The position numbers and the translations under genes were made by a program. A DNA stretch of 64,000 bases, taken from positions 704,001 through 768,000 of the forward strand of contig CP170459.1 in NCBI GenBank assembly GCA_047947115.1, in the 5' to 3' direction. The notes under the pieces were generated by a model, which was not told the origin of the DNA, ran no database searches, and saw only the letters and a program-made list of their open reading frames with translations. Below, piece by piece: positions 1 to 64,000 of the stretch. Origin of the DNA: Verrucomicrobiota bacterium. Lineage in GTDB: Bacteria; Verrucomicrobiota; Verrucomicrobiia; Limisphaerales; AAA164-E04. Each line of letters opens with the position of its first letter. Position 1 is the first letter of the stretch.

Positions 1-356
1 ATTGGCAGGCCATAACCCAAGTGGGCGTCCGGCATCAAAGCACCCTGCACCGAGATCGGCAATTGGCAGGCCCGTTCCATCTGCTTGACGGACTCGGGCT
101 CCAGATCTTTTCCCCACAATTTCCAAGGTGCGGGTTCGCGCGGTTCAAACACCGGCACCTCGGTCAACGCTTTGGCAAAAGCGCCTCTCAAAGGGTCGTT
201 CAAAAAATCCACCGGCGCATTCAAAACAGCCTGTATCTCGCCTCGAAGGGCAGAAATCTCACCACCTTTCAGCCGGAACCGGGCCATAAACGCCTGTGCC
301 AACTCGGTTGGTTTCCCGTAAGGAACGCCCATCTTCTGTAAATCTTTCGCTTTCAT
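1..356 (-). CDS. rtcB: RtcB RNA ligase, N-terminal part (runs off the window start; absent from the ORF track)
   Basis: Manual translation from ATG 356: MKAKDLQKMG...WGKDLEPESVKQMERACQLPISVQGALMPDAHLGYGLP; the MPDAHxGYGxP motif is typical of RtcB; divergent from rtcR. Confidence 0.92.
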   Translation of the reverse strand, partial: MKAKDLQKMGVPYGKPTELAQAFMARFRLKGGEISALRGEIQAVLNAPVDFLNDPLRGAFAKALTEVPVFEPREPAPWKLWGKDLEPESVKQMERACQLPISVQGALMPDAHLGYGLP

Positions 357-426
357 CACTCGTATCTTTCTGAAGTCAAACTTCCGAAGCAGGTGGTTTA
401 ACCCTGATTGCATCAAGCTCAACGGC

Positions 427-1897
427 GAACGGTGTCAAAAAAGTCAATCATAACTTCGCATATAAACGGATGAGATGAGCCGCCATGTCAATTAGGGGCT
501 TTTCTAAAAAGAAAAATGATCTCAAGCACCGGATAAACTTTACGCTTCGCTTGGAGTAGCGCTGGACGCATTCGTACACCGTTGACCATTTTCTCCCGGC
601 TTCTTTGGCAGCGTTTTTCATTGCTTCAAAGCGAATTTGACGTCGACGAATTTCTGCTTCGTTGCTCACTCCGTAATCCTTTTCCAAATCATGCTCCATC
701 AAGAGACAGAGGTTATGTGCCAGGCAAAGAAAGTTGGCTTGAATCTTCTTGGCCCGGACTGATCCGGCCCATGCCTTTTTCTCCTGAAGTGTATTTTTAA
801 ACTCATCGAATACCTTCTCAATATCCCAACGCATCCGATAGAGCTGTGCTAACAAACCTGGCGAAATCGTCAATTGGTTGGTGATCAAAACGTGTTCCTT
901 CCCAGTTTGCGGATCGACACATACGATTCGTCGAAGAATGCTCTGGTTATTGACTATGATTTTTTCATCGGACGTGATTCCGTGATTGATACCATTTTCA
1001 TGATCGACTTCCAGTTCATCCAGACATTCATAGGCAGTTCCGTCTTTCATGCGGGAAACGAAATAAATTCCACCTCGTGATTTCCACCAATCCCACTCAT
1101 TGAAATCGATGGACGCAGAGTCATACACATAGAGAACTTTGCGTCCCGTCTTGGCACCCTGCCTGAGTGTTTCGATACCCATCCTTTTGAGGGCTCGCAT
1201 GTCATGCTCATGCTTACGATGAACCTCATCGGCTGTATCCAGCAACTTGATTGCATGGGATCTCAGATTCAGGGCGTAGAAGTAACCGGGAGCCCATTTC
1301 TTTTCATTCTTGCGTACTTCATGAGCCGAAGCACCATGCCAATGGCCATCAGCGGCATAGATGTCATATTTTTTTAGTTCCTCAAAATCCTGAAGAGGGT
1401 CATTAAGTTCTTTGGCTGCTTTAGCGCAAATACTATCATTTAATTCATCGGCAAGAAGGAGGCGTCGGTTACTTTTGAGAGATTCGAAATAAAGCCCCAC
1501 AGAAATATCACTCTGAAAGTGGGGGCCGTATTGCTGGAGAAACCCCCGGCCGCTGGGGGATTCCATAAGAATTCGGGTGACTCCTAATTCAAGCCAATGC
1601 TGGTCGGGTAATTCATTACATTGGCGAGTGTGAACAGCTCGATTCAAGGCGTCAAATAAAGGCTTGAAGAATGCTGTAAATATCTTATTATCAGTTAATA
1701 GAGCTCTTGGCATGAAAATTTTTTGGGGTCAGAGCGCTAGAGTCAACTTTAATCGCACAAAAACCGGCTAAATTCTCTGTTTTAGAGCATTTTAATCATT
1801 TTGAAACCCTTGAAAAGAACCGAATCAGACAACTGAAACACATCGCAGGAACCCGGTTTCAGGCGGCAAATTTGGCTTCACTCTTTTGACACCGTTC
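427..1897 (-). mobile_element. IS4-like insertion sequence, 1471 bp, with terminal IRs and 8-bp target duplication
   Basis: Perfect 14-bp IRs GAACGGTGTCAAAA (427-440) and TTTTGACACCGTTC (1884-1897); direct repeat TCAACGGC at 419-426 and 1898-1905; AT-richer than the flanks; one transposase. Confidence 0.93.
448..1713 (-). CDS. IS4-like DDE transposase
   Basis: 421 aa; D (AADG), D (YVYD) and YREK-type motif YRMRWDIEKVFDEFK; lies within the IRs. Confidence 0.9.
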   Translation of the reverse strand: MPRALLTDNKIFTAFFKPLFDALNRAVHTRQCNELPDQHWLELGVTRILMESPSGRGFLQQYGPHFQSDISVGLYFESLKSNRRLLLADELNDSICAKAAKELNDPLQDFEELKKYDIYAADGHWHGASAHEVRKNEKKWAPGYFYALNLRSHAIKLLDTADEVHRKHEHDMRALKRMGIETLRQGAKTGRKVLYVYDSASIDFNEWDWWKSRGGIYFVSRMKDGTAYECLDELEVDHENGINHGITSDEKIIVNNQSILRRIVCVDPQTGKEHVLITNQLTISPGLLAQLYRMRWDIEKVFDEFKNTLQEKKAWAGSVRAKKIQANFLCLAHNLCLLMEHDLEKDYGVSNEAEIRRRQIRFEAMKNAAKEAGRKWSTVYECVQRYSKRSVKFIRCLRSFFFLEKPLIDMAAHLIRLYAKL

Positions 1898-1914
1898 TCA
1901 ACGGCACCTCATCA

Positions 1915-1930
1915 ATCATTATGTGTGCCA
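1915..1930 (-). promoter_or_regulatory. Putative sigma54 (-24/-12) promoter of rtcB
   Basis: Minus strand TGGCACACATAATGAT: good -24 box, -12 reads GA rather than GC; rtcB operons are sigma54/RtcR-dependent in characterised systems. Confidence 0.55.
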
Positions 1931-2027
1931 ACCCGGATTTTTTGCACACGTATTTTCTCTATTCATTGTGAATTAACATATTACATAATATTCAAGCTCA
2001 ACCAGCAGGAAAAAAGCACTTACAGTT

Positions 2028-2073
2028 TAGTAGATATATTTCTATTTTATTGGACAACTTAGAAATTCTACTA
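2028..2073. promoter_or_regulatory. Imperfect inverted repeat, candidate RtcR upstream activating sequence
   Basis: TAGTAGAtatATTTCTA ... TAGAAATTCTACTA, about 125-170 bp upstream of the predicted rtcB start site, with an AT-rich spacer. Confidence 0.4.
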
Positions 2074-2086
2074 TCATGCTCACTTC

Positions 2087-3772
2087 ATGAAAAAAGTCGT
2101 CATCGGCATTTTGGGTTCCGTCATGGACAAAGGAGCCGGCCCGGGACGTTGGGACCTGTGGCGCCCAACCGTTTCCCTCTTCCAGCATGAGGATCTACTG
2201 ATCGACCGATTGAATCTCATCCGGGAACCGCGCTGTAGAGCATTGGCCAAACAAGTCAGCGCAGACATCCGCCAGGCTTCACCCGAGACGGAAGTTACCC
2301 AACATGACGGTATCTTTCGCGACCCCTAGGATTTTGAGGAAGTTTTCGAGACGCTCCATGATTTCGCCACCCGATATCCGTTCGATACGGATCGGGAGGA
2401 ATACTACATCCACATCACCACCGGATCCCATGTCCAACAGATCTGCCTGTTCCTATTGACCGAATCAGGCTACCTTCCCGCACGCCTGATTCAGACATCT
2501 CCACCAAAGCGCCGCAACTCGGGAGAATTAGGGAGATACCACATCATCGATTTGGATCTGTCCCGCTATGATCGCATCGCCGATCGGTTTCAGGAAGAAA
2601 AGGACGAAGCCCTGGATTTCCTCAAATCAGGCATCGCCACACGGAACGTGGCCTACAACCAACTGATTGAATCGATGGAAACCGTCTCGGTGCGATCGCA
2701 AGCGCCGATGCTGCTGATGGGACCAACCGGAGCAGGTAAATCACATCTTGCCCGAAAAATCTACGAACTGAAAAAAGCGCGCAGGCAATTGAGCGGACCA
2801 TTCGTGGAAGTCAATTGCGCCACCCTGAGGGGCGAATCCGCCATGAGCAACCTGTTCGGCCATGTGCGTGGTGCTTTCACCGGGGCTCAGAACGCCCGTA
2901 AGGGGTGCCTGATGTCCGCGCACGAAGGCATGCTGTTTCTCGATGAGATCGGCGAATTGGGATTGGACGAGCAGGCAATGCTACTCCGGGCTATCGAAGA
3001 GAAACGCTTTTTCCCGTTGGGATCGGACAGCGAAGTGGAAAGCAACTTCCAACTCATCGCTGGCACCAACCGCGAATTATCTGAGGCTGTAAGAAAAGGA
3101 CTGTTTCGAGAGGATCTGTTTGCGCGCATCAACCTTTGGACCTTTCACCTGCCCGGCCTGAAAGACCGCCGGGAGGACTTGGAGCCCAACCTTGAGTTTG
3201 AACTCACGCGCTACGCCAGCCAAACCGGTCAACACGTCTCCATGAACAAGGAAGCACGCGACACCTTCCTTTCATTCGCTTTGAGCCCGGAAGCAATATG
3301 GACAGGAAACTTTCGCGATCTCAACGCAGCCGTTTCCCGCATGGCCACCCTGGCAGGAGGCAGACGCATCACGCGTGCAGACGTCAAGGAAGAAACGGCA
3401 AGATTGAAGACACTTTGGTCCCCCCATACCAATCGTGCAACATCCAATCCGGACCAACCGCATCAAAACACCCTGCCGGAACACATCTCCCAAAAACTAG
3501 ACCTGTTCGACAAAGCCCAACTGGCAACCGTTCTTCAAGTATGCCACGAAGCCCCGACCATGGCCGAAGCCGGACGCCGCCTGTTCTCCGTCAGCCGCCA
3601 ACAACTCAAATCCCCCAACGACTCAGATCGCCTGAGAAAATACCTCCTAAAGTTCGGACTCACCTGGCGAGACGTCAGAAAAACAACACAAATTAACCCG
3701 CCACCGGAAGAACAAGCTCCATCTCCCCCCCACTTCGAATCTCATACCTTTCAGCCTGCTATCAGGCCGTAA
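2087..3772 (+). pseudogene. rtcR: RtcR sigma54-dependent activator (CARF-like N-terminus + AAA+), interrupted by in-frame TAG at 2327-2329
   Basis: ORFs 2087-2329 and 2456-3772 share a frame; read-through gives RDP*DFEEVFETLHDFA...IHITTGSHVQQICLFLLTE, matching RtcR DPWDFEEV; Walker A GPTGAGKS, GAFTGA loop, LFLDEIGE. Confidence 0.9.
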
Positions 3773-3844
3773 TCGAAACGCCTCAACCCATCGGACGCCC
3801 ATGGCTTCCCACGTGCTATCACATCTTGAAAATCATGTGAAAAA

Positions 3845-3874
3845 ATCTGCGTGAATCTGTGACCATCTGCGGTT
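3845..3874. repeat. Three 10-bp-period ATCTG units
   Basis: ATCTGCGTGA ATCTGTGACC ATCTGCGGTT. Confidence 0.55.
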
Positions 3875-3919
3875 CAAACATAGAAACCCTCCACCCGGCC
3901 TTTTTCTCAGAAATGAGCA

Positions 3920-3935
3920 TGGCATACATCAAGCT
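3920..3935 (+). promoter_or_regulatory. Putative sigma54 promoter of the hcp-like gene
   Basis: TGGCATACATCAAGCT has exact GG-N10-GC spacing, about 40 bp upstream of ATG 3974. Confidence 0.45.
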
Positions 3936-3973
3936 TTATCAGTTTTGTTGCAAACAACAGAAATCAAACAACT

Positions 3974-4528
3974 ATGAAGCACAACAAACTCACTCAACGG
4001 ATCGCCGGACTTCTGCTGGCCATTATCACCATCACCCAAATCAACGCGGCCGCCTATATCAAGTTCGACGGTATTGACGGCGAGGCCAAATCAGAAGGCC
4101 ATGAGGGATGGATCGAAATCCTGTCCTTCAACCAGGGCATCCACAAACCCAAACAAGGCGCATCGGGTTCCACCCGCAGACGCTCCGCTGCCGTATTTGG
4201 CGATTTGACGGTAGCCAAGGAACTCGACAAATCTTCTCCCAAACTGGCCGAAGCCGTTGCCACCGGACGGGTCATACCCCGTGTGACACTGGATGTGACT
4301 GTCGCCACCGAACGTGGAGAAATGACTTATTACCGCTACGAGCTGACCAACGTCCTCGTCACCAGCTACCAAGTCAGCATGGACAATCCTGAATTGCTGC
4401 CCATGGACAGCTTCAGTCTGAATTTCGAAAAAATCAAAGTGACTTACACCGGGTTGGAATTCGGAACCAAAGGGGAATCCGGGGACCTCGTCGAGTATTC
4501 CTGGAAAGTCGAAGAAGGAGAAAATTAA
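3974..4528 (+). CDS. hcp: Hcp (T6SS tube, Hcp1 family) protein with N-terminal Sec signal peptide; orphan
   Basis: AYIKFDGIDGE..HEGWIEILSF, DLTVAKELDKSSPKL, YELTNVLVTSY, SFSLNFEKIKVTY are Hcp1-type motifs; preceded by MKHNKLTQRIAGLLLAIITITQINA. Confidence 0.88.
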   Translation: MKHNKLTQRIAGLLLAIITITQINAAAYIKFDGIDGEAKSEGHEGWIEILSFNQGIHKPKQGASGSTRRRSAAVFGDLTVAKELDKSSPKLAEAVATGRVIPRVTLDVTVATERGEMTYYRYELTNVLVTSYQVSMDNPELLPMDSFSLNFEKIKVTYTGLEFGTKGESGDLVEYSWKVEEGEN

Positions 4529-4556
4529 TTTTTCAACGCTCATAACAAGTTCCTTT

Positions 4557-4589
4557 AAAAAGGACGCCGGATTTTCCGGCGTCCTTTTT
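4557..4589 (+). terminator. Intrinsic terminator (symmetric A/T tails)
   Basis: AAAAAGGACGCCGG-ATTTT-CCGGCGTCCTTTTT. Confidence 0.9.
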
Positions 4590-4636
4590 GTGTTTTCCCA
4601 TTGCAATCATTCAAACATCCGGATTTCATAGATGCC

Positions 4637-7420
4637 ATGCGCGAAGAGAATCCAGCTCCAAACAAGAAGCGGTACCGTCCCACCATGGGACCACGCCTGC
4701 ATATATTACTGTATGTGGTCTTCGGCCTTTTTGCGGTTCTGGGAGCCAATTCCGCTTACCTGAGTGCCATCACCTTTCTCGAATGGTGGAACGAGGAACT
4801 CTACCAAAACTATTTTTACCAATACATGTTCCTGGCCCATTTGGTCCTTGGAATCATCCTGGTGCTGCCATTCCTTGCTTTCGCTTTTGCCCACCTGAAA
4901 CTTGCCTACAACCGGAAAAACCGAAGGGCCGTCAAGGTAGGTTACGGATTGCTGGTTATTTCCTTGATCCTCTTGATATCAGGGTTTGCGTTGATGCGGG
5001 TGGAAGGGTTTGAAATTCGAAACCCAAACACTCGGCTCTGGCTTTATTGGTCACATGTCATTACGCCTCTACTTGCCATCTGGCTTTACGTGTTGCATCG
5101 ACTTGCCGGCCCGCGCATCCAGTGGAAAATCGGAGCCGGTTGGGCTGCCGCTGTCGGCGTGGCAGTCGTCGCCATGGCAGGTCTCCACCAACAAGACCCC
5201 CGTAATTGGAATGTCGAAGGGCCCAAGGAGGGAGAAAAATACTTTGAACCTTCTCTGGCTCGCACAGCCACAGGCAATTTCATCCCTGCCAAAACCCTGA
5301 TGATGGATGAATACTGCAAGAGATGCCATGAACACGCCTACAACGACTGGTTCCACAGCTCCCATCATTTCAGCTCCTTCAACAACGAGCCCTACCTTTT
5401 CTCAATCAAGGAACTGAGAGACCTCCTGATGGAACGTGACGGCGATGTCAAAGCCTCACGCTGGTGTGCAGGCTGCCACGATGTCGTGCCATTCCTGAGC
5501 GGTGCATTCGATGATCCAAATTTTGACATGCGCAACCATCCAACGGTCAATGCCGGGGTGACCTGCACCGTCTGCCACTCCATCACCCACATCAACAGCA
5601 CCAAAGGCAATGCGGCCTATACCATCGAAGAACCGATTCACTACCCGTTTGCTTTCAGCGACAATCCATTCCTACAGAAAGTCAACGAGCTGATGGTCAA
5701 AGCGAAACCCGCATTCCACAATAAAACATTCCTCAAACCATTACATAAAAAAGCCGAATACTGCTCGGTCTGCCACAAAGTCAGTCTCCCGGGCGAACTC
5801 ACCGGATACAAAGACTGGCTGCGAGGACAAAACCACTACGACAACTTTCTGTTAAGCGGTGTCTCAGGCAGCAACGCACGGGCTTTTTACTACCCTCCCA
5901 AAGCTGAACCCAACTGCAACGACTGCCACATGAAACTGGAAACGTCAGCCGATTTCGGGGCCCGGTTCTTCGATGAATCCGGTGAACTGAAAATCCATGA
6001 CCACCAATTTCCGTCTTCCAACACTGCGCTGCCTCACCTGAGAAAGGCACCTGAGTGGGTCAATGAAGAACAGGAAAAGTTCCACAAAGGCAACCTGCGG
6101 GTAGACCTTTTTGGTGTGAAGGAAGGAGGAACAGTCGACTCACCTCTGACCGCCCCGATCAGGCCTGAAATTCCTGCATTGAAACCCGGGCAGACTTACC
6201 TGTTTGAAGTGGTGATCCGCACCCTGAAACTGGGACACATCTTCACTCAAGGAACCGTTGACTCCAATCAAGTCTGGTTGGAGGTCAAAGTGGAGGACGA
6301 TGAAAAGGTTCTGGGCCATAGCGGAAGTGTGGACGAAGAACACCGAGTCGACCCCTGGTCCCACTTCGTGAACGTCTACATGCTGGACAAAAACGGCAAC
6401 CGTATCGACCGTCGTAATGCCGCCGATATTTTCACGCCGCTGTACAACAATCAGATCCCTCCGGGAGCGGCCGCTGTCGTGCATTATCAGTTTAAAGTCC
6501 CGGAAAACCAGCAGCAATCCCTCAAGGTGCGGGTTCGGTTGAATTACCGCAAATTCGACACCACTTACATGCAGCATGTATATGGACAGGATTACTCAAA
6601 TGACTTGCCTATAACTATCATGGCCGAGGACTTGGTCGAATTCCCCGTTCAAGCAGGAATGACCGTCACGCAAAACGCCACCGTTCCCGTCCATCCCGAA
6701 AACTTTCCAATGTGGCAACGTTGGAATGACTACGGAATCGGTCTCCTCCTCAAAGGCTCGGCCGGCAGCGACAAAGGCGAACTCAAACAAGCCGCCGCCG
6801 CCTTCACACAGGTGGAAGCCCTCGCACGCCCGGAAGGTCCGGTCAATATGGCTCGAGTGTTCTTCAAAGAAGGCCGCGTCGACGATGCTGCCCGCGCTTT
6901 ACAACGCGCCGCCACATTCGATCCCCCTGCCCCACGCTGGACCGTGGCCTGGTTCACCGGACAAGTCCACGCTCAAAACGGTGAACTCGACGAAGCCATC
7001 CAAAATTACCGAAGCATCCTCGAGGACCGCTACGTCGAACTGGATGAACGCGGGTTCGATTTCAGCAAGGATTACGTCGTGATCAACGAACTCGGACAAA
7101 CCTACTACCTCCGATCCAAACTCGAACGCGGACAACCCGAACGCGAAAAGCAATTCCTGGAACTCGCCATCCAACAATTTGAAAACACTTTGAAACTGGA
7201 TTCCGAAAACCAGACAGCCCACTACAACCTGTCCCTGATCCACGCCGAACTCGGCAACGAAGAAAAAGCCGCCATCCACCGCGATCTGCACGAAAAATAC
7301 CGCTTCGACGACAATGCCCGCGACCGCGCCGTCGCCATTGCACGAGCCAAAGATCCGGCCGCTCGGCACGCCTCTCAGGGAATCGTCATCTATGATCTGC
7401 AAAGAACGGAGAAAGAATAG
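4637..7420 (+). CDS. Membrane-anchored pentaheme c-type cytochrome with C-terminal TPR repeats
   Basis: About 5 N-terminal TM helices; CxxCH x5 (CKRCH, CAGCH, CTVCH, CSVCH, CNDCH); TPR-like helices (AIQQFENTLKLDSENQTAHYNLSLIH); start could be 4601, 4637 or later. Confidence 0.8.
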   Translation: MREENPAPNKKRYRPTMGPRLHILLYVVFGLFAVLGANSAYLSAITFLEWWNEELYQNYFYQYMFLAHLVLGIILVLPFLAFAFAHLKLAYNRKNRRAVKVGYGLLVISLILLISGFALMRVEGFEIRNPNTRLWLYWSHVITPLLAIWLYVLHRLAGPRIQWKIGAGWAAAVGVAVVAMAGLHQQDPRNWNVEGPKEGEKYFEPSLARTATGNFIPAKTLMMDEYCKRCHEHAYNDWFHSSHHFSSFNNEPYLFSIKELRDLLMERDGDVKASRWCAGCHDVVPFLSGAFDDPNFDMRNHPTVNAGVTCTVCHSITHINSTKGNAAYTIEEPIHYPFAFSDNPFLQKVNELMVKAKPAFHNKTFLKPLHKKAEYCSVCHKVSLPGELTGYKDWLRGQNHYDNFLLSGVSGSNARAFYYPPKAEPNCNDCHMKLETSADFGARFFDESGELKIHDHQFPSSNTALPHLRKAPEWVNEEQEKFHKGNLRVDLFGVKEGGTVDSPLTAPIRPEIPALKPGQTYLFEVVIRTLKLGHIFTQGTVDSNQVWLEVKVEDDEKVLGHSGSVDEEHRVDPWSHFVNVYMLDKNGNRIDRRNAADIFTPLYNNQIPPGAAAVVHYQFKVPENQQQSLKVRVRLNYRKFDTTYMQHVYGQDYSNDLPITIMAEDLVEFPVQAGMTVTQNATVPVHPENFPMWQRWNDYGIGLLLKGSAGSDKGELKQAAAAFTQVEALARPEGPVNMARVFFKEGRVDDAARALQRAATFDPPAPRWTVAWFTGQVHAQNGELDEAIQNYRSILEDRYVELDERGFDFSKDYVVINELGQTYYLRSKLERGQPEREKQFLELAIQQFENTLKLDSENQTAHYNLSLIHAELGNEEKAAIHRDLHEKYRFDDNARDRAVAIARAKDPAARHASQGIVIYDLQRTEKE

Positions 7421-7510
7421 GAAGGGACCCTCTGCCGCGAGTCCGCGAACCTGCAAAAAGCATCACATCCCCCCACCAGGGCGCAGTTCAAAAATTAGAA
7501 ATCCTTAACC

Positions 7511-7536
7511 GGAGGGGTAAGCTCCGTCTTACACCC
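7511..7536 (+). repeat. Degenerate GGAG-type REP-like hairpin
   Basis: GGAG-GGGTAAG-ctccgt-CTTACACCC; a weaker related hairpin at 7420-7444. Confidence 0.35.
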
Positions 7537-7773
7537 ACTTCAAACCTCAGTGCTTTGGAATCCTTTTCAAGCTGCAATGGAATCGCCACAGTCATTCGAT
7601 GAACGATAGTCTCCCCGCGTTCCATTCCTTTTGCTCAGAAAAGTTTTCAAGGGGAAAGTTTGGGATGAGTTGAACTCTCCCCTCCATTGTCTAAAAAATG
7701 AACTACGCCCCCCCGTCATATTGAACGGGTAAGGATTGGACAAAATTAAATCCTTCAGATACAGAAAACTCAT

Positions 7774-8502
7774 ATGAAATCTGATTCCATTTTGTCGCCG
7801 CTTTCTTTCAAAAACCAGATCATCGCACTCTCTGCATTGTTCATCCTTTCCACCGCATTCGCCCAGGATCTCTCCAGCGAGAAAAGCGTCAAGCCCGGCG
7901 TCAACGACAACTTCCTGGCGGCCGACCTCGACGTCAGTCAATGGGTGGAACGTTTCGAAACCGAAGGTCGGGAAGTTTACGCCCTCCGCAACAAAGTCGT
8001 TGAAACCATCGACATCAAACCCGGCCAGAGTGTCGCCGACATCGGAGCCGGCACCGGCATCTACACCGGATTGTTCGCGGACGCGGTCGGCAAAGAAGGA
8101 ACCGCCTATGCCGTGGACATCGTCCCCGTCTTCCTTTCCAACATCCTCAACCGCGCCAAGGAAACCGGACGCAACAATATCAAAACCGTCCTCGGCACCG
8201 CCAAATCCACCAACCTCCCGGAAAACTCCGTGGACAAGGTCTTCATCTGCGACACCTACCACCACTTTGAATTTCCCCGCAACACCCTGGCTTCCCTCCA
8301 CAAAGCCCTGCGAAAAGGAGGCGAAATCATCCTGGTCGATTTCAAACGCGTCGAAGGTGAAAGCTCCGACTGGATCATGAACCACGTCCGTGCCGGTGAA
8401 GAAGTCTTCTCAGCAGAAGTCGAATCCGCCGGCTTCGAAAAAGTCGCCTCCTACGACCTCCTCAAAGACAACTACATGATCCGATTCCGCAAAAAAGATT
8501 AA
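7774..8502 (+). CDS. Class I SAM-dependent methyltransferase with signal peptide
   Basis: VADIGAGTG motif I, YAVDI motif II, CDTYHHF; N-terminal IIALSALFILSTAFA-QD. Confidence 0.85.
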   Translation: MKSDSILSPLSFKNQIIALSALFILSTAFAQDLSSEKSVKPGVNDNFLAADLDVSQWVERFETEGREVYALRNKVVETIDIKPGQSVADIGAGTGIYTGLFADAVGKEGTAYAVDIVPVFLSNILNRAKETGRNNIKTVLGTAKSTNLPENSVDKVFICDTYHHFEFPRNTLASLHKALRKGGEIILVDFKRVEGESSDWIMNHVRAGEEVFSAEVESAGFEKVASYDLLKDNYMIRFRKKD

Positions 8503-8511
8503 GGTGTTCAG

Positions 8512-8925
8512 TCAGGATTTCCATGGGTTTAGGACATCCACACCATCAGGAAAATCAGATTCGTTTCTGGTGGCGATGACAAGCTGGAATTCGAGAGCTG
8601 TTGCCGCAATAAGACTGTCCATCAGGTTTAACTTTCGGCCTTTATTTTGATGATAAGCGTAGAAAGCACCCCATCGGTTCATGACAGATCCCGACACAGG
8701 AAATAACCTTCCCTCAGTCCACGTTTCGATACGTCTATACCAATTCTCAATCTGCGAACGGCGTTTTGAACGATTCAGCAACTGGATACCCTTGACGAGT
8801 TCCCCCATTGTCAGCACGCTCACACCTAGTTCTGAGTCATTCCGTCGAAACCATTCCATCACTCCCTGATGAGGATTTGGTCGACACAGTTCACTCAGCA
8901 CATTGGTGTCCACGAGATATGTCAT
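8512..8925 (-). CDS. vapC: VapC/PIN-domain toxin
   Basis: YLVDTNVLSE, MGEL, MDSLIAATA, ATRNESDF acidic PIN residues. Confidence 0.9.
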   Translation of the reverse strand: MTYLVDTNVLSELCRPNPHQGVMEWFRRNDSELGVSVLTMGELVKGIQLLNRSKRRSQIENWYRRIETWTEGRLFPVSGSVMNRWGAFYAYHQNKGRKLNLMDSLIAATALEFQLVIATRNESDFPDGVDVLNPWKS

Positions 8926-8933
8926 GCGCAGTC

Positions 8934-9176
8934 CTACTGGAGCAGGAAATCTCTTGCCGTATCTTCGCTTCGATCAACACCCCACCCTTTGACTGGACAC
9001 TCCTGCAATATGTCAGCCAACGTTTCTCTTGGAGCCATCTGCTGAAATTTTTCCATGGAAAGAACTACAACAGTGGGTTGACCATGCCGGGTTATCATTT
9101 GAGGCCCATCCTCAAGGGCAGAATCCACCAACTTGCTCAATTTATTCTTAGCATCTTGAAGCGACCACGATGTCAT
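8934..9176 (-). CDS. Phd/YefM family antitoxin
   Basis: WSLQDAKNKLSKLVDSALEDGPQMITRHGQPTVVVLS; directly upstream of the PIN toxin. Confidence 0.9.
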   Translation of the reverse strand: MTSWSLQDAKNKLSKLVDSALEDGPQMITRHGQPTVVVLSMEKFQQMAPRETLADILQECPVKGWGVDRSEDTARDFLLQ

Positions 9177-9286
9177 GAGAACAACTTAGCTCACAATTCT
9201 GGCTAGTCTAGCTATTTTAACGCAAAACAGCGTTATGCCGAGATACCGCTGAAGTGAATTCACCGACGGGCCCAAAATAATTCTCA

Positions 9287-9332
9287 TTGACAAACCTACA
9301 CCTGTAAGCAACGATACTCCTACACTTGTAGG
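9287..9332 (+). promoter_or_regulatory. sigma70-type promoter with two BlaI/CopY operator boxes
   Basis: TTGACA at 9287-9292; TACACCTGTA at 9297-9306 and CC-TACACTTGTA-GG at 9319-9332 match the TACA-NN-TGTA BlaI/MecI/CopY consensus. Confidence 0.85.
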
Positions 9333-9339
9333 ACACCAT

Positions 9340-9753
9340 ATGACCGTACACTCAAAACCAAAGAAAACAGATCTTCCGGACCTCTCACCCAGCCAACTCG
9401 AGATCATGCAGGAAATCTGGGAACGTGGCGAAACCACCGTCAGCGAAGTGTGGGAAAGTCTTTTATCCCAACGTCAGGTGGCAAGGAACACGATTCTGAC
9501 CCTCATGGACCGACTCACCCAAAAAGGGTGGCTGAAACGTCGCATAGATGCGGGTGTCCACTATTACTCCGCCACCACCGCACGCAAAAAGACCCTGGGC
9601 AACATGGTCAATCAATTGATCGAAAAAGCCTTTGCCGGTTCAAGCGAAGACCTGGTGCTCACACTGCTTGAAAGCCGAGGCCTGACCAAAGCCGAATCAG
9701 ACCGTATTCAAACCCTCATCCAACAAGCAGCAAAGAAAGGAAACAAAAAATGA
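9340..9753 (+). CDS. BlaI/MecI/CopY family repressor
   Basis: LSPSQLEIMQEIWERGETTVSEV...ARNTILTLMDRLTQKGWL winged helix; overlaps the M56 gene start (ATGA/TGA). Confidence 0.92.
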   Translation: MTVHSKPKKTDLPDLSPSQLEIMQEIWERGETTVSEVWESLLSQRQVARNTILTLMDRLTQKGWLKRRIDAGVHYYSATTARKKTLGNMVNQLIEKAFAGSSEDLVLTLLESRGLTKAESDRIQTLIQQAAKKGNKK

Positions 9754-12347
9754 ACGTTCCCGCCTTTTTCGACGGTTTTCTCATCTGGATGGCCCTGTCT
9801 TCGGTCATAATACTGGCTGCCGGAATCATCGCACTCCTGCTGTTTCGTAAAAGCGCCGCATGGCGGCACCAGATTTGGCTGAACATGTTGATCGGAATCT
9901 GGCTGCTCCCTACCGCCACCTGGATCGTTCAGGAAATGAACTGGAACTGGACGCCAAGCAACAAAAAACACAACACTGTTTTCGATTCCCGTGCTGCATC
10001 AACACCTGCTACTCCAACCATCGAACCTGCTCTGGACAAAAACGAAACATCCCAACCGGGTACCCATTTCTCAACAACGACTCAACTTTCAACTCCACCC
10101 ACTGTCCCTATCCCGTCGAACCAGGACAAGAAAACCCTGAGAGAATGGATCCATCCGGCGAAAGCAGCGCTTTTCTGGACTTGGTTATCGGGAACCTTGT
10201 TCCTTTGCTCAAGATGGATGATCGGCTGGTGGCGACTGAGACAGATCATCCGCCATTCCTCTCCCATCAACCAACGGACAACCACGGAAATCCTGAAACG
10301 TACGGTCGATAACCTCGACATGAAATGTTGTCCCCGAATTCATACATCCCAGCAAATCACCACCCCCATGGTGATCGGGACATGGAATCCCTCCATTCTT
10401 TTGCCTTTCCCCCAACTGCAGGAAATCAGCCCCCCTGAACTTGAACAAATCCTGATCCACGAGTGCGCCCATATTCAACGCCGCGATCACTGGGTCTGGT
10501 TACTCCAACGCATCGGACGCACGATCTGTTGGATCAATCCCCTCTACCACTGGATGCACGCCGAACTGAGCCGTGCCCGCGAAGAACTCTGCGACAACCA
10601 TGTTCTCCAACAATGGACCGGACTCGACTACGCCCAAACCCTGTCCAAAGTCTCGAACAGATGGCATCAACAGAACCCCATGATCACCGGCCTCGCCATC
10701 GGCTTCCGAAAACACCAACTCGTCCACCGCGTCGAAACCCTACTCGACCAAACCGTCGATCATCGCAGCTCACTGAACCCGATTTCCCAATCAGCCTTCT
10801 TCATCCTATTCTCCGCCCTCATACTGAGCTGCGCCCTTGTCACATCCGGACTCACTCAGGAACAAACAAAAAATTCACTCGAGGATACGCCACCAGATTC
10901 AGCTATCGAAACATCCAAGCTCCGACCCTACCCGAATGACATCAAGGCGCAGAAGTATTTGATGTCCGACGGAAAAGACATCCACGAAGTTGAATACTAC
11001 CCTTGGGTGGAAGAAAGCGATTACCAACGGGTACCTAAGTCAATGTTTGATAGTTACGACTTAAAACCATTTGTGTGGAATTCACGAAAAACAAGTCGAA
11101 TAACTTTATCTGCCAACTTCGCTCACTTCTGCGGACTAACACAAAAGCAAGCAGAAGAGGTAAACCAAGTTATTGCTCAAACTCTAAATGAGTTTGATTT
11201 GCTGAAAGCAAGTCAGATGGAATTCGTTAGCGAAGTGGACTGGGACGACGATTATCCCCACTCAGGAATAAAGAAAACGGTGACTTTTAAATGGGATCCA
11301 ATTGAAGATCAACACATTGATGTCTTCCTTGAATTGCGGAAAATCTTGGAGCGTGAAGTCGAGAAGGTTTTAGGTTCAGATCGGACAAAATTGCTATTAC
11401 AAGCTAGACAGCCTGCATCTGTTCTTTCAGGAATGACTGAAGGGATGCTATCGAATCCCCCCAGACAACAAATTTTTCCAAAGTATTACGTTTTCTGCTT
11501 AGAAAAGTATGGAACTGGTTGGATTGTGAGCATGAAGAGGGGAAGCATAGCCAACTACGGCGGACCGCTACCTGAAGAATTGGATCAATATGTCCCTGAA
11601 CGAATGAAAGAGACGCTTTCAAAATGGAGGGAATTCGCCAGAGCAAATCCACCGACAGATGAAGAAATCAAAAACTTGAGCGTTCAAATTTCAATTGAGC
11701 CAAACGAGCAATATTCCCGACATAGTGAACAGCATTTGGTTCTCTGGAGTCCTGAAAATCCACATTTCGATATTCCAAAAAAACTTTTAGCCGAACTCTC
11801 AGTCCCAGGCCTATCCATTTACAATGGCATCTCAAACACTGCAGCCACCATGCTTGGCCTGTCTGACGAGGGCAATCGTTTACTGACGAAAACCTATCAG
11901 GAATTTGACACTCGATTCAGAATCCTCCAAAAACAGCATATGCACCCCCTCTCCAATGAATCATACAATCTCCAAATCAATGCATTTCCAAACGAAGCCA
12001 ACAAACTAAAAGAGGTGTGGCTAACATTCTTACTCAAGACCTTTGGGGAGACTCAGGCGCACACAATAGACAAAGCGCTGCGAACAGTTCCGGATGAATA
12101 TGAATACATGCAAGGTTTTCCACCTTCTATCCTTTCATTTATGAGCTTTCCTTCACGCATTTGGTTAGAATCAGGAACCGATTCCATTAAATTCTATGTC
12201 TTGGACGAACGAACGAGTTTTAAGAAAATCGAATGGACGAAATCAGACGGACAGCAGGGAGTGACGGTTGCACAGAATAATTACATTAGTGATCACCAAG
12301 AGCGAATCCTCCGAAGTCTGTTCAACCTTGATTTTGATTCCGAATAA
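9750..12347 (+). CDS. M56 (BlaR1-like) metallopeptidase signal transducer with an uncharacterised duplicated extracytoplasmic domain
   Basis: TM helices, HECAH zincin motif, WINPL, AREELCD; no beta-lactam-binding domain recognised in the C-terminal 480 aa. Confidence 0.88.
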   Translation: MNVPAFFDGFLIWMALSSVIILAAGIIALLLFRKSAAWRHQIWLNMLIGIWLLPTATWIVQEMNWNWTPSNKKHNTVFDSRAASTPATPTIEPALDKNETSQPGTHFSTTTQLSTPPTVPIPSNQDKKTLREWIHPAKAALFWTWLSGTLFLCSRWMIGWWRLRQIIRHSSPINQRTTTEILKRTVDNLDMKCCPRIHTSQQITTPMVIGTWNPSILLPFPQLQEISPPELEQILIHECAHIQRRDHWVWLLQRIGRTICWINPLYHWMHAELSRAREELCDNHVLQQWTGLDYAQTLSKVSNRWHQQNPMITGLAIGFRKHQLVHRVETLLDQTVDHRSSLNPISQSAFFILFSALILSCALVTSGLTQEQTKNSLEDTPPDSAIETSKLRPYPNDIKAQKYLMSDGKDIHEVEYYPWVEESDYQRVPKSMFDSYDLKPFVWNSRKTSRITLSANFAHFCGLTQKQAEEVNQVIAQTLNEFDLLKASQMEFVSEVDWDDDYPHSGIKKTVTFKWDPIEDQHIDVFLELRKILEREVEKVLGSDRTKLLLQARQPASVLSGMTEGMLSNPPRQQIFPKYYVFCLEKYGTGWIVSMKRGSIANYGGPLPEELDQYVPERMKETLSKWREFARANPPTDEEIKNLSVQISIEPNEQYSRHSEQHLVLWSPENPHFDIPKKLLAELSVPGLSIYNGISNTAATMLGLSDEGNRLLTKTYQEFDTRFRILQKQHMHPLSNESYNLQINAFPNEANKLKEVWLTFLLKTFGETQAHTIDKALRTVPDEYEYMQGFPPSILSFMSFPSRIWLESGTDSIKFYVLDERTSFKKIEWTKSDGQQGVTVAQNNYISDHQERILRSLFNLDFDSE

Positions 12348-12431
12348 ACCGCTTTTCTTATTTGAATTCATCCAGCAATCAGTAATAGGATAAAACCGGC
12401 TGCAGGAAACTCTACCCTTCCCCTGGCGTAT

Positions 12432-12460
12432 CCAAAGCGGCGCTGCACGCCGCACTCCAG
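12432..12460 (-). repeat. GGAG-type REP-like palindrome
   Basis: Minus strand TGGAGT-GCGGCG-TGCAG-CGCCGC-TTTGG. Confidence 0.5.
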
Positions 12461-12644
12461 ATTTGCGCAAGAGAACCTTTGGAAGCGTCAACGACAATTA
12501 TTTGCCTCCTCCACCACAAAACTACACGAGGTGTTCCCCCTCAAACCACTTCGTGGCTTTGTGCCTTTGTGTGAAAAAAACATATAGGAAACTCAGCCCC
12601 TTTAAGCTCGCAAGTTGCCCCGTTTAGCCTTAAACATTCCGGGC

Positions 12645-13463
12645 ATGAACGAGACACCAGCAGCCCTGTTTCGACGTTTGAAGGGCGCCAAACATTTTTT
12701 TCTGATCGCCGGCCCGTGCGTCATTGAGGACGAGGCGGGCTGCCTGGAAATCGGACGACACATGAAAAAGATCTGTGCCGGTCTCGATATCCCCTACGTG
12801 TTCAAAGCCAGCTTCGACAAAGCCAACCGCTCCTCCAGTCAATCCTATCGCGGCCCCGGCTTTGAGCATGGATTGGAGATCCTTTCCAAAATCGGTCAGG
12901 ACCTCAAACTCCCGGTCCTGTCGGACATTCACACCGAACAACAAGCCCTTGCAGCAGGCAAGGTGCTGGACATTCTCCAAATCCCCGCTTTCCTCTGCCG
13001 TCAGACCGATTTGCTCCAGGCCGCCGCCTCGAGCAAACGCATCATCAACATCAAGAAAGGCCAGTTTCTCAGCCCGAACGACATGCGCAACGTCGTTGAC
13101 AAAATGAAACAGTTCGGCAACCAGAAACTTCTGCTCACCGAGCGTGGATCGAGTTTCGGCTACAACAATCTGGTGACGGACATGCGTTCGATTCCGATCA
13201 TGCAGGGATTCGGATGTCCGGTGGTCTTTGACGCGACCCATTCCGTTCAACTACCTGGTGGACAGGGAGACAAATCCGGCGGTCAGGGTGAGTTCGCTCC
13301 CGTCCTGGCACGTGCCGCGATGGCGGTTGGCGCCGAGGGATTGTTTGTGGAAACACATCCTGATCCTACAAAATCTCCAAGCGACGGACCGAACATGATT
13401 CCCTTGCCTGAAATGAACGCACTCCTGAAGCGACTGTCCAAAATCAAAGCTGCACTGAAATGA
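12645..13463 (+). CDS. kdsA: KDO-8-phosphate synthase
   Basis: IAGPCVIE, KASFDKANRSS, QIPAFLCRQTDL, DATHSVQLPGG, SDGPN. Confidence 0.96.
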   Translation: MNETPAALFRRLKGAKHFFLIAGPCVIEDEAGCLEIGRHMKKICAGLDIPYVFKASFDKANRSSSQSYRGPGFEHGLEILSKIGQDLKLPVLSDIHTEQQALAAGKVLDILQIPAFLCRQTDLLQAAASSKRIINIKKGQFLSPNDMRNVVDKMKQFGNQKLLLTERGSSFGYNNLVTDMRSIPIMQGFGCPVVFDATHSVQLPGGQGDKSGGQGEFAPVLARAAMAVGAEGLFVETHPDPTKSPSDGPNMIPLPEMNALLKRLSKIKAALK

Positions 13464-15409
13464 GATTCTCAAGAAAAGCCATCACCTCTTCACACAGGCA
13501 TATTTTGAAAGGAACACACTCCATAAGATTCCATTACTTTTGGATCTGTTTCACACTTGTGACCGGATACGCCGTTCATTCAATTGCACAGGACAGCAAT
13601 CCCTTGCAAGGAACTGTGAAAGGAGGATTCAAGACAACTGTTTCGGACGGCGACAAAGTCAGCGTGGTCTTCCGAGGTGATGAAATCGTCGACAATCGCA
13701 TCACCGGATTAAGCATACAATTCAACGAGGACACCGAAGAAGCCAAACCCAAATTTTATGCAGAATCACCTTCCTGCGAACGAAGTTCCGGTACGGACGA
13801 TATTACTTCAACAGATTCCATCAAATTCTGGACAGCCGATAACAGGCTGATAATTGAGGGCATCGGATGGGCCTGGGTAAAATCTCAATCTTTACTGATC
13901 ATCAGCAACAAAGTTTCCACCACCATTCGTAAAGATTATATTGAAGCAAGCCCTTTATCTTCGAAACCAAAAGCAACGAGTGGCGGCAAAGGGGTCGTCA
14001 ACATTCATTCCGATCGATTTACTTTCAATCGCAACACATCCCAGGCAACCTTTTCCAACAACGTCACTGCGGAAGATCCAGACAGACTCGCAATGTCCTG
14101 TAATCAACTACGAATCAATTTAGGCGAAGGTTCGGAAGAGTTGAAGGAAGTCATTGCAGAAGGTTCGGTGAGACTGAAACTACTGGATCCAAAACTCGAA
14201 GTCGAAGCCCAAAGCGGTCGCGCCATCTATAGTTTCGGCACCGAGAACGAGGGCACGCTCGAACTGCTCGACGCCCCCACATGGTCGGCAACCAGCTACA
14301 AAGGCGGAGGGGATCGTATTGTTGTTTCAGACACCGAAGCAAAGGGCAACTTTATGGTCCTTGGAAACGCCTTCGCCACTCTTGATCCCGCCAACATCCG
14401 CAACCAAACCCTCAATGACGAAAACACAAAAACATCACTCATTGAAATCACTTCGGACCAATACAACTTCGATGGTGACACAGTGCGGTTCGAAGGATTC
14501 GTCAAAGCATCGCAGCAACAAAACTGGACACTCCAATGCGACACACTGACTGCAGGCGTCAACCAGGAGTCCGGTCAAGTCAGGGAAATTGATGCGGGGG
14601 GAAATGTCCGGTTGACTCAAGTGCGCCAGGGAAAAACCATGCAATCCAGCGCCGACCAGGCGCTATATCGCCCCCTTCAAGACACCACGGAATCCATTGT
14701 ATTGACGGGGTCGGCCATGGTGGATACGGGGGAATACCTTGCCCGCGGCCAAATGATTGAATGGGTCCAATCCGGCGAACAACAAACCATCAACGTCACC
14801 GGCCTGGCCACACTTGAAATGCCGGTGACGACAGTGATCAGTATTGGCATTCTTGATCTCCCCGAAAACAACAATACAAAAGAGAATTCGGATAAACCTT
14901 CCAAGCTGAGGGTGACAGCCGACCACTATCAATTTGCCGATCAGAAAGCGGTTTTCGAGAACAACGTCAAAGTTTACTTCGCAGACTCCACCATGGGATG
15001 TCAACGGATGGACGTAAAGTTTACTCCGGGCCGAACCGGCATCGAATCTTTGGAAGCCACCGGGAACATCCTGTTTTCTGGAGAAGAAGGACGGATGACC
15101 TGCCAAAAGGTAATCGGCTATTTCTCGCAAGACACCCATCAAATGGAACGTCTGGTCGCAACGGAATCGGTCAGACTCACCCATCCCAAGGGCAAGGCCA
15201 GAGGCGACAAGGCGACATTCTACCCGCAGACCGCCACCGTGCACCTGACCGGTGATCCTCAGGTCGTCGCGCAAGTGCCATCATCCAAGGGCGGGCGACC
15301 AAATTATTTTCATGCCGAGGGAGGAACTCTTTACTGGAATCAGGCCCGAAGCCGGTTCAGCGGCAAAGGAATGACGGTCAAAACTATCGAGAATCCCGAC
15401 TTGTGGTAA
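13460..15409 (+). CDS. Long LptC/LptA (OstA-like beta-jellyroll) repeat protein
   Basis: Between kdsA and lptB; N-terminal hydrophobic segment; three repeats of IxSD/ADx...F..NV...xCxxL. Confidence 0.75.
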   Translation: MRFSRKAITSSHRHILKGTHSIRFHYFWICFTLVTGYAVHSIAQDSNPLQGTVKGGFKTTVSDGDKVSVVFRGDEIVDNRITGLSIQFNEDTEEAKPKFYAESPSCERSSGTDDITSTDSIKFWTADNRLIIEGIGWAWVKSQSLLIISNKVSTTIRKDYIEASPLSSKPKATSGGKGVVNIHSDRFTFNRNTSQATFSNNVTAEDPDRLAMSCNQLRINLGEGSEELKEVIAEGSVRLKLLDPKLEVEAQSGRAIYSFGTENEGTLELLDAPTWSATSYKGGGDRIVVSDTEAKGNFMVLGNAFATLDPANIRNQTLNDENTKTSLIEITSDQYNFDGDTVRFEGFVKASQQQNWTLQCDTLTAGVNQESGQVREIDAGGNVRLTQVRQGKTMQSSADQALYRPLQDTTESIVLTGSAMVDTGEYLARGQMIEWVQSGEQQTINVTGLATLEMPVTTVISIGILDLPENNNTKENSDKPSKLRVTADHYQFADQKAVFENNVKVYFADSTMGCQRMDVKFTPGRTGIESLEATGNILFSGEEGRMTCQKVIGYFSQDTHQMERLVATESVRLTHPKGKARGDKATFYPQTATVHLTGDPQVVAQVPSSKGGRPNYFHAEGGTLYWNQARSRFSGKGMTVKTIENPDLW

Positions 15410-15423
15410 TCGCTCGCTGAGGC

Positions 15424-16209
15424 ATGATCGAACACAAAGAAAACATGGACGCACTGGAAAGCGAAACTACCGAAAGCAACGGGACGAATCTGCTCCTGCA
15501 GACATCCGAACTGGCCAAAGCCTATAAAGGACGCCGCGTCGTGGATGGCGTATCCATTCACGTCGAAGAAGGTGAAATCGTTGGATTGCTCGGGCCCAAC
15601 GGCGCGGGCAAAACCACTTCCTTCAACATGGTGGTGGGAGTCGTTCGGCCTGATGATGGAGAAGTTTACTTCCGACAAACGCCTGTCTCCAATCTTGCGA
15701 TGCACCAACGTGCCCGACTGGGGATGGGATACCTCACGCAGGAACCATCCGTTTTCCGCAAGCTGACCGTTGCCCAGAACATTCTGGCGATTCTGGAAAC
15801 CTGCAAGCTAACCGCTAGGGAACGAAAGATCCGGCTTCAAGCCCTGCTGGACGAACTGGATTTGGCACGACTTGCCGACAGCAAGGCCTACACCCTGAGC
15901 GGAGGAGAAAAGCGTCGCCTGGAAATCACACGCGCATTGGTCACGCACCCAAAACTGTTGTTGCTGGATGAACCCTTCAGCGGCATCGACCCTATCGCGG
16001 TGTACGAAGTTCAAAAAATTGTGCGCCGCCTCAAGGAGAAAGGCCTGGGCATTCTGATCACCGATCACAACGTCCGCGAAACCCTCAAACTCGTCGATCG
16101 CGCCTACATCATCCATCAGGGAAAGATACTCTGCCATGGACCCGCCGAGTTTTTGGCGGAAGATCCCCAGGCCAGGGAAATATACCTGGGACCCGACTTT
16201 AATTTATGA
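15424..16209 (+). CDS. lptB: LPS export ABC transporter ATP-binding protein
   Basis: GPNGAGKTT, LSGGEKRRLEITRAL, LDEPFSGIDP, ITDHNVRETL, YLGPDF. Confidence 0.95.
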   Translation: MIEHKENMDALESETTESNGTNLLLQTSELAKAYKGRRVVDGVSIHVEEGEIVGLLGPNGAGKTTSFNMVVGVVRPDDGEVYFRQTPVSNLAMHQRARLGMGYLTQEPSVFRKLTVAQNILAILETCKLTARERKIRLQALLDELDLARLADSKAYTLSGGEKRRLEITRALVTHPKLLLLDEPFSGIDPIAVYEVQKIVRRLKEKGLGILITDHNVRETLKLVDRAYIIHQGKILCHGPAEFLAEDPQAREIYLGPDFNL

Positions 16210-17180
16210 AAAAAGCAGGAAGCCCAAAAGAACAGTCTGTTGCTGTTGAGGAATTTCTAAAGGAACACAGCGAAGAACTGAAACTAAATCCTATCGGTGA
16301 ACCAACCGGACTCCATCGGCACATTAAGGAGCCAACTGTCAACCGCCCGGGGTTGGCCCTGGTAGGTTACAAAAAATACTTTGCAAGCAAGCGAGTCCAA
16401 GTCTTCGGCAGCGTGGAAACGACCTACCTGCGGTCACTCAACCCCCAGGACCGAGCCGATCTCTACAACTGGATCTTCAAAACACGCATACCCTGCGTCA
16501 TTTTCTCACGCAATCTGAACCCGGATAAAGCCCTCCTGAGCGCGGCACGTAAAGCCAAAGTTCCCGTGTTCAAAACCCCCCTGATTACCATGCGGTTCAT
16601 CAACCTTGCAACACTTGCACTGGAGATGATGTTCGCCCCCAAAACAAATGAAATCGGGTGCATGGTCGACATCCTGGGAGTGGGAGTCATCATCCGGGGT
16701 GAAAGCGGCATCGGCAAAAGCGAAGCCGTGCTGGCGCTGGTCGAGCGGGGATACAGCCTGGTAGCCGATGACATCACAAAAGTGACCCGCATTGATCATC
16801 ATTACATCGTCGGTACCAGTGATGAAATGACGCGCAACCTCATGGAAATTCGTGGCATCGGCCTGATCGATGTCGCAGCCATGTTCGGTGTGCGCAGCAT
16901 CCGCAAGGAAAAACAGGTCAACCTCGTCGTAAACCTTGTGCACTGGGATAAATTGAAGCAAATCGACCGTCTGGGCATCGACAACGAATATGTCGAAATA
17001 CTCGGAGTCAAAATACCCCACATCACTATTCCGGTCAGCCCGGGACGTGATGTTGCGCGCCTGATCGAAGTCGCAGCGTTCCAGACAAAACTGAAAGCAT
17101 CTGGTATCAATACGGCCCAAGCCTTGAGCGACCGGCTGGTTCGAAAAATGACTCGCAACCGGTCGACTCATGGAGATTAG
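16206..17180 (+). CDS. hprK: HPr kinase/phosphorylase
   Basis: NRPGLAL, GESGIGKSE, LVADD, MEIRGIGLID, IPVSPGR. Confidence 0.95.
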   Translation: MKKAGSPKEQSVAVEEFLKEHSEELKLNPIGEPTGLHRHIKEPTVNRPGLALVGYKKYFASKRVQVFGSVETTYLRSLNPQDRADLYNWIFKTRIPCVIFSRNLNPDKALLSAARKAKVPVFKTPLITMRFINLATLALEMMFAPKTNEIGCMVDILGVGVIIRGESGIGKSEAVLALVERGYSLVADDITKVTRIDHHYIVGTSDEMTRNLMEIRGIGLIDVAAMFGVRSIRKEKQVNLVVNLVHWDKLKQIDRLGIDNEYVEILGVKIPHITIPVSPGRDVARLIEVAAFQTKLKASGINTAQALSDRLVRKMTRNRSTHGD

Positions 17181-17301
17181 CGTTAATAGTTAGACCTGAC
17201 CCCAATAGATTAAGTTTAAAAAATCGCTGGCTTCGTTCGATATCTCTTGTATAGTTTTAAGCCGAGCACTTCCGGATGGCAAGCGGAGGAGTAATTTAAG
17301 A

Positions 17302-17592
17302 ATGCCTCAATCAAATACAGCAGACTCAATCACAAAGGAGCTGGTTGTCCAAAACAAAATGGGCATCCACGCCAGACCTGCAGCCATGTTCGTACGCACT
17401 GCCAGCCAGTTCGATGCGGACATTTTTGTGGAGAAGGACGGCGAACGGGTCAATGGGAAAAGCATCATGGGACTCATGATGTTGGCAGCAGGTCCGGGCA
17501 GCAAATTGATCGTGGAGGCCTGCGGCAAGGATGCTGACAAAGCCGTCCAGCAGTTGGAGACCCTGCTGGCCAACAAATTTGACGAGAAATAA
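17302..17592 (+). CDS. ptsH: Phosphocarrier protein HPr
   Basis: GIHARPA (His15 motif) and NGKSIMGLM (Ser46 motif). Confidence 0.95.
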   Translation: MPQSNTADSITKELVVQNKMGIHARPAAMFVRTASQFDADIFVEKDGERVNGKSIMGLMMLAAGPGSKLIVEACGKDADKAVQQLETLLANKFDEK

Positions 17593-17641
17593 GACTCCAG
17601 ACTGTGGAGCTTGGGCTAAGCCCCCCCATTCGAATCGCTCA

Positions 17642-18421
17642 TTAAAGGGACTCCGCCACTCGCTCGATCGCAAAGGCTCGCCCTGTGGGAATATCCACTT
17701 TGATCAAAGCCCCACGAAGCATGACATCTTCCTGCGCCACTCCAAACCGTTGGGGTTGATGTGTCAGAAAGCGCTTGATAACCGGATCTATTTCTCGCCC
17801 AAGCACACTCGCCTGCGGTCCGGTAAACCCCGCATCACACAGAAAAGCAGTCCCACCAGGGAAAATCTGTTCATCAGCGGTGGGAACATGAGTGTGAGTC
17901 CCCACCACCATGGACACTCGACCATCCAGGAAACGTCCCATGGCGATCTTTTCAGAAGTCGCCTCTGCATGAAAATCCAACACGATGATTGGGGTCAGTT
18001 CGCGTATTTCTTCGAGAACAGTTTCCACTGCATGAAACGGATTGTCGAGGTCGGGCATGAAGGTACGCCCCTGAAGATTCATGACCGCTACCTTGGGGCC
18101 ATTTTCGTTCTGCCAGATGGTCCACCCTTTTCCCGGCGTTCCCGCAGGGTAATTGAGGGGTCTCACAAAAAACGGCTCCTTCTCCAATAATCCAATCACT
18201 TCACGCTGGTCCCACAAATGGTCGCCTGTCGTAATCACGTGAACCCCTGCCTCATACAACTCTCTGGCGGTGGCAGGCGTAATTCCCGCCCCACCAGCCG
18301 AGTTCTCACCGTTCGCGATCACCATATCCACACCATGCCGCTCAACAATGCGAGGCACACACTCCCGCACCGCTTTTCTTCCCGGTCTCCCTACCACATC
18401 ACCAATAAACAAAATATTCAT
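17642..18421 (-). CDS. YmdB/TIGR00282 family metallophosphoesterase
   Basis: ILFIGDVVGRPGR, NGENSAGG, DFHAEATSEK, GTHTHVPTAD. Confidence 0.92.
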   Translation of the reverse strand: MNILFIGDVVGRPGRKAVRECVPRIVERHGVDMVIANGENSAGGAGITPATARELYEAGVHVITTGDHLWDQREVIGLLEKEPFFVRPLNYPAGTPGKGWTIWQNENGPKVAVMNLQGRTFMPDLDNPFHAVETVLEEIRELTPIIVLDFHAEATSEKIAMGRFLDGRVSMVVGTHTHVPTADEQIFPGGTAFLCDAGFTGPQASVLGREIDPVIKRFLTHQPQRFGVAQEDVMLRGALIKVDIPTGRAFAIERVAESL

Positions 18422-18679
18422 GAAATGCAGACTAGGCCCCACGTTAACCGTTTTGCAAGACCGCTCACCACGCATTCACTCTTACACGCCTCACCAAAAC
18501 ATCCATTAATGATGTGTAATTAGTTTACCTTATTTAATATCTTGCAATTTGTCTGCCTCTATGTATATTGGGGTCGCGTAAGGGTCGGAACAGGATTATG
18601 TCAGATAATACAACGAATAGATTGCACAATTTTCGATCATCTGACACCACCCCCGCCCCGGAAAAGGGAGCCTGAATAT

Positions 18680-19578
18680 ATGCAAATACAGAGTCTGAAA
18701 GTTTTTAGTGATCTGGCGGAAACAGAAAGCTTTACCAAAGCTGCACAAATCAATGGCATCACGCAATCAGCGGTCAGTCAGCAAATTGGATCACTTGAAA
18801 AGCAGTTCGAAACCTTGTTGATTGAACGTAGCAAAAAGAAATTCCGCCTGACGCGTGAAGGAAATGTGCTGTACGGTACAGCAAGCAAATCATCCAAACC
18901 TACGATTCCCTGCTCAATCACCTGCAGGAAATCAAAGATGTCGTGTCAGGAACAATTCGTGTCGCAACCATTTATAGCGTGGGCTTGCACGAGCTGCCGC
19001 CCTACATGAAGCGGTTCCTGAAAGAATACCCCACCGTGAATGTGCACGTTGAATACCGCCGCTCCAACCAGGTTTATGATGACGTGCTCAGCAACGTGGT
19101 AGACTTGGGCCTCGTCGCCTACCCTATCAAGGATTCACGCCTGGAAATCATCCCCATCCGAAACGACCGTCTGGTCCTGATCTGCCATCCCGACCACGCA
19201 TGTGCCCAGTCAGATACAATTCAATTATCCAGTCTGGAAGGTTTGAATTTCATTGGATTCGAACCTGACATCCCCACTCGAAAGGGAATTGACAGAATCC
19301 TGAAAACATTCGGAGTACAGGTCAATGTTGCGATGGAATTCGACAATATCGAAACCGTCAAGCGAGCGGTCGAAATCGACGCAGGTATTTCCATCGTACC
19401 TCTGGGAACTGTCACACAGGAAATCAACAAACAAACCCTCACCTGCGTGGAAATTGCCGACGACACCTTTTACCGACCGCTGGCCGTGGTCTACAAGAAG
19501 AGCAAAGTCCTCTCACCTGCCATGAAGGAATTCATGAATATTCTGAAAGAGGATCTGGAAAAGGCATCCAAAAAATGA
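18680..19578 (+). pseudogene. LysR family regulator with a 1-bp deletion near 18875
   Basis: HTH (SFTKAAQINGITQSAVSQQI) and substrate domain (GTIRVATIYS) are in different frames; CTG TAC GG TAC AGC AAG CAA needs one more base to join them. Confidence 0.85.
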
Positions 19579-19591
19579 TTGGATCAGAGGC

Positions 19592-20674
19592 ATGCATCAA
19601 GATACATGCCCAGCCAAAGTCAAAGTCGCCGTCATCGGTGCCTCCGGCTATTCAGGTGAAGAGCTCGTCAAATTGCTCCTGCTCCACCCTCAAGTGGACC
19701 TGACCGCGTTGACCTCTCGTCAATACGAAGGCAAATCTCTTGGGGAAGTTTTCCCAAAATTTGCCAATCTGCCCGGCGCCAAAGAACTCAGCTTTATCGC
19801 ACCGGACACGGACAAAATACTCGAACGCGCCGAACTCGCCTTTCTGGCCCTCCCCCATGGAGTGGCTGCGGAATTTGCCACCCCCCTATGTGCGGGCGGA
19901 TGTCTGGTTATTGATTTGAGTGCGGATTTCAGAATCCACGATCCTGTGGTATACAAAGAATTTTATGGTGCCGACCACCCTGCCCCGGAACTCCTCGAGC
20001 AGGCCGTCTACGGACTCCCCGAATGGCGAAGGGATGCCATAAAACAGGCCAAGCTCATCGCCTCGCCCGGATGTTATCCGACCAGCATATTGCTGCCGTG
20101 CCTTCCCTTAATCAAAGAAGATCTCATCCAACCCTCCACCATCATCGCCAACTCACTGAGCGGAGTGAGCGGGGCCGGTAGAAAGGCGGACATCCCCTAC
20201 CTCTATGTCGAATGCAACGAAAGCGTCCGTCCCTACGGTGTGCCCAAGCACCGGCATCTTTCCGAAATCGAACAGGAAATCAGCCTGGCAGCGGGATGCA
20301 AAACAGTGATCCAGTTCACGCCACATCTGATCCCTGTCAATCGAGGTATTCTGACCACTCTCACCATGGCACCATCGGAAAAGGCGATGGCGAACAACCA
20401 TGCTGCTTCCATCATAGAGCAAGTCGATGCATGCCTGAAAAAGGCTTACGAAAACGAACCTTTCGTACGATTGCTCGGAGCCAAAGGACTTCCGGACACC
20501 AAACATGTGGTCGGGACCAACAACATCGAGATCGCCTTTCGATACGACGAACGAACCGGACGGCTCCTTGTGATGAGCGCCGAAGACAATCTGGTCAAAG
20601 GAGCCAGCGGACAGGCAATTCAATCGATGAACATCCTGAGGGGTTTTCCTGAAACCACAGGGCTGATGCTTTAA
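19592..20674 (+). CDS. argC: N-acetyl-gamma-glutamyl-phosphate reductase
   Basis: GASGYSG, DLSADFR, SPGCYPT, SGVSGAGR, DNLVKGASGQAIQ. Confidence 0.96.
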   Translation: MHQDTCPAKVKVAVIGASGYSGEELVKLLLLHPQVDLTALTSRQYEGKSLGEVFPKFANLPGAKELSFIAPDTDKILERAELAFLALPHGVAAEFATPLCAGGCLVIDLSADFRIHDPVVYKEFYGADHPAPELLEQAVYGLPEWRRDAIKQAKLIASPGCYPTSILLPCLPLIKEDLIQPSTIIANSLSGVSGAGRKADIPYLYVECNESVRPYGVPKHRHLSEIEQEISLAAGCKTVIQFTPHLIPVNRGILTTLTMAPSEKAMANNHAASIIEQVDACLKKAYENEPFVRLLGAKGLPDTKHVVGTNNIEIAFRYDERTGRLLVMSAEDNLVKGASGQAIQSMNILRGFPETTGLML

Positions 20675-20709
20675 CCCGTCTCATCCGCCTCCATCCTGAA
20701 CAGCTCTTT

Positions 20710-21495
20710 ATGAACAGACACTCCACACTCCAAATCCGAATCTGGCTGGCCCTGATCATATTGCTTCATCTGACAGCAATCAGTCAGGAGACAGCGACAA
20801 AAGACACCCCCAACGAACCGCTTGTAGCGACCTTTTCCATCGTGGGATTTGACCCTGAAACCGGTGATCTGGGAGTGGCGGTCCAGAGCAAATTCTTTGG
20901 GGTGGGAACCGTCGTCCCCTGGGCAAAGGCGGATGTGGGCGCGGTCGCCACCCAAAGCTATGCCAACATCACCTACGGCTCCGAAGGCATCGCCCTCCTG
21001 GAAAAAGGTTTCACCCCAAAAGAAGCCATCGAACACTTGACCAGTCATGACGAAGGCAGCGCACTCCGGCAAGCGGGCATCGTGGACGCACACGGGCGGG
21101 CCACATCCTTCACCGGAGCCAAATGCAACGATTGGGCTGGGCACGTGGTGGGAGAGCATTTTGCCGCACAAGGCAATCTGCTGGCCGGTCAATCCGTGGT
21201 GGAAGACATGGCTTCAGCCTACCGGAAAGCTGCTGACCAACCGGGATCGGAACTGGCCGACTGGCTGATGGCTGCCATGAAGGCCGGACAGGAAGCGGGA
21301 GGAGACAAACGTGGCCGCCAATCCGCAGCGTTACTCGTCGTCCGAAAGGACAGTGGCTATGACCGGAAAAACGACCGTTACATCGACTTAAGGGTGGAGG
21401 ATCACAAAACACCCATCATCGAACTCCAGCGACTTCTCGACATTCACAAACAATTCTACCGCCGGGCACACGCCAACAAACCAAAGCGAAACTGA
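20710..21495 (+). CDS. DUF1028 (Ntn-hydrolase-like) exported protein
   Basis: Signal peptide, then TFSIVGFDPETGDLGVAVQSK; AGGDKRGRQSAAL; DLRVEDH. Confidence 0.88.
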   Translation: MNRHSTLQIRIWLALIILLHLTAISQETATKDTPNEPLVATFSIVGFDPETGDLGVAVQSKFFGVGTVVPWAKADVGAVATQSYANITYGSEGIALLEKGFTPKEAIEHLTSHDEGSALRQAGIVDAHGRATSFTGAKCNDWAGHVVGEHFAAQGNLLAGQSVVEDMASAYRKAADQPGSELADWLMAAMKAGQEAGGDKRGRQSAALLVVRKDSGYDRKNDRYIDLRVEDHKTPIIELQRLLDIHKQFYRRAHANKPKRN

Positions 21496-21534
21496 CCGGC
21501 ACTGCTAAAACCCGTTGCCCAGTCATGCCTCCAC

Positions 21535-21840
21535 ATGAACGTTCCATCTTGTTTTCAAAGCAACGCATTCGGAACCTTCCTTCACCTGCGCATTCAACCC
21601 AGAGCCAGCCGGGATGACATCGTCGGATTGCACGGAGACGCCCTGAAAGTTCGCATTACGGCCCCACCTGTTGATTCCACCGCCAACGAGGCGTTGATCA
21701 AGTTCCTCGCAAAACAATTGAACCTGCCAAAATCTCGTCTGCAACTCACCAAAGGCCAAACTTCACGCAACAAAACCATTTTCCTGACGAACACCCAAGT
21801 CGACGACCTCCCAAAAGAATTTCTGGAACGCTGCGTTTAG
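21535..21840 (+). CDS. DUF167/YggU family protein
   Basis: RIQPRASRD, LKVRITAPPVD..ANEAL, GQTSRNK. Confidence 0.88.
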   Translation: MNVPSCFQSNAFGTFLHLRIQPRASRDDIVGLHGDALKVRITAPPVDSTANEALIKFLAKQLNLPKSRLQLTKGQTSRNKTIFLTNTQVDDLPKEFLERCV

Positions 21841-21879
21841 AATAGTAAATGATAAATGTAAACAGTGAATTGGGTTCAA

Positions 21880-22068
21880 GGTAGATCGGATCAACCTGTC
21901 CCGCGACTGAGTTGATCTCGAAGCGCACCCCATGGCGCAACAGAACTGAAAAACCTTTCAGTCACCTTCCAAAGATGAGAGGTCTTTGACAACGGTAAGC
22001 TTCCCGAAATGAAAACTGATAGTGAACTGGTTCCCACAAAGGACGCGCCAGGGACGGCACGTTCTACC
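21880..22068. repeat. Inverted pair of GTAG-type REP-like elements
   Basis: GGTAGATCGGATCAACCTG at 21880 and GGACGCGCCAGGGACGGCACGTTCTACC ending at 22068; related pair at 52512-52657. Confidence 0.55.
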
Positions 22069-22093
22069 CGGCCCCACGGTTCCAATTCATCAT

Positions 22094-22834
22094 TCATTTT
22101 TTTATGGTCACCTCCACCCGATGCAACATGCCGCGCCACATGCGGACATCCAGATCCGATGGACGAGCGCGCGCAAAGAAATCGGAAAAACGTTCCATCA
22201 TACCCGTTTCCTGATCTGCGTGTAAAAACCCGGTCGCTTTAAGAACACTTTCCAGGTGGGACTTCATGCCCTCCAACTCGGAAACGGAAGCAAGGTTCAT
22301 GGAATCCTTTTGAGTGGCGAGATGGGAAGCGCCGGCTGTTGAGTTGCAAAAACGGGACACCTCATAAAGAGTCACCATCACCGCATGAGAAAGGTTCAAC
22401 GAAGAAACTTCTCCAAATGTAGGTATATGAAGCAGCATGGTACACAACGCCAATTCCTCATTGGTCAGACCACTGCTTTCGCGTCCGAACATAAAACCGA
22501 TCTTGCGTGCATCGACCGGGACATGTGATTCCAATTCAGGCAGAGCACACCCACGACACTGACGGGAACGCAATCGGGCGGTTGTACCAAACAGCGCCTG
22601 CAAATCTGCCACGGCATCTTCGGGAGACTCGAACACTTTCGCATCTAAGAGCAACCTTTCCGCATGCGCGGCCCGCTCTCTCGCTTCTGGACACAGCGGA
22701 TCCTTGGGACGCACCAACCTTAGATCGTCAACCCCCATGTTGCCCATGGCACGCGCCACCGCACCGATGTTTCCCGGGTGAGAAGGTTCGACGAGAATGA
22801 CGCTGATATCTTGTGCACGAAGTACGGATCTCAT
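22094..22834 (-). CDS. TrmJ/LasT family SPOUT RNA methyltransferase
   Basis: VILVEPSHPGNIGAVARAMGNMG, FGRESSGLTNEEL, SSLNLSHAV; start 22834 or 22927. Confidence 0.9.
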   Translation of the reverse strand: MRSVLRAQDISVILVEPSHPGNIGAVARAMGNMGVDDLRLVRPKDPLCPEARERAAHAERLLLDAKVFESPEDAVADLQALFGTTARLRSRQCRGCALPELESHVPVDARKIGFMFGRESSGLTNEELALCTMLLHIPTFGEVSSLNLSHAVMVTLYEVSRFCNSTAGASHLATQKDSMNLASVSELEGMKSHLESVLKATGFLHADQETGMMERFSDFFARARPSDLDVRMWRGMLHRVEVTIKK

Positions 22835-23146
22835 CCCAAGATCCTGCAGGGATTCCGGGGAGCAGACCAGCGTTAAGGTATTTTTCGGCTTGCTTTTTGG
22901 ATCTTTTTGCAGCACTTTTTCACTCAACGCTCGTTATCAGTAGAGAGCTTACTGCTTCCACTCAGCAAAGAATGCTTGGAGACCAGGGGGCAGCGTGAAG
23001 GGACCAGAGAGTCGCTTACACGAATTTTTGTTGAAGCAGAACTGAGCAAACCCGCCAAGGCTTTCCTCATCGTGCATGCATCGATTCAGAGCTCGTCTGT
23101 GATGCGACCCCACACGGGGCCGGGCTGAAAATGTACGCACTCAATT

Positions 23147-24376
<1,230 letters not shown>

Positions 24377-24461
24377 TCACCCTGTCCCATCCACGCCTCC
24401 CGTTGTTTCACTCAAAAATCCCGTTTGATCTTTCAACCATCCAACGGCATAAGTAACCGAC

Positions 24462-25757
24462 ATGCATCATTTCAAATACACGAAAGGACAACTGTTTTGC
24501 GAGGATGTTTCTGTGGACGCACTGGTCCGGGAACATGGCAGCCCACTGTACATCTATTCCAGCCAGACCCTGGTGGATCATCTGTCCAGATTGAACGGAG
24601 CGCTTTCCGATCTCGACCACATGGTCTGCTACGCGGTCAAGGCCAACTCCAACATCGGCATCCTCAGCACGCTGGCCGAACAAGGCAGCGGATTTGACAT
24701 CGTCAGTGAGGGGGAATTGATGCGTGTGTTGGCGGCGGGAGGCAAGGCCGAGCGCTGTGTGTTCGCAGGTGTGGGAAAGTCTGAACACGAAATTGAATTT
24801 GCCCTGCGCAAGGGAATTTATTCCTTCAACGTCGAAAGCATCGCGGAACTGGACCGCATTGACCGCGTTGCTGGGCGTTTGAAAAAGAAGGCCCCCGTCT
24901 CCGTGCGTGTGAACCCGAACGTGGACGCCCAAACTCACGCCAAAATCACCACCGGCACCTACGAAAACAAATTCGGCGTTCCATACGAAGAGATCGGAGA
25001 CCTCTACAAGAAAATTTCCAGCAGGAAAAACCTGAACATCCGGGGCGTGCAGATGCACATCGGTTCACAGTTGACACAGGTCAAACCCTTCGTCGACGCG
25101 GTGCGCAAAATGATCCCACTGGTCAAGCAACTACAATCCCAACATGAGTTGGAAAGTTTCAGCATCGGTGGCGGACTGGGCATCATTTACGAACAGGCCC
25201 TGGCGAGCGGCAGCGCAAAATGGTGGACCGGCAAGGAGGCCAAGGGCATTTTGACTCCGGAAAGTTACGCGGCAAAACTGGTTCCCTTGTTGAAACCCCT
25301 TGGCATTCGCATCTTGTTGGAACCCGGACGATTCATCGCGGGTAATGCCGGAATCCTGGTGACGCAAGTGGAATATGTCAAAGACACCGCAAGCAAACAT
25401 TTTGTCATTGTGGACGCCGCCATGAACGATCTGATACGCCCGGCCTTCTATGAGGCCTATCATGAAATTGTTCCCGTCAAACGCAAAGCAGGCAAACTTA
25501 TCTCAACCGATGTGGTAGGCCCCATTTGTGAATCCGGCGACACGTTCTGTAAAAATCGCCCACTCCCAAAGGTGAAGGAAGGTGACTATCTCGCCATGCT
25601 GAGCGCAGGAGCCTATGCCTTTACCATGGCTTCCAACTACAACACGCGCCCCATGGCCGCAGAAGTGTTGGTCAAGGGTTCCAATCACCAGGTCATCCGT
25701 CAGCGTCAAACGTTGCGTTCTCTTTGGAAAAACGAGCAGTTACCCGATTGGGATTAA
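24462..25757 (+). CDS. lysA: Diaminopimelate decarboxylase
   Basis: YAVKANSN, HIGSQ, EPGR, GPICESGD, MASNYN. Confidence 0.96.
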   Translation: MHHFKYTKGQLFCEDVSVDALVREHGSPLYIYSSQTLVDHLSRLNGALSDLDHMVCYAVKANSNIGILSTLAEQGSGFDIVSEGELMRVLAAGGKAERCVFAGVGKSEHEIEFALRKGIYSFNVESIAELDRIDRVAGRLKKKAPVSVRVNPNVDAQTHAKITTGTYENKFGVPYEEIGDLYKKISSRKNLNIRGVQMHIGSQLTQVKPFVDAVRKMIPLVKQLQSQHELESFSIGGGLGIIYEQALASGSAKWWTGKEAKGILTPESYAAKLVPLLKPLGIRILLEPGRFIAGNAGILVTQVEYVKDTASKHFVIVDAAMNDLIRPAFYEAYHEIVPVKRKAGKLISTDVVGPICESGDTFCKNRPLPKVKEGDYLAMLSAGAYAFTMASNYNTRPMAAEVLVKGSNHQVIRQRQTLRSLWKNEQLPDWD

Positions 25758-25805
25758 ATCCAAGCACCGCTTTTTCCAATCCAAAGCGCTGAGTTAGCCC
25801 GCTCC

Positions 25806-27041
25806 GTGGAAACTGAACTCTTTATCACTGATCAAGACGGAGGGCCCATTGAGGCCATTGGCGATCGCTCGCAGTGGCCATTGGGGGAGGGAATGACATT
25901 CCTGAACCATGGATCATTCGGCAGTTGCCCCAAACCTGTCCTTGCTTTTCAACAGGAGCTTCGCGACCGATTGGAACGTCAACCGGTTCGTTTTTTTGTC
26001 CAGGACCTGGAGTCCATGTGGGACGAAGCACGCAATTGCCTGGCGAACTTTCTGAAAGCAGCCCCGGAAGGGTTGACCTTTGTTTCCAACGCAACGCACG
26101 GTGTCAACACTGTCCTGCGATCACTTTCATTTGAAAAAGGGGACGAATTGTTGGTCACCGATCATGAGTATAACGCCTGCCGAAATGCGCTCGATTACGT
26201 GGCCAAACGAACCGGAGCAAAGGTAACCGTTGCCAAGATCCAACTACCGGTCAAACAACCGGAGGACGTTCTGGCAAGTATTCTCGAAAAAGTCTCGCCC
26301 AAAACAAAACTGCTGCTGATCGACCATGTCTCCAGCCCCACCGCCGTGGTGTTTCCGCTTCAATGCATCGTGAACGAAATGCGTTCCAGAGGTATTGAAA
26401 CACTGGTGGATGGCGCTCATGCACCGGGTATGCTGCCACTGAACCTTGAAGATTTGGGAGCGGAATACTACACCGGTAATTGCCATAAATGGCTTTGTGC
26501 CCCCAAAGGCTCGGCCTTTCTATATGTCCGTCCCGACCGCCAGCCATGCATTCGCCCTCTCGCCATCAGCCATGGTGCAAACGCCACACGCACCGACCGA
26601 TCCCCCTTTCATCTGGAGTTCAGCTGGACCGGAACATCCGACCCCACAGCATGCCTGTCGGTTCCCAAAGCGATTGAATGGATGGGACAACAACATCCTA
26701 AGGGATGGTCTGGAGTCATGAATAGAAACAACCGATTAATTTTGCTTGCAAGGAGTTACCTGACCAGCACTTTGAACTGGCATGCCACAGCACCGGCTTC
26801 GATGGTTGGTTCGATGGTGTCATTTCACATGCCGGATGCTGAAACCACGGTGCAACCAAGCTCCCCTCTTTACGCTGATCCCATGCAGGACATCCTATGG
26901 GGTGAACATCGAGTGGAAGTCCCCATTATTCCCTGGCCCGCTCCTCCCAAAAGACTGATGCGGATATCTGCCCAGTTGTATAATGCCATGGAGGACTACT
27001 CCAAATTGAGTGAAACATTGAAAATTGTTTTATCATCCTGA
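25806..27041 (+). CDS. Class V PLP-dependent aminotransferase (isopenicillin N epimerase-like)
   Basis: FLNHGSFG, VDGAHAPG, GNCHKWLCAPKG. Confidence 0.88.
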   Translation: METELFITDQDGGPIEAIGDRSQWPLGEGMTFLNHGSFGSCPKPVLAFQQELRDRLERQPVRFFVQDLESMWDEARNCLANFLKAAPEGLTFVSNATHGVNTVLRSLSFEKGDELLVTDHEYNACRNALDYVAKRTGAKVTVAKIQLPVKQPEDVLASILEKVSPKTKLLLIDHVSSPTAVVFPLQCIVNEMRSRGIETLVDGAHAPGMLPLNLEDLGAEYYTGNCHKWLCAPKGSAFLYVRPDRQPCIRPLAISHGANATRTDRSPFHLEFSWTGTSDPTACLSVPKAIEWMGQQHPKGWSGVMNRNNRLILLARSYLTSTLNWHATAPASMVGSMVSFHMPDAETTVQPSSPLYADPMQDILWGEHRVEVPIIPWPAPPKRLMRISAQLYNAMEDYSKLSETLKIVLSS

Positions 27042-27198
27042 GTGCGTTCCCTGTGAAAATATCCTGATGCAGAGCACAAAAAGATTGATAAATCCAAAGA
27101 ATTAAAGACAATGCGGGCCTCAAGGGAGTCGTATCGGGTTTGTAGAACCGGTTCGCTAGAACCCCGTAATCACACTAAAACAAACAAACAACAGATAT

Positions 27199-27495
27199 AT
27201 GGCAAAACCATTGACCAAGTCACAGCTCGCGACAACCATCGCCGAAAAATCAGGTGTGACCAAGAAAACCGCAACCGAAATCCTGGACCTTTTGGCACAG
27301 CTTGCATACAAGGGCGCCAAAGATGGATTCACTGTCCCTGGAATCGGAAAACTCGTTCTGGTCGCACGCAAGGCTCGTACCGGTCGTAATCCTCAGACAG
27401 GGGAAGCTATCAAAATCCCTGCCAAGAAAGTCGTAAAATTCCGCGTGGCGAAAGCCTGCAAAGACGCCGTAATCCCCGCCAAGAAGAAGAAATAA
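27199..27495 (+). CDS. HU family DNA-binding protein
   Basis: RKARTGRNPQTGEAIKIPAKKVVKF. Confidence 0.95.
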   Translation: MAKPLTKSQLATTIAEKSGVTKKTATEILDLLAQLAYKGAKDGFTVPGIGKLVLVARKARTGRNPQTGEAIKIPAKKVVKFRVAKACKDAVIPAKKKK

Positions 27496-27526
27496 TCATT
27501 CTTCTCACAGCGAGACCTTTTAATTC

Positions 27527-27560
27527 AAAGGGCGCTTCGAATCATCGAGGCGCCTTTTTT
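27527..27560 (+). terminator. Intrinsic terminator after the HU gene
   Basis: GGGCGCTTCGA-ATCA-TCGAGGCGCC-TTTTTT. Confidence 0.85.
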
Positions 27561-27597
27561 CTTTTTGTGGCACATCGTTCATGCCACAACCTTGGAT

Positions 27598-28587
27598 ATG
27601 AAAATTGGAGTTGTCGGCTGCGGAGCTCTGGGAAGTTATTATGGAGGCCTGCTGTGCAGGAACGGCCACGATGTGCATTTTCTCCTTCGATCCGATTATC
27701 AACACGTAACAACCCACGGCGTCTCCGTTGAAAGCACAAAGGGAAATTTCACCTTCACCCCTCACGCACACCAACACGCATCAGAGATCGGCCCATGCAA
27801 CTTGGTGATCATCGGACTGAAAACAACCGCGAACCATCTGTTTCCTACTCTCCTTCCCCCTCTGATCGGTGCAGACACCATCGTGCTGACCCTCCAAAAC
27901 GGACTCGGAAATGAAGAGGCACTCACTCAATGCGTCCACCCTGACCAAATCCTGGGAGGCCTTTGTTTCGTTTGCCTGAACCGTATACGCCCCGGCCTCA
28001 TCCGGCATATGGATCATGGACTGATTGTGATGGGAGAATGGACCGGACCCGCCAGGCAGAAAACCTTGGATCTGGTCGATGTTTTTAACCAAGCCGGTAT
28101 CCCCTGCAAATCCACCGACCACCTCATGCAAGCTCATTGGGAAAAATTGATGTGGAACATACCCTTTAATGGCCTGGGTGTGGCGGGACTTTTGGGTCAT
28201 GGCGGTTTCGAATCAGATATACCTTTATTGGAAACCATACCATCCGAACAATGCCTGGATGCCAACGCCCTGCTCGACGATCCCGTATGGGAAACTCGCG
28301 TTCGGTGCCTGATGAAAGAAGTGCGCACCGCCGCCGGAAAGTTGGGGCATCCAATAGACGAAGGATTCGCAGACCAGCTTGTCGCCCGCACACGTACCAT
28401 GGGACCTTACAAAGCTTCCACATTGATCGATTATGAAAGAGGTTACCCCTTGGAGATGGACAGCCTGTTTCGCGAACCGCTTCGACAAGCGAAAGCAGCC
28501 GCCCTTCCAACTCCACTTCTCGAACGACTGGTCATGATTCTGGAAGAATTACAGAGGCGTCAGGACAAACGCGACTTGTCAACTTGA
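27598..28587 (+). CDS. panE: 2-dehydropantoate 2-reductase (ApbA/PanE family)
   Basis: KIGVVGCGALG, LQNGLG, WEKLMWN, YKASTLID. Confidence 0.85.
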   Translation: MKIGVVGCGALGSYYGGLLCRNGHDVHFLLRSDYQHVTTHGVSVESTKGNFTFTPHAHQHASEIGPCNLVIIGLKTTANHLFPTLLPPLIGADTIVLTLQNGLGNEEALTQCVHPDQILGGLCFVCLNRIRPGLIRHMDHGLIVMGEWTGPARQKTLDLVDVFNQAGIPCKSTDHLMQAHWEKLMWNIPFNGLGVAGLLGHGGFESDIPLLETIPSEQCLDANALLDDPVWETRVRCLMKEVRTAAGKLGHPIDEGFADQLVARTRTMGPYKASTLIDYERGYPLEMDSLFREPLRQAKAAALPTPLLERLVMILEELQRRQDKRDLST

Positions 28588-28610
28588 GCACCAATCCGTA
28601 TCACATCCCC

Positions 28611-29972
28611 ATGAGCATACGCGTTCGATTTGCCCCGAGCCCGACCGGATACCTCCATATCGGAGGCGCCCGCACGGCATTGTTTAACTGGTTATACGCC
28701 CGGCACACCGGCGGAACATTCGTTTTACGCATCGAAGACACCGACGATGCACGTAATACCCAGGAGGCAGTGGACGTCATCCTTTCCAGCATGCGATGGT
28801 TGGGACTGGATTGGGATGAAGGCCCAACAACAGGCGACGCATCCGCAGCACCGAAGGGGGATCTCGGCCCGTATTTCCAATCACAACGTCGGGATATTTA
28901 TCAATCCCACATCGACAAACTATTGGCGGCCGACAAAGCATATGAACAGGACGGCGCCATCAAATTCCGCATGACACGCGAACCTGTTATCATACCGGAC
29001 ATGGTCTGCGGGGATGTCAACCGCAAGCTCACCGACCGGGAAGAAGCCGATCCGGATTTCGTCATTGTGCGATCCGATGGCAAACCTGTTTTCCATCTCG
29101 TCAACGTCATCGACGATCTGGAGATGGGCATCACCCATGTGATACGCGGGGAAGATCACCTGTCCAACACCTCCAAACACATCCAGCTTTTCAAAGCGCT
29201 CGGAGCAGAATGTCCGAAATACGCGCACATCCCCCTCATCCTGAACGGTGACGGATCCAAAATGAGCAAACGGGACCGTGGCGCATCCATGACCACCTAT
29301 ATGGAAGAAGGATTTGTTCCGGAAGCGGTGATCAACTACTTGTGCCTGCTGGGTTGGTCGCCCAAGGATGACCGGCAGAAAATGAATCTTCAGGAAGTAG
29401 TTGATATCTTCGACCTGCCCCAGATCCTGCGACACAACGCCCGCTTCGACATGGAGAAGCTCGTTTCCCTGAATGGACAGTATCTGGCTGAACTCGATTC
29501 CGAAACATATCGAACCCTGGCGGAGAACTCCCTAAAGCAGTCTGGCATCACGTTGGAATCCTTCCCGACAGAATATGTTCAGGCAGCCATTGACTCGACC
29601 GCAGGCAAACTCAAGCAAGTATCGGAAATCAAGGATTACGCCGTCTTTTATTTTCAGAACCCCGAAGAAGTCGAATGGGATGCCGAAGCCAGCGCCAAAT
29701 TACTGGTGATGGAAAACCACGCTCCAATCTCCGCTTTGAGGGATGCCTTTGACGCAGTGGAACCGTTCAATGCGGAAAGCGTGCAAGGAGCCTTCAAATC
29801 CACAGCCAAAGAACTCGGGGTGAAAGTCGGGGCATTGGTCAATCCCGTTCGACTTGCCTGCACCGGAAAAACCACGGGGCCGAGTCTCTATCATTTGATA
29901 GAAATCCTTGGCAAGGATCGAGTGATCGGCGATATAAACAAAGCACTCGACCGAATGCAGGGAAACGCTTAA
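28611..29972 (+). CDS. gltX: Glutamate--tRNA ligase
   Basis: RFAPSPTGYLHIGG, IRGEDH, KMSKR, anticodon-binding domain. Confidence 0.95.
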   Translation: MSIRVRFAPSPTGYLHIGGARTALFNWLYARHTGGTFVLRIEDTDDARNTQEAVDVILSSMRWLGLDWDEGPTTGDASAAPKGDLGPYFQSQRRDIYQSHIDKLLAADKAYEQDGAIKFRMTREPVIIPDMVCGDVNRKLTDREEADPDFVIVRSDGKPVFHLVNVIDDLEMGITHVIRGEDHLSNTSKHIQLFKALGAECPKYAHIPLILNGDGSKMSKRDRGASMTTYMEEGFVPEAVINYLCLLGWSPKDDRQKMNLQEVVDIFDLPQILRHNARFDMEKLVSLNGQYLAELDSETYRTLAENSLKQSGITLESFPTEYVQAAIDSTAGKLKQVSEIKDYAVFYFQNPEEVEWDAEASAKLLVMENHAPISALRDAFDAVEPFNAESVQGAFKSTAKELGVKVGALVNPVRLACTGKTTGPSLYHLIEILGKDRVIGDINKALDRMQGNA

Positions 29973-30007
29973 TTCTATTGAAGAATCCAAGAGTCACGCC
30001 CACACCT

Positions 30008-30376
30008 ATGAAAGCACTCAGAGTTTACGAATACAAAAATTGTGGCACCTGTCGTAAAGCATTGAAGTATCTGGACGAACAAGGCGTCACCTACGAGCGC
30101 ATCGCCATCCGGGAACAACCACCGACCATCGCGGAACTGAAGAAGATGCTTAAAGCCTTGAACGGTGAACTCAAACGCATGTTCAACACCTCGGGCGGAG
30201 ACTATAAATCCATGAACATGAAAGATCGCCTCCCCACCTTGACCGATACCGAAGCTCTGGAACTGCTGGCCGCCAACGGCAATCTCATCAAACGTCCCTT
30301 TGTCATTCAGGAGAACGATGGATTGATCGGATTCAAGGAAAACGAATGGGATGCCTTTCTGGAACGTCAAAGCTGA
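30008..30376 (+). CDS. ArsC/Spx family protein
   Basis: CGTCRKA, LIKRPF. Confidence 0.88.
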   Translation: MKALRVYEYKNCGTCRKALKYLDEQGVTYERIAIREQPPTIAELKKMLKALNGELKRMFNTSGGDYKSMNMKDRLPTLTDTEALELLAANGNLIKRPFVIQENDGLIGFKENEWDAFLERQS

Positions 30377-30391
30377 TTCTATCGAAAACAT

Positions 30392-31666
30392 ATGAAATAC
30401 ATTTCCTGCATCCATCATTTGCTGGTCGCCGCAGCCATCACGCTTGCCACTCAACTACCTTACAACACACTCGCCGAAGATTACCTTTGGCCGGAATTCA
30501 GAGGCCCCGGCAAGCAAGGCCACGCATCCGCCAGGAATGTTCCGACAGAGTGGAGCAACACCAAGAACCTGGATTGGAAAATCAAAACCGGCCTGGGCGG
30601 ATGGGCATCTCCCGTTGTTTCCCATGAGAACATTATCTTGGCAGGTTCCAAAGAAGAAGGCGACCAACTGACACTTCACATCGCCTCATTCAAACTCAGC
30701 GATGGATCATTGAATTGGGAAAAGCAGGTCTTTGCGCCCTCAGCGGATATCGTCAAACAACGCCACTCCAAAAACAGCCACGCAAGCTGCACTCCAATAC
30801 TTGCCGACGGGAAAATCTACGCCCACTTCGGTCATTTCGGAACCTGTGCGCTGGACCTGGAAACCGGAAACATCCTCTGGAAAAAGGTCATCGAATACAA
30901 ACCGGTTCACGGAAACGGAGGTTCCCCCGCCCTGGTCGAGGGACTCCTTGTGTTCAGCGTGGACGGAAACAGCGACCCGGCTGTCTACGCCCTCAACGCC
31001 GACACAGGCGACATCGCATGGAAAACCCCCAGGCACTCCAGTGCTTCCAGGAAGTTTTCTTTTTCGACACCTCTGATTGTTGAGGTCAACGGTCAAAAAC
31101 AAATCATCAGCCCGGGCAGCGGCATGGTGGGAGCTTACGCAGTCAAAGACGGAAACCTGATCTGGCAGGTCCAGTACGGGGAAGGTTACTCCGTCATCCC
31201 CCGTCCGATTCTCCATAATCAAAAACTTTTCATCGGCACGGGATACAACAAACCCAACTTGCTGGCCATCCGGCTCACCGAACAAACCGGTGACTTGACC
31301 GACACCCACATCGCATGGGAAACCGACAAGTCAGCCCCCCACACCCCGTCCATGATTGCCGTGAACGGCGGACTCTACTTCATTTCAGACAATGGCATCC
31401 TGACCTGTGCCGACCCGGACACCGGAGACGTGCACTGGAGCGAGCGAGTTCGGGGCAACTATAGCGCTTCCCCCGTTGCTGTGGACAACCATATCTACTT
31501 CATCAGCGAATCCGGGAAAGTCACAATCATAGAAGCCAATACCCAAGCCTACACAGTGGTCGCAGAAAACGACCTCGAAGAGCGCACACTGGCGTCACCT
31601 GCCGTATGGGATGACACTCTCCTCATAAGAACCCAGGAATACCTTTGGAAAATCACGAAGCATTGA
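30392..31666 (+). CDS. Exported PQQ-like beta-propeller (BamB-like) protein
   Basis: Signal peptide, WPEFRGP, repeated SP...TG..LW blades. Confidence 0.85.
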   Translation: MKYISCIHHLLVAAAITLATQLPYNTLAEDYLWPEFRGPGKQGHASARNVPTEWSNTKNLDWKIKTGLGGWASPVVSHENIILAGSKEEGDQLTLHIASFKLSDGSLNWEKQVFAPSADIVKQRHSKNSHASCTPILADGKIYAHFGHFGTCALDLETGNILWKKVIEYKPVHGNGGSPALVEGLLVFSVDGNSDPAVYALNADTGDIAWKTPRHSSASRKFSFSTPLIVEVNGQKQIISPGSGMVGAYAVKDGNLIWQVQYGEGYSVIPRPILHNQKLFIGTGYNKPNLLAIRLTEQTGDLTDTHIAWETDKSAPHTPSMIAVNGGLYFISDNGILTCADPDTGDVHWSERVRGNYSASPVAVDNHIYFISESGKVTIIEANTQAYTVVAENDLEERTLASPAVWDDTLLIRTQEYLWKITKH

Positions 31667-40622: not shown

Positions 40623-41192
40623 TCATACATTAAGTTTGAGAAAATTTCCAAGCATCTTTTTTCCATGTTCGGTCAGGATGCTTTCCGGGTGGAACTGAAC
40701 GCCCCAGACAGGCAGGGTCTTGTGTCGCATGCCCATGATCTCGCCTTCTTCGGTTTCAGCGGTTACTTCAAAACAATCGGGCAATGTTTCCCTTCTGGCT
40801 ACCAGAGAATGATAACGTGTGGCATTGAACGGACTGGGGATACCCTCAAACAGGTCTTTGCCGTTGTGATGGATAGGGGATGTTTTGCCATGCATCAGCC
40901 GGTAATTGACGATGATTTCCGCTCCAAAGCTGTAGGCTATGCATTGATGCCCCAGACAAACTCCCAGCAAGGGAACTTTACCGGCGTAAGCTTTGATGAT
41001 TTCGTTGGAAAGACCCGCCTCTTTCGGAGAACAAGGCCCGGGAGAAATCAAAATGCGATCAGGACACTTGGCAGCGATCTCATCCAATGAAATCTGATCG
41101 TTGCGGTGCACTTCCATGTCCACGTTCATCTCACCCAGGTATTGCACCAGGTTGTAGGTAAACGAATCGTAATTGTCGATAACCAGCATCAT
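40623..41192 (-). CDS. Anthranilate/aminodeoxychorismate synthase component II (TrpG/PabA)
   Basis: [35 protein letters not shown]. Confidence 0.95.
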
Positions 41193-41354
41193 AAGACCTT
41201 CCACCCCTCTCAACGAACACATCCCGTCGTAGAGGCCATGCCAGCTTAATAAGTCACGTTCATAGTTCGCAATGGTTTTTATTGGTCGGTCGGATTTTAA
41301 GAAAGGATTCCCCCTGAATTAAATTGCAGTCCAACCTCACAAATTCATAGAATC

Positions 41355-42782
41355 ATGAACGATCCACGCAACCTGAATTCTTACCAGGGAACGCCTGAGC
41401 CCGAGCGTCCATTCATCTGGATGCACATACGAATGAATATCAAAGAAACATTCACGCGCTTGCTGAATCGCTTGTTTGGTGGAAATATTTTTCCACTGGA
41501 CGACCGGGATCGGTTGGTCTTGATGAAGGAATTCAAGCGACGTCTGATCCCCGTTTCGATCTGTTTGTTGATCGTCTATTTCATCCTTTCGTTCCTTCAC
41601 CCCTTTGCGATCAAAAATAACCAGACTGCGATCTGGTTGTCATGGACCAGTTTTGTTTCCACATTGTGCTTTGGTGTTCTGACATTGACGTCCAAACGCA
41701 TTCGACCCGCCCCCGCCCCCACCTTTCTTGTCGGCTTCGGTATCGCCTTGGTACTGTGCACCAATTCCGGTCTGCATCTTTACCTGACGCGGGAAGCTAT
41801 TCAATCGACCAACTTCATGCTGGTCATACTCGGGCTTGCTTTTGCGGTCACTGTCTGGAGTCATTACCTGAGCTTCTTGGTTTTGATATGGGTGATCTGG
41901 GCGGCAGCAGGCCCCTTGGCGTTTGATGATCCAAACTGGTTTCATTTTGTCATCATGCTGAGCATGGGAACCATGGTTTCGACCCTGACTTTCCACATGA
42001 GCACCCACAAGTTGGTATCCGACGCCCGCACTGAACACACGCTGGCAGTGGCAAAGGAGCTGGCAGAATCCGCAAACAGGGCGAAGAGCCATTTTCTGTC
42101 CAGAGTCAGTCATGAGCTCAGAACCCCACTGAACAGCATCATTGGCTTCTCCTCGATTCTGGAACTTGAAGACCTCCATGCCGAACATCGTTCACATATT
42201 GGTTTGATACGTAAATCAGGCGAACATTTGCTGAAACTGATCAACGAAGTGCTGGATCTTTCGAATATAGATATTGGTGAAATGTCCATCTCAAAAGAGC
42301 AGGTTCAGATCGTTTCACTGGTGGAAGAAATCTCAGGTATGATCCAACCCATTGCTCAGAAGCACCGCGTCTCGATTCGATCCAGCTTTCGATGCAGCGA
42401 TCACCAGGAGGTCGTTGGCGATCAACGCCGCATCAGTCAAATATGCTTCAATTTGGCCACCAATGGCATCAAGCACAACAAGGAGGGAGGGACTCTGGAA
42501 ATAAGTATTTCTGACGAGGTGGAAGGCACTGTCCGAATCAACTTTACCGACACCGGCATTGGGATTCCTGCCAACAAAATGCATCGCCTCTTCATTCCGT
42601 TCGATCGATTGGACATCGAGCAATCCACTTTGAACATCGAAGGGACCGGGCTAGGACTCGCCTTATGCGAAAAGCTCGCAACGGAAATGGGAGGAACAAT
42701 CGAAGCGAAAAGTGAAGAAGGGCAAGGTTCGACCTTTACGGTGACCTTGAAGGCTTGTCCTGCCCCGGAACTGGCCACCTGA
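41355..42782 (+). CDS. Membrane sensor histidine kinase (no adjacent response regulator)
   Basis: About 6 TM helices; SHELRTPL H box, NLATNGIKHN, DTGIGI, GTGLGL. Confidence 0.92.
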   Translation: MNDPRNLNSYQGTPEPERPFIWMHIRMNIKETFTRLLNRLFGGNIFPLDDRDRLVLMKEFKRRLIPVSICLLIVYFILSFLHPFAIKNNQTAIWLSWTSFVSTLCFGVLTLTSKRIRPAPAPTFLVGFGIALVLCTNSGLHLYLTREAIQSTNFMLVILGLAFAVTVWSHYLSFLVLIWVIWAAAGPLAFDDPNWFHFVIMLSMGTMVSTLTFHMSTHKLVSDARTEHTLAVAKELAESANRAKSHFLSRVSHELRTPLNSIIGFSSILELEDLHAEHRSHIGLIRKSGEHLLKLINEVLDLSNIDIGEMSISKEQVQIVSLVEEISGMIQPIAQKHRVSIRSSFRCSDHQEVVGDQRRISQICFNLATNGIKHNKEGGTLEISISDEVEGTVRINFTDTGIGIPANKMHRLFIPFDRLDIEQSTLNIEGTGLGLALCEKLATEMGGTIEAKSEEGQGSTFTVTLKACPAPELAT

Positions 42783-42784
42783 CG

Positions 42785-44206
42785 TCAACGCTCCCGGTTG
42801 CGCCACTGACGATGAAGCGCATCCAGTTCGGTTTTCTGCCCACCATCACCCTGATTCCGCATCCAATCATCCAGTGCCTTGGACAGTTGGATTTTGACGG
42901 ATTGAAATTCAGGATGGTCTGAAAGATTCTCCAGATTCCATGGATCGTTTTCAGAATCATACAACTCTTCCGCCGGTCGGTGCTGGAATCGATATACCAC
43001 TTTTTGAGCATGATTGGAACCTCCCTCGGCTTTTGTCATCCAGGACTGCCACCATCCACTGTTCATCATGGTGTTTTGAAAAGCAGACTCAGGGGTCAGA
43101 TTGCGAATATAGCGAAAACGATCGGATCTCACAGAACGTATCCCATAATAATCGGAACCTTGATTGATGCCCCGAGTGGTTTGTAATCCAAAACTGTATT
43201 GCTTGTGCTGATCTGTCCACCCCCTCAACACCGGAACAAAAGACTGGCCATCCAGCACATGTGGCAGGGGTAATCCGGCAGCCTGAAGAAAGGTCGGCAC
43301 CACGTCGACATATTCCACCATGGCATCCGTTCGAGTGCCGGGCTTGACCCTGCCCGGCCATCGAACGATCATACCGCTCTGCAACCCCTTGTCATAACAG
43401 GTCCATTTCGCAAACGGAAACGAATTACCCTGCTCGCTCACCACCATGACCAGCGTGTTGCCCTCAAGTCCGTGTTTTTTCAACAAGTCCAGACACTGCC
43501 CGACCTGCCCGTCAAAATAAGTCACCTCTGCCAAATAATTCGAAAACGCCTTCCGGACCTCGGGCGTATCGACGAAGTGAGGGGGCAATTCCAATTGATC
43601 GGGCGGATACGCTGAGGCGTCCCCCTTGTTATGAGGCGTGTGCGGTTCGTTGGAGCAGGCAAACAACGCTACAGGTTGTCCGGTATCGGCGGCATCTTTA
43701 AAAAGCGCGTCAATGGCATCCATATCAGGATTCCCCCCTCCTCCCCCTTTCGCTTTGGAGTATTCGAAGGGAAACGATTCAGGAGGATTGATGTGTGTCT
43801 TACCGCTTAGGGCCACGCGGTAGCCACCTTCCTTCAGGTAATGGGCAATGCTGCGGGTGCCGGGTTTGACGAAGGTGTGGTTGGGGTGTGCTCCGGACTT
43901 GACCGGATAGATGCCGGTATAGAGACAATGCCGGGTGGGCGAACACATGGGAGCAGCCTGAAAACAACGGGAAAACATCACCCCTTCCCTGGCGAGTTGA
44001 CTCAGATGAGGCGTGGCTGCCTGACCGCCATAAACGCCCAGATCGGTGTAAGTACAATCATCGGCGATGATGAATAGAAAATTGGGTTTGGAGGATGAAG
44101 CTTCGACTCTGAATGTAAGCGTTCCGTCCGATGCCATACCTGAAGATATCAAGCAAACCAAGACCCAATGATATCCGTTCACCCATAGTTTAAAGAAAGC
44201 ATTCAT
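42785..44206 (-). CDS. Sulfatase (formylglycine-dependent)
   Basis: PNFLFIIADD, CSPTR motif, GKTH. Confidence 0.92.
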   Translation of the reverse strand: MNAFFKLWVNGYHWVLVCLISSGMASDGTLTFRVEASSSKPNFLFIIADDCTYTDLGVYGGQAATPHLSQLAREGVMFSRCFQAAPMCSPTRHCLYTGIYPVKSGAHPNHTFVKPGTRSIAHYLKEGGYRVALSGKTHINPPESFPFEYSKAKGGGGGNPDMDAIDALFKDAADTGQPVALFACSNEPHTPHNKGDASAYPPDQLELPPHFVDTPEVRKAFSNYLAEVTYFDGQVGQCLDLLKKHGLEGNTLVMVVSEQGNSFPFAKWTCYDKGLQSGMIVRWPGRVKPGTRTDAMVEYVDVVPTFLQAAGLPLPHVLDGQSFVPVLRGWTDQHKQYSFGLQTTRGINQGSDYYGIRSVRSDRFRYIRNLTPESAFQNTMMNSGWWQSWMTKAEGGSNHAQKVVYRFQHRPAEELYDSENDPWNLENLSDHPEFQSVKIQLSKALDDWMRNQGDGGQKTELDALHRQWRNRER

Positions 44207-44280
44207 GGAATATCTGGATATTAATATGATCCATGAATTGGGACAATCAGATTCAATTCCATTGTTCCAGCCCGTAAGAA

Positions 44281-44296
44281 TGGCACGGAACTTGTT
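44281..44296 (+). promoter_or_regulatory. sigma54-like promoter
   Basis: TGGCACGGAACTTGTT: perfect -24 box, TTGT at -12. Confidence 0.5.
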
Positions 44297-44370
44297 TATT
44301 TACATCTGAAAGAAACAGTGAGTTGTAACCAGTGATCTGGGGGGGGGGCGCTGTTCAAAGGAGTATTGTC

Positions 44371-44544
44371 ATGAGATTTAAATATGCACAACGAAGAGTC
44401 CGCCAATTGAAGGGGAATTTGCAGCCGACACAAAGTTCGGTGGTGATCGATTGGCCGACAGCAGAACAAAAGGACAGGGCGAATGAAGCCCTTCCCTTAT
44501 CAAAAATTACTGATCTCAAACAGGTTCAACCTGTCGGGAACTGA
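44371..44544 (+). CDS. Putative 57-aa small protein
   Basis: AAGGAG 7 nt before ATG, downstream of the sigma54-like site; overlaps the convergent gene end by 29 bp. Confidence 0.4.
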   Translation: MRFKYAQRRVRQLKGNLQPTQSSVVIDWPTAEQKDRANEALPLSKITDLKQVQPVGN

Positions 44545-45544
44545 CGGAACGGGCTTCGGCTTCGCAAATGCGAATGGCGTTCAAACCGTCCTCGGGAGTC
44601 ACCACACTGGGGCGTTTATTCTCACGGATACAGTCGACGAGGTGTTGAATCTCACCGGCATAACCGTCCAAACCGTCCATTTTGACCACACGAGCCTCTT
44701 TGCCCTCTTCGAAAACCTTCAGAGCTTCATCGCCCCGAACAATGTCATAATCGATCGTAACGCGTTCAAACACGGCATTATATGCCATGTTGAAGCCAAA
44801 TCCGGCAGTCATTGCCCAACTGCCTTCAGCGGAGACACAGGCCCCGGATTCGGTGAGGTACTGGGTGACCACATGATCAGTCTCGCCACTTACTTTGGTA
44901 AAACCTGTCGAAAACACCGCCTTGGGAACCCCAAAACAAAACTGAACGAAATCCGTGTCATGAATGTGAAGATCCAGCAAGGCGCCACCTGATTTCTTGC
45001 CATCCAGATAATTCTGCGGGCTCCATCCCGGTGGTTCGGCGATGCGACGGAAACGAACTCCCAGGACCTTTCCGTAGGTCTGGTCTTCGATCGCTTTTTT
45101 CAAAAAGGTCCATTCCGGCCAGAATCGGAGACACATGGCGGGCATGAAATGGGTCTCAGGGGCCTTCACCGCCTCCACCAAACGAGCGGCTTCTTCCGAG
45201 GTGCGGGTGATGGGTTTCTCGCAAAGGACATGTTTGCCGGCATTGAGTGCGCGAATCGCCAGGTCAGTATGTGTATCGGTGGGGGAACAGATATCCACGA
45301 GCTGGAGTCCGGGGTGCTTCAGGAAAGCATCCACATCCTGATAACCCTTGATCTTTTCCATGTCCAGTTTGACTGGCTCCTGGTCGCCGACGTTTCCAAA
45401 CACATCGCTCAGGTCCCCGTCCAATCGCCGTCCGCTCGGGTTGCACACAGCAACGATTTCGACATCTTCCAGTTTGCGGTAGGCCTTGATATGAGCCACC
45501 GACATGAAGCCCAGTCCAATGATACCTGCCTTGACTTTTTCCAT
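44516..45544 (-). CDS. Gfo/Idh/MocA oxidoreductase
   Basis: GIIGLGFM, HVLCEKP, GGALLDLHIHDTD. Confidence 0.92.
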   Translation of the reverse strand: MEKVKAGIIGLGFMSVAHIKAYRKLEDVEIVAVCNPSGRRLDGDLSDVFGNVGDQEPVKLDMEKIKGYQDVDAFLKHPGLQLVDICSPTDTHTDLAIRALNAGKHVLCEKPITRTSEEAARLVEAVKAPETHFMPAMCLRFWPEWTFLKKAIEDQTYGKVLGVRFRRIAEPPGWSPQNYLDGKKSGGALLDLHIHDTDFVQFCFGVPKAVFSTGFTKVSGETDHVVTQYLTESGACVSAEGSWAMTAGFGFNMAYNAVFERVTIDYDIVRGDEALKVFEEGKEARVVKMDGLDGYAGEIQHLVDCIRENKRPSVVTPEDGLNAIRICEAEARSVSSRQVEPV

Positions 45545-45546
45545 GA

Positions 45547-46395
45547 TCAGAATCCTTTTGCGTTCAATCCGCAGATATATTTTTTCGCCGCCAGGATATC
45601 CTCGACACGCTGTTCCCCGGCTTCGCGTTCGATGGCAAAGACGCCCTCATATCCCAGACCGTCCAAAGTGCTCAAAAAGGCTTTCCAATCGACCTGCCCT
45701 GTTCCGGTCTGCACTTCCTCACCCCATTCTCCGGGTTGGGTCGTGCGGTTGGCATCCTTGATGTGGCATTGTTTGAGGTAAGGTGCCAGTGTTTTCAGTG
45801 CATCGATCGGATCTCCCTTGTCGTAAAGGATCATGTTGGCTGGATCAAAATTCACACCCACGTTCGGAAGTCCCAGTTGATCGAGAAAATCTTTCAGCGT
45901 ATCGGCTGTTTCCTGTCCTGTTTCAAATCCTAAATCAAGACCGCGTTCGCCGAAGAGTTCACCGATCTGGCGAATGCGGTCCATGAGTTTGGCAAAGGCC
46001 GGATCACTGGCTTCATGCGGCAGAAAACCGGCATGGAACGTGATCAATTTCAAGCCCAGCTCCTTGGCCACAGTAATATTGTCTTTGAAATTGGCCAGAT
46101 TCTCAGGCCAGGTGGCGTCGGGCACCACTCCGCCGGTCTCCTTGATGGATTCCATGGTGGTGTAATCTTCACCCACGGTGACCATCATGCCAGATGCCTG
46201 GGAAATCCCGGCGTCCCGGCACAGGTCCGCATACTTGCCCCACACATCGGGCTGTTCACGCAACGGGTCGAGAGCGATCTGCACACTGGGAATACCAATG
46301 TTTTTAAGGTGCCCGAGCAATGCTTCGGGACTCTCAGGCTGAAGGGACCAACTGCAAACGGCAAGACGGTCCTGAATGGATTCGGAAGAACTCAT
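45547..46395 (-). CDS. Sugar phosphate isomerase/epimerase (xylose isomerase-like TIM barrel)
   Basis: FETGQE, NFDPAN, HIKDA, IERE. Confidence 0.9.
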   Translation of the reverse strand: MSSSESIQDRLAVCSWSLQPESPEALLGHLKNIGIPSVQIALDPLREQPDVWGKYADLCRDAGISQASGMMVTVGEDYTTMESIKETGGVVPDATWPENLANFKDNITVAKELGLKLITFHAGFLPHEASDPAFAKLMDRIRQIGELFGERGLDLGFETGQETADTLKDFLDQLGLPNVGVNFDPANMILYDKGDPIDALKTLAPYLKQCHIKDANRTTQPGEWGEEVQTGTGQVDWKAFLSTLDGLGYEGVFAIEREAGEQRVEDILAAKKYICGLNAKGF

Positions 46396-46415
46396 GTCGA
46401 CAAAAAAGGGGGGGA

Positions 46416-46988
46416 TTAGTTGCCTTGTGCAGCGTTGAGTGAACCCAATACCTGATCAGTGAGATCATTGGAATTGTCTGTATAGAGAACGATCGGGGTT
46501 TCCGTTCGAGCCTCTGCCGCAGTATCCAGAACCATGGAAATATTGTTGGACTTCGCGAGCTGGGCGATTTTCTCACGGATGTCGCGAATAATGTTTTTCT
46601 TCATCCGTTCCTGAGTTTCACGGATCTGTGTGGCAGTCGTTTTATCATAATCGTTGATGTCCGCCTCAAGTGTGCGAATCTCTATTAATTTGGCATCCGC
46701 ATCCTTGTTACGCCTCTCCTTTTCAGCGTTGGAAATACCTGGGTCGGCGGCTCCTTCACGCAAACTGCCATACGCCTTGTTCAATTCCTGATACTGTTGA
46801 ACCAGCTTATCACGTTGCGTTTTGTATTCCTTACCCTGGTTTTCCAGGTTCTGCGAAATCAGCTTGGTTTTATAATAATTGTCGAAGACTTTCTGCAGAT
46901 CAATGGTTGCGATCTTGCCCTGGGCAGATGCCAGGGGTGCCGTGAAAAGCCCGAGTAACAGGGCCAATGCTGCAATGGTGTTTTTCAT
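46416..46988 (-). CDS. skp: OmpH/Skp periplasmic chaperone
   Basis: Signal peptide, KIATIDLQKVF, coiled coil, DLTDQVL; follows bamA. Confidence 0.9.
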   Translation of the reverse strand: MKNTIAALALLLGLFTAPLASAQGKIATIDLQKVFDNYYKTKLISQNLENQGKEYKTQRDKLVQQYQELNKAYGSLREGAADPGISNAEKERRNKDADAKLIEIRTLEADINDYDKTTATQIRETQERMKKNIIRDIREKIAQLAKSNNISMVLDTAAEARTETPIVLYTDNSNDLTDQVLGSLNAAQGN

Positions 46989-47158
46989 CTCTATTTCTAT
47001 TTGTGTTTGTGTGAATTAAAATGAGGACAGCTGACGCTATCCTTCTTTGGACGCTTCCAACGGATCAATTACTCAAGTTTGAAGGCCAAAAATTTGCCCC
47101 AGGGAGACGAGCGAAAGAACTCAGCCCTCCCTGCGAGTATCCCGTGTGAAGTTCCGGA

Positions 47159-49573
47159 TCAGAATGGACGTTCCCAACCCACACCGAAATTGAACCGGCC
47201 GCTGCTGTCGTTGAAATCGTCTGACGTTACCGGAATACCATAGTCCAAACGCAAAGGTCCGATCGGCAGATTCAAACGAATCCCAAATCCAAAGTTGTCG
47301 TTGTAAACACCCGTATCCAGAATCGTTGCACCACCAGCAAGGGGATTGGGATCAATGACCTGGGAATCAAAGCTGTATGGGTCCTGGTAAACCATACCGA
47401 TGTCATAAAACACAGCAAAGCGCAGACGATCAATGATCGGTACACTGTATTCTGCCGAAGCAAACCAATAAGTGCTGCCGCCGAAAGGCTCCTGTTGCCC
47501 GTCCTTCGGACCTACGTCACGGAATTTGAAACCGCGCAGATTACGCAAACCACCCAACCACCAACGGTCGAACAAGGGAACATCATCGGTATTGGCATAG
47601 GTATCGGCCACGCCTATTTCACCCAACAGTTCGAGAATATGCCCGGATCCCAGACCGTTGAAATAATGTTTGGTGGTGAGCTCCAACTTGTAAATGTCCA
47701 CGTCAGCTCCAAACGGTCCACCCGCCAATTCGGAACGCAGGCGAGTCAATTGACCACTGTTCGGAAGGAACCCTCCGCCACGTGTATCGTAGGAAATCGA
47801 GGAACCCACTTTGGACACGAGGTAATCGTCTTCCTGATTGCGGAAGAAGTAGGAAGCGTTGGGATCCACATTTTCAATCCCGATGCTTTCGATCGTGTAA
47901 TCCACTCCCCCGATGATGAAGTCGCTGCCCAGCGTTTTTCGAAGCCCCATCCTGGTTCCGGTGCGACGTTCGTCAAACACGCTGCTGACATAGTCGAGTT
48001 CGCGATGATAAAGATCGTGCGTGTATTCCAACTTCTTGTCGAGCAACCATGGTTCGATGAAGGTCAGCTGGTAATCCTGCAATCGGGTACCGACCTGTGC
48101 CCGCAAGCGAAGTTTCTGACCGCCCCCCTGGAACAAGGGTGGTTTGAAAAGATCAAAATTACCCTGGGACAATTCAACAAACGCCACCAAGTTTTCGATC
48201 GAGTTGAAGCCGGCGCCGATCACAAAGTTACCCGTGGTCCTCTCATCGACCGCCACCACCAGATTCTTGCGATCCGGAATATCGGTCGGTTCGACGTTCA
48301 TTTCGACCTTTTCGAAGTAGTTCAAGCCTTCCAGTCGCTGCTGGCTGAGCTTGGCCCGTACCATGTTGAAAGGTTCGCCCGGAGCAACCGCCAGTTCGCG
48401 GCGCAAAACCTTGTCCTTGGTCTTGGTGTTGCCGCGAATCTCGATTTTCTCGATGTAAGATTTGTCGCCTTCCTCGATGAGGTAATCCACATCGATGGTT
48501 CCTTTTTCAGTGTTGGCGGATTTGATTTCGCGGATGCGGGTTTCTCCCTGATTGCGGGGTGTGAGGTAGCCCTCGCTCTCATACAGGTCTTCCAGCGCCT
48601 CACGATTGTTGTCCAAGCCCCCGGGTGTAAATATGTCCCCCTTGTTCATCGCCAGCCGTTCGACAGGCCCTTTGCGTGTTTCAACAAACAGGACATCTTC
48701 GGTCGGGAAAATGCTGTTTCCCTGAACCCTCAGATCACCCACACGGTATTGATTGCCTTCGAAGATCTCGATGTTGATGACCATCTTGTCTTCTTCAGGA
48801 TACTCGAATTGAATGTCCTTGATGGCAAAATCGACGTATCCGTTGTCCCAATAGAACTGCCGCAACGCCTCCTTGTCCTCGGCAAACTGATCTTCCTTCA
48901 AAACTCCGCTGCCGGTCAGCCAACTGAAGGCCCAGCGCCGACGCGTTTTAATCACTTTACGGAGTTTCTTCTGCTTGTAGGCGCTGGCGCCCACGAAATT
49001 GATTTCTCTGATGCGAACTCTGGGAGCTTCGTTGACCTGAAAGGTGACCGTCCCCTGCCCGCGTTCTTCGATGATGCTGGGCTGATATTCGACCGTGGTG
49101 TTTTGATAGCCTTTCTTCTGATACAAAGATTCGATTTCCCGCGCATCAGTGAAAAGCTTGCGTTCGTCAATGGGTTCACCCACCTTGGAAGTCACCTTTT
49201 TCTTCAACCGACGATCACCGAGCCGCTCGTTGCCTGAGAAAGTGATTTCAGTAAGCTTGGGTTTGCCCTGAACAGAGTAGACCAGATCAATACCACTCTC
49301 CTTGACTTCCCAGGCCACATCCACGTTGTGAAAATAACCGGTGCCCAGCAGGTTTTTGACATCCTGATTGATCCGGGCCGCAGAAAAGTCGTCCCCGGTA
49401 CGTGTCTGTATGTTGGTGAGGACCATCTGGTCACTGACCGCGGCAGGGCCCACGTGCTGGACCTTGACAGCCTCGATGGTCTTGTTGGTCAGGACAGTCT
49501 GACCGCCAACCTGAGGCAACCAACAGGCCAGAAACGCCCACACAGGCCACTTGTATTTGAGTCGACGGTACAA
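47159..49573 (-). CDS. bamA: Outer membrane protein assembly factor BamA
   Basis: POTRA repeats, GNTKTKDKVLRREL, LRGF motif, C-terminal F; TTG 49573 chosen, start uncertain. Confidence 0.93.
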   Translation of the reverse strand: MYRRLKYKWPVWAFLACWLPQVGGQTVLTNKTIEAVKVQHVGPAAVSDQMVLTNIQTRTGDDFSAARINQDVKNLLGTGYFHNVDVAWEVKESGIDLVYSVQGKPKLTEITFSGNERLGDRRLKKKVTSKVGEPIDERKLFTDAREIESLYQKKGYQNTTVEYQPSIIEERGQGTVTFQVNEAPRVRIREINFVGASAYKQKKLRKVIKTRRRWAFSWLTGSGVLKEDQFAEDKEALRQFYWDNGYVDFAIKDIQFEYPEEDKMVINIEIFEGNQYRVGDLRVQGNSIFPTEDVLFVETRKGPVERLAMNKGDIFTPGGLDNNREALEDLYESEGYLTPRNQGETRIREIKSANTEKGTIDVDYLIEEGDKSYIEKIEIRGNTKTKDKVLRRELAVAPGEPFNMVRAKLSQQRLEGLNYFEKVEMNVEPTDIPDRKNLVVAVDERTTGNFVIGAGFNSIENLVAFVELSQGNFDLFKPPLFQGGGQKLRLRAQVGTRLQDYQLTFIEPWLLDKKLEYTHDLYHRELDYVSSVFDERRTGTRMGLRKTLGSDFIIGGVDYTIESIGIENVDPNASYFFRNQEDDYLVSKVGSSISYDTRGGGFLPNSGQLTRLRSELAGGPFGADVDIYKLELTTKHYFNGLGSGHILELLGEIGVADTYANTDDVPLFDRWWLGGLRNLRGFKFRDVGPKDGQQEPFGGSTYWFASAEYSVPIIDRLRFAVFYDIGMVYQDPYSFDSQVIDPNPLAGGATILDTGVYNDNFGFGIRLNLPIGPLRLDYGIPVTSDDFNDSSGRFNFGVGWERPF

Positions 49574-49574
49574 C

Positions 49575-51047
49575 TTATATGTCCGCCGGGATGTCTTCTT
49601 CGCTGACTTTGGCCCTATTTTCAAACCGGGTAAATCCTTTGAAAAATGTTAATTCCACGTCCCCTGTGGGACCGTTACGCTGTTTGGCGATCAGGAGATT
49701 CACTCCGATCGATTCCTGCTCGTCCCCCGCATAAGCAGGACCGTCATCATCGTCGCCCTGACTGGGTTTGTAAAGCAAACCTATCAGATCCGCATCCTGC
49801 TCGATGGAACCGGATTCGCGGAGGTCGGACATTCTGGGTTTACGACTCTTGTCCTTTTCCAGCTCACGATTCAACTGACTGAGCACAATGACCGGAACCG
49901 AGAGTTCCTTGGCGAGGGCTTTCACCCCGCTGGAGATGTCCGCAATCTCTTGCTGACGGTTCTCGGCACGACGCGCAGTAGAATTCAGCAACTGCAGGTA
50001 GTCAATGACAAAGAGCTTGATGTTGTGCTGCTGCGCCATGCGCCGGGCACGGGCGCGCAACTGCAAAATCGACAGTCCGGGCGTATCATCGATATGAATG
50101 GGTGCCTTGGCCAGCTCGGTCGCAGCCTGGGTGATACGGGGAAAATCACGTTCAGCGAAGAATCCGTCACGTACCGCTCTCAAATTGATACGCGCCCGAC
50201 AGCATAACATACGCAAAATCAACGATTCGGCGGTCATTTCCAGACTGAACACTCCCACAGGCTGCTTCTGTTCCAGCGCAACATGTTCGGCCACATTCAT
50301 GGCCAGAGATGTTTTCCCCATACTGGGTCGGGCCGCAATGACCACCATTTCGCCGCCATGCATGCCGTGGGTCATCTTGTCGAGATCATGAAAGCCCGTG
50401 GACAATCCGGTCAACATCCCCTGGTTCTTGTGATAGGTCTCCAACGTGGCGATGGCATCACGCACCAGTGCCTTGACGGATTTATCTTCTGTCTCAGTGC
50501 GTTCTTCGCTGATCGCCAGAACGTCCCGTTCCACCGTGTCCAGCAGCGCATCAACATTGTCCTGCTCATCATAAACCCGACTGACAATGTCCGTGCACGT
50601 GTGCAACATCTTGCGCAACACAAACTTTTCACGAACAATCTCAAGGTAATATGGTAGATTCAACCCCGAAGGAGCCTTGTCCATCAGGTCATTGAGATAG
50701 GAAATCCCCCCCACATTGGTCAGCTGATTGCGATCGCGCAAACTTTGCGACAAGGTAAAAATATCGATAGGCTGCTTTTTATCAAACAGTTCTGCGAGAA
50801 GATCGAACAATTCACGATGCCGTAAATCGTAAAACACTTCGGAACCCGATTTGAACTTCTCAATGCAGATCCCCATGTTTTCATTGGGATTCAACAACAC
50901 ACATCCCAACACCCCCTGCTCGGCTTCAAGCGAATGAGGTGGCAGGCGGTCTAATGGATTGACTTCGTTTTTCTTGCGGGTTTGACGCTTACTGCGCTTG
51001 AAGTCGGGCTTTTCGGTGTTCTGTTTGCTGGCGGCGCTTTCGGACAT
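49575..51047 (-). CDS. dnaB: Replicative DNA helicase
   Basis: PPHSLEAEQ, AARPSMGKT, IDYLQL, SDLRESGSIEQDAD, AKQRNGPTG. Confidence 0.96.
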   Translation of the reverse strand: MSESAASKQNTEKPDFKRSKRQTRKKNEVNPLDRLPPHSLEAEQGVLGCVLLNPNENMGICIEKFKSGSEVFYDLRHRELFDLLAELFDKKQPIDIFTLSQSLRDRNQLTNVGGISYLNDLMDKAPSGLNLPYYLEIVREKFVLRKMLHTCTDIVSRVYDEQDNVDALLDTVERDVLAISEERTETEDKSVKALVRDAIATLETYHKNQGMLTGLSTGFHDLDKMTHGMHGGEMVVIAARPSMGKTSLAMNVAEHVALEQKQPVGVFSLEMTAESLILRMLCCRARINLRAVRDGFFAERDFPRITQAATELAKAPIHIDDTPGLSILQLRARARRMAQQHNIKLFVIDYLQLLNSTARRAENRQQEIADISSGVKALAKELSVPVIVLSQLNRELEKDKSRKPRMSDLRESGSIEQDADLIGLLYKPSQGDDDDGPAYAGDEQESIGVNLLIAKQRNGPTGDVELTFFKGFTRFENRAKVSEEDIPADI

Positions 51048-51114
51048 TTCGTTACAAGGAAAGGGCAATCTCGGGCTCTTGGCAATGCGGAGTTGTGGTC
51101 TCCTTGTTGGAAGC

Positions 51115-51146
51115 TTATCCACCGGCTTACTCACAAGTTATTCACA
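51115..51146 (+). promoter_or_regulatory. Three co-oriented DnaA boxes upstream of dnaB
   Basis: TTATCCACC 51115-51123, TTACTCACA 51127-51135, TTATTCACA 51138-51146 versus consensus TTWTNCACA. Confidence 0.72.
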
Positions 51147-51200
51147 GGTAGATTTGCGACTTGTATGAGCGCCCATATGCAGATAGTAAACTCCATATCC

Positions 51201-52511
51201 ATGAAAATACCGATCCATTTCTTCAAGCCCGCCATGCTGTGCGTAACAGTAGCCGTCAGTCTCTCAGCCCTGAACGCAGACGAGTGGCCTGAGTGGCGTG
51301 GCCCTAACTCCAACCAGACCACCAGTGAAACAGAGTTTCCATTGCAATGGTCGGAAGAAAAGAATGTCCGCTGGAAAGTGGCCCTCCCGGATCGGGGAAA
51401 CAGCTCCCCCATCGTGGTGAATGGCAAAGTCATCATCACCCAGGCAGTGGAAAAGGAAAACCGACGCACCACTATGGCCTTCGATCGCCAAAGCGGCAAA
51501 TTGCTCTGGCAACAAGGAGTCGTTTACGATAAAGAGGAAACCACCCACGGGCAGAACCCCTACTGCGCTGCATCCCCCGCCACCGACGGAGAACGCATCA
51601 TTGTGACCTATGGTTCCGCCGGAGTTTACGCTTATGACTTAAGCGGCAACACATTATGGAACAGGGATTTGGGACCTCAAGTGCATGTTTGGGGGAACGC
51701 TTCGTCTCCGGTTATTGTGGACGACATCTGTTTTCTCTACCACGGTCCCGGCCCCAACGCGACCTTGTATGCCTTGAACAAGGAGACAGGGAAAAGCATC
51801 TGGACCTATGAAGAACCAGAAGCCAATCAGGCAGGCCGCACCGATGGTTTCCAGGGAAGAGAAAACGGCATCGTAGGATCCTTCAGCACCCCCCTCCCCA
51901 TCACTCATAATGGCCGCAAGGAATTGATCATGAGTTTTCCCAACGACCTGATCTCATTTGATCCCCAAACCGGCAAGAAGCTCTGGTGGTCCGGAGGCAT
52001 GAACCCGTTGGTTTACACATCCGCCATCTCAGGTGAAGGAGTTGCATTTGGTTCGGGAGGCTATTCCGGGTCATCCGTCGCGGTTCGTCTCGGCAGTAAC
52101 GGTAACGTCAGTGACAGCCACCGCATCTGGCAAAATGTTCGCAGCGGAAACAGCATTGGTTCCGGAGTTATTCACAATGGTCATATTTACCAAATTCAGA
52201 ACAGTGGAACTGCCAAATGCGTGGAACTGGCCACTGGAAAAACGGTCTGGGAAGAGAAGATTCAGGGTAAAGGACGACGCCCGGCCTCCTGGTCGAGCAT
52301 GATTCGTGTCGGCGACCACCTTTACTACCTCAATCAATCATCCGAAATGGTGGTGCTGGCAGCAAGCCCTCAATTCAACCTGATCACCACCAACCCTCTG
52401 GACAACGCCATGTGCAACTCCACCCAGGCCATGTCCAACGGCGACATCTTCATTCGAACCTGGGAACACCTCTGGTGCATCGGCAAGCAAAAGGAAGTGG
52501 CGCTGAAATAG
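51201..52511 (+). CDS. Exported PQQ-like beta-propeller protein
   Basis: Signal peptide, WPEWRGP, repeated SSP/TGK.LW blades; paralogue of 30392-31666. Confidence 0.85.
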   Translation: MKIPIHFFKPAMLCVTVAVSLSALNADEWPEWRGPNSNQTTSETEFPLQWSEEKNVRWKVALPDRGNSSPIVVNGKVIITQAVEKENRRTTMAFDRQSGKLLWQQGVVYDKEETTHGQNPYCAASPATDGERIIVTYGSAGVYAYDLSGNTLWNRDLGPQVHVWGNASSPVIVDDICFLYHGPGPNATLYALNKETGKSIWTYEEPEANQAGRTDGFQGRENGIVGSFSTPLPITHNGRKELIMSFPNDLISFDPQTGKKLWWSGGMNPLVYTSAISGEGVAFGSGGYSGSSVAVRLGSNGNVSDSHRIWQNVRSGNSIGSGVIHNGHIYQIQNSGTAKCVELATGKTVWEEKIQGKGRRPASWSSMIRVGDHLYYLNQSSEMVVLAASPQFNLITTNPLDNAMCNSTQAMSNGDIFIRTWEHLWCIGKQKEVALK

Positions 52512-52657
52512 AAAGGTAGAGAGTGTGGTCTCGACGCACAATCCTCAGGGTTTCCAATGACCGGCAGTTTCCGTTTGGGAAGCCTTTTGGTCTTCAATAG
52601 CTAATAACGTTTCCCGCTGCCATAACGGGGCGGATCGGGACGATCCGGTCTACCTTT
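52512..52657. repeat. Inverted pair of GTAG-type REP-like elements
   Basis: AAAGGTAGA...TCTACCTTT termini; right arm CGGATCGGGACGATCCGGTCTACC forms a hairpin. Confidence 0.55.
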
Positions 52658-52756
52658 GAACAGCATACAAATAAATTTGAGCTATTGAGTAAGCCCATGC
52701 CACAAACCACAAATGTGCTTATTGTATAATTGTGGGTTTGCTGCTAAAAATTCATT

Positions 52757-53026
52757 ATGAGCCGAATCTCAATCGATGTGTCCCTAGAAGATCACCAGAA
52801 GCTCAAAGCTCTGGCGGCACTTCAAGGAAAGTCCATCAAGAACTACGTCTTGGAACGAGCCCTCGGTTCCCCCGCGCATGGCGAGATCCAGGCATTGGCC
52901 GAACTCGAATCCTTTCTGGATGATCGTATCCAACTAGCGGAGCAAAAGGGCCACAACAACCAATCGGTCGAAGATGTCTTTCAATCCGCCTGTGCTGAGA
53001 AAGGCATCAACCCTTCTAATGCCTGA
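52757..53026 (+). CDS. RHH-type antitoxin
   Basis: MSRISIDVSLEDHQKLKALAALQGKSIKNYVLERAL; TATAAT at 52725-52730 inside an inverted repeat (52703-52740); overlaps a ParE remnant. Confidence 0.8.
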   Translation: MSRISIDVSLEDHQKLKALAALQGKSIKNYVLERALGSPAHGEIQALAELESFLDDRIQLAEQKGHNNQSVEDVFQSACAEKGINPSNA

Positions 53027-53252
53027 TCTTTACCAACTCGCTCCGGATGTCACACAGGATCTGGAATCCATCGCCCAAGGTAAAGCACGTCTGAAAACTT
53101 TTCTCGAGACCAGGCCTGAACTCCAGGTGTCCAGATGCGAACACCACTAAATCTTCCACCTCATGCGTGAGAACCAATCGCCTCTCATCATCGCTATACT
53201 ACATGAACGAATGAACATGATAGATAGAATCAGAAAAAGACTTGAGCCCTGA
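53019..53252 (+). pseudogene. ParE family toxin with internal deletion and TAA at 53148-53150
   Basis: MPDLYQLAPDVTQDLESIA^QGKARLKTFLETRPELQVSRCEHH*IFHLMRENQSPLIIAILHERMNM; the usual WG...Y helix is missing. Confidence 0.82.
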
Positions 53253-53261
53253 AAATTCATT

Positions 53262-54725
53262 ATGAATACAAACATAACAAAGTGGCTTTGCCTGCTAGCT
53301 CTCATTGGGGGTAATCTTTCCGCAACTGCCGCTCCCCGCAACATCGTGCTCATCCTCAGCGATGATCACCGCTATGACTTCATGAGCTTCATGGACGAAG
53401 CGCCTGGATTTCTGGAAACGCCCCACCTGGACCGCATGGCCGCACGCGGAGCACATTTTCGAAATGCATTCGTCACCACATCCCTGTGCAGCCCAAGCCG
53501 GGCGACCATTCTGACAGGGCAATACATGCACCACCACCGGGTTGTGGACAATCAACGTCCAGTGGCAGAGGGCACCCGATTCTTTCCCGAGTACCTTCAG
53601 GAAGCAGGCTATCAAACCGGGTTCGTCGGCAAATGGCACATGGGCCATGAGAACGATGAACCCCGCAAAGGTTTTCACCACTGGGTGAGTTTCAAAGGTC
53701 AAGGCACTTACTTCGACCCTGAGCTGAACATCAACGGTCAACACAAACAGTTCACCGGATACACCACCGATATCCTGGCGGATCGAGCTCTGGACTGGTT
53801 GAAGGAGCAATCAGGTGAAAAGCCCTTCATGCTCTATCTATCTTTCAAAGCGGTGCATTATCCTTTCCAACCGGCTCCTCGTCACGATGAGCGTTATGAA
53901 GACAAAGACATCGATTATCCAATGACCATGGCCAACACCGAAAGCAACTACCGGACCCAGTCCAACTGGATCAAGGAACGTCGCTACGGCATCCACGGCA
54001 TTGACCATATGGAAACCGGTCCTCTCGACAAGGATCCGGTGCCATCATTCGACGACCTGTACCACAACTACTGCGAGACGGTTCACGGTCTGGATGAAAA
54101 CATTGGACGCGTGCTGGATTATCTCGACGAAAGCAAGCTCATGGAAAACACCATGGTGGTCTATCTGGGAGACAATGGTTTTGCGTTGGGCGAGCACGGA
54201 TTTTACGACAAACGGGATGCTTTTGAAGAATCCATTCGCATCCCCATGCTGGCCATGGCCCCCGGATGGATCGAACCGGGAACAGTGATTGATAACATGG
54301 CCTTGAACATGGATCTGGCCCCGACATTGCTGGAAGTGGCCGGTGTGAGCGTAAAACCTTCCATGCGATTCGACGGAAAAAGCATGCTTCCCCTTATCCT
54401 GGGCAGAAACGTTCCCTGGCGGGACCATATCCTTTACGAATACCACTGGGAATGGAACTTCCCGGCCACTCCCACCACGCTGGCCATCCGTGGTGATCGA
54501 TACAAATACATTTACTACCACGGCCTGTGGGATCGCAACGGATTCTACGACCTGGAAACTGATCCACACGAAAAGACGAACCTGATCGACATCCCGGCCT
54601 TTGCCGGCCAGATCGAATCAATGCGGACCCAGCTGTTCGAAGAATTGGATGCATCTGGCGGCCTGGTGTTGCCGATCCGCCCTCCCAAAGGGGTCCAGTT
54701 CTACGATCGCAAGCTGCAGCGATAA
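53262..54725 (+). CDS. Exported sulfatase
   Basis: Signal peptide, NIVLILSDDHR, CSPSR, GKWHMG, GDNG, DKR. Confidence 0.93.
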   Translation: MNTNITKWLCLLALIGGNLSATAAPRNIVLILSDDHRYDFMSFMDEAPGFLETPHLDRMAARGAHFRNAFVTTSLCSPSRATILTGQYMHHHRVVDNQRPVAEGTRFFPEYLQEAGYQTGFVGKWHMGHENDEPRKGFHHWVSFKGQGTYFDPELNINGQHKQFTGYTTDILADRALDWLKEQSGEKPFMLYLSFKAVHYPFQPAPRHDERYEDKDIDYPMTMANTESNYRTQSNWIKERRYGIHGIDHMETGPLDKDPVPSFDDLYHNYCETVHGLDENIGRVLDYLDESKLMENTMVVYLGDNGFALGEHGFYDKRDAFEESIRIPMLAMAPGWIEPGTVIDNMALNMDLAPTLLEVAGVSVKPSMRFDGKSMLPLILGRNVPWRDHILYEYHWEWNFPATPTTLAIRGDRYKYIYYHGLWDRNGFYDLETDPHEKTNLIDIPAFAGQIESMRTQLFEELDASGGLVLPIRPPKGVQFYDRKLQR

Positions 54726-54755
54726 AAAAAAGTCCCGATGAAAATCGGGACTTTT
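54724..54755. terminator. Bidirectional intrinsic terminator
   Basis: AAAAAAAAGTCCCGAT-GAAA-ATCGGGACTTTT between convergent genes. Confidence 0.9.
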
Positions 54756-54784
54756 GAATAGGTGCAGATATGTAAAAACCGAAC

Positions 54785-55417
54785 TTACTTCTTCTGGGTC
54801 TGCCAGACGAAGGTCAAGTCCACTTCATCACCGGTCTTGATCAAGCCAAGAGCGATTTTGGGTGCAGGAGCATCGATACCGAAATCGCTCATCTTCACCT
54901 TCACCTTACCCTCGATCTGAAGGCCTTTTTCAGTCGGAGAAATGGTGACTGGCATTTTGATTTCCTTCTTCACACCGGAAACGGTGAGATCGCCTGTGGC
55001 ATCGTATCCCAGGGGATCACCGCTCTTGCGTTCGGCTTTGGAAGGCGTCAGTGATTTGAGGGAGTAGTTGATCCATGGATGATCATCCGCTTTCATGGCG
55101 GTCAACATGACCTGATCCATGACAGATTTGCCACTTTTAAGGGAGCGGCACGAGATTTTGACATCCACTTTTGGTTTGCCAGTGATGTCTGGAACCGAGT
55201 CAACATTCAGGTCGGAAGGAAAATCTCCTTCCAGTTCCATTTCACCGGAGATCAATTTGCTTTCCACGGTCCAATCGTGAACGGTCGAGGTGCCGTCGAT
55301 CTTCATCGAGCTACCCCGGAACATTCCCTTGTAAGCCACCGTTTCTGCGGACACACCAACGGTCAACAGCAAGGCCGCCAAACCGCACTTCCAGATCATT
55401 CCATTCAATTTATTCAT
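54785..55417 (-). CDS. YceI family protein
   Basis: Signal peptide, IDGTSTVHDW, GDLTVSGV, MSDFGIDAP. Confidence 0.88.
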   Translation of the reverse strand: MNKLNGMIWKCGLAALLLTVGVSAETVAYKGMFRGSSMKIDGTSTVHDWTVESKLISGEMELEGDFPSDLNVDSVPDITGKPKVDVKISCRSLKSGKSVMDQVMLTAMKADDHPWINYSLKSLTPSKAERKSGDPLGYDATGDLTVSGVKKEIKMPVTISPTEKGLQIEGKVKVKMSDFGIDAPAPKIALGLIKTGDEVDLTFVWQTQKK

Positions 55418-55447
55418 GATTTCAACTTATTTAATTTGAATTAAAAC

Positions 55448-56830
55448 TTAGCCGAGATCGAAAAGGTTGTCTTCGATTTCGATTCGTTTGTTGCCGAGGG
55501 CGGCTTCGTGAGCTTTGATGGCAATCACGTTTGCTTCAAAACCTTCCTGATAACCGGCGGCTGGTTTCTTGGACTCCTTCAACTCGGCCAGATATTCAGT
55601 CAAAACCTCGTCGTCCGCTTCTCCGAAGCTTTCAATGAAGTCTTCGACACCGGATTGATGCACGTAGGTGTTGTGAATGAACGCTTCCAAAGCGTAGTAC
55701 AGCGGAGTATCGTTGAACTCATTGTCCTTGGCGGCGTCATCGCCGGAACCCGTCACGGTGGTCAATTTGGTAGCGTTGGCGACCAGATAGATGCCAACTT
55801 CCTTAAAGAAGGTATCCTTCTTGGCATACACTTCCCAACCCAGCATCGGCGCATCGGCTTCTTTGAACATCCAGGCTTGCGAACCACGCACCATCAGGGC
55901 GGCGTCCGAACCATAGTACATTTCGTAGTCGCTGTCGAAAGAGTTGCAAAGTGTGATGTCCATCGCAGAATTCACGCCGCCCTCAAACTCCATGTTGATC
56001 TGAACCGTGTCCGGCACATCGCGGCCGTCATCCCACAACACGGTGGAGCTAAATCCGGTGATGGCCTTCGGACGACTTCCGAGGAACCAAGTGTTGGCAT
56101 CCAGCTGATGGATACCGATTTCACCGATCACACCGGATGAGCTTTCCCCCCGCAGGCGCCAGTTGATTTCGCGTTCGCGCTCATTGGTGGGAGCGGCGCG
56201 TTTCCAGTTGGTTTTTTTGTGCCACTGGGAACGTGAAAAGATGGTTCGTCCCCAGGAACCCGTACGGACAAAGTCCACCAGAAAATCACGTTGGGGATCG
56301 CTGCGGAATTGAAGTCCTGCCTGGAAGTTCAATCGCGGATATTTCCTCGCTACCAGGGCAATTTCGCGGGCTTCCTCAATAGAACTGGCCAGGGGCGCTT
56401 CGCAATAGACGTGCTTGCCGGCCTTGAGTGCATCAATGACGATATCCTTGTGCTGGTGACTGGGCGTCGCAATGATAACGGCTTCCACGTTTTCATCCGC
56501 CAGCAATTCCTTGTAGTTTTCGTATCGTTTGGCCTCGGTCGCAGTGCGGCCGGCACGTCTTAAAAAGGCTCCGTAATGATCGCATATGGCGACAACCGGA
56601 GCATTCGGCAGCACAGCCAAGGTGCTCAGGATGTCTCGACCATGGTAACCGCAGCCGATCACGCCGAACTTCACTGGCGGTCCGATCGGAGGTTTCGTCT
56701 CCTGCGCGTTGGCTTCAGAGGGTTTGAATGCGGTGGCGCCGCCCGCCATCATGGCCATCATACCGGCCAGAGATCCTCCTTTGAGGAAGTCGCGGCGTTT
56801 CAAATCAATTTTTTCAGTCTGATCCGTCAT
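55448..56830 (-). CDS. Tat-exported Gfo/Idh/MocA oxidoreductase
   Basis: KRRDFLK twin-arginine motif, GVIGCG, HVYCEAP, GIHQLD. Confidence 0.9.
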   Translation of the reverse strand: MTDQTEKIDLKRRDFLKGGSLAGMMAMMAGGATAFKPSEANAQETKPPIGPPVKFGVIGCGYHGRDILSTLAVLPNAPVVAICDHYGAFLRRAGRTATEAKRYENYKELLADENVEAVIIATPSHQHKDIVIDALKAGKHVYCEAPLASSIEEAREIALVARKYPRLNFQAGLQFRSDPQRDFLVDFVRTGSWGRTIFSRSQWHKKTNWKRAAPTNEREREINWRLRGESSSGVIGEIGIHQLDANTWFLGSRPKAITGFSSTVLWDDGRDVPDTVQINMEFEGGVNSAMDITLCNSFDSDYEMYYGSDAALMVRGSQAWMFKEADAPMLGWEVYAKKDTFFKEVGIYLVANATKLTTVTGSGDDAAKDNEFNDTPLYYALEAFIHNTYVHQSGVEDFIESFGEADDEVLTEYLAELKESKKPAAGYQEGFEANVIAIKAHEAALGNKRIEIEDNLFDLG

Positions 56831-56942
56831 AAAAACTTTTCTAAGGCTTGGAGGCTGAGATTAAAAACCCCGGAAGAACCTGTTCTCAGTTCCGTCCGGG
56901 GCGAAATCAGTTCCACGCTCCATAATGGAGCAAGAAAAACGA

Positions 56943-58283
56943 TTAATCCAGCACTTTGATGCGAATGTTGCGCAATGCGATGGCTCCGTGATCCCCCTGA
57001 ATGAACAGGGAACCCGGCTGATCCACATTGGCATCCAATTCACTGCCGGTCGCTTTGTTCACCTCGACGTTGTCGTGCACTTTGACTCCGTTCAAGGTGA
57101 CGGTTATTCGATTTCCTTTGATCGTGGCTTCCACTTCCTGCCATTCACCGGCACGACGTGAGGCCATCAGGGAAACTGGTTTGACACTGTAAATAGCGCC
57201 ATTGCCACCCATTTCAGGCTTTTTGCCGTAATCGTCAAAGATCTGGATCTCGTGACGTCCGCGCAGGTAAAAACCACTGTTGCTCCCCGGAGGAATCAGG
57301 TATTCGTAGCGCACGGTAAAGTTCCAGTATTTGTCGTTGGTCACGATGTCGGTGCCGTGCTCACCTTCAGCTACATTATTGACCATCATACCGTTCTGAA
57401 CACTCCAGCTTTTGGTTCCATTGGCGTGACGAAGCTTCCAACCATCCAGATTGACCCCGTTGAAAAGTGGTTTGAATCCTTCAGCTCGTTCTTCAGGACT
57501 GACTTCATAACGGTTGTTGATGGGGCTGCCATCACCTTCTGCCAAGCCGAGGGCCCAGCGAATACCGCCCAGAATGTGTTTCTGATAATGATCACTGGTC
57601 CAGATATCTTCGCGATGTCCCAAAGAAGTGTAAAACACTTTTCCTTTGCCATATTCACTGCACCAGGCAATCGGATAGTCACCGGGTTCCCAGGTATTGG
57701 GGCGTTGATCCTGGCTCAAGAGTCCGTGTACACGATCACGATGGAAGTTTTTGAGGATGTAGATTTCATCAAAGACTGTGAACTGCTCACCATAATGCTG
57801 GCAGGAAGGATGATGGCGATCTTCCACACGGGCATTCACTTCCACCTGCCGGCCATGGGTCAGGAACTCGCCGCCGATCATGCCCACAAATTTGGGAAAT
57901 CCGTGAAAGGTATCTGATGCCGAGTGCATTCCCAGAAACGCCTTGCCGCTTTGAATCCATTCCATGAAGTATTCCCGGTTGGGAATGGGCAGATCACCGG
58001 TGGTGTTGGCAAAAATCACGCCATCCCACTGCTTCAATGCTTCGGGATTCATCTTTTCGGCGATCTCTTCATCCGTCCGGGCATAGGCTACGTCAAATTC
58101 GTCGGAGCTCTCAGCCAGGGAGCCAAGAACGGCTTCAGCGGTCGGGATGGACGAGTGGCGAAATCCCTTGGTCACGGTGACGACCAACAGATTCTTGGAT
58201 GCTGCCTGCAGAGAGGCGCCGGTCAAACAAACCGCAGCCAAAAGCAAAGTCACTGCGGATCGGGTCATTGATGATTTCTTCAT
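56943..58283 (-). CDS. ThuA-like + DUF1080 (3-keto-disaccharide hydrolase-like) protein
   Basis: GFRHSSIP, GMHSASDT, FYTSLGH; then LFNGVNLDGW, NSGFYLRG, IQGDHG. Confidence 0.88.
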   Translation of the reverse strand: MKKSSMTRSAVTLLLAAVCLTGASLQAASKNLLVVTVTKGFRHSSIPTAEAVLGSLAESSDEFDVAYARTDEEIAEKMNPEALKQWDGVIFANTTGDLPIPNREYFMEWIQSGKAFLGMHSASDTFHGFPKFVGMIGGEFLTHGRQVEVNARVEDRHHPSCQHYGEQFTVFDEIYILKNFHRDRVHGLLSQDQRPNTWEPGDYPIAWCSEYGKGKVFYTSLGHREDIWTSDHYQKHILGGIRWALGLAEGDGSPINNRYEVSPEERAEGFKPLFNGVNLDGWKLRHANGTKSWSVQNGMMVNNVAEGEHGTDIVTNDKYWNFTVRYEYLIPPGSNSGFYLRGRHEIQIFDDYGKKPEMGGNGAIYSVKPVSLMASRRAGEWQEVEATIKGNRITVTLNGVKVHDNVEVNKATGSELDANVDQPGSLFIQGDHGAIALRNIRIKVLD

Positions 58284-58403
58284 ACGTTTTATTTAGTCTG
58301 TTTGCCTCGGATCGGTCTCGAACATGAACGACACGACCGAAGCCGCGTGTGATACGTCGAATGATTTAAGGATAAATCTGGTTTAATCGCTCCACCGACA
58401 GGG

Positions 58404-61400
58404 TCAAGGAATCTTTCCATCAGGTGGGGTGATTTCTTCATTTTGAGCAGATTCTTCCTGCTTTTTAGGATCATCTGCCTCGGATCCCTCCTTGTTCTGC
58501 CAAAGTCGCTGCACCGGGATCAACCCGTTTTCGGAAAGCAACCAGTCATTCATGTTGTTCAGGGACTGAAAAGGGACCAAAAGGTATTTGGGCACAAAAT
58601 AAAGCGGCTTGATCTCCGGCTCCCCGATGGTCCCCGTCACCCGATACTCAAACAGTTTCGAAACAGGCCAGAGCGCCAGACTGAACACCTTGCCCAACAT
58701 GGACGCATCCCGCAGCAGTTCTGCCTCCACTCGCGAGTCCAGCACTCCGTCAAAATCCACCGAACCACGATACTGCAGCCGGGCCGTACGTTCTCGGATT
58801 TCCATGTTGTCCGTTTCGATCAAACTGTTGGTGATTGTAAAATTGGCATCCCCGCGTGTCGCGCGACTGTTCCCCAATCCCGGGGAAACGGCATTCATCA
58901 GTTTCGAAAAGACCCCGAATAAAGGTGTATCCCACAAGCGGCCATTCCGCAGATGAACATTTCCATATCCATTCCAACTCTCCCAATCACCGGTCTCCGC
59001 CGACGTGATGCGAAGTTTTCCAGATAGATTTCCTTCCGAATCTTTTGTTTCAGCCACCATGTCCTTCATGAACGGCCCCAGCTGAACATCCTCCAGGTCA
59101 ACATCCATTTCGAATCCGGCACCGTCTCCGTCATGAAGGTTCAAGCGCATTTCTCCATCCAATGTTCCTTGATAAAAGGGAGCGTGCACGTCTTGAAGCG
59201 TCAGTTTGTCGTGATCCCACACAATGCGGCTTCGGATGGTCGGCACATTGAATCGCCAGAAAGAAAACGGTCCGCCATCCACGTCAAACTGAGCGGTCAC
59301 GGAATCAATATCATCAAAAGGAATTTTTCCATTCATGGTCACCTTCGGTGCTCCCGAAAACCGGTAAGGTTCCAAAGTGCGAGCCGTGGCGGGGCCAATG
59401 GCATGAGCAATAGCCATGGGATGCACATGGCTGACTGCATTGGTGATCTCAATAAACCCCTGCCCAGCATGGATGCCCAGCGCGTCCGCGGTCACTTTTC
59501 CTTCCTCCCGTTGGACAATTGGATTGAAAATCTTGAAAAACTGATTGGTTAAACTCCCCTGCGCTTCCACGGAAAGACAGGCCTGGTCGCGATAACTCAT
59601 GCGCCCGGTCTTCAAGATGGCTTCTCCGCCTGTCAGTTCCAAATGGTGCCAACGTCCCCAAATCTTGCCTTTTACCTCGATGGGATCCGGAAATTCCATT
59701 TGCGAAAGCACCTTCTGCCCGGCAGCATTGAGCATGGGGTTCAATGCCTTGGGCTGAGCAACACTATCCACATCCCACACGTAATCCTGTGTGCGTGCAT
59801 CACACTCATATCCCAATCGGGTCACACCCTCTGGGCGATGAATGGTCAGGTTGGGCAGCCGCCAGATCATGTCCGAGAAAAAGATGTCCGAAGAAGCTCC
59901 ATCCACCGGAACACCTCGGAACGCCCCGGCGTCCACGTCAAAATGTCCGTCGATGTTGAGTGTGGGTTTGACTTCACCGCGCCAATCGGGTTTGGGATCC
60001 GTCCATGCGGGTAGTTGCGCACTGCCTTTGGCGGTCAAGCTGGGTGGATCCACCCAGTTGTATTGATCGATCCATTTCTTGCCGTTCTCGGACAGCATGT
60101 GACGTATCTCACGAGCGTCGAAATCGGAAACAACTTCCAGGTCCACCAGCCGAGACGGCACATCCAACGAACCCTTTGCATCCACATGCCCGCGATAGAG
60201 TTCACCTTCGATCCGCCGAATATTCAGAACGGGAGCATCCCACTGCACCTGGGTTTCGAATCGTGATGCCTCCAACAAGGGACCTTCGATGCCTTCCACT
60301 TTCGCCTCCAATCCGATGACAAAGGGTTTCAATGCAGCCCACCAGGCCCAATCATCCACATTGTCTGCTTCTCCTGTGTCAGGATTGGGCGAGATCCGGG
60401 ATTGAACGGTCAATCGCGCCACTGAAGCCCAAGGGCTTTCCACACCCTGCAAATCAACAAACACATCTCCGGACCACTGCCGCGAGTCACCTGGTCGCCA
60501 GTCCAGTTGAATTCGCCATTCAGAACGGTTCAAAGTGATGGCGGGTGCTTGCTGCCACGCTACTTCATCGGAAATCAAAGAAGCCTGCGCATTCCAAAGC
60601 GTTTGGTCGGATTCGGGAGCGGAGATCCTGCCGGTGACCAGAAGAGGATCCATTATCAACTTACCGGCTTGACCGAACTCGATGTTGCCCGCGAAGCGGG
60701 CATTTTTGAGTTTCCCGCTTCGGGTCACCAATTGGGCAGTTCCTGCCAGATCACCATTGATCTCCCAGTCACTCGGGGTGATGGCACGCTCCCAACTGAG
60801 TTTCCATTCAAGATCCCAGAAATCACCAGCCGCGTCCCGGGGTGGAATCTCGGCATCCAGCAAAGCGCCCTGTAACTTCGCCCATTTCGTCTCGATCAGA
60901 TCCGAATGAACGCTAACATGCGCGGCGGATTTTTCAGGGTTTTTGGCGTCGAGATCGACATGCACTTTGATTTCCGGAGGTTCATTGAACTGAATACGCT
61001 GTTTCGTTTCGACGATCTGCTTAAGCAATTGCCCGAATTTTTGAGGGGTATCAGCCGACCGTTTTCCGGTGCTCCATTCAGAAAAAGCAAAGGCATTGGT
61101 GACGCTGCCCGAGAATGTCACTTCCAATCCCAACATCTCTGCCCGGAGATAATCCAGTTCCCACCATTGTCGGGAATGCAACTTCAACCGGGTGGCAATA
61201 CCCACCGCTTCGAAGGATTCCACATCATCCATCTCTGACTCTATCGGTAAACGCAGACGTCCCCCGCGCAGAATGGCCTCTTCTATATTGATATCCTTAA
61301 ACAACCACTGCAATGGCTGTATGCTCACCTGGATGGTATCGGCTGAAAAGGAGGGTTCGTTGGGATCATTGGGTGCCACCAGCGTGGCGTTTTCCACCAG

Positions 61401-61658
61401 CACACCCTTACTCGGAATCCAGCGCATGCTGTCAAAATCAATCTCCAGGCCTTTTTCCCGCAAGTTGTCCAGGATACGCGCTTTGACAAAGTCGGGAAGC
61501 CCTCGGTTCTCGAAATACCAGACAAAGCTTATCAGAACGATGGCAACAAGCATGCAAAACCAAAGTCCCCACCTCAAACCGGAGCGAACCCACCGCCTGC
61601 GTCGCCTCTTCTCAGGGCTCCGTGGCGGCTCTATTTTGCTTCGCTGCTTGTTTTCCAT
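58404..61658 (-). CDS. AsmA-like/DUF3971 family protein
   Basis: 1084 aa, N-terminal TM anchor, beta-rich repeats, C-terminal FEYRVTGTIGEP. Confidence 0.78.
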   Translation of the reverse strand: MENKQRSKIEPPRSPEKRRRRRWVRSGLRWGLWFCMLVAIVLISFVWYFENRGLPDFVKARILDNLREKGLEIDFDSMRWIPSKGVLVENATLVAPNDPNEPSFSADTIQVSIQPLQWLFKDINIEEAILRGGRLRLPIESEMDDVESFEAVGIATRLKLHSRQWWELDYLRAEMLGLEVTFSGSVTNAFAFSEWSTGKRSADTPQKFGQLLKQIVETKQRIQFNEPPEIKVHVDLDAKNPEKSAAHVSVHSDLIETKWAKLQGALLDAEIPPRDAAGDFWDLEWKLSWERAITPSDWEINGDLAGTAQLVTRSGKLKNARFAGNIEFGQAGKLIMDPLLVTGRISAPESDQTLWNAQASLISDEVAWQQAPAITLNRSEWRIQLDWRPGDSRQWSGDVFVDLQGVESPWASVARLTVQSRISPNPDTGEADNVDDWAWWAALKPFVIGLEAKVEGIEGPLLEASRFETQVQWDAPVLNIRRIEGELYRGHVDAKGSLDVPSRLVDLEVVSDFDAREIRHMLSENGKKWIDQYNWVDPPSLTAKGSAQLPAWTDPKPDWRGEVKPTLNIDGHFDVDAGAFRGVPVDGASSDIFFSDMIWRLPNLTIHRPEGVTRLGYECDARTQDYVWDVDSVAQPKALNPMLNAAGQKVLSQMEFPDPIEVKGKIWGRWHHLELTGGEAILKTGRMSYRDQACLSVEAQGSLTNQFFKIFNPIVQREEGKVTADALGIHAGQGFIEITNAVSHVHPMAIAHAIGPATARTLEPYRFSGAPKVTMNGKIPFDDIDSVTAQFDVDGGPFSFWRFNVPTIRSRIVWDHDKLTLQDVHAPFYQGTLDGEMRLNLHDGDGAGFEMDVDLEDVQLGPFMKDMVAETKDSEGNLSGKLRITSAETGDWESWNGYGNVHLRNGRLWDTPLFGVFSKLMNAVSPGLGNSRATRGDANFTITNSLIETDNMEIRERTARLQYRGSVDFDGVLDSRVEAELLRDASMLGKVFSLALWPVSKLFEYRVTGTIGEPEIKPLYFVPKYLLVPFQSLNNMNDWLLSENGLIPVQRLWQNKEGSEADDPKKQEESAQNEEITPPDGKIP

Positions 61659-63454
61659 GATTGGATTTGACGGATATCATGTGTCAACGCATTCGAAACC
61701 TCGCAGATGACGGGTCCGGTTTCAAGATCCACCCCCACATAAACATCTGAATCAGGCGTCGATCTCCCGGTCAAAATACGTTTACTCGCCGACACCTCAC
61801 CTCGCCTGAAATGTACCGTGATCTGCAATCGATCACCCTCAGGATCAAGACCGAACTGTTCATAACGAACATCCCCTGCCTCCACCCAATCTTCGGCGTG
61901 TGGTTGGGACAACTTCTCGAGCACCTGGGGCATGTAACGCTTTTCCAAATCATCCAACGGGTCGCCATCCAGCATCCATACACCGTTCAAGGCCTGCTTG
62001 AACTCTGCTTTGACACCCTTTTCCAAGATATCGATGCCGACAATTTCCTCAACCGGGACAGACCATAGTTTGCGTTCTCTCAGCTCAATGGCGTGCTCCG
62101 GAATTTCGATCAACAAACTGGCTGGCAATTCATACAACGTGGATTCATCCGTCCGCTGGGCATACATCGCACCACCAAAAGCACGACTGAACTTGATCCC
62201 AAGTGTGTTGGTTTTCTCGGATCCGTGCATGGTGGCCAATTCAATGTCGAACGACCCGACAGCAAAAATGTTCTCCAGTTGTTCTTTGCTGACGTCATCA
62301 TGAAAAACCTTGGCAGTGATATTGACAAGGTTCTGGTGCAATCGCCCCACCAACTCGGCATCGGTCGGAATGGAAACCGGTTCGATAATATGCCAGGCAG
62401 CATCCTCAGGATCCCAGGACAAGGTGAAAGGTTCATCTCGTTTCAGTAAAATACGATTGCTCGTAAAACCCGGATCGATCAGGAACGCATCCCGAAAAGC
62501 GGCGATGGGTTGGTTCAATTGATCACTGAATACTCGCTCCGGAGCCAACAACACCGAATCACGACCTTGAGACATGGTATAACGTAACCCAGGCTTGTCG
62601 GGCACATTGAAACCAAAGGATACACGGAAAACTTCCTGCTGTTCCGACTTCAGCACCAGTTCCAGCACCGGATCTTCCAGCCCCATCCATTGCAAATCCT
62701 CGTCAGATTCAAGCGCGACAAACCCCTGCGTTTCCCAGGTGGGCAGACTTTGCTTCAACAAGGTTTCAATCCGCACAAGATTGGCCCGGGTTCCCTTAAG
62801 ATTCTCCGGAGCTTCCAACAACCAACGACCACCCTCAACGGGACGACTCATGATGACGGGACCTTCGGATTGAAGGATCTCGATTCGATCCACCTTGTCC
62901 AATTGAGCCCCCACAATGCGCGTGTCACGCCAGGCGTCCGCAGCGTCCGGAAGGGCATCCATCCACCCGGCATCCACCACCCATGCCTCGGCTTGATCAT
63001 CAACCCTCATGTAAATCTGATCTCCGACCGACTCGCGTTCCCCAAAACGAACGGTAACTTCCCGATCCCCCGCCCCAACGATCACGCTCATCTGAGCCGG
63101 TTCCAGCCCAAAGGCCGACCATCCCCCTTCTCGCGAAATGATCTCGGGTTCAAGAATGGCTTTGGGCTTGAGACGGGTAATGGACTCGATCAATCCGGCC
63201 ACCAAGGTCGGATGCGCCACATCAGAAAGAGGCTCAATCATGCGCCATCTTGTACCTTCTTTTTGAAATTCCAATTGAGCTTCCTTGCCCTGAACGCGAA
63301 CGAATTCCCAAGTACCCAACTGGGAAACCGGTAAAAGGGTTCGATCCGCTCTGATCTCACCGGAGGATCTTTGCCATGGCGCATCGAACAATACCACGAT
63401 CCCGGTCAGTACCAGGGAAGTGATCCATAATAACATGGTTTGCTTGCGAATCAT
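61631..63454 (-). CDS. DUF4340 repeat protein
   Basis: N-terminal TM; repeated W.M.EP...A and FGL..P motifs; follows a GldG-like gene. Confidence 0.78.
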   Translation of the reverse strand: MIRKQTMLLWITSLVLTGIVVLFDAPWQRSSGEIRADRTLLPVSQLGTWEFVRVQGKEAQLEFQKEGTRWRMIEPLSDVAHPTLVAGLIESITRLKPKAILEPEIISREGGWSAFGLEPAQMSVIVGAGDREVTVRFGERESVGDQIYMRVDDQAEAWVVDAGWMDALPDAADAWRDTRIVGAQLDKVDRIEILQSEGPVIMSRPVEGGRWLLEAPENLKGTRANLVRIETLLKQSLPTWETQGFVALESDEDLQWMGLEDPVLELVLKSEQQEVFRVSFGFNVPDKPGLRYTMSQGRDSVLLAPERVFSDQLNQPIAAFRDAFLIDPGFTSNRILLKRDEPFTLSWDPEDAAWHIIEPVSIPTDAELVGRLHQNLVNITAKVFHDDVSKEQLENIFAVGSFDIELATMHGSEKTNTLGIKFSRAFGGAMYAQRTDESTLYELPASLLIEIPEHAIELRERKLWSVPVEEIVGIDILEKGVKAEFKQALNGVWMLDGDPLDDLEKRYMPQVLEKLSQPHAEDWVEAGDVRYEQFGLDPEGDRLQITVHFRRGEVSASKRILTGRSTPDSDVYVGVDLETGPVICEVSNALTHDIRQIQSWKTSSEAK

Positions 63455-63505
63455 GATTGCCTGCGTCTCATCAATCTCACTTTCTCATCCATTCATCCCT
63501 CGTCG

Positions 63506-64000
63506 TCAATACCGACGTTTCAACCAAACCAAAAATCCAATCCCAAATACTCCCAACGGCAATATCGCCAACATAAACCACTGTAACTGCCGAAGCTCTT
63601 TCGCAGGAATATCCATACGAAACTCCGTCAAGGCACGCGGACCAATCCCACCCAACAGGGTATCACGTTCCAACAGCCAACTCATCGCCAACCCGGCTAA
63701 ATCCCGGTTTCCCACTTTCTGCAGATGCACATTGCTGAAACACTGCGAATCCCCCAGCACAATCATGCGCGAAGGAACCTGATTCAACCCGCTCTCCTCC
63801 GATGGCCTGGCTTCCAAACTCGCCATAAGGGGAATTTCCTGGTGAAAAGCGTCCGACCGGGCATCGAATAAAAACTCTCCATTTGAAAAGATGGATTTGC
63901 TCACACCATTGGTGGTCGTCACTGCGAGAAGATCAATATCCACATCGAACGTTTCCATGCGCTTGTTCATCGGCTGTAACGACCGTGGAAGGGACATGAC
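63506..64000 (-). CDS. GldG-like ABC-type auxiliary component, C-terminal part (5' end outside the window)
   Basis: RMIVLGDSQCFSN...GNRDL...SWL, C-terminal TM ending WLKRRY. Confidence 0.78.
   Translation of the reverse strand, partial: VMSLPRSLQPMNKRMETFDVDIDLLAVTTTNGVSKSIFSNGEFLFDARSDAFHQEIPLMASLEARPSEESGLNQVPSRMIVLGDSQCFSNVHLQKVGNRDLAGLAMSWLLERDTLLGGIGPRALTEFRMDIPAKELRQLQWFMLAILPLGVFGIGFLVWLKRRY

Follow-up and report, generated by a model that had tools for sequence, protein, structure and literature searches.

A lone Hcp-family protein with a predicted Sec signal peptide in a Verrucomicrobiota genome with no detected T6SS sheath gene

Introduction

Hcp (TssD), the tube protein of type VI secretion systems (T6SS), binds effectors in its lumen. 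Phage tails and eCIS assemble in the cytoplasm and exit the cell by lysis. The Hcp hexamer is an 80 Å ring with a 40 Å channel; native Hcp1 from EAEC is reported not to assemble into tubes in vitro, the association between rings being weak (KD 7.2 μM; PMC3925092). Orphan hcp/vgrG islands carry VgrG, PAAR or effectors and rely on a T6SS elsewhere in the genome (PMC10433429). Substrates of the T9SS combine a signal peptide with a conserved C-terminal domain (PMC12618676).

Here we analyse an hcp gene in a window of 64,000 nucleotides (the whole stretch of DNA under study) from a Verrucomicrobiota genome, G000; G, L and P numbers denote comparison genomes, loci and proteins. With T6SS Hcp proteins (A. 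baumannii Hcp1, 4W64; P. aeruginosa Hcp1, 1Y12; E. tarda EvpC, 3EAA) the window Hcp shares family, fold, core motifs and loop length. Unlike them, it has a predicted signal peptide and its own predicted promoter and terminator, the sheath, baseplate and spike genes searched for in its genome were not found, and its relatives pair with tagged subunits or form six-domain chains. Like the genes of orphan hcp/vgrG islands (PMC10433429), it lies away from a main T6SS cluster, but G000 has no VgrG, TssB, TssC or TssF match and the protein carries a leader. Phage and eCIS tail-tube proteins have the tube fold in common with it (VIA Z 8-10) but are far less similar to it than Hcp is, and neither a phage-type sheath nor the baseplate V domain was found in G000. 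The logic of T9SS substrates recurs in the partners encoded at related loci, a leader and a small predicted C-terminal beta domain being present on many large exported proteins; the partner tag, however, lies outside Pfam, the window Hcp itself is tagless, and the role of the tag as a sorting signal is one that we infer. The literature searched, with supplements and subscription journals outside its scope, contained no description of a signal-peptide Hcp. What is new here is a lone, separately promoted Hcp form with RNA evidence, together with an order-wide count of such forms against TssC.

Results

The hcp open reading frame (3974-4528, + strand) encodes 184 amino acids, and its N-terminus reads MKHNKLTQR-IAGLLLAIITIT-QINA up to the predicted cleavage site and AAYIKFDGIDGE beyond it. 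The first 25 residues (3974..4048, +) form a predicted Sec/SPI signal peptide, with cleavage predicted after Ala25 or Ala27. The n-region is basic, with three K/R, the h-region spans about 12 residues, and the leader ends in the small residues I-N-A; the best 9-residue hydropathy is 3.12, and neither Cys nor twin Arg is present (sequence and hydropathy rule). The features of a Sec/SPI leader, namely n/h/c regions and small residues at the cleavage site without a lipobox, are present. Alternatively, the leader could stay uncleaved and anchor a ring to the inner membrane, on that membrane's outer side, and many distant homologues do have a long hydrophobic N-terminus followed by a spacer. In the window Hcp, however, the short h-region ends in small residues and is joined directly to the first strand, and we regard such an anchor as very improbable.

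The mature part (4049..4528, +) has a predicted Hcp/TssD fold. PF05638 matches residues 28-158 over the whole family model with 128.5 bits (cut-off 23.5), and TIGR03344 scores 76.7 bits (cut-off 58.9). There is no cysteine (leader-bearing Hcp proteins average 0.75 cysteines, versus 2.5 in the others compared), and the overhang loop is full-length, its 25 residues being the median of leaderless Hcp. The predicted structure (pLDDT 85.6) is modelled as an Hcp beta-barrel with one helix, and the best matches in structure searches were all Hcp structures (Foldseek against 4w64, TM 0.82, E 1.5e-13; VIA against 3v4h, Z 20.1, rmsd 1.2, 128 aligned); the Hcp-effector complexes 9qpe and 9vnd were among the VIA matches. 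By family profile and structural model, window 3974-4528 encodes a true member of the Hcp family. ATG 3974 is the sole in-frame ATG, GTG or TTG between the upstream stop and position 4120, so that no ordinary start would yield a leaderless Hcp. The preliminary description of this DNA had proposed both an Hcp-family sequence behind a 25-aa leader and the lack of an internal start, and both proposals stand.

We compared leaders among the 13 nearest non-self homologues, taken from a list of 120 proteins of which 32 were fetched. The full leader is found in 12 of the 13 (63-87% identity), and in the remaining one the annotated start falls inside the h-region. Between the G000 and G007 leaders there are 13 amino-acid replacements and 6 synonymous changes, without any indel and with hydrophobicity retained; the comparison with G001 is likewise indel-free, with the hydrophobic core retained. 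The next-nearest relatives (about 55-61% identity) are mostly of about 160 aa and begin M-A-A-Y-I-K-F, so the leader joins exactly at the position of their start Met. Two of these leaderless loci, L019 and L020, are complete T6SS clusters by gene content (labels judged by eye). The possibility raised in the preliminary description, that homologues would lack the extension and lie in T6SS loci, failed to hold for the nearest homologues, as did every other refuting condition given there that could be checked. One may still ask whether hcp is a leftover or misannotated cytoplasmic T6SS tube gene with an accidental leader, given that the nearest leaderless relatives include genes of complete T6SS loci and that the genome is 95.8% complete. 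We find this barely credible, because a leaderless start is lacking, the leader is conserved, RNA contigs span the leader codons in six of eight runs and leader-bearing relatives number hundreds.

G000 is one contig of 6.08 Mb (95.84% complete), and a genome-wide profile search found a single Hcp. The preliminary description had seen no T6SS gene in the window, and the observation extends to the whole genome for the set searched, which comprised TssB, TssC, TssF and two VgrG domains. TssB and TssC gave no match genome-wide, with an E. coli control detected, and the same was true of TssF (PF05947) and of the VgrG domains PF04717 and PF05954, whose controls were also detected. Neither the phage-type sheath PF04984 nor the baseplate V domain (PF04717), tested as a sign of an eCIS or phage tail, matched in G000, although the controls did. 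No VgrG, PAAR or effector gene stands beside hcp, the neighbours being rtcR and a cytochrome c-TPR protein. With a leader present, and with TssB, TssC, TssF and VgrG not found, the window Hcp is not a T6SS component by the tests applied.

Several features of the neighbourhood deserve mention in their own right. Window 4637-7420, after hcp, encodes a membrane-bound cytochrome c554-like/TPR protein, as is also the case in G001, L135 and L138; a methyltransferase with a hydrophobic leader (7774-8502), a PIN/Phd toxin-antitoxin pair (8512-9176) and genes for a BlaI-like repressor and an M56 peptidase (9340-12347) follow. A methyltransferase dedicated to Hcp was considered and rejected: the one in the window is 3.2 kb away, and an upstream neighbour family, which we take to be spermidine-synthase-like, recurs in 5 genomes among 75 loci and is absent at the window locus. 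On the other side of hcp, rtcR (2087-3772) contains an in-frame TAG at 2327-2329 that breaks the gene, and in G000 rtcB and rtcR are separated by an IS4-family transposase (448-1713). In G001 and G007 rtcR is open (534 and 541 aa) and the IS is absent. We also rejected RtcR as an activator of hcp: across the genus rtcR keeps its upstream place, yet it is directed towards rtcBA, a PIN gene intervenes in G001 and the G000 copy is interrupted, and the arrangement was therefore treated as synteny.

Upstream of hcp lies a predicted sigma54-type -24/-12 site, TGGCATACATCAAGCT (3920-3935, +), with GG at 3921-22, GC at 3933-34 and a predicted transcription start at about 3946; its -12 element is AAGC, not TTGC. 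The GG-N10-GC pattern by which the site had originally been recognized is common when taken alone (0.44 per 100 nt per strand), but TGGCATACATCAAGCT fits TGGCA-N8-GC[AT], which is rare (0.004 per 100 nt per strand). The site is found at an equal distance from hcp in G001 and G007, and in G001 it is kept even though a PIN gene has been inserted upstream. It is also kept in 5/5 metagenome loci of the subclade, which are not independent (L134 is 100% identical to the G000 locus, and L136 and L137 match G001), and the full TGGCAC-N5-TTGC form occurs in L158, a relative with 49% identity. Just 5′ of the -24 element, the block TTCTCA..A.TGA (3904..3916, +) has invariant columns in 6 aligned upstream regions and is possibly an element of the promoter or of a regulator. 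rpoN is present in G000, and the scan for such sites also picks up a gene that we take to be P-II (GlnB/K-like). P-II genes are usual sigma54 targets. Only 6 of 75 short leader-Hcp genes have a sigma54-like site, which is thus not general to the family.

Downstream, the strong terminator noted in the preliminary description corresponds to an intrinsic-terminator-like hairpin (4556-4590, +) of 16 pairs (-26 kcal/mol, z = -6.25), with a hairpin at the matching place in L134, L135, L137 and L138. Parts of the stretch were present in 20 runs from 11 studies (19 of them RNA), eight of which were compared with the gene; these data are assembled contigs of runs selected for containing the gene, so that their ends and depths are weak hints, and gaps in the cover of neighbouring genes were given no weight. 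RNA contigs covered hcp in 8/8 runs. In six runs their starts fell within 3947-3985, in the other two at 4018, with none starting 5′ of 3947, and they ended at 4535-4579 in five of the eight, at 4443 in one and beyond the hairpin in two; in the six runs with contigs from 3985 or earlier, leader codons were included. In run X1 the hcp contig had a depth of 686, versus 4-8 on near-identical neighbouring contigs (a weak hint). It is likely that hcp is transcribed alone from the predicted sigma54 promoter, although the two runs that continue past the hairpin count against this.

To compare the distribution of leader-bearing Hcp with that of T6SS, we classed leaders by a hydropathy and start-codon rule, with which miscalls were seen by eye. 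In a sample of the order, Hcp was present in 81 of 301 genomes and TssC in 20. Loci were fetched for 80 of the 81 Hcp genomes (G163, in two fragments, two further matches and G253:C56 were left out), and contained 122 leader-bearing and 22 leaderless ORFs. Leader-bearing Hcp occurred in 60 of these 80 genomes, and 58 of the 60 had no TssC; in the two genomes with both, the leader genes are on other contigs. Conversely, of the 18 genomes that have Hcp together with TssC, 17 carry a leaderless Hcp. Four ORFs of TssC-negative genomes were called 'leaderless'; three of these calls were wrong (two long N-terminal domains and an RHS fusion), and the remaining one, G140, stands as a genuine exception. 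A phylum sample had Hcp in 21/301 and TssC in 15/301 genomes, with the leader form in 7/7 other Hcp-positive, TssC-negative genomes. Among 79 metagenome loci, many of them short, a T6SS marker lay in the locus for 0/29 leader-class versus 30/52 leaderless-class ORFs, several of the marker-free 'leaderless' ORFs being visibly leader-bearing miscalls. We omitted a test statistic, since related genomes are not independent. The preliminary description had called for a comparison of leader-bearing Hcp with T6SS, and the leader form indeed occurs almost only away from T6SS genes. Of the repurposing that it had proposed, export independent of a T6SS is well supported by this comparison, because the leader is conserved and the leader form keeps away from T6SS genes in this manner; the ring, nanotube, chaperone and decoy roles that it offered are weighed below.

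The gene is patchy, being present in 4/22 genomes of the family, and is therefore not essential. Leader-bearing Hcp is carried by named archaea (L018, P0122), so an outer membrane is not required. In a planctomycete sample Hcp was found in 70/331 genomes, with no clean six-domain gene there for inspection, and a search for a longer Hcp form returned only 3 proteins. Some other forms were also seen. L022-L024, L070, L165 and L174 have leaderless Hcp with no nearby T6SS gene, and three of these are Actinomycetota (Acidimicrobiia) records. RHS-like proteins ending in an Hcp domain (L107:676-2466, L108:1386-3014) occur in genomes without a TssC match, and in L073, L074, P0244 and P0269 an N-terminal L-x-PP-x-P-x-x-TM-x-(T/S)LD segment precedes Hcp. 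In a quick, unrooted tree (157 columns, 182 rows) several clades mix leader-bearing forms with leaderless T6SS forms, and both kinds occur in the clade of the window Hcp (SH-aLRT 98, 49 rows). Such sequence relationships suggest that the leader form and the leaderless form have switched repeatedly.

Most leader-Hcp loci encode more than a single short Hcp. In 46 of 73 such loci a short Hcp is followed by an extended Hcp, and the reverse order was never found; an Hcp with a C-terminal tag is likewise encoded in 46 of the 73, and in 13 more a tagged non-Hcp gene is adjacent on the same strand, so that a tagged protein, fused or adjacent, is encoded in 59/73. No tag is present at 13/73 loci, of which five lie at the end of a contig. 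The true lone hcp genes include those of G000, G001 and G018, with no tagged gene within 400 nt, and G007 has a convergent tagged gene only. In G000 a profile search for a degenerate second Hcp came back empty, the two non-Hcp partner families had no homologue (best E 0.2 and 0.69), and the tagged neighbour from G007 gave weak matches only. As judged from gene arrangement across these loci, a two-gene design with a tagged partner is widespread, and the window hcp represents its solitary version.

The tag is a C-terminal domain of about 75 residues that ends in F-(F/Y)-R-V and is sometimes preceded by TSP3, Ig or LamG modules. It is modelled as a small beta domain; the structure search with the fused model reported the Hcp part alone, the tag fold being without a match. 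No Pfam family matched the tag, which maps to unnamed Verrucomicrobiota clusters. An iterated profile found the tag at the end of 118 of 33,045 ORF tails in G000, versus 1 of 3,050 mid-protein segments; as the profile was built from fused partners, 45/49 fused matches are circular. Its carriers in G000 are mostly large (up to 6,779 aa) and have leaders, and these sequence features suggest that the tag is the sorting signal of an unnamed export route. The SprA profile PF14349 had 0 matches in G000, in a search in which no control was detected. Secretin matches in G000 number ten, at eight loci, none of them linked to hcp. A sigma54 regulon of tagged proteins was considered and left unused, 5 of 32 listed intergenic sites preceding tagged genes, without a null. 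The overhang loop has medians of 24 and 22 and is shortened more often in fused partners. Six metagenome loci (L168, L178, L206, L207, L210 and L212) have archaeal-looking pairs of short and then extended Hcp, with another tail, a W-W-containing repeat, in the five complete partners; presumably this is the repeat known from Nitrosopumilus surface proteins. Other arrangements include longer proteins in which SFFD(V/I)F motifs recur N-terminal to the Hcp domain (P0122, P0123, P0147, P0158), and a separate leader-Hcp clade (L077, L081, L083, L086, L087, L089, L092, L097, L101, L102, L105 and L106) whose hcp genes follow a gene for a conserved exported protein; this protein is of unknown family and bears the F-(F/Y)-R-V tag at its C-terminus.

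These loci bear on whether the window Hcp might form a soluble, untethered ring in the periplasm, with cargo in its 40 Å lumen, either chaperoning proteins that the cell itself exports or trapping incoming effectors or phage parts. Its own gene has neither tag nor partner, effector complexes are among its structure matches and the patchy distribution would fit a role in conflict. Nevertheless, a tagged subunit or partner is the rule at related loci, leader-bearing Hcp is present in archaea without a periplasm, and no conserved cargo-like or immunity-like neighbour was seen among 901 neighbouring ORFs at 75 loci; we consider a free periplasmic ring unlikely.

Further evidence on the working unit came from a profile search of 50%-identity representatives, which gave 13,172 matches. 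The best 150 and three long matches comprise 152 distinct proteins; as the profile had leader columns and sums domain scores, it favours leader-bearing and six-domain matches, and the shares that follow are not population frequencies. In this set a hydrophobic leader is present in 102/124 single-domain proteins, and exactly six copies of the Hcp domain make up 22 of the 28 multi-domain proteins (P0124-P0136, P0138, P0145, P0153, P0166, P0169, P0193, P0228, P0229 and P0266). Among the others, P0121 has seven tandem domains, and another five, in which four or five were counted, seem truncated. Pfam confirmed six Hcp domains in 15/15 chains tested. The domains are spaced by a median of 173 aa, which gives linkers of about 20 residues; the chains are flanked by dockerin, Ig, PKD, Calx-beta or Planc_extracel modules, and many of the tandem-Hcp polypeptides have the Planctomycete extracellular leader. 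Six linked domains match the number of subunits in the Hcp hexamer, which lends indirect support to the ring as the working unit. Eight chains measured are 31-40% identical to the window Hcp and, at this distance, may serve another purpose, which counts against the reading preferred below.

A more extended assembly would be a long nanotube without a sheath, in which a surface seed ring, made of tagged subunits or of a six-domain chain, would be extended into a hollow filament by polymerization of the short subunit. The invariable gene order (46/46 pairs) resembles that of a major subunit and a minor one, the window Hcp has a full-length overhang loop whereas fused partners more often have a shortened one, and the contig depth in run X1 is a weak hint in the same direction. 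A free long tube is made doubtful, however, by the failure of native EAEC Hcp1 to form tubes in vitro and by the weak affinity between its rings (PMC3925092), and a seed gene is absent from G000. We judge this assembly quite unlikely for the window Hcp.

Discussion

The reading that we prefer is that the window Hcp is exported by Sec and forms a six-subunit ring outside the cytoplasm, as a tethered building block of the envelope or surface. Export together with ring formation, whatever the job of the ring, we consider highly probable; for the complete reading, tether included, we see about an even chance. Cleavage after Ala25 would leave A-A-Y-I-K-F, the N-terminus of leaderless relatives after Met clipping, and six subunits would then close a ring of Hcp dimensions (80/40 Å). 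In most relatives a second, tagged subunit or a tagged partner would join or seed the ring and keep it surface-bound, either singly or in a short stack, and the ring would bind or display some ligand. The surface tether is borrowed from these relatives, as the window copy has no tagged partner; in G000 a tether, if any, would be encoded elsewhere and have no detectable Hcp domain. No outer-membrane route for the window Hcp was identified.

On a broader scale, we tentatively propose that the T6SS tube protein may have been turned more than once, in bacteria and in archaea, into a new class of Sec-exported surface structure, with a major Hcp subunit on a tagged or single-chain seed ring giving a sheath-free, hollow ring stack or nanotube. 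The exported form would be commoner than the T6SS form in the order sampled, and certain T6SS tubes may themselves derive from it by re-recruitment. This proposal is possible but somewhat doubtful.

Hcp is taken as a hallmark of T6SS, and databases name the leader-bearing proteins 'type VI secretion system tube protein'. In about three quarters (58/80) of the Hcp genomes examined in the order, however, the leader form is present with no sheath gene, and Hcp counts thus overstate T6SS, a concern for counts in genomes and metatranscriptomes alike. The partner tag points to an unnamed sorting route that would have more than 100 substrates in G000, and natural single-chain hexamers would be ready-made ring scaffolds. 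If the ring is indeed built outside the cytoplasm, free-living Verrucomicrobiota, Planctomycetota and archaea would possess an envelope or surface structure that has not yet been described.
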